DNA of 64,000 nucleotides from Raillietiella orientalis (lineage: Eukaryota): contig JAYWIR010000060.1 in NCBI GenBank assembly GCA_036172245.1, forward strand, positions 124,001 to 188,000, given 5' to 3'. This document shows, in pieces, positions 1 through 64,000 of this stretch. Positions within the stretch are counted from its first letter, which is position 1. Each line of letters begins with the position of its first letter. Both the position numbers and the translations under genes were made by a program. The notes under the pieces were generated by a model. The model worked only from the letters and a program-made list of their open reading frames with translations. It did not search any database and was not told where the DNA came from.

Positions 1-404
1 TCCGACCCACACTCGGGGTAAGGGGTCCTGCCACTTCTCGTTTGATTACCCCTGTGGGAAATCCTGAAAGGCGTCTCCCGAAGAGAGGCGGTAACGGCGG
101 CGGATCCTGGAAAGAGCGGAGGAGATACCGAGCAAAGGAAGGGAGGTAGTCCATCCCCAACGTCCCTAAAACGTCCTCTCTCTATTCCCAAGACCTTCAA
201 AAGAAGGGGAGGCAGGAAGGGAGGGCGGCGACCTCACTACCGGCTCGCCGGCCTCCCTCCCACTGCCGCCTGCGCATTCATGGCTCTCTTCACGATAGGA
301 GGAGCCGGTCCCTCCCCTTCCTCGCCGCTTTTCGACCGGAGACAGCAGGAAACAAGGAATAAAGGACAGGATGAGTTTTCTATTTTACCTCCCCCCTCTT
401 TTAC

Positions 405-1802
405 CTGGAGGACGCAGTGGCTGCAGGTCAAGTCAGCCGGTGGTTCTACCTTCAGAATGTAGACATCGCCGTCCTGAGGAGGAATTCGGTACTCCTCGCC
501 CTCGTCGTTCCATATCTTCAACACGTTGCTAGGGGATGAAAGTGGTCTCGAGAAGGGCATGGTTTTCGCTTTAGCAATAGCAGCAGTTGTGGAATCGCCC
601 TCATCGGGAAAGAAGGGGAAAGAAGAAGAAGCGCATTCGTGGTGCCACGAGTGACCCTCCGTCGGTTTGCGCGCGGTAGAGTGCGCACCGGGCGAATGGC
701 CTCAGGGGATGAAGGTGAAGCGCCTTTTCCGGCTGCCACCTCCTCCGAACGGAAAGGAGGAAACGGGAAGGGGGAGGGGGAAGAGGTGGACGCGATGACG
801 GGGAGGAGCAGGGATCCTCCGTTGCCGCCACCGCTTCCTGACTGCCCTCCCGCGCATGCGCCGAGGCGGAGGGGCTGCTGTTACAGAGGCAGACTTACGC
901 GTCCAAGCACTCCTGGGTGGCATCGGATGAGGCTGCAGAAATATCACACAAGCGGAAGATGAAGTGACCCTGCGGGTTTGAGGTCAGGTGAACTTTCACC
1001 AGGATAGGCTGGAATCGAGAAGAGATTGGGAGATTCAGCGGAAAGGACGGGGTAGGGGCCGTAACCTCTCCCTTGCAGTAGGTCCTGACGATGGTCCCTT
1101 GGCCGTACGTGCCTCCCAACTCGTGGGGCCGGGGTTCAGGTGCATCGTAAGGATCGCCGCAGATCCCGCATTTACCCTGGTTGACGATCCAGTGGGTCTG
1201 AGAAGGAGCCGGTCGGCGTGTTACAACGAACGTACAGCGATACACCCCTTTGCTCCTCCCTCACCCCTTTCGGGGACGAGAACGGAGACCGCCGGAGCAG
1301 AGAAGAAGGGCAATGGACTTACCCAGAATCCTCCGCAGAACCCTTGCGTTTCTTCAGGATCGATGGGGACCGGGAAACCGAGGGAGCCCATGGACGCCCT
1401 GGATGGGGGTTCGATCATCCTTCCGTGGGCGCGGGCATGGCGCACCTGTCAAGAGGGAGAGAACTCCGTCCAGAGAAGCAGCTTCCGGGAGATGAGGGCT
1501 ATTTCCCCTTGTTCACGGCCCCGCTTCCAGGAACCCAGGGAAAACGCAAAGGAGGGAAAAGGAAGACGAGGAAAAGAGGATAGAGAAGGAGGAAGGGGAG
1601 AGGAAGAAGAAGGTGGAGGGGAATGAGGAAGAGAAAGGGATACGGGGGGAGAGAAGGAGAAGAGGCCTTACCAGGAACCTTCTTGAGGGTTGATGGGCTT
1701 CAGGAAACCGAGGGAACCGAATGCCCTTACCAGGAACCCGAGGAATGAGATCGCGAAGCCCGCGGCCACCAGAAACACACGCGATGTGCGGAGACCGCTC
1801 AT
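405..1802 (-). CDS. AA15 LPMO-like secreted protein, paralogue A (chitin-binding type-4 domain); 3' exons lie outside the window; second brace His replaced by Pro
   Basis: GT-AG exons: 1802-1731 (MSGLRTSRVFLVAAGFAISFLGFL, signal peptide), 1445-1323 (VRHARA/HGRMIEPPSRASMGSLGFPVPIDPEETQGFCGGFW), 1197-1066 (THWIVNQGKCGICGDPYDAPEPRPHELGGTYGQGTIVRTYCKGE), 1008-899 (PILVKVHLTSNPQGHFIFRLCDISAASSDATQECLD), 528-405 (NVLKIWNDEG...ADLTCSHCVLQ). Intron phases 0,0,0,2,0 join into one open frame. The HGR..PPSR, CGG, GKCGICGD, HE.GG.YG.G and LTC.HCVLQ motifs are diagnostic of AA15. The WxY..GNNWG exon is not found in 1-404. Confidence 0.92.
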
Positions 1803-3728
1803 CTGCAGAGGTCTGCTGGAATGAGAAGAGGAGGAGGAGCACCTCGGTCGTTTCCCAGCGACGGCTCGTCCGCCCTGCCCGCCGCGACCTCTCCGACTGC
1901 TGTCTCCGTGTACGGTGCCGTTGCCTCCCTCCTAGCTGATGCAAGCGAAGGGAGGACTTCCTCCATTGGGAAACCCCTGCCGAGACCAAAGCGCGTCCCC
2001 GCTCACCTTGGCAAAACAAGGAGGACAGAGAGGGACCTTCCTTGCCTCCTCCCCGCTCTTGTGAAAGCAACCTCCCGTGCCTGCTCCCCCACGTCGCTAC
2101 AGTCTCGTCCTAGGACCCCCTTCCTCCTTCTGGGGCAAATGGCCTCCCCAGCAGAGCCACACGGGCAGCAGCGGAGTGGAGACGAAGAGAGGAAGAGCAT
2201 TCGCCCCTTTGGTTGCTGGGAGGCGCCTTTTGTGCTATTTTGCTCTTCGATGACCGCGAGGCCGAGTGCAGGAGGCTGGCTGGAGAAGGAAGGGGAAGAG
2301 AAGCGCACGGCGACTAGCTTGGGCGTTGGTCGGGACCCCACGCGGGAGATGGAGGCGGCGTTAGACAGGAAACGTGTGTCCTCAGCCCTTCGCATTCAGA
2401 CAGGGAAGACCTCAGCTCCCCGGTCGCCCGGCCCTTAGTCGGGACGGGCTGGCGGATCGGCAGAAGAAAAGCGGGGAAGAAGGGAGGGATGAGCCCAATC
2501 GCCTCCCGGATCCCCTGCAATGAGACGGGAAGCGTGTGCTGCTCAAGGTGCCCGGGCAACAAAGGCTTGCTTGCATCCCTCCTCTTCCTCTTCAAGGGAC
2601 TTTAACCGGAAGACGGAAGAAGAAGGGATGCCACTCAAGTGAGGCGCTCGGATTCTTCCCAGATGCACTCCTCGCTTGCCCCCTCCACCCCACGGCGCTG
2701 GCTCGGCTCCTGGAACAGGATCTGCCGCATTCCTCTCCTGAGCAGCATCCACGAGTAGGATCCCTCGCGAAGAGGAAGAGTGCAAGATCCTTCTGATGAT
2801 CTACCACCCCACACACAATCCAATCACTAGCGCTCCTCAACTTTACACGAACGAGACGTGCTCCTGCGACTCAGCAAGACGAAATTCCTCGGACTGGGCG
2901 CAGCTCCCGGTGCAATCATCTTGCTGGGACTTTCGGAATCTCACGCCAAAGCGGCGGGCGATTTGCACTCCGTGATCTCAATATTCAGCCACCACGAAAA
3001 TTCTTCTACACTACATCACGTGCATATGCGAGATGAAGACGCGACGACTCACTCACTCACTTTACTCTTCCTCCAATGCGCCCTCATTACGACTCTCCAT
3101 TGCTCTTCATAAGGAGAATTCCCTACTCCTACATGAAGCAAACGATGGCAGCCGAACGCGAAAGTAAGACAAGCTTAACGCACGGACCATCAGATCTGGA
3201 GCAAACTGACCTAATCGTTCTCAGCATTTCAAATCATTTGACTCCCCCCCTACCCATCCATACTCCACCACAGCCTGAACCAGAGTATATCCAATTCTAT
3301 TTTGGAAGCCGTTCCTTCCTATGTAGTACCGGCGTACAAATCTGTCTTTCCAACCCGAGGAATACCAAGACGAACGAGTGCTGAGAGAACGGCGCGATTT
3401 CTCTCCAATCTCCGAACTCTTGAAATTCTTTTTTGCTCTCCCGTTCAAATGCTGCGGGACCGCTCTTTTGCAAATCCATGCACTCAGGGGGTCACGGAAG
3501 CCAAGGAAGAGGCAAATGTCAAGATGGCAGCCTGCAAGCGTTCAGCTCCCGCCACCTCCGTAGTGACGCAACAATGAGGAAGCCTTCTTGCCGGACACGG
3601 AATGGGAAACCAGCTGCAGCCGCCATCTTGACGAGCAGACATTTTCAAGTGCCGCGCCCTCCGACTGGCCTTCCTTCAGCTGTGTGAGGTGCAGTTGGCG
3701 TTTTATGCTCCCATACAAGAATCGAAGA

Positions 3729-3990
3729 GGGTAAATCGAGTCATTTCAGCCTCTCCATTCAATTATTGGTAATTTTTGGTATACTGCTAATTTTCTTTGC
3801 ATAATTATGAGTGTCGAAAGGGGTAAATCAACGTGTTTCATCCTCTTGTGTTTGAGGATTGATAATTTGTTGTGGGATTCTGATTTGTTTTGCACAATTA
3901 CGAGTATCTAAAGGGTTGCATCAAGGTGTTTCATCCCCTTCGCCTGAGGATTGGGTATTCCCTGTGAATTGGGTTTGCTTTGCATTGTCT
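3729..3990. repeat. Degenerate AT-rich tandem repeat, 92-bp period, about 3 copies
   Basis: gggtaaatc/gggtaaatc/gggttgcatc...tttca.cc...attg...tttgca recurs at 3729, 3821 and 3913. Confidence 0.75.
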
Positions 3991-6329
3991 CTGACGCTTA
4001 TCGTTTATGCAGCCCGATGCACTTATTGAAATTTATGGCGTCCTTGAACAGAAGCACATTCAAATTAAGATATTCTTGAAGACGATATCCAAGTACATCT
4101 CTTAATCAAGTAACGCTCCCTGGACCTATTTTGTTTATTCGAGTCAAATATTTACGTAATTTCATGTCCAAGCTGGGGAGGAACACAGAAATGAACCAGT
4201 TGCTACCCTTTCTTGATCCTCCCCTTCAATTTTATCTACCGGCATCTTAAGACGGGGGAGACAGGCACTTAAAAAGACGACATTTATCTCCTCCCAGGGG
4301 AGAGAGGTTTCTGGTTCTTTCTGCCTCCCTCCGCCTTCCCGGTGGCTCCAGCTGCTGGGAGACAAAAGAATGGCGTTCCTCCTGCTCCTTTGCGGCCTCT
4401 GAATTCGCAGCGACCCGCGCGGCAGAGGAGATCCTCTCCCCTCGAGTCTGGACGGACGTGAAGGGTGTGGGTAGGGGACTGCTCCCGCTCCCTTGTGGGA
4501 AGGCGTCCAGAGAGTTCCTTGGGCGCCGAGCGTTTTCGACAGGAGAACCACCCTGGTTCTAAGCGACAAGCTCCCAGGGGTCGTCCGACCAGCCGCGGTC
4601 TTCCCTCTTGGAGCTACCTGCGCTTGCGGTCCTGCGGAAGGAGGCGCCCGGTGGGGAGAGAAAGGGAAGGGAGATGTCGTGCCGCAGCCTCAGGAGGAAG
4701 GTCCCCAGGAGCCCCCTAGGAAGGCCCGAGCGTTCCCGGGAAGGTCGGCTGGACGCGGGCCGCCCTTTCGCGTACGTGGCGACGGGAGAAGCTTCCTCTC
4801 CTCTGGCCGAGATGGACCAGATGTCTCCTCAGGAAGCGCCCTCCGGGATGGATGTTTCCATCTCCGATTCCTCTCCTCTCACCTGGACCCCCCGGTCTCC
4901 TCCGGCTCATTCTCCAACATCTTTTCCTCCTCCTCTCCCCCTCGTCTCCCGTTGCCGAGTCGAGACTGCGGCTAGGAGTAGCCGCCCGCGCATGCGTCCT
5001 GAAGTCACCGGCTGCATCTCCTGGCTCCACCTGGCTGCCGAAACCTCAGCGAATAGCCCTGAGGGGCAGAATGCTTCTCGGCCGCTCCCTCACCGGACCG
5101 AGGGCCTCCCTCCCCCTGACTCTGGCGCCGACTCGCTTCCTTGGCAGACCCGCGACGCTTCCCCCTCCCCCCCTTCCCTTCCCGTCTCCGAGCGGGGACC
5201 CGGCTAGCAAGTTCTGCCCTTTGCGCCGCGCGCGGCTGGGCAGAGTTGTCCCCAGGGGCCGCCGCTGGCTTCCCAACCCCTGAGAAGACCACGCCGATAC
5301 CCCCGAGGAATCCCGGAATGCAACCGCGTGGCCCGGCTCTCGCACACCGTGGAGGGACCGCGACTCTCGGAGTTTCCTCCTCCCTCGGAGGTGCGACCCT
5401 TGAGGGGTGAAGCGAGGGTTGCTCGCCAGCCTGCGAGGCGGACGCGGAATGAAACCTGGGGGATGGAGATAGGGTCGTTCCCGGAGACGCGACTCTTCCT
5501 TCCAGGTGGGAATGGAGGGGAGGAAAGGAAGGAAGAACCGCTCTTCCAGAAGGCCAAAGCGGTCATCCGCGGAGAGGGCCGAGAGGTGCAGGACGGACCG
5601 GAAGCGCTTGGTGCAGGGAGAGGAGGCAGGGATTTCAGACCTGGGCGCGCGTCTCAGCGACGAGGAAGCGGCGCTCTCCAGTCGCTCGCCTGCAGAGGCT
5701 GCTCTTCCTTATCAAGGCCCGGGTTCCTGGACCAAGCCAGAGGGACCTGTCCAACTCTCCTCGCTTCTGACGGGCTGTTCCAGACGGAAAGGGAGGAAGG
5801 CAGGTGCCTGAAAATTCCTTTCCTGCTCCCTCCTCTTCCTCCCCTACGCTAGCGGCGATTCTCGGAACTCGGTCGATGGTGCCCGCAGGAGGCAGAACTT
5901 CCATCCCATGCCGAAGTCCGTTCACGGTGGAAGCTGGGCATAAGAGGGAGGGAAAGGGCTCCGAGACCTCTAATTTGGTTTTCGACGACCTTCTTTTCTC
6001 TCCCTGAGACCGCAAAGCGCCTCTGGCAGTCCGGAGAGCAGGAGGGTGGAAGAGAGAGGTTCAAGGAGGAGGAGAAAATGAGGAACCGTATGGGGGGACC
6101 CGCAAGCAGCAAACGATACTCCCCTCGTATCGAAACAACTCGCCTGTGCTCCCGAGAGCCTCACTCCCCAGGCAACTTGAGGGATCCGTGGAACGGAAAG
6201 CTCGCTTCCTCTCTCGGCACGTTGAGTGCCTCCCATGGTACCTCGGCCACATGCACGCGGTCACTGCAATCCCCTGAAGGGTCCAGAGTAGCACTCGCAG
6301 GAGATCGCGAACACGAGTCGTTCTTCCCG

Positions 6330-6960
6330 ATTGTCGACATCGAATCAGCAATCACAGGAGAAACAACAAGCAAGCAGGAAGATGGTGGGCAATTTTTCTT
6401 CGGCCTCAGGTGCTCTTCAAGGCGTCTGGCGTACCTTGAGGACTTGGGTGTGCAAGTGTGCAAGGCAACTTGCGGAGCCGAAAAGCTGCTTTAGAAACTC
6501 GGCGGAAGTGAGGAAGGATTGAGGGTCCGCCGCTGGAGGCGGAAAGGAGCGCGAGTGCCACCCCCCACGGTGTCGTAGTCGAATCCAGCCCCTGCGCCGA
6601 GCACAGGACGTTCTGCTCGCGCCCGCTGCTGAACTGCGGAGCTCTGCACTAGTCCACAATGACCTGTCGCGCTCACGCCCAAAGTGAAATGACCTGAGGG
6701 TGCTTCAGATGCCACCTCTGGCCGGGAAGCTTATGTGGACTCGCGGTGTCGTTCCCTCAAGAACGGCTCATCAGCGGACGCGTGTCTCCACCTCGCGCAG
6801 AAGGAACACCAGTTTTCCTCACGTCTCTCCCTGCCAAGTGGAAAGAGCTCTGCAGATCATTTGCGAGACCACGAGCGCTCGATTCCGAGGACATTTGTAT
6901 TCAGCCCACCCTTCAGGCGAGCCGAAGCAGAAGGCGAACTTCAAAATGTGGGAAACCATT
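6330..6960 (+). mobile_element. Highly decayed mariner transposase relic
   Basis: GKLMW...ADACLHLAQKEHQFSSRL loosely resembles the mariner KWVPHxL...C..LL.R....FL.RI region; very degenerate. Confidence 0.3.
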
Positions 6961-9900
6961 AGATGACAAGGGAGTCGCGAGCTGGCGACGCTTCCCATCG
7001 CACACGAAGGAAGGAAGGGAATGTTCCCGTACAGAGATGGAGAAGAATGGAAAGGAAGCTGGCACAGAGCTATCGATAGGGTGCCTTTTTTTGGAAGGGT
7101 AGTTTTTTGTTGCTGTTCTTGCTATCCTTTTTTCCTATTCCTCATTTCATTTCAGCAGCCCGCAATCCTTTGTTTTTTTTTTTTTCTTAGTGTTGCAGAG
7201 AAGAAACTGTCCTGCAGAAAAGTTGTCGAGTCATCAAGGCTTGCGTAGGTCGTTCTCGAGATCTCTGTAGCGAGTTTATGCGTGATCACGAACTCTTGAC
7301 GATGGTTGCAGTTTCGGAGGTTCACTGACAGATGGCAGTCTGCATCATTAGCTTCAGCGCAGCAAAGTTGGAGAAAAAAACACCTTGATCTGGTTCCAAA
7401 AAACAAGCATGCACACAAAAAGGGAGATTTTTCTTCCTATTTCAGGGTGTGGAGGATTCCACAAGGAGAAGTAGGCCTTTACGCAACAAACAGTGGATTC
7501 TTGCATCTCTTGAGGTGAACACTAGCTCCCTAAGCAGCTTAGTAAGAATATCTAGCTAGATCCTTTCCAGTATAATGAGCATTCAGATAACAATTGGCTT
7601 CATTTCCTAGTGAGTTTCCTGCGAGAATTCACTGTAGTCACAGCAATCAGTCGAAACAAAATCTTGGTGATGTACATGTAAGGTGGATTCATATGTAGTA
7701 TGATTATGATGTAAGAGGAAAGTCCAAGATCTAGTGCTGGTAGAGAGCCTAGCTAGTAGAGGGTTCAGAGCCCAGTGTCGGAGCTATATCGTCTTCAGCC
7801 GACAAAACGAACGGAGAAGGAACGATGGAGATGAGGCGATGATGCTTCTAATCTCTTCTAATAAAAAAAGATCTGCCCTTGTACATGATCTCGGATAGGG
7901 AAAATCGTTTGGACCCCAAGAGACGGGAAGATTCCGCGCATCACCAGAAAACCAGCCTTTTTCCGTCTTTCTTTTGACGTCCTACATTCTGGCTTCTTCC
8001 AGTGCTCCGACTAATCCATGGGCCCTCATCCCCTTGATGCAGTGTTATTTATCCTGAGGGCAAGCAATGACAGTTGCCAACCAGTGGTTCGGGGGTTCTG
8101 CAATTGCAGGAGTGACCAAACTCCTGGGCACCTGGAAGACGAGTGAGCTGGTGGACTCCGCCACGTTGCGTTCTCAGGCGGAGAGACTGCTTCTGTGGAG
8201 CGAGCAGTTGAGTGTGCTCCCCGAAGGATGCATACTACCTCCTTTGTGTGTGACCACCTCTGTGTTCCCATTGAGGTGGAAGCAGGACTCCACCCCATAG
8301 GAATGGAAGTGGAAAGTTCTGCACTGCGTTTGCAGTGCCATCAGCGCAGGCACCTGACTTCCGGGAGAGTTGCATTCCCAAATTGTCCAAGGCTGATGGA
8401 ATCGTTCCCGCACCTCCAGGTGAACTGCAGTGCCATCCAGAATTTCCGGCATAGGCTGGATTCGGTGGTCCTGCACCCTGTGCACACTTACAAGGACTTT
8501 CTGCGGCGATTCTTCGCATGAGGCGTAGTCACGACAGGCACCTCCCCTTGCGAGGATGTGTTTTATTTGCATTATCGTCACAGCCCATCATTCTCTGGAG
8601 TCTCAAGTTCAGCGAAAGGTCACCCGCGTGGCAACCGTCTACGACGGTTGCGAGATGGCTCCACCTACAGGAAGAAGTCAAGTCGGAGATCGCTTGTGTT
8701 CTGCGCTGTTAGTGAATGGAAAGAGGCATTTGAAGTTAAAGTGTTTCCATGTCTACACTCCTTTCATTTGCTTATTTATTGTTCTCCATCTTTTCTCTTC
8801 GGACTGCTCCAGCAAACGACCTGCATGTCGGTGAACCCTCCATTTGAATTTCTTTTTTTTTGTTGTTTGTTTTGGGAACTGCATTCCCTACTTGTTTGTT
8901 TGTAAATAAACGTCGTAGTGTTACCGGGCAAAATTGAATCCGTTGATATTGCTGCAGGGTTTTTCCTTGTTCTCAATGAGACTGCGTTGCCTCTTCGAAA
9001 TGGTGACCATTAGGATGGTCGGTTCTTCCCTACAGGCAGCACTTGTCAGGTGGCATCCCATCTTACGTAACGCTTTCTCCTGTTTGTTTCGAAACGACCT
9101 ACGTGGTGCGTGCGGCAACTTTCATTCTTTCCCCAGGAAGATGAAAACCAATCGTCCCACAAAGATTCGAGTTCATCAAAGCATCACGGAAGTTCATTTG
9201 AGATTTGGCAAGGCAAGGAGTAGAAAACATCCTCCGCGGTTTCGAAACTACGAAAAGCGGTTGCGTCGCTGATTACGGTGTGCTTTTGCACTTTACAGGA
9301 TGCAGGTAGTGATCCAAGGACTCATCTCAAGCAGTCCGACCACATGGAGACCTTATTCTGCCTCCTACTCCGCGGATCTCATACTATCTGTTTACGCCGG
9401 ATGTTTCTCGTTTCCTCTCCGCCACTCGTAATCGAGGAGGCCGGCAATAGAGATCGTCCGTCCGGAGATGCAAGAGCTTTGAATTCACTTCCTCACAGGA
9501 CGTCACTCCCGTCTTTGGAATCTTTGAATCGATTGCATCAGAACACGTTCCTAAGGACAAAGTGAAATCACTGCGAATCGTGCGCACGGATGTCTCTGAG
9601 TGCGTGGAACGAGGGGCCGCTTGGTGCAAGCAGCAAAGTCCAATTCCGCACCAACGTCTGCCTGCTTCCATTTGTGGTCTCAGTGGCCTCCCCTCCCGAG
9701 CCCAGCAGCAGTTTCCAGCTCCTGAAAACCGCGCTCCTTGGAGTGCCAGCTTTCCAGGAAACGGAGCCGCCAACTTTCCCACCACAGCTGAATCAGAGGG
9801 GCCGACGACTTGTCCCGAGGAATGAGCCAAACCAGAACAACCAAATGCACAGTTTCCCCTTTTTTTCCTTCCCTTTTTTTGTAAATTTGCTTTTATGGCG

Positions 9901-10017
9901 GGCCGAATCCTCTACCTCCGTCTCGCTTGCCGAGAGTCGCCTCGGCAACCAAACCAACGAAGAAGCTGCAAATCAGTCTCCACGTGATGTGATTTTTCCA
10001 GATGAAATTCTGGGTTG

Positions 10018-10023
10018 TTTATT
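10018..10023 (-). promoter_or_regulatory. Candidate polyadenylation signal of LPMO B
   Basis: AATAAA on the minus strand about 30 nt downstream of the 6-Cys-frame stop. Confidence 0.45.
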
Positions 10024-10052
10024 CATGCATTCTCACAGATGGCGATGGTTGC

Positions 10053-13000
10053 TCATGGCGCTGTTTTTACACAACGGCAGTGGCTGTCAGGGCAGTAGTG
10101 GAGAGCCGCTAACACGCAGTTCACTTCGCACCAGTGAGCCATGCCGGGAGAATTCTCCCACATCTTCGCAGGAACTGCCTCCAGGCAGGTGATTGAGGGA
10201 TCCTGCGTGCCTTCGAGCTCATCCAAGGCAGGCTGCACATCACTTGATTCCATCGTGGTACCTTCAGAAGAGGGAGGTTGGGAAGTGAATGAGGAGGCCG
10301 GTGGTGGCTCAGGCAAAACACCAAACACAAAAGGGAAGTGAATGAGGCGGCCGGTGGTGGCTCAGGCGGGGAAGTGGATGAGGCGACTGGCGAAGACACA
10401 AGAGGAGGGGAAGTAGATGAGGCGGTCGGTGGTGGCTCAGGCGGGGAAGTGGATGAGGCGACTGGCGAAGACACAAGAGGAGGGGAAGTAGATGAGGCGG
10501 TCGGTGGTGGCTCAGGCGGGGAAGTGGATGGGGTGGCCGGCAAAGACTCAGAAGGAGGGGAAGTGGATGAGGCAGCCGGTGGAGATTCAGGAGGAGAGGA
10601 AGTGGATGAGGCAGCCGGTGGAGACTCAAGAGGAGAGGAAGTGGATGAGGCAGCCGGTGGAGACTCAGGAGGAGAGGAAGTGGATGAGGCAGCCGGTGGA
10701 GACTCAGGAGGAGAGGAAGTGGATGAGGCAGCCGGTGGAGACTCAGGAGGAGAGGAAGTGGATGAGGCAGCCGGTGGAGACTCAGGAGGAGAGGAAGTGG
10801 ATGAGACAGCCGGTGGAGGTGGAAAGATGGTGGAGGAAGGTGGAGGATTTGCAGCAGATGTAGGGTTCACTGTTGTTGGGGACTCTTCAATGGCGGCTGT
10901 CGTGGAGTCTGGTACAGCGTCTGGATTGGAAGTCGTGACGGAAGTGGGAGCGTCTGCGGTTGTCACGAGCAAAGTTTCGGGATTCGAGGTAGTCGCAGGG
11001 CTGCTGGTGGATGCAGGGCTGGTGTCCTGGTAGACGGATGCGTACGTCGTAGATGGCTTCTCTTCTGTGCTCTCATCCTCTCCGAATAGTTCAGGCTGCA
11101 CGGGCGGAAACGTGGTCGGAGCAAAGAACGGATTTTTCAGGATGGGGAAGAGCTCTGTCAGGCATCTGTCGTCATTGTTTGGACACGTGAAGACGGTCCC
11201 GTGCTGGGTATCCCTACAATTTGGCTTTCGAGTTCGAAAGGGGGGGGAGAGGGAAACGCTCGGTGCCCCTACCTGGAGTCAACAATGGCGACGTCTGCGC
11301 AAGATCGAAAGGTCTCTTGAGGTCCGCATCCCAAAGCACTGCTTCCATTCTCACACATTCCCCAGTTGTTTCCAGAGATGTATTCCCACTGAATAGGGGT
11401 ATTAGAGAAATTCTAATAATGAATCCGCCCGGCGCAGCCGACAACCATCCCCTCACTCTCATCGCTCACTCTTTCACGGCGAGGAAGACAAGAAAAAAAG
11501 CCTCCAGCCGTTTCCGCTCTTTGGCAACCAAAGGAGGTTCGGTGCGGCGTCGCGTTGCCGCTCTCGCATGCGAGCGTCCCTCATTTCCAACGTGTTCAAA
11601 GTGTTGTGGTGAGAACGATGAGGCGGATCATCGAAAGCAGTGCTGGGCAACTTGGGGTGCCCTTCCCAGAGTACGAAATGCACCTCGATGTCAAGGTTTC
11701 CCTTACGGGTGTCCAGTGGCATTCAAGTTAAAGAAGGCACGAAACAACCGTTGTCTCCCTGAAGGACGCGGAGCCGGCAAGTTCATCCCCGTAGAAGCAG
11801 TAGTGGGGCGGCGCAGGAAGGGGACATATTGCTCCGATCCCTGCTCAAGGCGAGGCAGGCGAGGCGCAGTCCAGTGACCCTCAGGGACGCCTGCCCATTC
11901 TCTTTTGAAAGGAGGACCTCCTATTCGCACTTCCACTAAAGTCTGGAGAGCCACCCACGGAGGACCCATCTCAACGAGCGCGTTTTTGAAAATGCCCATC
12001 GGGCAAGAAGCAGGCTGCCACTCCCGCAGCACGGAGCAGAGGAACTCGGACGCAGGGACGAAGTTCAGGCACTTCGAGGATGGATGAGCACCCCGTCCCG
12101 GAAAATCGTGGCATGGAGACGCTGTCCCGTCAGGAACGACGCTGTTGAGAGTGATGGGATGGAAGCGGGCGGCGCAAGGGTGTGCCGATTCCTTCATTTT
12201 ATTTCAGGACCAAAGGGCTGCACGAGGTGCCCTTTCGTTCCTCATTCATCAGGCAAGAGGCGCACGCCGTTTCTTCGACGGAAAGTCCACTTCGGCTCTG
12301 CATTAGCAGAACGGGGGAGAGGATGAGAATCCCATAATGCACCCCTCCGAGGCGAGCGGCTGGGGGGCTGAAGAGTGGGAAGGTGGGCTGAAGAGGGCGG
12401 CAGAGGTCGTTTGCGAGGACTGCAGAGAGGACGCGATGGAAGGCGCGCCGGCAGGGTTCAAAGAGGAGTCCGTCGGTCAGGCAGGAGTGTATGGTGAGCG
12501 CTCAGCGTCTCCGTGCAAGAGACAGCAAGAATGGGAAATAGCGCGATGGGAATAAACAGGAACTGAATCCTGTCCGTCTTGGAGGTTCGGTTGAGACCCC
12601 AGGAGATGCAACAGAATGCCAGAAGTCGCTGGTTGAAGTCCTTAAACAAACCGGCGTGCGTCCCTGTGTGTCTGTGCGCGTGTCCGTGTGTGGAACATGC
12701 GCGGAACTAGCCGAGTGAGTGACATGAGACCGGCTGAGAATCCACATCGACCCGTATGCGTCTCCTCTAATTAGGGGAGTCCACCTTCTTGAACCCATAC
12801 GGGTCCTCTAAGGAGTTCCCCCGCACTCCGAAACCCCTACGAGGGCCGGGACGGTCCGAGGCAGCGCCGTCCGCTGCCCAATTGGCGCCTCCCTCCTCAG
12901 TGGGAAGGGACGGGGTGGTGACGGCCCCACCCGGGATGTGACGTTTTCGACCGGAAGCTGCGAGTACACTCCCCCGCCTCCCGTCCCCAGCGCCGCGAAG

Positions 13001-16000
13001 AGCGCCAGCCGACTTCTGCACCTCCCATTGCAGACTCCGGCAGCGCATCTCCGCTGCCGGAGGGCCCCATTCTCTCTCCGAGGTGGTCGCTGGTAGCACG
13101 CTCGGTGCTCATGTCACATAACATGTGCCGCCGACTGCGTCCCGACCCCTCCTTGACCCCGCAATTTCCTCCCCCACTCGTATCCTTCGTTCCCTGAGTA
13201 AGGGGGGGCTCGAAGGGAGCAGCATAGCTGGAAGAGAGGCTCCGTGTTTCCTGGAAGGACCCTGGGGGGTTCACTTCCGGTTTCCCTACCGGTCGACGTG
13301 GGCATCCAGTTTCCCCCAGCGTCGCATTCGACCCAGCGCCATCCTGAGAGGGAAACTCGAAACCCATGCGATACGCCCCGTCCTTCTCGGTGACGGTCGG
13401 TCCTTCCTCCCCCCTCTCGGACGGGATTCGAACTCACGACATGCGGTTCCGCAGCCACGCGCCCTCACTCTTCCGTGCGCACGCGCGTTCCAGGAAGCGG
13501 CGGCCTTGCACCATCACCTGCAGCACGCAGTGTTCGCAAGTCAGGTCCTCGGGCAGCTTCAGAGTCACCTTGTGCACTCTGCTCTCAGCGCCGACCTGGT
13601 ACTTCTGACCATCTTCGGGAAGCACCTTCAGCACGTTCCTGGAAGCAGAGGGAGTCGAGCGCAGCATTTCAGGAGGCATCCCCGCGGGGCAACTGCTCCC
13701 CGTCGGAAGGAGAGGAGAGGTGGCAGTCCCTCGGGTGAGCCCTTACCGGTCCAGGCACTCTTGGGTGGCGTCGGCTCCTCTGCCGGAGATGTCGCAGATC
13801 CGGAATTCGAAGTGACCTCTGTGGCTAGCCGTCAGCTGCACTTTGGCGATGATGACCTACAAAGCACGCGCGCGCCTGCATCCTCCCGAACTGGCTCGGT
13901 CGGGTGGGGGTCGGATCCCTTTCCGACTCCCTCGTTCCCTTTCCCATCCCCGGACTACTGGCAAAGAGGGCACGCGGCAGTCTCGAAACGGAGTAGATGG
14001 CGTTACGGGCCGGGGGGAGGCAGGACAAACAGGGTCGGGACGGACGGCGGCCACACCTGAGGATGCGCCGCCCTCTCGACCCCGTTTGCCCTTCCCCCTC
14101 CCGGCCCGTTAGATTCCCTCTCAGGAGATTCATCCCACGGTCAGCCGGCCCCTCCCTTGCGGGTTCTGCTTCAAGCAGGTGGTCCGTCGTGTCGGAGGAC
14201 ACTGCCTGCCCCTGCCCCCATCCATCTCCCCGTTTCGCGAAGAAATAAGGGAGTCCCCCACGGAAAGCAGCCCGCGTCCCGGAGGGCTGCTCGAGACTTC
14301 AGGGTCCTTTGAAGCCGCTCAGCGTCCTCGCTGGAGGCGCGCTCGCGGGGGGCACTTTCCACCCCTGCGGCCACGGGAGTCGTCCTGGGCACTTCCGGGC
14401 TCCCGAGCGAGCGCTTCGCTCCGCGATTATTGGAGGGAGGAGCGGCGCCCTCCTGGACCTTTCGACCGGGCGCTCCCCCTCTAGGCCGGGAGCGGCGAGG
14501 CCGGTCCGGCGCTCGCAGCGCGCGGAAGGAGGTCCTCTGCGACAGGAAATGACGGGGGGAGGTCGGGTTGCCCGGAATGAAGCAGCTCAAAGCTCCTCCG
14601 AGGGCCGGGACGGTTCCGAAGCAGCGCCGTCTGCTGCCCAATCGGCGCCTCCCTCCGCAGCGGGAGGGGACGGGATGGCGGCGGTCTCGCCCGGGATGCG
14701 GAGTTTTCGATCGGAAGCGGCGAGGACAGACCCTGGGCAGGCGCCCCGGAAGCGCTACGGAACCCACAGCGCCGGTCGAAACCCCGAAGGATCGCAAAGA
14801 GCGAACTCACGGGTCGATTACTTACCCTCCGTTTGTATATCCATGTACAGATTCATTCGAACGTGCGTATTTGTTACCATACGTATTATTAATATGTATA
14901 AATGTACACATGCATCAAGGATTATAATAATAAATAAGTGTACGTGTTACGCATATGGATCGAGGAGTACATACTAATTGTAACGTGCGTATTATTAATG
15001 ATAATAGTAGCATTTCTAGTGCACATTTACTGGTAATCATAAACATGCGTTCTATTGATATAATTAATAATAATCATTGATATGATATTAATATGCATCG
15101 TAAGGATCATTAAAAATACATACGAGTGGGTTTTATTACATATATTTATTCATATATGTAATAAAAACATGTATATTCATATATGTGAATATTAAAAGTA
15201 CATATTATGTTTCTATATGTGGAAAGTGCATATGAAATGAATGAATAAATAACGAATTGTAGAAGCAAAATAGTGGAGAATAAGAAAACGTATATAATAA
15301 ATATGTGTTTAATATAATAACATGTTCAATAAATATGCGTTTTCACTTTGATCTTAGCCAAAAGGCCTATAATATGTAGTAATGCCTAGTATTTGTAGTA
15401 ATATCGATAAATGCGTGCCTCAAGGTGAATTTGTACATTAACCTGTACATCGATATACACATGTGATGAGCTTTTTTTTGCGATCTGTAGGGGTGTGGGG
15501 TCCTCCCTCACGGCAGTCTCTCTTCATAGAGGTCTCCCCGTCGCGGGTGCCCCGATGCCCCTCCAGAAGGAGCCGAGGGGCAAGGCATGGGTCTCAATTC
15601 CGTCCCTGCGAAGGGCCAGGTTCTGGACTCGCGGGCCAATGGCGATCTCGAGATCCTGGCGCCGACGCCAAAGGAAAGGGGAGGCACCACCAGCTCGCTG
15701 CGGGGTCACCGCGGATTCGGAGAGGTGCGAGCCCTTCTGCCGTGGGCGTGCGTCCTGCTCACCCCCATGGCCGGCAGCCGTGGCGCCAGCGAGGGAGGAT
15801 CGCCCACGGAGTCCATCGTGAAGACGCGCGAGGCGATGGAGGGTCCGCCAGCGCTGGCGCCCCTGCCAGCCCCACCCCCGGCCGAGGACTCCGCCCCGCG
15901 CTCCGCTTACCTGCCCTCGGTGGTACTCCCTGACCAGGATGCCCTGGCCACACCTTCCTCCGAGCTCGTGGGTCCTGGGGGCAGGGCTGCTGTAGGCGTC

Positions 16001-16234
16001 GCCGCAGATGCCGCATCTCCCCCCGTTCAGGTGCCACTGCACCTGGAAGACGAGCCAATGGGCACGCGCCCTCTCTAGCCGGGCCGGGCCGGGCGGCGCA
16101 GCGCCGCTCACCGCGAAGCCGCCGCAGAAGCCCTCGTGGTCGTTGTAGTCCCTGCAGCCGGGGAACCCGTAGCGCCACATGGAGGCCCTCGAGGGCGGGT
16201 CCACCAGCCGGCCGTGGCTCTCGACGTTGGTCAC
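10053..16234 (-). CDS. AA15 LPMO paralogue B: catalytic domain + Ser/Thr/Pro linker + C-terminal 6-Cys module (frameshift in last exon; signal-peptide exon not located)
   Basis: Exons: 16234-16112 (VTNVES/HGRLVDPPSRASMWRYGFPGCRDYNDHEGFCGGFA), 16042-15911 (VQWHLNGGRCGICGDAYSSPAPRTHELGGRCGQGILVREYHRGQ), 13856-13747 (VIIAKVQLTASHRGHFEFRICDISGRGADATQECLD), 13638-13518 (NVLKVLPEDG...DLTCEHCVLQ), 11388-11273 (WEYISGNNWGMCENGSSALGCGPQETFRSCADVAIVDS), then 11213 onward (DTQHGTVFTCP... into the STP repeats). All introns are GT-AG with matching phases. His1, the LTASH His and the QETF Glu/Phe are present. Confidence 0.9.
10071..10187 (-). other. C-terminal 6-cysteine module of arthropod AA15 type
   Basis: CLEAVPAKMWENSPGMAHWCEVNCVLAALHYCPDSHCRC = C-x18-C-x3-C-x7-C-x4-C-x-C with a PGM..WC..NC core, like the Cys-rich C-terminal motif of insect LPMO15 proteins. 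Stop codon at 10053-10055. Confidence 0.8.
10281..10815 (-). repeat. Coding minisatellite encoding the mucin-like linker of LPMO B
   Basis: About seven 39-bp units (aagtggatga at 10561, 10600, 10639...10795; peptide SSTSSPPESPPAA), plus 75-bp composite units (ctcaggcggg at 10361 and 10436; SSTSPPEPPPTA+SSTSPPLVSSPVA). Confidence 0.95.
12839..12966 (+). repeat. Interspersed repeat, copy 1 (intron of LPMO B)
   Basis: gagggccgggacggt..gcagcgccgt..ctgcccaat.ggcgcctccctcc..cccgggatg..ttttcga.cggaagc.gcgag is shared with 14598-14725. Confidence 0.75.
13290..13465 (-). mobile_element. tRNA-headed SINE-like element, copy 1
   Basis: Minus strand GTCGTGAGTTCGAATCCC (B-box/T-arm), followed by a body cgagaa..gggcg..catgggtttcgagtt..caggatggcgctgggtcga shared with the copies at 37.5 and 45.4 kb. 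Confidence 0.55.
14598..14725 (+). repeat. Interspersed repeat, copy 2 (intron of LPMO B)
   Basis: Diverged direct copy of 12839-12966. Confidence 0.75.
14830..15465. repeat. AT-rich low-complexity island (tatatg/atta-rich) in LPMO B intron
   Basis: Abrupt switch from GC-rich to very AT-rich sequence; composition resembles 54530-55390. Confidence 0.7.
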
Positions 16235-18112
16235 CTGGGGAATGGATTGTCCGGGATGAGTGGCGAGGGACGTTAGGCGCTATGGGGTTGCGGGGATCGC
16301 CCGTAGGGGGTTGCACCCGCCAGGTGCCTCCAGCGTTGTCTGACGAAGTCGTGGGCCGGCCCCCGTCGCGCAAGGAATTGCAGAGGGACCGCCCCGTGAG
16401 CTCAAAAAGGGCCGCTGGGAGGGTGGCACACGAGGGACCCTTCTCCGGGGGTTCCTCGCTCCCGTCGGCTTCACTCCTGAGTCTGCGCGAGTCTCGACTA
16501 CTTAGGAAAAACTGCCGGCGGCCCCTTCCGTTCTGGCGAATCCGCCAAAGCGCCTGGCGGGTCGCCCGCGGTCGTCGCGCCGCGCCGCTCTGCACACCCT
16601 CGCTGGAAGGGAGGAGGAGGATGGGGTGGAACCTGGAACGCGTGGGAAGGCACGCACTGTCCGCCGTGCGTCCGAGGCCCACGGGAAGCGCGCGGAGCTG
16701 GGCCGGTTGCGACATCCTCTGCAGTCTAGCCGCGCGATGTCCCCGACGCAGCCGCCCTCCCAGCTCCATTCCCAGGGAGGCAAGGTCGAGTGGCTGGCGA
16801 AAAGGGTCTGAGGCAGAGGTCACAGGGAAGAAGGGCGCGGTGCTGCCCGTCGGAACGCCGGGCGCTCCCCAGAGGGCTCAGAGTGGGACGGGGTGCACTT
16901 CCTGCCCCGACCCGCCATGCGGGGCAGGACGACCCCCCGCGAACTAGGTGCCAGCGGAATCCTCTAAAGGGCAAGCGACCTTCTTGTTTGATGGCAGCCT
17001 GGATTTGCCTCTGGAGAGGCGTCCTAGAGGCATCCTAGCGGAGGCTGCCAGGCGTTGAGAAGCCGGTGGCGCTCCTCCGAGGTCGCGAGGAACTGACGCC
17101 ACAGAGGAGGCCGCGGAGGCTAAGGAACATCATTTGACCCCGAGGCCGGGGGGAGTCTGATTCACGTCCATCCCTGCAAGGGACTACCATCTTCCCTTCG
17201 AGGGGTCCCCCGACCCGTCCAAGAGAAGGCAAGGAAGGTGGCGCCGCGCGCACGATTTGACCCTTCGCTACGAAGGCGCTCGAGCGACCGCCAGCTGATC
17301 CTCGGAGGCGAAGAAACGGAGATGTGCCGTGACCTGCGAGCTTGCAGTTAGTGGACTTGCATCTTCTGGACATCCACATGTCTGAGCTGGCAAAGACGTG
17401 AGGGGGCATCAGAGAGCCCCAGACTCGGCTCGGGACCGTTTTGCGAGATTCTGCAGCATCCGATGGAACAGTCTCCGGAGAGAATGCTGCTCCTGCCCCT
17501 AGGATGTGCGTCTTTCTACGTGTTGCGTTAGAGATGATTCGCTCTGTGGTCTTCCCGGAGGCAGTGGATGGTCTAAAGTCACTCGGAGGAGACGTTCCCG
17601 AGCCACCATCGCGTCGGATAGGCAGGCCCGACGTCTGAGGTGGAGAGGCGCCTTCGGTCGAAGAAGAACTTTGCAAGGACCTCTGACCCGTAAAAAAAGG
17701 CGGCCAGCATCCTCCAGCCAGGATCGCTTCTACAGGAAGGACTCTATGCTACGATCCCGACTCCCAGATAGTGACTCTCCACGGATCGACTCTCCCAGCC
17801 TCCACTACGTCCCTCACGTCCGTCACACTCTTTCATGAGTTCACATCAGCAGGTTCTTGTCCAACAGTCCCTCCTCTCCAGAGGACTCGACCCGGGCGTC
17901 CACTTACCATGCAGTTTCTTTTCCTTGCTTCTCCGCCAGCGGTCCCGCGCTCCGTGTGGACAAGAATTTCGTTCTTCTGTTTGATAGGAAGAGCCTCGGG
18001 ATAACGCGGATGCACTCTGCAGGTCAGAGGATTCCTGGACCCCTCCCTTCCATCAGAAGACGGGGCGCCCCCGCTGTCCTTTTCTGATTCCTTTGGATTC
18101 CTCTGGAAGTGT

Positions 18113-18642
18113 GACTCTGACCGTACTTGGGAATGGGCCGACGAGCTTGCCGCGCCGCCCCACGATCGAAAGAAGGCGGCATCGCTGCGGGACAGAGCCT
18201 CTTGGAGACGAACGGACCCACGAAGGAAACTCGGCAGACTCAAAATCAACAAGGCGCCGACACATCGAAAGGCCGCTGCCAGCGCGAGCGCCGAAGGGCT
18301 TCGAACAGGAGTACCGGAAGTGAGGAGCAGCTCCTCGCAAAGATGCACGCCGCGGCGAAGCGGCGCCGACATCGCGGAAGGCCGCAGCATGAAGGAAGAC
18401 GGTGCTCCGCCTCGTTGAGGTCAGGGCACATTTCCGGAAGGCCGCGGTCCGAGCGCGCACGCTGTTGTCCCCACGCCACTTGCTTGAGGTTCGGCGATGA
18501 TCAGGTGTAAAGATCGGTGGCCTCCAGGCGATGCGACTTCGTGAGCCGGCGGTCGGCGGTCGTTCGGAAGGCGTCCCAGCCCAGGTGCCACCGCTGCTGC
18601 GTCCTGCGCTGGACGATGCCTCCATGGGCAGGACACGAAGAC
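18113..18642 (-). repeat. 530-bp inverted duplication, left copy (decayed mariner-derived sequence)
   Basis: Reverse complement of 21758-22287; translations are identical in the overlapping ORFs. Content resembles decayed mariner transposase (LPEMCPDL, VFLH, LLFEAL, FDRG..KLV). Confidence 0.93.
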
Positions 18643-20639
18643 GTCGGGAAACCAGGAATGCAGGAAAAAAGAGTTCTTTGCTTTGAAAACACATCGCCGT
18701 TCACCAACCGGCTTCAACAGAGCTTTGAAAGGAAAGCATCGTTTCTTTTCCTTGGCCTGTCCTCTGTTTGACTGCCACTGCGCTGACAGCTGATCGTTCG
18801 ACACGCCGTCCACTATTTGTTCTTCGTAAAGACGTGATCGTCGTTTATGACCCCACAGCGCGGTGCGACCAAGTCGCAGTTGCCGTAGTGCTGGTGCTTG
18901 GAGAACCCTCTGGAATGCGGTGCACCCTGGAATACTTGCTGCTCCCCGTTCTGAATGTCAGAGATGAAGTCTTCTCTTGGTCCTCCAGTTGGTGACTTGG
19001 AAGTTGCCCTTTCTTCCGTCTTTTTCTCTTCGAAAGGGGCGGGGAGAAAGATTCCCATTTCCCTAAACTCCCGCCAGGACCCATTCCTTCCTTCCCCGAG
19101 GGATCTTGTGGGTTTTCGAAAAGGAGGATAGGACTGCGACGCGTTGCCACAGTCCGGCCAGCGTCCATTTCGACCTTCGGTCCAGCGAACGTCTTTTGCC
19201 TATCCTAAGGGGCATTTTGTTTTCCCCTTCGTCCAGGTTCGCTCCCGAGTCCTCAACGGTCGCTCCAGGGTGTACGTCGAGTTCGCCTTCGAATTTTCCC
19301 GTGGACGAGCGCAGCTTGGGCAACGGACGAGCACTCGGACAGCACAGGTGGTCAGGACCGAATCGAACATTTCGCCCGGTGGCCTTCCGCGCATCTTCGA
19401 GCCAGCCCGGTTCCACCTTGCGTTTCGACGCAGCAGCTTCGGCGGAGACGCAGGCGGCACCCTCCGCAGGGATCGGTAGCAGCACGGCAGGGGCAACGAA
19501 TGAGTCCGACAGAGGTCACTGAACTTCGCCCTCGGCGTTGTGAAATTTCAGAGCCGCGCCCCGAGTTGGCAATCACTTCGCAGATGCATCACGCGGATGC
19601 AAGGGCGATGCACCTATCCCGTGCACGAATGGCTCAACGATGGGAATTTTCTCATGGCTCGCATCTGCACAGCGAGCCAAGGAAACCAAAACGCCATCCG
19701 GGAGGTTGCTCCCTCTTCCCCACAAAGAAAGGAAAGTAAGGGAAGAGCGAGGAAGGGAAGGAGGGAATGAGCACGCGCGTGCCGCGCGGCGTCTCAGGGT
19801 TCCGCTCTGCCCTCTGAAGCGCCCCGTAGTCATCGCTCCCCGCGAACAGAAATTTCCTTCTCATTCCTTCAGCGCAGACGCTCTCTTGTGCGCTGCACGC
19901 AGCGGTGAACCTTCCGGTAAGGCGCTTCGGAACGGCGACAGGTTGCTCCCGCCACCTTTTGGACCACTCGGCCAGCTCCCGAACCACCGGCCCTTTCTCA
20001 GTACCCACTTCCCCGGCTTCCTCGCTCTGCGAGGAGCCGCTGAGCGAAGCGATCTCACCACTCGTCACTGTGCTGATGTTTCCCAGCATCTCCCGGCTGC
20101 ATGAGACGTGCGCGTCCCCGCACTGCGTCTTCCGCGACGCTGGCTCAAGCCCCTCCCGCATCGCGTCCAGGCCTGCGGGTCGTCCGTGCAGGGTGGCATT
20201 CTCCCGAGGACACCGGAAGAGACGCGGCGACGCGTCTCTAGATCCCCGCCTCCCCTGATCGGATTGTCGCTCCCGGATGCAGGGAAAACGCTCTCGCCAG
20301 AAGGCTGGATCAGAGAGACGGATTTCGGTGGACTTCCTTCCGCCTTCCCTTAACTGGGCCGCGAGAAGGGCGAGGAGTAGTGGCGGTCTCCTCCTCCTCT
20401 CGCTGCAGGATACCTCCCTTTGGTCGTCCGCGAAGCCACCAGGAAGTCGAAGCGTGAGGGAGCCACTGCCCTCTAGACGCCGGCGGACGAACCGTATCTC
20501 TGCTCTGCGGAAGCCGCTACGGAGCTCTGCCTCTCTCGCTCACTCCGGTCGGCTGCCACCATCTCGAAGTTTCTTCGGGTGACAACGCCGTCGAGTTAGT
20601 CATCTGTCCGCTTGAGGTTTTTTTTCTTTTCCTGTTTTG

Positions 20640-23600
20640 TCCTTAGCTCGTCTCCGCCCCCAAATGCTGCTCTTGAGGGATTCTCCGGTGAAGTTCTCTC
20701 TGCTCCTTGCTTGCCACCAGCCGTCACTTCCGAAAGACTTGACGGAGGCTCCTCCGTCCCTTGTCCGAGTCATGCCTAAACCTCGGTCCCTCTTTGCCAC
20801 CGCACAAGTCAGCAGAGTCACCCCTCCGACAAAGCTCGAGTCGATTCTCCGAGGTCATCCTCATCCGATAGAGTTTCTTTGGGAGTGCCAAGGTGAAAGT
20901 CGACTTCAGGCGTATGCCAGACCTCGGTCACACCTTTACAGGAGCTACGGAAACGCTCATCCGTGCCACTCTGACAGAGGAGACCTTCTCGAAGCATCCA
21001 TTCGATTTTTGCGTGATGGATGACTTCAGTCTGTTTCCAGCTCCTATCCATCACCCTCTGCCATTCTTTTCCGGAGCGCCATGCTGCCTGCCTGAGATGG
21101 TCGCAGCTCCGCGGCTTCAGATCTCCTGCTTCTCAGGTTCCCAGTAACAGCGTGAGGCACTTCATAAATGGTGCTTTGGGATTTCTTCTTGCAGCCTTGA
21201 TGCCCTGGGCATCGGGTGAGGTTTCGGAAATTGGAAACAGAAATGAGGTGCGTGCAGTGATCTGAGTACGGTTGCATCTCCCTCAATATGAGGCTTCCTC
21301 GGAAGCAAAGCATAAAATGCAATCTCCCGGCTTCCGTTTTCCAGCCCTTTTAACGAAGCCAACAGCAGGCTCCGCGCACTTGGCACTCTCGTTTCAAAGA
21401 AATGAAATAGGAACCGAGTTGAACACGATGCCCGGCCATAACTGGAAGTACCGTGTCCGTCGCACGTACTGGGAAGAAGGTGGGACTCTTTCATCGTGCT
21501 CTACGCGCTCTATGCTTCTAGAAAACACAATGTCAGCCTCCCGAAAGCTGCGTCAAAAGAGAGAAAATATGTGGAGCATGCGCCTGCTCTCTTTCACTCT
21601 TAGGAACCGGGATCCAGTTCGAGCAATCTTCTTCGTGAGCTTCCAGGAACAACCGATGCTGTGCAAAATGAAAGCGCTTCCAAGAACATCCAAGAACCAG
21701 CTCTGTTTACCGAGTGAGCAAAGGGATCGCATAGAATCTCTGCGATTCTTCTCTACTGTCTTCGTGTCCTGCCCATGGAGGCATCGTCCAGCGCAGGACG
21801 CAGCAGCGGTGGCACCTGGGCTGGGACGCCTTCCGAACGACCGCCGACCGCCGGCTCACGAAGTCGCATCGCCTGGAGGCCACCGATCTTTACACCTGAT
21901 CATCGCCGAACCTCAAGCAAGTGGCGTGGGGACAACAGCGTGCGCGCTCGGACCGCGGCCTTCCGGAAATGTGCCCTGACCTCAACGAGGCGGAGCACCG
22001 TCTTCCTTCATGCTGCGGCCTTCCGCGATGTCGGCGCCGCTTCGCCGCGGCGTGCATCTTTGCGAGGAGCTGCTCCTCACTTCCGGTACTCCTGTTCGAA
22101 GCCCTTCGGCGCTCGCGCTGGCAGCGGCCTTTCGATGTGTCGGCGCCTTGTTGATTTTGAGTCTGCCGAGTTTCCTTCGTGGGTCCGTTCGTCTCCAAGA
22201 GGCTCTGTCCCGCAGCGATGCCGCCTTCTTTCGATCGTGGGGCGGCGCGGCAAGCTCGTCGGCCCATTCCCAAGTACGGTCAGAGTCCCAGTCCCAATTT
22301 CACCAAAGATGGTTCAGCAGAAGGTGACCACTCTCCTTGAAGTGTTTCTTTGTGCTGCCTTCCTCTCTGCCCAAGGGATGCCTGCGATTCTCCGTGGAAA
22401 TTCACCTGAAGAATCCCAAGTGTGAGCTCCACTCCACGGTACACGCCTTTTTCGCTTTCCCTGGCTTCCAAGACGCCGAAATTCGACAGCTGCTCTTGAC
22501 ATCCGCAATGGCGAAGAGCTCCAAGAAAGCGAGGATTCGCAAACTCTCTGGTTGTGAGGGAAACCCAACCGTTCTGACGAAGTGTCTAGTCGTTTGGGAT
22601 CCCCGCCGGCTTTCCTCGGAATTTTTCCTCTGCTTGCATGACGTCACTTAGACACGTCTTCTTCTAGAGTGCTAAAGCACTTATCCAGAGGCCTGGGACC
22701 ATGTTCGGCTGCAGACCGAGTTTCTCATCTTTTTCTGGAGTTTCATGAAAAGCGCAGGCGCCAGCGTTTTGGGCGTGCCTTCGCCGCCATTTCTCGACAC
22801 AGAGAGGGGCCGCGCACACCCCTTTTTGTCTCCTTCCGGAGGGTCTGACGGCGAGAGATCAAGCCGCTCGTTCCTTCTCCGTCTACGTTTGGAACATGAA
22901 AGGAGTGACCGCCGAGCGCGAGGAGGGAATGCTGTTGACCGCCAGCAGTTGTCTCCGGAGACGCCAAGGTTCGATGGCTCTTCCGCGTTCGAGGTCGTTC
23001 CACGGCAGAGAAATACCCCGATGACGACCTCAGTTTGGAGACGTTGCGCACCTGCGTGGCGCCTCGCCTCGAGCTAACTTGCTCCGGCAGCAAACCGACC
23101 AACAAGCGCCTCCCGGCAGGAGCCCTTCTGGGTCGACTGCACCATGACGTGTCTGGACAGGGAGGGAGGAGGAAGGTGCATGAAGCGCGCGACCGCACCA
23201 CCCGCTGCTGGTTCTCTTGAGCGCTAAGAGACCAGGTGCTTCCATTTGCCACCCGCGCCTGGTCGATGTCGCACCGAGCGCCGCGCAAAAAAATCGAATA
23301 CAAAAAACGCGGCGATGAGACAGAGGCGCCAGAAAAAAAAAAACGTGCTCAAATGGACCTTACCGACCACACCAACAGCACCTGCATGGCGGAGTAAAAC
23401 ATGGTCAACGAAACAAACACATTTGCCTAAGGGCATCATCGGAATGAGGCCTTAATAATCACCTTGTGCGGGCGCGGGAAGGCCGACCCCTTTTCGCGCA
23501 GTGTGGTCGGCCTCACTCGAAGCACTTCCAGCTTCCATCCGGAGGCGGAAGTCACCCGCTGGGGTGCGAACTTGTCGGTGGGGCTTACCCCGTCGACATA

Positions 23601-26600
23601 GCAGAAGGGAGCGCAACGTGCTTCGCTCGGCTCGGCGGAGGGTGGAGGGTGTGCGCTCATCCGAAGAAGGGGCGTCGCGTTGCTGGTGGTCAAGGGGGCA
23701 TTTCCGAACGGGCGCCTCCCTCCCCCCCTATCTTGCGGGATCGCAGCCTGGCAGATTCTTTTCTGCAGCTCTTCCTCGCGCGCCAGTGAACCCTCCGAAA
23801 ACGGGGAGGAGAGAAGCAGGTTCGGCGGGAGAAGGGGACGTGAAGGCGAGAGGAAACCTCTGCAATCCATGCACCCTGCGTCTCTTCGCTCTGCACGCTT
23901 TCCGCATTCCCCGTTCCGTGCTTTCCACGGGCAAGCAGCAGGGGCACCGCATGGCACTGAAGATATCCTGGCAAGACTTTTCAAGGACCGTGCTGAGTGT
24001 TGAAACCAGGTCCAGAACTTTATTCACAGCAGCTGCGACGGAGGGAGAGGTGGACAGCATCAGAAAATCCCTTCTCGCGGATAAAAAGCCTCCAGAGCAT
24101 CTTGGGATTCACGGATTCGTGCCTACCTCTCGAAGGCTCAGAATGACTTTCTTCGCGCTCCTATGACGCGATCTTACAGCCGGCACGGCGTTTCTTGCAG
24201 CGGAGGAGGAAGAAACTCCACGGAAGATCGGGCTCTCACATCTGAGGTCCCCTACTGCACTTGCAAATTACCAGAACTGCTTGAGGTTGCGAACTGGTCA
24301 ACTCTCGGAGCGGGTCCTGACCGGGGCAACTAACGAGGTCGGGAAATCGGAGCTAGGAAACCGCTCGAAAAAGCCCCAGGCCGAATGGCTCATTTGGCAG
24401 GTCGCTGAGATGGTCGGCTCAGCAGTTTCTGGAGGTGAGCCATGAGGGAGGGGAGGACGCAGAAGTCCCGTCACGGAAGCGGCGGGTGCCTTCTGCAAGT
24501 CTCAGTCTGCCGAAGGTCTTCGCCGTTCCGCAAAAGTCTCTCCTCTTCCCAACCGCTCGTTTGCGTGCTAAGGCTGCCTGGCAGCGCCCGGGACGCTCAG
24601 AAATTGCGAGTGTGAAAAGCGAATTCGGGTAGACGCCACACTCCTGTAGCGCTTCCGCGGGAGTCATAGGAACGGTTTCCCGTTTCGAAACGGAATTCGA
24701 AACGGGGGATCCCGTGACCCCTCGAACACACTGGCATCTTGGGTTTGATCCACTGTTCACCTTTGTTTCCGGGATTGCATCCCACACGCAGGCTCCTCTC
24801 CAGTTTTCCTCTTCAAGCAGCCACCCGGCTCCTCCGCTCAGGACTCCCGCTGCAGTCGTTGCGCTTCCTCGGTCCAGACTCCCATCTCGACGCGCACGTG
24901 AGCGCATTCACGCGCGCCAGTAATCCGGGAGTCGATATCCCCATCGGTTGCAGAAGCTCGGCTGATCTTATTGTGCTCTTCATGGATGCCACGAGTCCGG
25001 CATTCCGACCTCGTCAGAGGTGCGGCCATCCTTTCTGATGTGTTCTTCGACTTTTTTTTTTTTCGAAGGGGGGAAATGCCCCTTTCGCATATTTCCCAGT
25101 TGGGGATTTCAAGGTGCAACTGCATCCTCTTCTGCATTCCTGATGTCCTGGATGACTGCATCCCTGCTACCGCCACCCGTGTACTCTTGGGCGTCGGCCC
25201 GTCTCGCTTGGAAGCACTAAGCGAGTACTCGGATGGCAGCTGCCGTCGGAAGATGTGAGGTGCACTTTGTTGTGCCCAGAGGGGAAAACAGCCGTCGCGG
25301 AAGGAACAACAAGGTCTTCTGCTTGATGTTGGTTTGCGGCTGAGAGTCTGAAGACCGGAGGTCAGAAAAAGTCTGGCAGAGTGGAAAAGACTTTTAGCAT
25401 TCAGAATGGAGAGGAAGATCATTTCAAAGGAGTGCGATCGTCGAAGGCACATCTGCACGAGATGAGACCAGAACACCCAGCAGGGTCGCCAATTTCCTCC
25501 GTTCATCCACAACACATCGCGCATTCTAACAGGGAGTCACACTTTGAATGATGCACTCTGATTTATGCTGCACCTAAGCGTGGGATGCATCTTCCGCGTC
25601 GGATGTTCCATAGTGAGTCCGTCTGGTTGGTGCTTAAAACGTGATTCTGTCTCTTCGGAAGAACGAGAAAACGGCTGACAGAAGATCTCTATAGGGTCTC
25701 TGTGGAAGGCCGCCCGTCACCAATTCAGGCGGCGATGCAATTTCAAGGACTCGCCTGTGTACGAGCAGCGGATCAACCAAGGCTGAGGGACCAGGAATCG
25801 AGATGCAGTCTTTCTCAGAATGTGTCCAGATCTTCGAAAAAGACTAAGGCATTCCAAGAAAACAAAAACTACAAGGTGAAAAGATCATCTCGAGTTAGAA
25901 GATGAACTTGGGAAACGCACTTAGAATGGTTGCCAAGTCGCAGATGGCGGAGCTCCGATCTTTTGTTGAAAAGCCGAAAGTTCGAGATCCCTGGGTTTCG
26001 AAACACGCAAGCAGTTCGAAATACTCCAAAAAAAGAGCGGTCCATCTATTGTCTTCTGCCGTCCACCTACTTAAAGAAAGTGCTCTAGGAGCTGTTGGTC
26101 TTGAGGAACGGCCCAATGGAAAAGGAACGTATGATCGGTTCCTCAAGCGAGGTTGATGCCAGAAAGATTGCCAACATTTCGAGATTGCAGACATCTTTGA
26201 ATGAGAGTCACGGAGAATACTCAAAAGTTTTACTCCTCCGCAGTGGGAGAACTCTCTTCAAAACAAAGGATTCTGTGGTCTGGAGCTTTCTTGTTTGCAG
26301 GCGCTGCTCGCAAGAACCAGTCAAGGAATGGCTGGGGCACGCAGGTGCGCAAACCACTTGGCACCAAACTAATCACTTCTTATCATTCTGTTGAGGATGA
26401 AGTGCTGAAGCGCAAAAGCCCGTGGACACTGGCAAAAAAAAGTCTGCTTCAGCCGCTTGGAAACAGCTGCAAATTGGAAAGCGAAATTCGGTCGTTGGCC
26501 ATCGAGTTCCTCGGGCGAGGAACCAAGATGAACAGCATCCCGCTTCGGAAAACGGGGTCGCCAGTGCGACTCTAGACCTCGAGTTGTGAACATTCGCGAT

Positions 26601-29600
26601 TCGTGGTCAGTGCTCAAAGAAGATACTACGTCTCCATTTGAGGCTTCTTTCTCTCGACAGAAGAAGCATCTCAAGATCTCAAGCGTCCCTAAAAGACTGA
26701 AGGTCCAGACTGAATCTCCTCATAAGATGTGGGTCAGGTTTCGATCTAGCATCTGCTTTTCTCCGAGTCTCGGTGTCAACAACTGAGCCGGTTGGAGGTG
26801 CCTCCCTGGAATCCGTTCCAGCATCTGTAGATTCTTCGGGTTCAACGCCTGATGTGATCGAGCGTGCGTGTGTTGGTTTCCTCAACCACGAGCTCCTAGA
26901 ACCAGGCTACGTCTCCCCCTCCCCCTCTCTCCCTTTTTGTTGCAAAACCAGCACATTCTGCACAGAACGAGACCGGATGGCTCACAGAGTTGGCTCATTC
27001 TGAGCAAATCTCGTCTGCAGCTTTCACGGAAACAGTCACCCAACAAGGAATCGATCTGTCTCTTACCAGCAGTGAGATAATCACAACGAGGGACACTTTC
27101 GGTTTCGCTTCCACCATTGGCACTCGTGGCTGCCTCCCAGGTTCCACCAGAGAGGCGATTTTTCGGAAGGTCATGTTCCCTTCGGCAGGTATTGCAGATC
27201 CATTTGACCGAACGACCGGAGGACAACTCTTGAGACAGCTGACAAGATCAAGCCAAAAGAACGAACGGAACAGATTCAGAAATGCCAGTGGTACATATCT
27301 GCCGTTCCATACCAATCGCCGTTTGTTTACGCCCATCGGAAAAGGCAGCTCTTGGAGCTATCTGGCTGTTTACTTCTTTATCAGGAGCCAACGTACGTGC
27401 GCATCGTTCAGACGATAGAGGCCGAGACAGCGGCAAGGGTCTCTATGTGGTCAGTCACTGCCTGTTTCATCATCAGGGGGAGAGAAGTAGAAGGAAAAAA
27501 TGGAAGCTGCAGTTTCGAAATGAAACGCCCAGATAACGGAATTTCGTTTTCGTGGCTGGAAACTCGCAGCGCCTCCTCAAAGGAGCGTCAATGGCGTCCG
27601 TTCACGTGCTGAAAACAAGCCGTTGGCCTGAGCGGGCGGGGGCAGGGCGGGGGAGGTCAGGCAGACCCAGCTGCAGCCGATGGCCGCCGTTTAATTGCAA
27701 GTAGAATGCGCTCTGCTTCCCAGCTGAGAGAAGACCCCGGACGACCGATGGGTACGAAGGAAAGTAGTAGGCTTCGTCTTCTCGTTTCCCTCTGGTTCCT
27801 CCCATTCTTCCTTGTCTGATGCCCCGAAGGCAGGTCCTTTCATTCGAATCTCTGCAATGAAGAACGCCTTGGCGTCACCGGGAAGAGCTCCTAGGATTCC
27901 TAGCGTTTCCAAGCAGTTGCAAAAAGAAATCTGAAATCTGAAAGATCTCGACTCGATCCATGGTCACCGCTGTGGCTGATACCTGATCGGTCCCACCGGG
28001 CAGCAGCCCGGTGGGACCGATCGCTGATTGCCATAGCGCTGATTGCCGTCACAGAATGTGTGGGGCGAAAGAGAATTGGAAACCATCGAAGAACCACATC
28101 GGATCCATTCTGTACTCAGGCGCAGCTCCGAAAGCTCTGTGTCAGGATGGTGGCATCGATGGCCAAAGGGTCCAGCGTTTTGTGGGTATCAGCGTAGGAC
28201 ACAGAAGAAGACATGGAGTGGCTGGTGCTTCATGGGTCGTCTGGAAAAAGGAAAATTCAAGGAAGTGGCCATCAGCTAACTAGGACGCACTTCCTCTTCA
28301 GCGAAGAGCACTTCCGGGTTTGGACTCATGATCGACGCGTGCGGCGCGGCTCAATCTCCTGCCCTTAAGAGCCCCCCAGGAACTGTGCAGACACAGGCAT
28401 CGCAGGTACACAGTGGGAAGAAATCTCTCTCACGCAATCTGAATCACTGCAACTGCAGCCAACCTCTCCCATCACCGGGGCATGACAAGATCGTAGAGAC
28501 CATCTGGAAGGCTGCTAGGAAGAATTCGAAGCTGGTGGCCTGCAACAAGCCCATGCCCAGAGTGGATCTCCTATTGCAGGGATAGACTAAGGTCACAACC
28601 TTAGTCTGAATACTCCATCTTGAATACTGCATACCCCTACGGATATGACCGAGAGGCTTTCAAGGAGGCCGTGGCCTCTCCATTGAGTGAAAGGCAGATG
28701 GGGAGGACGGCCACTCCATTCCTCGGCCAAAAGGATTTGCCAGCAGGCGGTAGTGCTGGTCATAGGATCCTCGGTGCAGTGGCTCCCAGGGCAAGCGCAG
28801 GATGATGTGGACAGTCCAGAATGCCGCGGCACCAGACGGAACATATCAGAAACAGATGATGCGTTTGGTTCTCCTGTTACGTCTTCGGGGGCATCTCCTG
28901 GTACACACCGGCTGCGAAGCAGGATCCTCCTGCATGCGTGGCATCTCCGGACGATCCACCGGAACAGATGAGGAGAGCTGTGGGAATTGAACGGTAAAAA
29001 CGGACCGACGGGGTCCTGGACGCGCGCTCGAAAGCAACTCCCATGTTGCCTGCCGAAAGCACTGCTGTAGGTCTTCAGTGCTGCGGTTCATTTCCTGGGT
29101 TGAGGTGCTGACGTTCCAGACTTCCTTTCGCAAAGCACGCAGGCGTATAGCGCGACTAATGACGTACTCTTCCTTTCCCGTGCGGTCAATCCCTTCGTCC
29201 CCATCTCGCAAAGAGACTGTAGTTGTCGAGGGTTTCTGCCGTGGCCCGGAAGGAGGGGTGACGAGACAGAAGAGAGGATCGAGCATGCAAGTGTCTCGGG
29301 ACATCCACCAGGAGCGCGCAGGGTGAGCTGCCGTCCAGGAGAAAACTCCTCTTGAGGACCATGGTCTCGCCAGGGGGAGGGGGCGAAAAGGACAAAATGA
29401 AAACCCGCGCGCTCCAGACGAACGTATGGCGGGCCCTGCTGGCCCAAACATGCGACACAAGCGCGACCTGCGAGCCACTCTTCGGGCGAGCGGACCTCGT
29501 GCCGTGGCATCTAAGTCTGGTCGGCGCGAAGCCGCTGACTGCATTTAAAGAACGGATGAAATTGGACGCAGATCGGTTGCGATGCTGGTGATGAACCTTC

Positions 29601-29990
29601 GAGGAAGGCGAGAGACGCTCCGGTGCATATTTTGAGTGGACTTCCGGAACTCTTGGACGCTCGTTCAACAGCAGAGGATCGAAGCAACGCAGGAAACACC
29701 ATGGATCGCGATTTCGGAAGAGGATAAATCTCAGATACGTGGTGATTCCTTGCAAGGCCTGCTGCGTGGTTCACCCGCGTATGCTGTGGTGCCTGCATCA
29801 TCATGCAAATTCACATGGCCTCCATCTCGAGATTGGCGTGTGCGGAGAACGTGTGAGTTGTCACCCTGCACCTCTGCAAATGAGGTGGAGGCCCTGTCGT
29901 CAGTGACTGTTTTGATTGGCGTTTCGGCGGTAAGGGCTACTCACCTTCAGCGGTGCTGACGATGGCTCTGTGGAGCGAAGCAAATCCATG
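20640..29990 (+). pseudogene. Candidate endogenous viral element: decayed bunyavirus-type L (RdRp) gene interrupted by insertions
   Basis: Ordered degenerate motifs: FLK..VDARKI..ISRL....NE (26139-26205, pre-motif A/F-like), AQTTWHQ (26347-26367, motif A-like), DVGQ./DLASAFL (26726-26763, motif B-like), ASVDS (26821-26835, motif C SDD-like), FCCKTS (~26935, motif D-like), then LNTAYPYGYDREAFKEAVASPL...RILGA (28620-28780). Many stops and frameshifts. Outer boundaries are approximate. Confidence 0.55.
21758..22287 (+). repeat. 530-bp inverted duplication, right copy
   Basis: Matches 18642->18113 end to end, with sharp boundaries (gtcttcgtg...cagagtc). Confidence 0.93.
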
Positions 29991-30059
29991 ATTCATAAGG
30001 TGGCAGTGGTGCCAGTACCAACCATTAAAAAAAAAAAAAAACGATTTTTCCTTTCCTTT

Positions 30060-31470
30060 AACTTTTCGTGGGAAGAGCGAATCGCCCAACGGGGTCGGAC
30101 GGTTGTGCACTCAAGGTCTTCTTCTCTTGACCAGAGCACCACGCAAGCCTGCACCCCGTGAAGTGACCTGCGGTTTTTCCCTCTGCTCAGGATCCTTGAC
30201 CTTTGACTCTCGCGCGCGCGACTACGCTCGCTCGCGCGGAGTCTTTTGAAGAGCCCCTTTGTGCTTGGGAACGAAAAAGCGTCTCTATGACCACTGCGCC
30301 CAGTCCGCCACTGGACTCGAAGGCCGTCTCCGAGATGACTAGAAGCTGAGGGCGCCTGGAAAACGGACGCCCGGTCCGTGGTCAGGTTAGCCGACCGTGA
30401 CGTTACTGAACACGAGGAACATGGGCGGACGGCTAAGAACTTTCCAGGAAGCTTCACCCAAGCGTGGCTTGAGGTCCACTCGCAAGCACACTGCTCCTGC
30501 GCGCGCGGGCGAATCCGGGAGCGGTAGCAGCGCCGTCGGTGACGGTGCGGCGCGTTCCCTCAGCGGCGTGTGGGCGGCTTCCGTTCACCAGGGCAGTGGA
30601 GACCTCCGCGCTGCCAGTGAGATAAGCGCGAGCAGCATCACGCCAGGTGCCTCTTCGTGTTTGCGTCTCCTCAGAGATGAACGCCCTGGGGAAACGAACT
30701 CTGGAGGATGACCTGGCGGAAAGCGAAGGGGCGAACACAGGGAATCGCCAGTCGCGGAAAGTCCTCGACCGGAAGCGAGGATGCAGTATCCAAGAGGTGC
30801 GTCCGAGTCGATGGTTTGCCGGAGGGAAAGTCTCGTGGGAGGTGGTAGAGGGAGCCGTGTGACCTTCGCCGTGGTCGAAGCTGAGCGACAGGCTGGAGAA
30901 ACAGCGGACCGAGTGCTCGTCCGGGATCTTCCGGAAGGGACACGGAGCAGGCCATGAAAGACCTACGCGGGTCCGCACTGGGAAAAGCTACTGCACTCGA
31001 AGCTTCCCGAAACGCCTAGGGCGCGAAGGTTCCCTTTCCGCGTCGGTCCGAAGGGAACACTCAGGACATCGCGCGCCGTCCGTTTTCCCGATGGTCCGTG
31101 CGGTCGATCGCAGTCCCGCACCGTCGACCTGAGCGTCTGGAACAGCGACGACGGTTCAGGCGGGAGATTTGCCGGCATCGCAGCATTGTGAGCCGCCCGA
31201 GGTCGTAGCGAAGCCGAAAATCATCTTCTGAAGATGCGCCACCCGAAAAGCAAGATGGCTTCACGACACGCCGTTTGCGCACCTTTGGTCCAGCACCGCG
31301 CGCAAAAGCAAGCAAGTGGACGGCAAACGATGGACGAAAGTGCAACTCGCTTAATATGCTTTGGAGCTCATTTGATGCTCGGCCTCGGCTGACCCGTTTC
31401 CGAGCATCGCTTGCGAGGTCTCCATTGAAATCCCGGAAGTCGCAGAAACTCGAATTTAAATTTTTTTTTT
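30060..31470 (-). mobile_element. Decayed mariner element relic
   Basis: Minus-strand fragments YH..ETFPSG.TIDSD (cf. YHELLP.G.TIDSD) and SWKVLSRPP (cf. WEVLPHPPYSP). Confidence 0.45.
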
Positions 31471-33449
31471 TTTGTCCTTCTTCCAAATCATTGAAATCGA
31501 ACGAGCAGTTTGCTCTTGCCATTTCGCTTGGCTGAAGATGCTTCGGAGAGTTGCGTCACGCGCACGAGAAGCGGTGCAGCAACTCTTAAGACCACAGGAG
31601 ACGTTAGCGGCGCATGCGCAGTAAGGAAACGACGGGATTGAATAGCACACTTGGGATGGTCGGTCGCAACCCGCAAGCGCAAAAGTGAACGTGCGACAGC
31701 CTGCTCGAGAGCGATCCCTCCCCGTGGGCAGCGAATCTCCGAGGAGGGATGGGTATTCCTTCTATAAGAGCGGTGGAGACCCTTCGTGATGCGCCAAGCC
31801 GCGTGGCGCCACCTTGCGCCGGAAGAAACACTACTTCCCTAAAGGCAAGATTCCTGTCCTTGGGGAGAGGAATCGATTTGAGAACCAGAGATGGGGGGAG
31901 GGGGTTCGGAAGAAGAGCAGCAGCTCCGCCATCGATTGCATTCAGATGGAGCTTCAGTTGCCGGACAAGCAGAGGAGTCCACAAAAGACCACAAAAGAGT
32001 GTCCACCCGATGCAATGCTGCACGGGACATCAAACTTTTCCCTCTGTTGGTTGCTGATGTGGACAGGAGTTGTTTGCTGCTGCTAGTATCTGCCGCGTTA
32101 GCAGTCTTGGTCTTAGACTGTTGCATCTGGGCGCAGCCTCCAGTCATCCAGGCCCGCGTTTCAGTGGAAGACTCTCGTGCGTTCCAAACCTCCGTGGAAT
32201 AGAAAGCAGAAACTTCGCTGAAAGTCCTCGCTGATTTACACTGGATTGAGGAGTCTCATCCTTGCAAGGATGCTGTGCTGGATTCTGAACGAATTTTTGT
32301 TCTCTTTGCGGAGCCGTTTTGTTGACAAAAGGACCGGGAACGGACCCAGACGTTCAGAGACCCACGGAAAGAAAATCTGATCCCCAGGAGCTTTTCAGAG
32401 CCCCAAATGAGCTGTGTTTCTGAAGCTGACGGGGTGCCTGTTGTTTGAGGGAGTTCACTGTGACCAGAGTCATTAGCATGTCCACGGATGACCATAACCT
32501 TTAACAGTACATTCACGAGTCCATTCTTTCGGGTAGATGTGAGGGAGAGGAGGGAAGAAGAGTGGGTTTGAAATGTTGTTTAAGATTTTTCCGGAATTAA
32601 CTCATCATAAATACTCATCAATTCATTCTCATCCGAAGCCTTCGATTCCTTCTATCCAAATTTTTCCATCAGAGTGCGTTTTCGCTTGCCTCACCGTTCA
32701 AGTTGGTTGCTACCCACAACAACGGCTCACTCAGGGATGTTTACTCTCTTAGGGTGTCCGCTTTTCACGCGGGAGTGGGAAGCACGGACGGAACCACCGT
32801 CAAAGACTTCGCGGGAATGGATGGAAGGACTTTGCGTCCTTCGATGCTTCCCTGGATTTCCGCTCAAGAGTCACCCGGCAAGGCATGCGTCCGTTCAGCG
32901 TCCTCGAGGCCCTCTGTTGCCTCTTGCACACCTCTGCGTGGTGGACTTCTGGGTGGCGTGTTCTTCAACACGCAGACCTAGCGGCTGTGGTCGTTCCGTT
33001 CTGACCTCGGTCCTCCGAACACGGTTTTAAAAAACGCGTTCTAGGAGGAGGCGATTCCAGATGCGCGGGAGGAAACCCGATCGGCACCCTGGATAAGAAC
33101 GGAGGACACTCTTGACGTTGTCCACAGGAAATTAAACCTCCTTGGAACACGTTCTCTCTTTTCTTTTGGCCACACTCGGCTCTATTGCTTACTTTCCCGA
33201 ATTCGGCCTTTGAGCGCTCTGTCGTAGACCGTTTGACCTTCCACGTGAATCTCGCGCTCTTCCCCACAGGAAAGTTACCGTGGAGCGACGCCGCCTCCAT
33301 CACGGGGATTCTTCATGAGTTCTTTCGCAGAGCCATCCCTCTGCAAACAGGGAAATACAGAAAATCATTCGGCGAAACGGACTTCCGGCAGTGCCAAATG
33401 GGAAACTTCCAAAATGTCCATAAGCGCAATTGAGAAGGGGAAAAGGAGT

Positions 33450-35100
33450 CGCCGAGAAACCAGAAGGTCTACTCAGCTGATGAGAGAGTGTCTCAACTTA
33501 CTGAGAAGGAAGAACAGTGGATTTTCGCATGCCGACCAATCAGGGGGGGGGGGGGGGACTGCTGCAAACTGCCGATGTGCCAACATGCATGCACAGGGGC
33601 GAAGACTCTTCAGATGTTCAAATCGAGGGAACGATAAGCGCTTCATAATAATGAGCGAAGGAATGCACGAAGAGGATTATAGGCAGGCAGTTCCTCCGTC
33701 TCCAAAGCAAGGAGAAGCTTTTTTTACTGTTTGCAACACCACAACAGAAAACTCTTTGCCATGCATATCAAAGATGCTAGAAGATGAAGGATTCTCAAAT
33801 CCGGTTCTGGACTGGGAGAGGCTGCGATGACTTCCCTTCCCAATGCTAGTGGTGTCTCCTACTGCTAAGAATTCTGCACGCGCAGATCGTTTGTTCCACA
33901 GTTCTTCAGCCGACGACCTCTGTTCTTCGTAGCACGAGTGCCGGAAAGGAACCTAAGATTGAGTTTTCCGTGGCCTCAGGGACACAGAGGTAAAGGTGCT
34001 CGCCTAGCGACGTCCCTGGCTGCTGGAGGCAACGTCTCCGCGGAGATTTTCTGGGAAGCGACCCTCGGCCTTGTACGAATCTTCGACTGGATTCTTTCCC
34101 TGAATGCCCTTTCTCCCTCGAGGATGAAGCGATCCAGAGATCGGCGCGATCAAAGAGAGGAGTAGGAACTCTGAAAGCCGACCGAGAGAGCGGAAAGTCA
34201 GAGTTCAAGAAGGAAAAGCGGACTCTTTTCCCATGTCGCGTGATTTCGATCTTCAGTGACCACTCCTGCCTCTTGGCTTACAAAAAGCATGTGCAGCCTT
34301 CGTCCCTGTCCAGTCCATCCTCTGGATGGGAAGATGTGATCAACAGCTCTGGAAATGTAGGAATCGCCCGGGGCAAAGGATGCTGCGTCCGCGTGTCTCA
34401 CGTCGGTCGGAGCATCCTCGTCGCTGCACTTTCCTTCCCTTTCCGAGGCACGCTGCTTCGCCAAGAGGCTCCACCGTCGAGCCTCAGCTGCTGCAGGAAG
34501 GGAACGCTGTCTCCCTTGGGCGCCATCTTCGGCTTCATTGACCACTCGCTGCTCCTCCTTCGCTGTTTGCAGAGAGTGCTGCATGGATGACGTTGCACAC
34601 CTTTGGCAGTAAAGTACTGGCGAGCGACTCGCGCCCAAGGGGATCGTTCTGCACGTCTGGAGCCTACATGAGACATTGGCGGCAGTGGTGACCCAATCGG
34701 CGGGTTCAGAAAAAGGCTCTCCACTTTGGTCGCGAAATCCGCGAGAATTTTTGCTCTTTCCCTGTTGTCATCGGAAACTCGGCGCTGCCTATTCCGTCTC
34801 CATGAGGATCTGGCATTGATGAGGCCGCAGCGCAAGGGGTTCTTTCCGTCTCCGTGGACCTCTTGCAGCCTGAGAAGGCATTGAACCCCATACAGAGGAC
34901 GCAAACACCACTCTTCAGAAGCATCGCCGCCATGCTCGGTTCCCGAGCAACGTCTTCTTCATCCGTCTTCATCATCGAGAGCGGGATTTCCAGCTCAGCT
35001 GCGAGTAGTGGGCGAGAGGGCAACTACTGTCAGGAGGGAGTGCCGGGACCATTCGCGGGATCCCTCAAGCTCTCGCCTCTTGACGCTCCGGGCTGCTTTA
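33450..35100 (+). pseudogene. Candidate second, divergent bunyavirus-type L fragment (region upstream of the RdRp core)
   Basis: FIIMSEG...VPPSPKQGEAFFTV, SNPVLDWERL, ECRKGT*D*VFRGL, LSTLVAKS and LFR....LGSRA...FIIE occur in an order parallel to 25.0-26.2 kb; stops and frameshifts present. Confidence 0.35.
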
Positions 35101-36289
35101 CTTAACCTCATTCCTGTCCCGGCTGCACATCCGGTGCTCGCGCGGTATTACCGGGAAGAGAAAACGAATTTCCCGGTTCCTTCCACGTAGCGCAGGGGCA
35201 CGAGGACTCGACAGGGGTCGTGGGAGCGCCACGCCGGGGATGCTCAGCGCAGGGCGCCACTCGCACGAAGTCTGCACCCTTACGAAGGGGGAGGGGGGAC
35301 TAACGACCACCCGCTCAAAGAGGCAGCTCCTTCCGCGCGAAGCAGGAGAAGCTGCCGGCGGATCAAATGGACCTGCCCTCACCAGATTCCCGCGACGGAG
35401 GGGGGGTCACTTCGGGTCGGTCAGGCCTGAAGCTCTCGTAGCCTAGAGGACTTGGCAAGGGGAAGGAAAGTGTCTTGGGGGTGCGTCCGCGTTCTCGACA
35501 CGGGAGTGCCACTTCCGGTGCACTCTTGGCGCGAAGCTTGTAGCCAGGGATAAACCCTCCGCATCCCTGCCGGCCGCACCGGCGGGCGACTCCGAGCAGC
35601 ATGCGGGAAAGTGCCGGTGGTCGACCTGGGTTGGTCCTTCCTCCTCCTTCCTTCCGTTGTTGTTCCACGCGTGCCGAAGTGTGGCTGCACTGGGAGTGTG
35701 GATGCGGGCGGCGGTGGGTGCGGCGACAGGAACGGCTCCTCTCAAGTGTGAAGGCGCTGGCCAACGCTCTTGCCGGCTCTGCTTGCTCCGCTACTCGATC
35801 CGTCCGAGTCAGGAACGAACGTGGTCGGTCCCGTTGTTTACTTCTTTTTTTCTCCTTTTCTCTTAAAACACGCACGCACGCATGCGTGCCCTTCCTTTTG
35901 AAGCGTTCCGCCCTCGAGAATGTGAGCGTGGAAGCGCACGAGCAGGGCGCGCGCGCGCAGAGGAAGAATGCAGCAGCACAGCAGCGAACCGCTGCGGCGA
36001 CGATCCAACAAGAGTTTGGCCAACATCCACTTGGACTGGAGTTGCCATGCCGACCATGGAGGAACTCCAAGTACACCAGGTCGGGGGGGCTTTGCAGAGC
36101 TCAGCAGCTTTCGGAACTTCCCGATCCCTCCCTATAGCACTCCATCATCGCAGTTCAATGCAACAAATCTTCTTTTGTTCTTCTGCTCGCTCTAGTTTTT
36201 CTTCGAGCCTTTTTTTTCGGATTTGTCTATTTTTCGACTCCGAAGGGGTGCTGGAGAACCGTCCGTTTCCCTGAAGGGGGACTCAGGAA

Positions 36290-37505
36290 GCTCTTGAAGC
36301 ACCGTCCACGTCACCCGAGGGTGTTTCACTCTTCAAGTCAGCAGGTATCCCTGGAAGTTGCATCAATTGGTTGCCTTGGTGCAGGAGAGCACATGGATCT
36401 CCGTCCTCCCCAAGAACTGCCTGGCTTCAGGACCCAGTTTCGTCATGGGGAAAGATCCACGGCTCGAGCGAGGCAGGGTATGTCTGTCTCCGGAAAGGGA
36501 GGCACGCTCGACGGCCTCTGCAGGAGATCGTGACTAAACCACGCAGACTGCTGTGGGCCTCGTTCACCCCCTTTGTCACAGTTCTGTCCTCTCAGGAAAA
36601 CGGTAGGGACGGTGGCCTCCCGGCAAGATAGAAAGTGTCCTGTAGTATCGGAAGCAGGAAAAAACTTTTAAGCGTGTGGGCAACTCGGAAGCTAGCGTAC
36701 GCTGCGATCCCCAGTGTCCCGCCGAAAGGACTTATGAGCTGAAGCGAGCTGCTCAAGATGCTTCCGCAGGAGGTGAAGTAGCCCCCAGCGTGTTGGGACA
36801 GTGGCACCCTCCCCTTCAATTGGCAAAAGGTGGCGTTACTGATGTTGCATTGGGGAATCCCAAGCAAAGCAGATCGTGGACACGGGGGAGTATAGATGCC
36901 AATTGTACAAAGTGTGGTGAGAAGGACACCTTCCCGCACTTATTAATAGACTGTATCGGCCTTCAAGCCCTATGGGGTCGACTCTCATTGATCCTTAAAA
37001 TTCCGGTAGGCGACCCCAAGAACATTTTCCGGCATCTCTTCATGCGTGACGCCCTGCCCCCAGCCGCATCTCTAGCAGTTCTCTTCTGTGTACGCGGAAT
37101 CGTGGCAACCTGGAATGCCAGAAAAAGGAGCCACAATAGCTGGGATGCTATCCACTGGGCGAAAATCTCTTTGAAGATGGCCATCCTATGGTACCAATGG
37201 CAACCAAAAAATACAGAACTTGTAAGCATCCCGGACAGGATACAGAGGACGTCTCCAGACATACAGTGATCCCTCCTCTGCCCTTCCCAAAATACTTCCC
37301 CCTTCCCCTTTTTTCTTTTCTCTTTTTTGTTTTTGCTTTTTTTTTTGTGGCTTACCCTCCCCCTTTGCCGCTGGAGAGGATCTCACCAGTCTGCATACCG
37401 GTTTTTGTCAAGTCCTTCACTAGTGGTGGTGCCATGCACTCTGCCACGACTATGTAAATCTTACGACTTTTATTATAATTTCTTATAATAAATGCCTCGG
37501 CAAGA
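36290..37505 (+). mobile_element. 5'-truncated L1/Tx1-like LINE (3' end of ORF2 with CCHC zinc finger + 3' UTR)
   Basis: CTKCGEKDTFPHLLIDC...LW...TWNARK (zf-RVT-like), stop at 37269, T-rich 3' UTR, AATAAA at 37487-37492. Homologous to the 3' part of 47297-51170. Confidence 0.8.
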
Positions 37506-37519
37506 CCGGGTGAAAAACC

Positions 37520-37665
37520 CGAAGTCATCTGAGTCAACCAGAGTCATCCTGGGGGGGTTGACTCGGAACCCGTGACGCGCCCCGCCGTTCTCGGAATAGC
37601 TCGTGCACGGGGGGTTCGAACCCGCAACGTTCGGTGTCACGAGCGGAGGCCGCGAGCTCGACTTG
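37520..37665 (-). mobile_element. tRNA-headed SINE-like element, copy 2
   Basis: Minus strand GTTGCGGGTTCGAACCCC, then cgagaacggcggggcgcgtcacgggttccgagtc..caggatgactctggttgactcag. Confidence 0.55.
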
Positions 37666-38779
37666 GACTCCGAAGAGGGCCTTTGGTTATTGCTCTGGAG
37701 CAAGATGCTCTGGAGACCCTTTAAGTACCCGGACTAGCAGCGCAAGTGGAGAAAAAAGGCATCTTCTTCGGATTCGAGATGTGTCGATGGAAGGAGAGAA
37801 GAAAGGAGCGCTGGGAGAACGCCGAGGAGCGTTTCAGTTTAGTAAGGGGAGGTCTTTGTTTGGTCAGCAGGGTTATATTGCACGGAGAAGAGGCAGACGA
37901 ACCGGGGAGGAACATCCGCAGCCAATGAGTCACGTCAGACCAAAAGGGTCGCGATCCCTGAGGACGAAGAGGAGCGACCCCGGGAGACCCTGGAAGGTGG
38001 GATGACCGGGGCGCAAAGGCTCCGCTAATTTGTGGGGGGATCAGTCCCATCCGCTCCCGAGGGAACCGGCCATCCCCGTTAACCGATGCCGATTGGGGAA
38101 GAGGGTTCCGAATGGGATCGATCCGGATCAGATAGTGTAGCCAGTGCCGGCGCCACCTCGTTTCCACTAGTGCACCATCAAAGCAGGTGGGGGAGGACCT
38201 CCCCGGCGCGGCGCTCTCCCAGTCGGCAGCAGTTGCGGGAGGCTGTGATAACCCCCCTCAGGACTGGCTGCCGGAGGAGGGATGAAAGCGGAGAAGGGAG
38301 GGGGCGACCGAAATGAGCAGGAGCTGGAGCAGGCTCACCTCGAGCGAAGGCGCGGGGGCGAGGAACGGCTTGGCGTCTCCGAGAGCAGAAGGGTCCCTCC
38401 CACAGCAGCAGGCTCACGGACGCCGCCATCACCGGCCGAGAGCTGTAGAGCGGCGCCGCTTCCGCTTCCTCGGGGAGGCGGCAGAGCACGGCGGCTTCGA
38501 AGGCACCGAGACCGTGGGACAGCGGGAGTGCAGCTATCATTGGCCACCGCCCGAGGCCTCCCCGGGAGCAAACTCAGGGGTTCGTCCGTTACCGCAACTC
38601 GAAGCGCGAGGACCAGACTCACAGCCTCACCAAGAACAAGATGACCCTCCTTGGCAGCAGGGACCAAAGACACAGGTTTTCAGGATCAGCAGGGGACGCC
38701 TTAGGGTGAGGAGTCGCTTCCCCAGCGGACCTTTCCCTTCGCCTTCCCGTTTTGCGGTGGAGGGACGCAGCCGACCCCC

Positions 38780-39300
38780 TTTTTGTGAAAACCTCTCTAG
38801 GGGCTTAGAAAGCCTCCGGAGGGCACTGCACTTTCCCTGCGGTACAGCGACCACAGCACGGGATTCAGTGCAGTGCGTCCAGAGCATGTGGTCATTCAGG
38901 GGCAAGAAGGAAACTGCACTGTCGTCCAGGAATGGGGAGACGGAGCTGCAGCCATCCATCCGACAGCCTTGCTGGCACGACGCTCAGAGGCTTTGAAGGG
39001 ACTCGAAGGTGCGCGTTGGTTCAGCGCGTCACGGGGCGAAGGGCCGCCGAACAGCCCACGGTACGAGCTGCAGCATCGCGAGAGGTTCTTGCTTTGCACT
39101 TCGTTCCGAGGGTAACCCTCTTCGTCCATGGATGGCCCTTACGGCAAAGGGGGAGCGAAAATGGGGTGGGACTCCAGATACTGCTCGAGAGAATTTATCA
39201 GGATTTTATACGGTTCATTCACGCGAGGGAGATTGCGCTAATGGAGCAGATTGATGCAAATGGCGCAATGTCAGTGAAAGAAGTCACGAGCCCTACTTAA
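38780..39300 (+). mobile_element. Decayed mariner transposase C-terminal relic
   Basis: RPEHVV..., W..L.HP.DS and DF..FIHA...IDANG resemble mariner ARPH, WEVLxHPPYSP and FY..GI..L..RW...ID.NG. Confidence 0.4.
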
Positions 39301-40304
39301 TGATAGGCAGTTTACCTTTTATCGTGTTTGCTCTTCTGCTTCTTATCTGAAAGAATTTAACTGCATTAGACACGACGAATCATCTCATTTCGTATTCAGC
39401 ATCCTCACGTCTCTGAGAAAACGACATCGCAACATCTCCAGTCATCCATCCCTGAGCAGGTCGAGTATGGCAACCATGAATCGTGGTGGGGTAGGAATCG
39501 ATTTCTCCGGATTCCTCCTCTTCTTCCTTAAGGATGATTCAGCTCCATCCCGCTCCAGATGCGGGATCCGTGACCGACCCGAACAAGTGCTACTTTCACC
39601 TTGGCTCAAAGGATGAAGTCTTCACGGAAACACGAGATGCCCAATGTCAGCGACATCTTGCCGTTAATTGGGCCACATCGCGCCGGCAGCGAGCCGCAGA
39701 CTATCTAAAACGAAATCTTGGAGAGCGACCAACGCAACAAAACGATTGGTTCGCTATTGGCGGTTGATGTATGCTGCAGCCCACCACGTTTCCGGGGTCA
39801 CTAATGAGAAGATCTGCATGCTAATCTCATCAAGCGTTCCTAAGGAGAATAAGGGACGGAAACCTGATCTACAAAACTGGTCCACTTCCGTTTATTTTCC
39901 TCGCATCGAGCCCATCTTTTTCAAGTACCACTGACGCTTGCGTCTCCGTCAACCCGCGCTCGAAAGAGCCAAACGTCAGCTGAATAGCCGCCGGCGCAGA
40001 GAGCCTCTTAACGACTGAGCTGCGCTTGTGTAAAGCTGGACGGCGCATGCACCGTGATGCTGGCGTTCAGAGATTCTTCTCGAACGACCCTTGCCCCTTT
40101 TCGCGTTTTCGGGCTTTCTGCAGCGCATCGACACGGATGCCCGCTGCCGCCCGAGAAGGAGATCGTCGTCTGACCTCTGATCCTCCTGGGAGAGGGGTTG
40201 CTACTAACGACCGATGTCAGCGCGTGCTCACTGCCAAGGGGTTCGAAGATTTCCAGTCGGTTCCAGACTAAGAATTGCAGCTGCAGCAGGAAAAAGTTTA
40301 TAAA

Positions 40305-40470
40305 TTTGATTTCTTTTCTTCTTCTCTTTATTCTTCCTCTTCTTCTCTTTTCTCTCCTCCTGCATTTTCTTTTTCCTCCTTCCCTTATTCTTCTTTCTTT
40401 TCCTCTTGCTTTTCTTCCTCTTTTTCTCTTTCTCCATTTTCCTTTTCCTCTTCTTCTTTCTCTTCTTTTA
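40305..40470. repeat. Polypyrimidine (CT/CTT) low-complexity tract
   Basis: About 165 nt almost entirely C and T. Confidence 0.9.
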
Positions 40471-43400
40471 GGAGGCTTCACACATTGCAAACCAGTGGCT
40501 CTTGTTTGAGATGACCTGTAATCGAATTGTTTTTATAATTAGATTACGGAATTCTCGTTCTTTTTATGAGAAGGCCTGTTGGACACTGACGAAGGATATC
40601 TGGCTCCCATTTATCTCCCCTTAGATTTCAACTGTTGGCGCCACCATGATGTCCCACGGTGCAACTTGTCTCCAGCAAGGTCTTAAGCTAGCGGCACTTA
40701 CCAAACCCTCTTTCGTACAGGGAAAACTATTCGGGTTCTGCTGCACTTAATTTCCGAGGGACATAGACGCATCTCCCCCACTCCACAGAAAATGGAGCCT
40801 GGCGGAGCTGCCTCACTCAGCCTCCGCGCTCCCCGCCGCCTGCCTTTTTCGAGAAAGCGGTGGACACGCGTGCCGCCTTCCGCTGCCCATCCAGTGCCCT
40901 CTGCCCCCCTCGAGCCTCGAGACGCGTGGCAGCCCGCCGGCTTCCTCTCCCTTCTTCTCTTCGGTTTCCCTCTCGACGTCCTCTGCGGCTCCGCAGAAGC
41001 CACGCGCACCTACAGGACCGACATCGGTGCCGAAGGGTCGCGCGGCCTTCTCGAAGCCCACGGTCTCGGCCTACCATCGCGGCAGTTGGCACTTGGCAGG
41101 AAGGTTTTTGAAAAAAGACGATTTTTTCTGCTCCCTCCGTGACCTTGCAGCCGAGGATTCAGCTCTCCGGGGCTGGGGCGTCCCCTCGTTTTTTTCTTCT
41201 TCCTGCTTCGATCACCATCATCCCGAAAAGCGCATCGAGCGGTGCGGAAGGTCAGATCGCGACCTTGCAACAAGAGATCAAAGTTCCCTTCGGGACTCCG
41301 CCCACTGCGCACACACCTCAGGAGAAAGGGCGCAAGCTGTCGCAGTCCCACTTTCTTTGCCTCCGGCTCGAGGTCGCGACGAGGCCGTACTTCCTCGGGG
41401 ATTCTCTCGCCGCGGGCCATCCGATTCTTCCGGCACGCATCCTATGAGCGGGCAGCGCTTGGGCACGGACGCCCCCGACCCGACCCTCCTGCTTCTTGCG
41501 GATTTTCCGATCCGGCGCTCCAAGGAACCCGGAAGTCGGGCGGCGACCTCTCTCGGGACAACACTGAACGCTCGTTCGGTCTGCTGCGCAGCGTCCATGG
41601 GAAGGCGCGGGCGCCGAGAGGGCGCCCGCGCCTTCCCTTCACCCTGGGACACCTAGTCAGGCTGGCGTCTGGGACAGGATGCAGGCCACCACCAGTTGCG
41701 GAGGTTTTTCAGTGGTCTGCCTGACATGCGCTGCGCCTGCCACCCGGCCGTACTGTCCCCCCTTCCACCTCCGCACCTCCCACGATCCGGGCGATCGGAG
41801 GCCTCCCCGACGGGCGCCGCCCGCGCAGGACGGAAGGTCACGTGACTTCTGCTGCCACAGGCTCGCCGGCGCGGGCGGGGGAAGGCGACCCACCCGGCGT
41901 GCCGAACGACATCTCTTTCCGAGTTCCCGAAGCGTCGGACCCACGTGATCCTCCGGGGCAGCCGCGCTCCAGGAAGCGCGGCTGCCCGGAGCTCCAAGAG
42001 TGGGCGCCGCGAACATACTGCCCGCAGAGTTCGGTGGGAGTCCCGCCCGTCCGTCGGGATGCCCCAGGAGTTCCATCCTCGGGCCCCGCCCGGGAGAGAT
42101 CTTTTCAGCCCGGGAAGGCAGGGTCCTTGACCCGAGGGATCCGCAGGCAGAGGGGCGCTCCCTCACCTTCCCGTAAGATGCCAGGACCCTCGGCGCCTGT
42201 GGCGACCAGTGACGCGCGGCCTGTCCGTCTCTCCCGGGCACGCCGCTCGGTCGGTGGTCCCTGCGGCAGAGCGGCAACAGCACGCGCGGCCTCGCTCTCT
42301 CACGTGCCTTCCCCAACCAGGTGCGTTCCATAGGGGACCTCATCGTGCGGGAAGTCGTCCCGCTGAGTCGCGGAGCAAGTCCTTGTCCGCAGGCGGGAGC
42401 GAAAAGAAGCGAAAGGCCGAGCGAAGGGAGGGCTGCAGAGATGCTCGAGGTCAAGGCACCTTCCCGGTGTCCTCTGAACCCTCTGCGGGATGCCGGTTCG
42501 GATGTGCCGAACGGGGTCGTCTCTCCGCGACCCTCCCGGAAGGAGGCGGCGGCGACGGCGTCTCCTTGCCTCCACGGGTGCAGAGCAAGGTCGCGGTCGC
42601 GACTGCTGTTGAAACGGTACCCCTCGGTCTCGGTGGCTCCGGGCGCGCGCAGCCGAGAGCCCTTGAGCTCTCCGCAGGGAAGGGTGCCCGCTCCTGGAGC
42701 GCGGTCACGTGACATTCCTCACAATTCCCGGACCCCGGCGGCGTCCGGGAATTCCGAAGAGCCCCAGGAGAACTGCAAAGACGCCCTTCGGATGGGTAGC
42801 TCCGCATTGGAAACGTCCCGGGGCAACCGGGCGTGCGACACCGTCAGTTCCCTCCCGAAGGGCGGAAGAGTCCCTGAACGGTCTTCGCGGAGCACCCGGA
42901 GATGCATCACCCACGGGATGCTGCTCCTCAGGCAGGTAATCGCGACTACGCCGTTGGCGGTAGCTGCGTGTCCCGTCGTCCCGCCCCTCCCACGTCTTCT
43001 CGTTTGCGGACGCGGAGGATCGCTATGGTGACGGATGGCGTCGGCAATCATCGCGATCGATCTACTAGCGCCCGGGTTTCCCTTTCTCCGGAGGACTGGG
43101 AGGACTAGGGGCTTCCAGGCGCTCGGGGCGCATCCCCGGCGCCCTTGCTCGGGGCCCTCGCCTTAGAGCCGCTGAAAGCCGTCGAGGACGCGGGCAAGTC
43201 ACGTGAAGACGGACCAGTGGGGCCGGCTGTCTGGAAGCCGTCCCTCAGGAGAAACTCCGAACCCCTTGCGGGTGCCGCGAGCGTCCCAGTGGCCGTCTTT
43301 GAGGGGCGCCAGGAAATCTCGGAGTCCCGGAGGGGGAGATCCCTGCTGTGGGTATTCCTGCGTGAGGACACATTCGGTGTGCTTCCGGGCGGCTGCGCAG

Positions 43401-43789
43401 ACGGTGGGTGGTGCGGAAGGTCAGCAGGCGGGGATGTGTGGATGGACTCTCCCCCCCGCGAGGGGATTTTTTTTTTTGCCGAAACAAACCAGCACGGAAT
43501 GCGCGCTGTCCCGCTGCGCCAACGCCCACCGAGACATCGGGATGCGGCCGTGTGGGGCGTCCCTCCCGTGCTGTCTCCCGCGCGCTGACTCGCAGGCAGC
43601 GCCTTCCTGTTGGCGTGGGATGGAGTTCGGCGAGCCTTCCCAGCATCCCTCATGAAGAGGGCGGTCTGCTGGAGGGACTCAGGCGGCCCTCCCTGGCTGG
43701 TCCCTCTGCCGCGCAGCGTTGCCATGGATGCTCTCCCGAGGACGCTTCCGCTCCTATCAGCCGCCTTTTCCTCCTTCCCTTCCCGTAGG

Positions 43790-44680
43790 GAGTTGTTTTG
43801 ACCCGAAAGTCAGCGCGCGGTCATTCGCTGATTTCGGCGAGAAGTTTGTTGGAAGCTGCGGAGGAATCCCACCCTCGTCCCAAGCCTGCTCGTGGCCGCC
43901 ACAGGCGGGAGGGCGAAGGTGCCCACTCCGGTAGGCAGCTCCGTCATCTCTCGCAGGCGTCCCTCCGTCGCCCGGTTGCGCCGGAGTGTTCTTGGAGCTC
44001 GAGAAGTCGGTGGAGACAAGCAGCGGCAGGACTCTTCCGGGACTCCAAGAGGCAGACCGGCGAGGTCCACCACTCCCTGGCAGCAGGGAGGAGGAGAATG
44101 AAAGAAAGGAATAGAACTTGTGCTGGAGGGGGAGAGGGGGGTGGGATCACCAGCTGTTGCGGAGGGCCCTCCGCACCCTTCCTGGATGGCGCTCCAAGTT
44201 TTTCCTGCATGGTTCCTAGGTGGGACCGTCTCGTTGAGACCCGCAGGAAGCGCATGGGGCGGAGTGGGAGCGTCGTCCTGGCCTTTCTGGAGACTCCGTG
44301 CAGGCGGCAAGCAGCGGCGCGGCTGGTGGCGGTGCACTAAGAGGCGCTTCCAAGAAGCTTCTGGAGTGGGCCCACCGGAGTCCGGAGGGCAGCAGGAAAA
44401 ACGATGCCAAAGAAGCCTGAGGGAAGCGCGATCTCCCCAAGCAGGTGTAGGGAGGTTCACTTTCACCCTGCTTATAGAGGGGAGGCAGGTCGCCATCTGC
44501 GCCAGCTCTTTCAGGGGGATCTCCAGGAACTGGACGCTGCGGAGCAATCCTTCCGATGGGGCGCTTGAGATGGTACCGGGAGCTCTCCCCCTGCACGCCA
44601 TTTCACGGTCATTTCCGGCGACTCTGAGACGCATCCGGAAAACGGGGTGGTGATCTGGAGCCGCCGCTCCGTTTCCCTGG
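43790..44680 (+). mobile_element. Decayed mariner-like relic
   Basis: HPAY....SPS..LFR-like segment near 44465-44520 and a ..ENG-like C-terminus near 44640. Confidence 0.3.
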
Positions 44681-45419
44681 AAACGCACACGGAGTTTTCC
44701 CGTCCGGGACCAGTGGCGTCCGCTTTTCCTGAGAGGAAGCGGTTCGGGGTGAAATGGAAGAGCAAGTCGCGCGCTCTCACCCTCTCCCCCCTCATGTTAG
44801 ACACTCTGGTGTTCCCTTCAGGGAGGAGCGCGAGTGGTTCAGTGGATTTTTTCGGTGCTACCAGCTCCGACACCCTGTTTCCGGGTGGTTGCATCCCCGA
44901 ACGGCCCCAAGTTTGCCACTTCCCTGCTTAGCTCTGGCGGCTCCTTCCAAGGGCTGCGGTGTATCGTGGACCGCTCCCGGAATATACCGCCGAGGACCTG
45001 CTGGAACGATCCTTCGCGCGCGCCAGACTTCTGGCAGGCACCGTGACCACGACGCCTTGGCGCCTTCTCGCCATCATGGTAGCCTGTCGTACGCTGGAGC
45101 CCGAGGCGCAACGAAGGGAGGTCGCCCGCAGGGTACGGCCGCACCGAAAAGAGGCCTCATTTGGAGTCCCACGCCGGTTCCCAGAAGGAGCAGCCGACCT
45201 GCGAGACTCTTCCCAAGGACAGCGGACGGAGTCCTGGGAACCGCGGCGCCAGCATTTATCCTGCTTGTGAGCTCCAGTTGGCGTTCCAGCGTAACCAGGT
45301 CAAAACCTTTCGTGATGGCATTTCTTCCCTCGGTCCGGCCATGCTGGGCGACCCTCGCTTGCCCGTGTGCGTCCTTTTGAGGGAGGTCGGACCCGGAGTC
45401 GGGAGAAGAACTGTCCGCG

Positions 45420-45580
45420 TCGGCGGTCTCCGCGCAGCTGCGGCACCGCTCAATGAGGGTTCGAATCTTGCCCAGGGGGAAAAGGGGGAGCGTCGGCCGT
45501 CGGCGAGAACGTGGAGGGCGGGTCGCACGGGTTTTCGGTTTCCCGCGTAGGATGGCTCCAGTTGACCCCAGTTCACTTTG
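45420..45580 (+). mobile_element. tRNA-headed SINE-like element, copy 3
   Basis: GAGGGTTCGAATCTTGCC, then cgagaacgtggagggcgggtcgcacgggttttcggtttccc..taggatggctccagttgaccccag. Confidence 0.55.
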
Positions 45581-45949
45581 GACGTGGCACCGATGGAGAC
45601 CGTGAACACCTGAATGCTGCCCTGCCGTCGATTGGCTTCCAGAATTGAAAGTTGGCCCTCCGAGTTCCTTCCAGGGATGCCCCTTTGGTGGTGAAAAGGG
45701 AGCCAGTTGATACCCCCCTCCCAGAGTCGCCTTCCCAGAGAGCGAAGAAGCGCGAAAGAAAGTGGGAAGCGTCCCTCCGGGGGTTTCTTCAGAGGGAGCA
45801 ACAAAGAACGGAGGGTCCCTCCGTGGGAGAAATTCCTTCCGAGCCTCCTTGGGGCCCTTCCCTTCCTGTATCCGTAGGGCAGTCCCTCCGGGGTCTCCTG
45901 TAACTTGAAGAGTGACATGCATCCTCGTCTGGGGTCAAGGAGCTCCGTG

Positions 45950-47050
45950 CTCTCCCTCTTCCCCTCGGGGAGGTGTGAGCGGTTCTTCAGCACCCCTTGG
46001 GAACCAAAAAGCAAAGCCGGAAGGAAAGGGACGAAACCCGGAGGGAATTCTCGCCACCCGAGCCCGGGACTTGCCCGGGCGCTGTCTGCCCTACTTATGC
46101 GGCGCCTGCCTATGGCTGCTCTCATTGGTGCGCTGTGCCGCAGGCACCTCCCGGGATGCAGCTGCTGTCCAGCTTCCCTGCCCGTTCGACCTGAGATAGC
46201 ATCCCCTCCTTCAGCACCACCAGCATGCCGGTGGGACCCCTTCTACCCTCCCGTGCGTCGCCTCCTTACCTCTGTCCTGACTGGACCTCCAAGCGCCACA
46301 TGTCTTCCGCGCCCCCACATCCCTCCCTGGAGCTGTCTCCCACCAGTTCCCGTCATTGCCTGCCGCCGAATGATCAGCTGTCTGGCGGCATGCAAACGCG
46401 GGATATCCGCTGCGGTGCCCTCGGGGACTGCTACCCGTGTGATCACGCCGACTGGGTCGGAATAGGAGCAGCGCATCGGCTCCTCCCTGGCTGAGAGCTC
46501 TTTTCCGTGTCATTTCAGCGCCCAGACACTAGGACGACGCGAAAACGGACCAAACCATTCCTCCATGATCACTATCAAGCCGATCTATCCCACCCTACCA
46601 GTCTGCCAATTCACTCGCTGAACCTTCGTTCACCCTCTGCTCCTTCCTCAGCCATGTCCCCAAAGAGTTCGAATCCCTCTACCCTTCTTATCGTGTACTC
46701 CTCATTTTCGTGCTTATAAGGTACCTGGACCAAGGTAAAGCCAAGCCTTACGTGAGGCTGCATCATGCATCGGTCAGCCCATGCCCCAATTTCCGGAGAC
46801 TGCCTGCGGTCTTTAGGCTGAGAGAGCCAATCGCGCGGCTCAACTGAGCTCTGTGGCTGTGGGAGGAGCGAGAAGAAGAGGAAGCCGTATGGGACGAGAA
46901 GCTGCCAGACCACCGCCATAGCGCACCTAGTCCATGGATGCCCCATAAACTGGAACGCCTGGCAGCAGGAGGTTCTGGAGTTCTGGGTTGTCACTCTGGA
47001 AATGAGCTCAGATGAAGTGCGGTAGCTGCAGAATCCCCTACACAAACTGC
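45950..47050 (+). mobile_element. Decayed 3' fragment of an RTE-like LINE
   Basis: YAAPAYGCSHW (cf. YSAAEYxxPVW), RLN...GRS.K.R..YG and TTAIAHLVHGCP (C-terminal HxxxxCP). Confidence 0.4.
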
Positions 47051-47296
47051 TGGAAGATCTCTTGCAGGACTAGACTCAGTGATCCCGGATAGTCTTCTTA
47101 CCCCTCGGCGCAGCACTGTCTGCCCCCAGGGAAAGGAATGACAGCATCCAACCGAAGGAGCGAGAGTTCTCCTGCAAAATGGCAGGAATCGAGAAACTCC
47201 TGGACAGCTGCAAGACGAGCAAGTTGATGGACGACGACGCTCCGCATTGCCTGGCGAAGGGACTGCTTCGGTGGAGTGAACTGCTTGGTTTATCAC

Positions 47297-50200
47297 GCCG
47301 AGATGTTTATTATAAAAAATAAAAAACATACATGTGTAGGGCAGTCGACCCTACATTGTCCGAAAATGCTCGGAACCTGCCGAGTAACCGGCATGCAGGC
47401 CGGCGAGTTCGCCTAGACAGCGGAGGGGGGGAGGAGCAAACAAAAATAAAAATAAAATGAAAATCAGTCATAGAAAAGGAAAACTCTGGGAGTCACGGGA
47501 AGGGATCTCTGTCTGCCGGAGGGTGCCCTCTGAATCCATTCCAGAATGTTGGCAAGAGTATGTCTCCTATCACGCCGTCCTCATCTCACGTAGCTCCAGG
47601 CTGCCACAATCCCGCGTATGCAGCAAAGAGCTGGTGGGGACGCGGCAGGCGAAAGGATATCGCGAAGAAGCGCTTCGTCATGTCCTTGGGATTGTCCGTC
47701 GGTGAGCCAAGGGCCATTGCATAATGCAGCCACGGGAACCGGAGAACAACACAGTTTGCGAGCAGGTAAGGGAGCTGGGATTTCCGTTCTCCGCACCTGC
47801 AGTAGTTAAAACCCCCGGATCCAGTGAGACCGGCGGGCGTTGCACAGGAGACCCCAGTGCAACAGCAGGGGTGCCGACTCCTACCACTTTAGGGGGAGGG
47901 CTTTGTTGTTCTTCAGCGCTGGGGACCATTCAAGGTCTTCCTGTAAGATTTCCAGCAGCTCATTCCACTGCAATGAACTGCTTGGTGTACCCCCTTCGTG
48001 ATCCCTTCCCTTTGCCTGAACACCTTGGTGTTCCTGCTCCAGTATAAACGGGATGTCTTGCAGTTTCCTCACTGGCGAGATTCCAGCGCAGCCAGCACAG
48101 TAACCTGGTTTCCGCGGGAGTTGCCTCCCCGAATTGTCTTAGGTGAGAGGCGATGGAATCGCTCCCGCACCTTCTGTTGGACTGCAGTATCCTGGAGGAC
48201 CTGTGACGGAGACTCACTTTGGCGCTTCGTGGACCGCAGGATCCCTCCGCGTTGGACCTGCTGCGGAGCTTGTTGGACCTGTTCACTGGAGTTGGGTGAA
48301 GAAGAGCGCTGTGATCGCAACCATCTGCTACATCCGCGCCACGGTGACAGCTCGCCGTTTACTGGAGTCGCGTTCGCAGCGAACGTAGGCCACCAGCATG
48401 GCAGCAGCCCTCATGAGGACAGCCGCAAGGTGGCTTCATCTGCCAGAAGAAACCACCAGCAGATCACCACCATCCAGAACCGCTTCTAGGAAGGAAGCAA
48501 CATGCGCGACCAACGACCTCTATCCCTGCCCTGCCGTCTTTCCTTATTTATTCATTGTCCCCTCTTTCCGTTACCTATTTTTTGGAAGCCAACCTGAGTG
48601 CCGGGGGTTATCCCGAATGAACTTCTTTTTTTTCCTTTAACATTTCTTGTTTCTAAGATGATACCATTCCCCTCTGACTTGCTGTTTATTTTTTTAAATA
48701 AATGTCCCGGCACCACCAGGTACGCACCCCAGTCCATGGGCACGGTGGCAGCCACATGGCGAAGACGGTGCAGGGAAGGCGGACCGTCGTCACCCGGGCC
48801 TTCTGCCACGAAGAAGGGATCAGGATAGAATTCTGGACGTGGGATGCCACATCAAGAACGCCCCAGAGGTGCTCAAGACAACCCCAAGATCATCTGGCAA
48901 CTCGATTTACGAGATGGGGGTCGATTCGACAAGCGTAGAGGGTTGTCCCCAACGCGACTTGACCAGCAAGCCATCCTGGATTGTTGGTGGCGGTAAGTGG
49001 AAGCGAACGCTCGCCCAACTGCCTGTCCGAAGCAGGGTGTCGGCACTGAGGTCATGTCCCGGAAGCGCCACGTTGAACTCTACCAGCTGGGCACGCTCGC
49101 ATCCACCTGATGACAATCCAGTGGGCCTTCGACAACAGCTGTCGCGACTGAAGGGCAGTCGAGGACCAAAGCGGTTCCTCCAAAGTAATCAGGTGGACCA
49201 GACTTTCCATCCTCTTCTCCTTCTGTCCGGAAAACAAAGGCGATCAAGTTCAGAACGAAAAAACTCCACTTGTTGGGTTGCGATGTTTCTCCCCCCTCGA
49301 ATGACCCAGATTTCTGAGCATCAGCCAGCCATACTCACAGCCGGCCCTCCCATCCCCCCAAATTTGCAAGCGCAGACACGCCCTCCACGTGACTGCGGCA
49401 TCATCCCACATCCCACTTTCCACAGCCCACCTACGGCTTCCAGAACCATGAAGCACAGTCTACACTCAAAATAGCACGCTGTGCCAGAGCGTGACGGCAT
49501 GCACCTCTGTCAATTACCCGAGGTTTGCAGCTCATCTTGGCTCCAGAGGCCACAGCCCAGACAGCGTTCATATCCGAACCAACGCCTCTCACTCATACTG
49601 GCGGCTGCATTCCATCCGTGAGCTCCTTCACTTGCCCTACGTCATAGCTCACGGCATAACGTTTAACAGCAGAGCGTTTCTTATTTCATTTCGAAACAGG
49701 AAGAAGAGAAGTCAAAGCTCTCCTTTGCTTGAATTCAGAGCAAAAAGTTTGAGAGACTCCTACAGCGCGGAATACGTTCCGCATTGTAGAAATTCGCGCT
49801 GTACGGATCCTGTGGGTTCCGCGCTGATGACATGGCAACGTGCATAGGAACTGAGATGCGCCGCAAGCGCCACGGCAGTAGAACATTCACCAGGAAGCCA
49901 AAGCTGCGGAAGGATTCGGAGGTTCGTCGCCACCTCGCCAACTTCAGAGCAGCTCTGTCGTTTGGGCTCCACCACCCTCGCTGCACAACAAACTGCATGA
50001 GCCACGTGCTTGCGCGCTTTCCGAGAAAGAAGAAAAAAGGCAGCTCGACCAACGCACTCGTCCAGATGAAACGAAATTCGACCACAGCGTCGTGCAGGAC
50101 GTCGTGCACCGCTCTATACGGGCCTCTGCTGCATTCGGCTGTATCGGTGAACTTGCCGGCGGCACCAGGGCTGGCGTGGAAAAGGACAGGAGGCCTCCAT

Positions 50201-51170
50201 GTTGCTGGGGGTTCGTGGGAATCTCCCACCAGGGACGGGGGCGGCGTCTCCCGCGCAGGCGCACCCGAAAAACAGGACGAAAGAGCTGGAAGCCGGACCC
50301 AGGAGAGGGCATGCGAACTTCGTTGCCGTCCCCTCTCCTCTCAAGATTCCCTTCGGCACGAGCCTGAAAGAAACGCACGTCCGCGGCACTCCATTCGCCG
50401 CTCGCTGAAGGTGGTCGTGAAGTGCCTGAGAAAGGCCCTGCGGGCCCAGAAAATCCCTCGTGCCGCAACGTCGATCATCCTTGCGGGATAGCCAGGACAG
50501 CCGCCAGCCCGCGAAGTGGGAAGGGAATTGAGAGATCGCAGGAAAAGGGAAGCAGCTGGGATGTTGGGCGGCGCGTCAACTGGATGAAGCTTCCACCTCC
50601 TCCTACTGCCACCGACCGCCCGAAAGGACTTCTCCTTGGAACCTCGTTGGCGGAAGTCGAGATCCCTGCGGTGTTCTTCGACAGCCTCCCTTGAAGTGTC
50701 AGGAACGGGGACCAGGAGGAAGTGTGGTCCTGGGTACTGCACCAGGGGTGGCAGCCTGGGTCATATGACCCAAGGGTGACGGAATACGTGGGTTCCCTCG
50801 ACGGAGGGATGGACCCTGGGCATTCGATCCACTGGCGTCCACCTGTGACTGCTTTTTCCCTGACCTCTGCCTCCGCTGTGGCAGCAGTCCTTCCCCGTCT
50901 CTCAGGAAGTTCGATCCTTCTTCGTCTCTATGACCACCCGTCCGTCAGGCGCGGCCCTTCTAGGAACCTCCGGCAACCAACTGGGAGGGCGGAGCCGGCC
51001 CCGGTCTTCTCCGGCTTTCGGGTTCTCCTTTTCCTGCTGCAACCAAAGATCGCGGCCGGAGTGCCCCCCAGTCGGCACCTACGAAGGCTGAGCGAAAGAG
51101 TTTCCCACCACTGAGCAACGGAGGGCGCCTCCGGAGTCATCTCAAGGTCAGAGTTGCTCACATTACCACA
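47297..51170 (-). mobile_element. Decayed, internally deleted L1/Tx1-like LINE of the same family as 36290-37505
   Basis: Nucleotide similarity to 36.6-37.5 kb (tgttgcactgggg, tgcggagaa, gctctttgctgcatacgcgggattgtggcagcctgg, and 3' end tataataaacatctcggc vs tataataaatgcctcggc). A degenerate ORF1 knuckle CHPWCSTQDH lies near 50720-50755. No recognisable RT core. Confidence 0.65.
49640..50110 (+). mobile_element. Mariner-derived insertion nested in the LINE
   Basis: LWVPR (49810-49824) and a later EV..H......SF..HH segment resemble the mariner WVPR and WEVLxHPPYSPDLAPSDYH motifs. Confidence 0.3.
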
Positions 51171-54100
51171 AAACGAGCGCCCGCCGAGTTGGTCCCTGGA
51201 AGGAAAGCTGCTCCCTGGGGTGATTTTGGGCCCTGGGATTCAACTTTGAACCCCTTAGGCCACGCACCCTCGGGGAGCAAATCGTAAATCCTTAAGCGGA
51301 TGTTGAAGGCGGGACGCAACCCAGCAGTGGGGGTCTAGAGCGATGAAGAAGAGAGGCGAGAGGCAGCGGAAGATACAGGGGTGACCGGAGGCGCGGAGAC
51401 ACGAAAATCAGCTTCCGGAAAGACCAACTGGGAACCCGCGCGGGCCGGCTCCATGACCGAGAAACTGGGTCCACTCCCGCCAGCACCTCCCAGCACCTTG
51501 GCAGGACTGCTGGGACACCCAGGACGACGCCCGACGCTCCTCTCCCGAGACCCAGGGCCAGGCATCCCAGAGTCGGGCCCTGGGACGGGTCGCTTAACAC
51601 CCTGCAGCCCACATCGCCGGAGGGCTTCCCTGTTGCACCTCCGCCATCCCCCCGCGTGGTTCCCAGGTGGCAACATCCCTCGCGTTCCACCCCTGTGCAT
51701 CTGCTCGGCTTCGGTCCTGGAGGGCGGTGTCCTCAGGGGTGTCCGCTGCGTAGCTGAAGCCGAGCTAGCGGGCCTCGCCGGGACTCTTAGTGAGGCTTCC
51801 CAGGGCGGGCCAACCCTGGCGAGGATTCCACCACCCGGTCATCTGAACCTCAGGCGCCTCACGTGGCCCCTCCCCTTGATCCGGCGAACTCCAGCGGGAG
51901 GCGACCGCTGCAGCACTCGCGTTGCCTGGGAACGGAGCGCCCGCGAGTGTGCCGGCGGGGGAGTTCCTGACGGCACTGACCAGGAGCGTCCCCTCCTGCT
52001 GCAGACCGGACCAACCACCTCCTGCCTTCCCGCAGTCCGGGTGGCGCCTCTGGGCTTGCCCCGTTCCCCTTCGATCGGGTTGACCCTGTTGGCTCGCAAA
52101 ACCACGAACAAGGACTTCGCGTGAAGCCCCCCGGAAGACCCTGGTTCGAGCGAGCTACCAGGGCGCCGGCATCTGGGCCAGCAGTGCCCTTCGGAGCGAG
52201 GGAAGAGCACCGCTGCGTCCATGTTCGAGCCTGGGGATCCCTGGGGGTCGCCGGGTGCTCAGGATCTGACCCTCTCCGGCGACCTCCTTCCGCTTGGGAG
52301 CACCGGCAACCTCCAGGGTGAAAGAGCGGCGTGGCCGCCGACGCCCTCGGGCGGGTAAATGGGCGGCGGGATGGCCCGAACGCGGAAAGTGAGGTGAAAG
52401 GGAGTCTCAGGGAGGTCGCAGGTGCGTAGTAGTTCGCCGGAGGCGAATAAGGGAATCCCGTCCATCGCCCTGAGTTCGCTCCACCCCACCCTGTTTATTG
52501 CATCCATTCTCTAATTCTCTAATGAGGCCTCAATTTTGTCCCTGGAGATTTTTTGTCGCCGTCCTTTCTGGCGATGAATGTCTGACTTTTCCCTTCTCAA
52601 AGGACGAGGACAGAACTAGAGTAAAGTACGAGAACAGAATGGGGTAGGGGACGAGGATCGTCCGTTTTTTTTTGAAGTAAGGGTTCGGTACACCGACTGT
52701 TTGTTTAGGGGACGAGAAGGCTTCAGCCCCCGCCGCAGGAGCGCCTCAAGAACGGGCGGCGCTCCTCCGGCGCTCGACAGCCTGGACGCAATCTGGGAGG
52801 GAAGGAGATTTTATCCCAAACGCTGGAGCGTGCAGAGACCTCCTGAACCCGCGGCACCCTCATACCAAGTGCCACTCACAACCGGTTGACCCTGAGGTGG
52901 GGGTCGAAAGCAGGGGCGGAGACTGCACTAAGCTCGACGCGCCTCTGAGGAAGGGGGCGTCGAGCTCAAGAGGGTGAAGCGCCTTTCAGAAGATGCCATC
53001 AGGTGATGCGGGCTATGAGGAGCGCGCGTAACGGGAAACCGCATGAGCTGGGAACATTCAGTGGTCCCGCGGTTCGCGCCATGCCGTTTGCTGGTTCCAC
53101 CCTGAGGCAGAAGACGACCTCCTGCGCGCCCTGCAGAGACGGCCTTGCCAGCGGCGGAACCCTTGGAGCAAGCAGGAGCAAAGACGGTCAGAGATCTCTG
53201 TGTTAGCCGCTGGGCGTTCTCGAACTCTTTTCTTTTTCTTTGTTGCTTATGGACTGTGTATGCCAGTTGTCCGTGGTCTCTGGAGATGCCTTCGAAACAA
53301 AAGCAGAAGAGATCACGTCGCGACCGAAACAGTGCTGCTCTTTCCGCAGAACAGAAGTCTACAGATGTATCCAGGAAGACGCTTCCGGTTTCCATCTTTC
53401 CGTTACAGTCCGATGTTTGGTCCAGCGGCTGCAAGTGGAGACTCGACAGCGGATCACGTTTCCCTCGGGGATGGCTGCTGAAAGCATCCTCTTCTCTGAG
53501 GCTCAAGAGAAAGACGTCATGAAGAGGTGCGCAGGGCTTCTGGATGGCCACTCCGTTTGCAGCAGGCTGAGGTAGGAGAAGACGAGAGGGAAAGATGGTG
53601 ACGGATGCGTCTTTTCCCCCACCAGGAACCCCCGACGGTCCAGGCCTGCGAAGGTGGCCTCCGACCGGTTCCAGGAACTTTCTACTCGTGTTTCTGGAAT
53701 GTGCGACGGGTCTTTGAGTCAGCCTCCATTCCCTCCTCCTCCAAGGAGGAGGCACAACGAGACCGGACGGAAGGCAAGTCTTCCGCCCTCCTTCGGTATC
53801 CATTTTCCCGGTGGTCTCGGACCAAAGACGGAACTGGGGCCCGAGAAAACTTTGGTAATACCATGTCTCGACTATCCTTTGCTGCCACCCTTGCATTCGA
53901 AGGATGAAGAGAAGTCGGAAGAGCGCAGCTGTAGACGTGGTCAGCAACGAAGACCGCCCTTCTGCTCAAGCTCCATCGTCTTTGCAGATCATTCCGCTCT
54001 TGTCTGGCTCCTTTCTTCCCCTGAATAGACATGAAAATTTCAAATAAATAAATAAATAAACGACCGTTTTTCCTCTCCAGAGGTGATCCTATGTGCGGAC

Positions 54101-54529
54101 CAAAGAGCTGCACGTTCCCCACTGCCTCCTCCCGTGTTTCGGGAGACCGAAAGTTCTGCCATCTCGCCCCGGAGAGACACCATCAGCATTCAAGGCTATT
54201 AGTAAGCGGGAAAAAGTCGGAGAGTCAGGCACCCCGAGAAGGAGAAGACTTCTTAGGGGTCGGAGGAGGGCAGCAGCATCTGCATAAAGCCGTCCGCCGC
54301 CGTCCGAGGTGAACCCCTCCCCTCTCGAAGGCGTCACGAAAGCGTGCATCCGCAAGGGAAGGCGCGAGGAGCGCAGCATCGCAAAGATTTAGGAGAGCAG
54401 GAGGTGCAAACCACCCAAAGATGAAATAGCCTTCCTTGGTTAAACTTGCATTCTCCAACAGAGTTCACCCCTCATTGATTTCGAGATTCCAGGAGCTCAG
54501 GGTAACCGAACGGATGGGTGATCTTGAAC

Positions 54530-55390
54530 GATCATAAAAATAAATGCATATGCTCATTATATATATTAATGTATATATGTATGTGCATTAATATACAAAT
54601 TTATTTTAACATGCATATTTATTAATATTATTTACGTAATGTTGATACAGTTAAAGATATGGATTAATATATCATTCATGTATGTATTAGAGAGTATCAA
54701 AAACAAACTCGTCTGTTTTATATATTCATATATATAGTAAATGTATATTAAATGAATATATAAATATCGAATAAAAAAAATTATGGTGACAATTAAAAAT
54801 TGTGGGAATAAAAAAGCAAACAAATTAGAAACAAACGAAAAAGAAACTTGGTATTTCCTTTTCTTGGTCTTGCCAACCCGCAGCAAATGGCGCTTCCTCA
54901 ACAATTGACTCATTCGCATCCTCCGATAAATACGCATGCGTACAATTCGACACTCACGTATTCATTCCATATGTGTTTATTACATATATAAATATATATT
55001 AATGTAATAGACATATATGTTTGTAATCTTCAATATATATGTATTATTAATCACATTAATTAATAGGTAAATACGTAAGCATTGCATATTATTCCATATG
55101 TAATTGTATATACCGAAATACATAGAAAACGTGTGGATTAATTGATTATAATCTTTATAACTGATACATTAATATGCATACGAATATATATATATATTAA
55201 TATGTAAATATATGTTAATAAATATATAGAAGTTGAAATAAGATTGCTATTAATGCTATGTATATCCAGGAATGTTTATAAATATGCATGTCGAAACATT
55301 GTGTGTGCATATTAATCTGCATATAAATAAATACAAATATTAATATGTATGACAAACATATGCATTTGTTTTTAGCGATCTTTAGGTATT
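54530..55390. repeat. AT-rich low-complexity island
   Basis: Sharp AT-rich block with tatatg/atatatt motifs. Confidence 0.75.
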
Positions 55391-57269
55391 TTGATCGTCC
55401 GGGATTTCGAGTGGCTCCGGAAAGGATTTGTACGATGGTGCCTTCCTTTTTTCCCACGTGTATGCCCAGGCAGGGGTACCAAATCAGCGTGGAATTACAA
55501 GGCGGCCGCAGTGCAAGTACGGACTTGTACGTGCAGGTTTCATGTGTCCTTCCGAATTTCCTTCCGCATTGGGAACAAACTGATGATTTGCCGGGAGGAT
55601 GGGAAATCCGAGCAGGGTGCTCGGGAATTCCCCGTCTCGGGGGAACGCGTTCACCAGTGGTGCCAGTCATCCGGTCCCTTCCCGTGGTTCTTCGGATGCC
55701 TGCAGGGCAGACGCGCGTTTTTTTCGCAGAGGTTTCTTCCTCTTCGGTCTTGACGTTCGCCTACGAACCGCTGTCTCCCCTCTGCGAGGCAGGGCCGCGA
55801 GGGACGAAGTACTCTTTCTCGGCGGCTCTGCCCAGCTTCCTGTTCCAAGCTGGACCTCTCGCCCAGCGGCGTGGGCGGAGCGGAGGTGGTCGCAAGGGAG
55901 CGATGGCGTCTTCGGCTCGACCGCCGCGATCCACTTTGCCCGTGTCACCCGTCGGCAAGATAGCGAATCCGGGACCGATCGCGGTTCTTGTGAAAATCCA
56001 CTCCCGCTTCCTGACTAAGCCTTGCCGACCACCCTGCGCCAGCACACGAGGAAGCCAAATGCCTCATGGCCTCAAAGCCTCCTCCTGAGAAGCACCACGG
56101 GCAACTCTGGTGGGACCAGGAAGAGCTGCTCTTCCGCGGCGAGCTGCGGAAACGCGCCATGGATCTGCATCCCGGTCTCCTCACGTTTCCCAACCGGACG
56201 GCGATTTCTCATCTGCAATTCCTGCAGTTTCGCTTTCACTCCTTCCCGGCCGGACGGCGCAGCCTGCGTCCGGCGTTTCATTGGAATAAATTTTCAGCCA
56301 AATATCCACCGTCTCTCCTGCAGTAGAGAGGCATTTCGCCGGTTCTTCTTTCGACTCCTTCGCGTCCGACAAGGGTTGCGCAAGAGGTCCATCCGCCATT
56401 TGGATATCGCAGCGGCCTCTTCTTGCTTTCCTGATCGCCCCGCATCCCGGATCTTGAGAGCCGTGAAACACGCACGGAGAAGTCCAAAGGATTCCCTTTT
56501 TTTTTTTTCTCCCTAACGCCCTGCTTCTTTGAACTTCTCTGCCTTGCCACCTGACCCCACAGCATGCGTCCCCTCGGAATGACGTCACGACGGCTCCTCG
56601 GTTCCGCAACAGCTGATGTGTCGAAAATTTGTTTGTTTCTCCACTTTCGCTTTTTTTTCCTCTTTCTTCGATTAAGAATTTTGCGAGTTGTCTTCATTTC
56701 CTGCTAATAAAGCCAATTTTCCCATCCATCTCCCTCTCTATATCCATCTATCTCTTCACTGGTCCAAAGGCTCGCGTTGGAAGAAATGGTCACTCGCCCG
56801 TTTGCGAACACCCCGTCTTTCTACCTGTGGTCCTCACCCTTTCTCTGTAGTTCCCTGTAATGTGCAAGAAAAAGGCTGGTGGATGGTGGTGCTCTAGTGG
56901 TTCCATTCGGAGACCCGTCTTTTTGTCCCCAGTGACCTCATTACCATCTCGGAACTGCCACCTACAAATGGCTCATCCGTGAAACCGAGCAGATAAGGAG
57001 GATGCCGATGGAGTCCAATCCGGATGTTAATGGTCGATGGAGAAACACAGTTCGGCACTCGTGATGGCCCGCGCCAGCGAACTGGCGCGGCCCTTCCTGC
57101 AAGACGTTCGAAGAGTCCAGAGTTTGGAGAGTTTCGTCCGGCAGCTGAATACAAAGCACAGCAAGAATAACACAAGACGCAGAGCAGCCGGGGGACAAGA
57201 GAAGCCATGAGACTTTAAAGTGCTTTTTAAAGTAGTCTTAAAGTGCACCTGACCGTGCTGACCATCACC

Positions 57270-57865
57270 GCAAGAACCGCATTCGCCATCCGACAGCAGG
57301 ATTGTGCGGACAGCAGTTTGTGGGACCGAAAGGGCGTGCTTTCGGTGGACTTTATGGAGCCTGGAACGGCCACCACTTCGCAAGTCTACTGTGAAGCACT
57401 TTCAAAACTGCGGCGTGTCATTCAGAATCGACGACGCGGAATGCTGAGATCCTGAACTGTCCTCCATGACAACGCGCGCCTTGGCAACACATGCTGCCCG
57501 CACATTCCAGACAATTCAGAAATCCGAATGGGAACTTTTTGATCACCCAGTCATGACCTCGAGCCCAGTGACTACCACGTCTTCCCTCCTGCACCTCAAG
57601 AAGTGGCTCAGCGACTCGAGGGGGAAGGTGAGGAGTGGAAAACTGCAGTGCTGCTGAAGTGGCTGAACTCCCAGGCAGCGCGATTTCATGCAAACGGTTT
57701 CAAAAAGCTTCTTCCACGGTATCGAAAGGGTTTCGAAAGAAATGGTGATCTCGTAGAAAAATGACACAGGGATGCACGTGTTTAGAAACACGAATGCCTT
57801 TTTGTTTCTCTTGTTTGTTCTTTCTTTCTATCCGATCGGCCCTTACTTTGGGGATGCTCCTCGTA
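57270..57865 (+). mobile_element. Mariner (DD34D-type) transposase pseudogene, 3' half with right terminal inverted repeat
   Basis: WDRKGVLSVDFMEPG...YCEALSKLRRVIQNRRRGML, LHDNAR, WELFDHP, PSDYHVF, HLKKWL, KWLNSQAARF..NGFKKLLPRY...NGDLVEK* (stop 57762-57764). TIR-like CTTACTTTGGGGATGCTCCTCGTA ends in TA at 57865. Frameshifted. Confidence 0.9.
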
Positions 57866-60800
57866 CCTGTTCGGTACCACGAAGAATGCAACCCGCGAAC
57901 GCCTCGTTGGGAGCGCTGAGGAGAGGGGAGAGATGTAGGTAGGATTCCAGAAAGCTGGAGCCAATAATCCTTGCTTCCAGGTGGTCCGGAGTCATGCAGG
58001 CAAGCGGAAACCACATAGAAGAAAAAAGCGGGGTTCCTCAGTGGGGTGCGTGGCAACCCCTGCACACAGAATTTTAGTTCTGTGCAGAGAGATCCCTGCA
58101 AAACTCGTCAAGTAGCCCTCCCACATTGGAGGATCGAAATTCCAGGTAGGGGTTGGAACACTCTGAGAACGCAGGCGCAAAAGCCTTAGTCTCCTTCGAC
58201 TCGCATCTTCTCCAGCTTTTTTTTTTTTTTTTTTTTTAAATATAGAAAGCAGCGAATTCCTTTGTGTAGAAGATAATGGTCGTCACGTCTTCTCGTTAAT
58301 GGGCGTCAATCTGCATATGGAAGGTTTCTATTTTTTCTTGCACCTTCGTTGGACTTTCCCTTTGGCGATTATTAGCCGTTCACGTCGAGAGCCATGAATC
58401 AGTTTCCAGCAGGCGATGGACTGCGGCTCATGACGCCAACGTCGTCCGCAGCGAGCGTGTGACTTTCGGTGCAAGTCGAGGAGGGATTTGGCGGGCGTCC
58501 CGCGCCGCTCCCTGCCGCTGGTCTACTTTATCCTGGCGTCCTTCCCGCATGAACCAAGAACCGCGCTCCGCTGCTTGTGCAGCACCGCGCTCTCCTCCGT
58601 GATGGGCGCGCTCTCTCCTGTCTCAGGTCGCAAGCGATCTCTCATCGCCCTCCATCTCTGGTACTTCCGTCCGAAAGCGCGCCCGTGAGGGCGCGCGCTC
58701 CTGGTCCCTCTTGAAAAAAGGAAAGGCAGCTCTCCGCGCCCATCTGCCCATCGCGGCCAGTAGGTGGTCGGCGCTGCTCCGCCGCGTGAGACTCCACCAT
58801 CCAGGGCAAGCGGGACGGGAAGCCGAAAGCATGCAAAGGAAGATAGCGAGATGTTTCCCAGATGAATCCAGGGAGCGGCTCCCACGCTTCGAGCGCTTCC
58901 CAGCAGAAATTCGTTTCCCTGGCGACGCGAGCTACCAGATGCCGATCATCCGCTTTGCGCAAGGAGGAAAAGGTCGTCTCGAGCGGCTGCCTCCCAGAAT
59001 GGGTCTCTCGGAGCGCCATCGAGACTTGGTGGACTCCGCTCAGGAAATATCGCCGTCTACGCCTCCCGGTTCCCTGTTTTCCGGTTTATTTATCCATTTT
59101 ATTTTTCAGGGGAGATCGGCTGATGCACCGCACTGCGAGTTACGCCCGAGATGAGAATCCTTCCAGAGATTCTGGTCCTTCCAGCAGCGCCATCTTCGTG
59201 CAGGTCCTCAGTTGCTTCCTCCCTTGCGGTCCATCCTTCATCCACAGAGATGAATACATTCGTGTGGGTGTGCTGTTTCGTCTGGATGCTTTCTTGCAGC
59301 TTCACCGTCTCGTGTAGGTGTCCTCAGTTCTTTCAAGACCTTGAAAGACGTGGGTCATTTTGCGAGATCTGGAACAAAAGATGCGTCTTCCTTCAAAGGA
59401 AGCGAACGGTTCTTCAGCACTCCTCGAGAACCAAAAACAAGAAAACTCGGGAAAAAAAGAAAAGAAAAGCTGGGAGGAAAGCAGCGAGAACAGGGAAGAA
59501 CCCAAAAGGATTCCATCCTGCCCTGAACGGAAGGAACTGAAGAGAACCAACACCTCTGCTGGCTTTCGCTTCTCGTTTCGGACCATCTTCCATCTCGCCT
59601 GTGCTCGAAGACGCGTGGGTGCGGCCCATTCTTCGCACCTGCCTCGAACAGCGTTGCCCGCGCGTTGCAGATGTGTGCGGGTCAGAGAGCGTCCGAATCA
59701 GAGAGCTCTGAGGAGCGCAAGAACGCAGGAAGGGGGCAGCGGCTGGTCACTCGCAGTTTTGCTGGCGGGCGCGAATTCTTTCGGGGGGTCAGCATGGTTG
59801 CGCAGGTATCTGCTGGCGTCTGCAGACGCCACTCCAAACGGTTCCGCCATGGAAGAAACTCGGGAGCGTCGCCAGGGGAGCGCAATCAGACGGGCATCCG
59901 TTGACCCACTGATCACCTGCCGCGCGCCCTCCAGTAGGGCAAGGCAGCCTGCAGGAACCGACGACGGAATGGAAAACGGGAACATTCGAGAAGCCCGAGA
60001 TGCGTGGAGACATTTTGGAATCCCAGTCGGATAAGCAGAGAGATGCCGTTTCATCAGTTCTTCGTGCGAGACGCTTGCTGCTGCTGGGAAGAAGGGTTTC
60101 CCCGGGCGGGTTGAGCCCCAGAAGGAAGATAGTGGGAAAAGAGACTAGGAACGTTAAGGAGAAAGGAGATGCTTCAAGAGAGGAGCCGGAATTCTTATCC
60201 AGCAGCAGTGGACATCCCTTTCGTGGCAATGGGCAGAGGATTCGTGTGGTTCTCAGGTAGCAGGAATATTGGTGCTCACGAAGAGCGACGGCGGCTTGCC
60301 GCCTTCGGCCTTTTCCAACGAACCAATCAGAAGGCGCAGGCCTCTTTCGTCATCGCAGCAACTACCCCTCCGGCACGTTCTCCGAGGTGTTGCTGGTGGT
60401 GGTGTTGGTAGGGAAGCTATCCTTGCTCCAGCCGCTTGCTGTGCCACGAATTCAGGAGTGCCTCTCCCCTCCCCTTGAGCGAGGGGTGCACCGAGAGCCC
60501 AGTCGTGCTTAGCTATGCGCGGGAACGTCCTGCGGACCGACGCGCCAGCGGGCGAGAGCGATGGGGGGGGGGGGAGGGGGACTTGCAGCCCGTAGCTGAC
60601 GCGACGCGCCCAGGACATCCACCGCGGCCACGGTGGACTTCAGCCGGACCACCCGTGATAGTCGAAAGAGAAGAAGCAGACAGCCGTGACGGAATGCGAT
60701 CCCAGTCGCCTGGTGCACACCAGGTGCACCAGAGCCGGGAAGGTTCCCCCCCGCACGGGAACTCGCGGGTTTTACCCACTCGGCTTTGTCCCTCCTTGGG

Positions 60801-63800
60801 ACGCGGCACCACCGTCGCTACTTCCGGCAGAGGGAGGTGGCACTGCCTGTGGGGAACGTGCGCACCGTCTCCTCGGAAGTCTCCGACGAGGTCCCAGCCC
60901 TCCGCGTAAGGATGGTTGTCGCACCCCCTGGGGCTACTCTTCGACCCCTTCCCGAGTGCCATCGGGTTCTCCTTGAGGACGGCAGCTGCTTGCAGGCCAC
61001 GGGTCGCCCTCCACCACTCTTGCTCTTCTTCCACGCTTCCCGCAAGGCGCGGCGGATCTTCCGCCCGCCGCTTCTTTCCGGTTGGACCGGGGCCTTCCGG
61101 CACGAAACTCTGGTCCCTCCGCTGATCCCTGGTCGGCTCCGGAAGCTGCGCATGCGCGGGCGCATCCGGGCCGCTTCCCGGCAAGGGAGAGGGAGGGGCC
61201 ACAGAACCAGCGAGGCGGAGCGGTCGGGAGGAGCGCTTCCGAGACCTTCGCTCGACCTCCGCGCCCTGGACTGGGGGCGGGAGCACACCCAGCAGCAAGA
61301 AGGGTGGCAGCCGCAAGGCATGGACGCCGCGCGTTCCAATATGGCTCTCTTGGATCGCCATTCAGGAGGGAGGGCCGTCCGCTGACCGGAGACGGTCCTT
61401 CCAGCCAGTGGGCTTGTCGGTCGACGACTCCTGCTGACTCCCAGGACTCGGAAGACGCTCCTCCGGGACGAGCGAGGCTGACCGACGGGTAAGGCCACCG
61501 TCGTCGCTCTGCTTCTTCTTCATCGGATGCTCCTATTGTTGCTCTTGCCGAGGTCCCTGGTGACCGCAAGCAGAGTCTCTCTGCTTGCCCACCTGAAGAG
61601 TTCCGCGGCCCTCGGGCTGCTCGAAGAGCCCCGGGACCCAGCCGGAAAGGCGCGCTCGGCCACGAAAATCCCGAATTTGCACGGGGCCATCGGGACGCCC
61701 CCCAGGGGGAGTGAGCGCAGTGAATTGGCGATCGCCTCCTTGGCAACCTGCGGTTCCGGAGTGCTGGTTGCGCGCGTGGACGACCGCGGAGTTTCTTTCC
61801 GGCTTCGCTCCCGAGCCAGAGGCGCGCGCGTTAAGGCCCAGAAGGGAAGGGGATGGATCTTTGGCGCCAGGTGCTGGAGGGGTTAGCGGACGCGGAGGTG
61901 CCCATCGAGGACATCCCCGACCTGCGAGGGCGGGGAGAATGCTCGGTTGCCTGCCTGGTTCCCGAGGAGCCGCCGCACAGGGGGAGACGCGGGAGGACCC
62001 AGAAACGGAGGACCGCTGCCCCCTGTCCTGTCCTACCTCGCTGTCGCCCGTTCTCTTTACGTCCAAGAATCGCGGGAGGAAAGGGCACGACCCGGGGCAA
62101 GCGAGAAAAAAAAAAGAAGCAGGAAAACGCCCGCCCGCACGCGCGTGCGATCCCTTCCAGCCCTGGGCAGCCGCGGCCGCCCCGCTGACGTCCGCCACTG
62201 AGAGGAGGCGGCTGCAACGGAGTTGCTTGAATCAGGACCTCCGCGAGTTCTTCTTCTTCCTCCTCCTCCCCCTCTCCCTCCGCTTCTCTCTCCTCCCGAT
62301 CGCGGACGAGTGAAATGGGAAGCCGCGCGCGCGCACAACCGGACCTGCACGCGCCCCGCGAAGGAGTGCCCGGGGAAACGGGACGATCACCCGGCGGGGC
62401 ACGAGATGCGACGGATGCCGGGAACGGGGAAAGTCAGCCCACTTCCTCTCCCCACGCCGCCGCGGCGACCAGCGCAGCCCGTACGCCAGGAGGAGGAAGA
62501 GGAGGAGGAGGCGCGCTTGCCCGAGGGAGACGACGACGACGACCCGTCCGCGATCCCGGGGTGGACATGGAGGCCGCCGGCACCGCGTGCTCCAGCGAGG
62601 TGCTCCTCGGCATCGTCAGCTTCAACTGTCTGGTGAGTTGCCTAGCGATCGTTCCCTTCCACGCGCGCCTTCCTTTCCGGGAAGAAGGGGAGGTGTGCAC
62701 CCCTACAGAGGCCGAGCACCCCGCGGGGGGGATGGAGGGTTGCTGTTGGCTCCCGTGGGCAGGGGAGCGCGGGAGGAGATAGGCACGCGGCTTCCAGGCG
62801 AGGCCGCCGGGCCTTTTTCCCCCAGGAAGGCGCCATCCAAAAGAGGGCGCTCCCAGGTGATGTACCCCACCCCCGGGGACGCACGCGCCTGACCGCCAGA
62901 GTGGTTTCCTGCAGTCAGAGTACGCTCGGTGCAGCGTACACCCATCCCACCCCCCTTCGCCTACGCACCTGGAAACCCGCGTCTCCCAAGCAGCTACACC
63001 GGCAAAGGCGAGCGCGTGCGGCACCTGACAGACGAATGGGGGATTGCCGGCGGACTGGCCCGGAGCCCGCGGCGGCGGAGGGTCTCCCACCACCCTGCGA
63101 CGAGGAGGAATGGGCCCACCCGCGCTGGAGACGCACCGGGAAAGAGGCACTGATGAGTGCGCGAGGAAGAGTCTCGCGCGCGGCTTCTGGAAGAGGACGC
63201 CTACGTCCTCCCTCCGGGTGACGCGGATACGCGCGTGCCGTTGCCTGGGACGGGTGGCACGCCGGGACGCGCGCGCGCGCGATAAACGCGCCTCCGCGCG
63301 AAAGACGCCCGCACACGACTCCGCACACGCTCTGCGCGAAACGTGTCTGTGTAACGCAGACAGCAAAGCACCGCGGTGGAACCTCCCCCTCCCCGACCCT
63401 TTTCACATACACCAACGAACGGGGGGTTCTCATCAACGTACACCTCCCCAAGCGAAGATGGAGGGGAAATGGGTCACCTCGAGAGCTATTCGGGGAAGTA
63501 GGTCACTGCTATAGCCCAGGCAGGATAGACACGGAGATTCACGTGGGTGTCCCCCCCCCCCCCTCTGCGGTTTAACCCAAAAACGGGCGGCGCAAACGGC
63601 GGGCGAGCCGGAAACAAAGGGGAGGTGGGCAGCCTTGCATGGAAGGCGAAGGGCCTCACAGCTGGCCCGCTGAAGTGTCCGGTTTCCCGGGCGACCGCTC
63701 GGATCGACGCGGAGGGTGCGCGCGGATTTCCCGGGGTGCGCCCCCTCCCCCTTCCCTTCCACATGGGTCCCTCAGGGGCTCTTCCGTTTGGCAAGGATGG

Positions 63801-64000
63801 CCCTAGAAAGAAACCGCTGCTCCTCTTTACCTGAAGACGCGCTCCCCTCCCCCCTCCTCCCCCGCAGACTCTCCGAGGAGCGTTCGATGCCGAACGAACC
63901 TCTCCCGACGAGATCTTCGAGGGGGAAAGAAGAAACCCTTCCATCTGGAAGCGAGGGGGAAGGCAGGGGGGAAGAGAATTAACTCCTTCCAGGAGCCGGG

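Follow-up and report, generated by a model that had tools for sequence, protein, structure and literature searches.

An AA15 LPMO paralogue without the second histidine of the copper brace next to a canonical AA15 gene in Raillietiella orientalis

Introduction

A copper histidine brace is the defining feature of LPMOs, and a competent AA15 enzyme uses its copper to cleave chitin or cellulose oxidatively. For the AA15 protein TdAA15A (PDB 5MSZ), the passages of PMC9156745 and of section 9 of PMC5823890 that deal with the active site describe a copper bound by His1 and His91, a copper site completed by the active-site residues Ala89 and Tyr184, and a flat protein surface flanked by the aromatics Tyr24 and Tyr166. 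PMC5823890 further describes ten conserved cysteines in AA15, which form five disulfides, and according to its section 9 the active site is absolutely conserved in 214 CAZy members.

Natural proteins that depart from this scheme are on record in other families. An AA9 member lacking the brace was described by Frandsen et al. (2019, J Biol Chem 294:17117), as cited in PMC10486138. The fungal X325/Bim1 proteins, which are not AA15, have an LPMO-like fold and retain both the brace and copper binding; in the parts of PMC7924993 and PMC10952591 that treat them, the coordination sphere is modified, no polysaccharide-cleaving activity was detected, and a role in copper transport, not in polysaccharide cleavage, is implicated. 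For AA15 itself, no description of members without the brace was found in the full-text collection that we searched.

Herein, we analyzed a stretch of 64,000 nucleotides from Raillietiella orientalis, referred to below as the window, which holds two AA15 genes. Gene A, like the AA9 protein of Frandsen et al., is a natural member of an LPMO family without a complete brace, and it differs from that fungal AA9 protein in belonging to AA15. Unlike X325/Bim1, it has not kept the brace. Gene B, a neighbor 14 kb away, is a canonical AA15 gene.

Two AA15 genes in the window

The window is eukaryotic DNA with a GC content of about 57%. Of the 101 open frames that reach 165 aa in the 64 kb, none matched Pfam, and Rfam returned no family at the gathering threshold. 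Besides the two AA15 genes, no gene in the window is recognizable by these screens. Pfam likewise recognized no family in gene A fragments that covered one exon or a read-through; this is uninformative, because a fragment of gene B also remained scoreless, such fragments being too short.

Gene A is an AA15 LPMO paralogue whose exons 1-5 together form an open frame 187 codons long (Table 1). The exons have AG…GT borders, the four introns within the window are all GT-AG, and a GT follows exon 5. The sequence-only reading of this DNA had overlooked exon 5; its motif strings and coordinates, including those of His1 and the CCG codon, were all reproduced. It had also called the gene intact, which holds for exons 1-5, open and with canonical splice sites, and does not extend to the final exon, which is absent from the window. 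Positions 1-404 were searched by tblastn with six homologues as queries and, at word size 2, with exon 6 of gene B; the matches did not rise above chance (best E 1.7), and no final exon of gene A was recognized. A candidate reading …HRGNQ…, seen by eye in the same 404 bases, had no in-frame join to exon 5 and was rejected.

The join of exons 1 and 2 is in phase 0 and puts VRHARA directly before His1, which by eye fits the −3/−1 A-x-A rule; VRHARA is followed by HGRMIEPPSRASMGSLGFPVPIDPEETQGFCGGFW. Secretion of the gene A product and cleavage before His1 are predicted from this context. The string GGTTCCTG followed by GTAAGG at the exon 1 donor has a second occurrence at 1672/1671, and a splice made there would break the frame.

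Gene B (16234-11273, minus strand) was found by tblastn with the gene A product. It reads HGRLVDPPSRASMWRYGFPGCRDYNDH…LTASHRGHFEFRIC…WEYISGNNWG…GPQETFRSCAD, a textbook AA15 sequence. Its N-terminus aligns to TdAA15A 1-35, and its last exon of this core carries the Trp/Tyr166 region, the QExF motif with the axial residue, and three cysteines. The candidates for exon 1 of gene B were unconvincing.

Table 1. Exons and related features of genes A and B, numbered from the first letter of the window
Feature	Coordinates	Strand	Description
Gene A	1802-405	-	AA15 LPMO paralogue; five GT-AG exons
Gene A exon 1	1802-1731	-	ATG 1802-1800; 24 codons, phase 0; donor GTAAGG; encodes MSGLRTSRVFLVAAGFAISFLGFL
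Gene A exon 1 hydrophobic core	within 1731..1802	-	VFLVAAGFAISFLGFL; signal peptide as judged by eye
Decayed copy of exon 2 3′ half, with donor	1666..1730	-	start of gene A intron 1; from alignment and a tblastn match 1802-1680
Gene A exon 2	1445-1323	-	123 nt; VRHARA, His1 (CAC, 1427-1425), SMGSL, IDPEET, then FCGGFW
Gene A exon 3	1197-1066	-	132 nt; CGICGD and PRPHELGG core; TdAA15A 37-80, 45.3 bits
Gene A exon 4	1008-899	-	110 nt; PILVKVHLTSNPQGHFIFRLCD, containing HLTSNPQGH; ends in phase 2; Pro (CCG, 975-973) for His91 and Ser for Ala89
Gene A exon 5	528-405	-	124 nt; ...DLTCSHCVLQ; donor GTAAAA; exceeds exon 5 of gene B by one codon
Gene A intron 5, start	1..404	-	without a recognizable final exon; final exon off the window or lost
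Gene B exon 2	16234-16112	-	His1, SMWRY, RDYNDH; same length as gene A exon 2
Gene B exon 3	16042-15911	-	same length as gene A exon 3
Gene B exon 4	13856-13747	-	LTASHRG; brace His codon CAC
Gene B exon 5	13638-13518	-	
Gene B exon 6	11388-11273	-	WEYISGNNWG...GPQETFRSCADVAI; TdAA15A 158-193; Phe on Tyr184
Gene B exon 7 (probable)	10124..11213	-	putative tail rich in Ser/Thr/Pro; ten 39-nt tandem units followed by a hydrophobic end

Active-site residues of gene A

In a phmmer search against PDB chains, exons 3-4 of gene A matched TdAA15A with an E value of 3.3e-13. The segment ILVKVHLTSNPQG aligned to TdAA15A 81-93, with Pro on His91 and Ser on Ala89, which bears out the earlier assignment of Pro to the second brace position. 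Exon 2 alone gave no match to 5MSZ even at E<=10. When the gene B-5MSZ alignment was combined with the A-B alignment, gene A had Gly, Ser, and Pro at Trp14, Arg15, and Tyr24, respectively. Gene B retains His1, His91, Ala89, Trp14, Arg15, Tyr24, and QETF, whereas gene A is changed at His91, Ala89, Trp14, Arg15, and Tyr24; the strings SMGSL, IDPEET, and LTSNPQG of gene A stand against SMWRY, RDYNDH, and LTASHRG of gene B. Surface aromatics had been read as lost. This is upheld for Tyr24, now Pro, the only surface aromatic at stake that section 9 of PMC5823890 documents.

Gene A shares with TdAA15A the CGxCGD and PRPxExGG core, the cysteine pattern of the covered exons, and, by the −3/−1 rule, an N-terminal histidine after the signal peptide. 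Exons 2-5 cover seven conserved cysteine columns, and gene A retains the cysteine in each; the conserved cysteines had been read as preserved, and the remaining three of the ten belong to the final exon, outside the window. The second brace histidine is replaced. On these residues, gene A is not filed here as a competent AA15 LPMO, since the defining second brace histidine is absent.

Purifying selection on gene A

In a 60-row IQ-TREE phylogeny, gene A fell within the AA15 family, where genes A and B were sisters with an SH-aLRT support of 98. Their products are 52% identical over 162 columns. Exons 2-4 of the two genes are equal in length, exon 5 differs by one codon, and the exon phases are identical. 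The three introns between exons 2 and 5 have lengths of 125/69, 57/2054, and 370/108 (A/B) and no significant similarity, whereas the DNA identity between exons is 60-68%. Among the 68 residues of exons 2-4 that are identical between the two, 31 are coded by different codons. The Nei-Gojobori estimates over 162 aligned codons were dS 1.37 and dN 0.417, giving a dN/dS of 0.305, well below 1; this ratio is approximate, because dS is near saturation (pS 0.63) and the value averages both branches since duplication. When replacements were assigned with 218 outgroups, the median numbers were 19 for gene A only and 13 for gene B only, a ratio of 1.45.

Over the 187 codons and five exon borders of exons 1-5, gene A has neither a stop nor a frameshift, and none of its splice sites is lost. 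We compared this with simulated neutral substitution, without indels, of the 163 codons in 4000 trials. The frame stayed free of stops in 0.2% of trials at 0.685 substitutions per site and in 6% at 0.17. At 0.1 and 0.05 per site the values were 20% and 41%. Among columns at least 85% conserved that lie within its exons, gene A keeps 36 of 43 and gene B 41 of 43. The seven departures of gene A are Leu4Met, Trp14Gly, Arg15Ser, Asp26Glu, a Gln-to-His change, His91Pro, and a Leu-to-Pro change; every Cys and Gly column of this set stays intact. The GC3 of gene A is 117/163 (0.72), compared with 334/552 for intron GC (Fisher p 0.0096), and that of gene B is 0.86.

Considering that dN/dS is 0.30, that exon lengths and phases are conserved while the introns can not be aligned, and that gene A changes only about 1.45 times as fast as gene B, long-term pseudogene decay is unlikely. 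The earlier suggestion that the changes are not random decay is thus sustained by the dN/dS, the exon lengths and phases, the seven cysteines kept, and the 36 of 43 columns. Gene A has been under purifying selection through most of its history, with which a recent death is compatible.

It is the recent death that gives the strongest rival account its form. Gene A would be a pseudogene or an unexpressed relic, constrained for a long time and then killed or truncated at its 3′ end, with the active-site losses as the first damage. The longer end branch of gene A (0.70, against 0.43 for gene B), its GC3 below that of gene B, the loss of the nearly invariant Trp14, Arg15, and His91, and a rearrangement scar in intron 1 all speak for it, and in 20-40% of trials the frame survived 0.05-0.1 neutral substitutions per site. 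Yet the frame and splice sites of exons 1-5 are undamaged, the A-B dN/dS is not near 1, and the amino-acid rate of gene A exceeds that of gene B only modestly. The larger changes, as placed by the alignments, include the active-site His91 and Ala89 and the surface Tyr24, while the Cys and Gly columns are spared. The last exon is also absent from the 404 bases searched, and no orthologue of gene A was found (see below); the missing exon, however, is weak evidence, because the matching intron of gene B is 2.1 kb long. The Trp loss, the GTTACG donor of intron 3, and the decayed copy of exon 2 are compatible with a gene that recently stopped mattering. We regard this account as a serious one, though on the doubtful side.

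AA15-like proteins without the brace

At E<=0.001, an exhaustive phmmer search with gene A retrieved 1023 proteins, of which 139 reached 1e-10 and not one reached 1e-30. A word-indexed protein search gave six matches with 39-46% identity. Over the matched stretches, identity to the best relatives was 39-61%; the nearest AA15s were arthropod or mollusc sequences with an identity of at most 58%. No orthologue of gene A was found by the word-indexed search, by exhaustive phmmer, or in metagenome contigs, where 514 pattern matches included none confirmed as a relative. Since none of the 1023 phmmer proteins reached 1e-30 and the word-indexed matches were only 39-46% identical, gene A has no orthologue on record in these collections.

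The family alignment comprised 325 domain copies from 304 proteins. At the His91 column, 281 copies had His, 30 had a gap, and none had Pro; His was thus found in 281 of the 295 copies covering the column, and the other 14 had a different residue there, some of them being short fragments with a doubtful alignment. Trp14 was Trp in 223 of 234 covering domains and Gly in none. After rows with a coverage below 75% were dropped, 218 domains were kept, in which the second histidine was absent in seven, the first in seven, and both in six. The domains lacking one or both brace histidines were P0117 (Solemya velum), P0156 (Saccostrea cucullata), P0123, P0026, P0229 (Aplysia californica), P0034, P0232, and P0007. 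P0007 and P0034 each have several domains, and in both proteins a brace residue is lost in one domain only.

Like gene A, P0117, P0156, P0229, and P0232 have a residue other than His at the His91 column, and P0232, with His1 kept and Leu at position 91, has the pattern of gene A. In other respects these proteins differ from it. Of the seven well-covered cases, six lack both histidines, all retain Trp14 and Arg15, and none has Pro. On a FastTree phylogeny of the 218 domains with genes A and B, brace loss required at least seven changes. P0117 and P0156, both with Arg1 and Ile91, were sisters with a local support of 97. They form a cross-species pair, whereas gene A is without a known orthologue. 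In the brace-less AA9 protein, the N-terminal residue is reportedly Arg. Judged by this alignment, AA15-like proteins without the brace are rare yet recurrent, and at least once the condition is common to two bivalves. As the proteins of Solemya velum and Saccostrea cucullata are sisters, bivalves may have an old clade that lacks the brace.

Possible other ligands at the copper site

The second alternative is that gene A binds copper or another metal, and may even be redox-active, through His1 (amino group and side chain) and a third ligand such as His86, Gln92, or His94. Gene A retains His1 in its A-x-A cleavage context, and X325 offers a precedent for a modified coordination sphere in the parts of PMC7924993 and PMC10952591 devoted to it. 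The two candidate histidines carry the argument less far. The one in the GHF motif, at TdAA15A position 94, had been proposed as a compensating ligand; it occurs in gene A, in canonical gene B, and in 26 other domains of the family, in a column where Tyr, Trp, or Phe is the usual residue. Being shared so widely, it is not a change tied to brace loss, and this proposal is not supported. The histidine at TdAA15A position 86 is shared with 11 other domains, so that neither is a compensatory change, and Pro at position 91 is no ligand. We consider an altered metal site improbable.

The last alternative, that an error of assembly or sequencing produced the Pro codon or the whole of gene A from a normal AA15 gene, is highly implausible, because CCG of gene A and CAC of gene B are two bases apart, which a single-base error does not explain, the two genes differ at 32-40% of exon bases and have unrelated introns, and their many coordinated amino-acid differences are all in frame.

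A possible non-oxidative role

We consider it about an even bet (probability roughly 0.5) that gene A is a maintained, probably non-catalytic LPMO-fold paralogue. It would have arisen as a lineage-specific tandem duplicate of the canonical AA15 gene represented by gene B. The copper brace would then have been lost through replacement of His91 with Pro, with the neighboring Ala89 becoming Ser, and the N-terminal loops by the active site would have been remodeled through the changes of Trp14 to Gly, Arg15 to Ser, and Tyr24 to Pro. The product would still be under purifying selection as a secreted, disulfide-stabilized protein with the LPMO fold. Most likely it would not oxidize polysaccharides, copper binding and activity both presumably being lost, and it may act non-catalytically through its changed binding surface. 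The Trp14 loss counts against a maintained gene, as it may reflect destabilization rather than a new function.

More broadly, and at somewhat less than even odds, animal AA15 families may repeatedly yield secreted brace-less proteins with the LPMO fold that are selected for a non-oxidative role. Gene A would represent an early stage, with His1 kept, His91 lost, and the substrate face remodeled, whereas the Arg1/Ile91 pair of Solemya and Saccostrea would be old and fixed. If brace-less AA15-like genes are expressed and maintained, oxidative capacity is overestimated when animal "LPMOs" are counted by domain searches, and in animals the fold would also serve a non-redox purpose, in the biology of chitin or the matrix. 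Brace-less relatives like gene A sit unnoticed in public data. The natural pair of a canonical and a brace-less gene 14 kb apart would be a convenient system for studying what the fold does without copper.

Probable C-terminal extension and intron elements of gene B

The apparent stop after ...AIVDSR in gene B coincides with a donor, AG/GTAGGG (11273/11272). A 59-nt intron from this donor to the acceptor AG at 11215-11214 would make an in-frame join to a Ser/Thr/Pro-rich frame of 363 codons, which includes ten 39-nt tandem units at 10364-10857 and has a hydrophobic stretch at its end. Gene B probably carries a mucin-like C-terminal extension, a feature that PMC8615602, in the part that concerns it, describes as common to many AA15s.

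Two introns of gene B contain further repeats or insertions. A dispersed repeat of 119 nt is present with 83% identity at 12855-12973 in intron 5 and at 14615-14733 in intron 3, and it may be a short interspersed element. The 2 kb intron 3, otherwise GC-rich, also contains an AT-rich block of ~650 nt at about 14840-15500, which looks like an inserted element.
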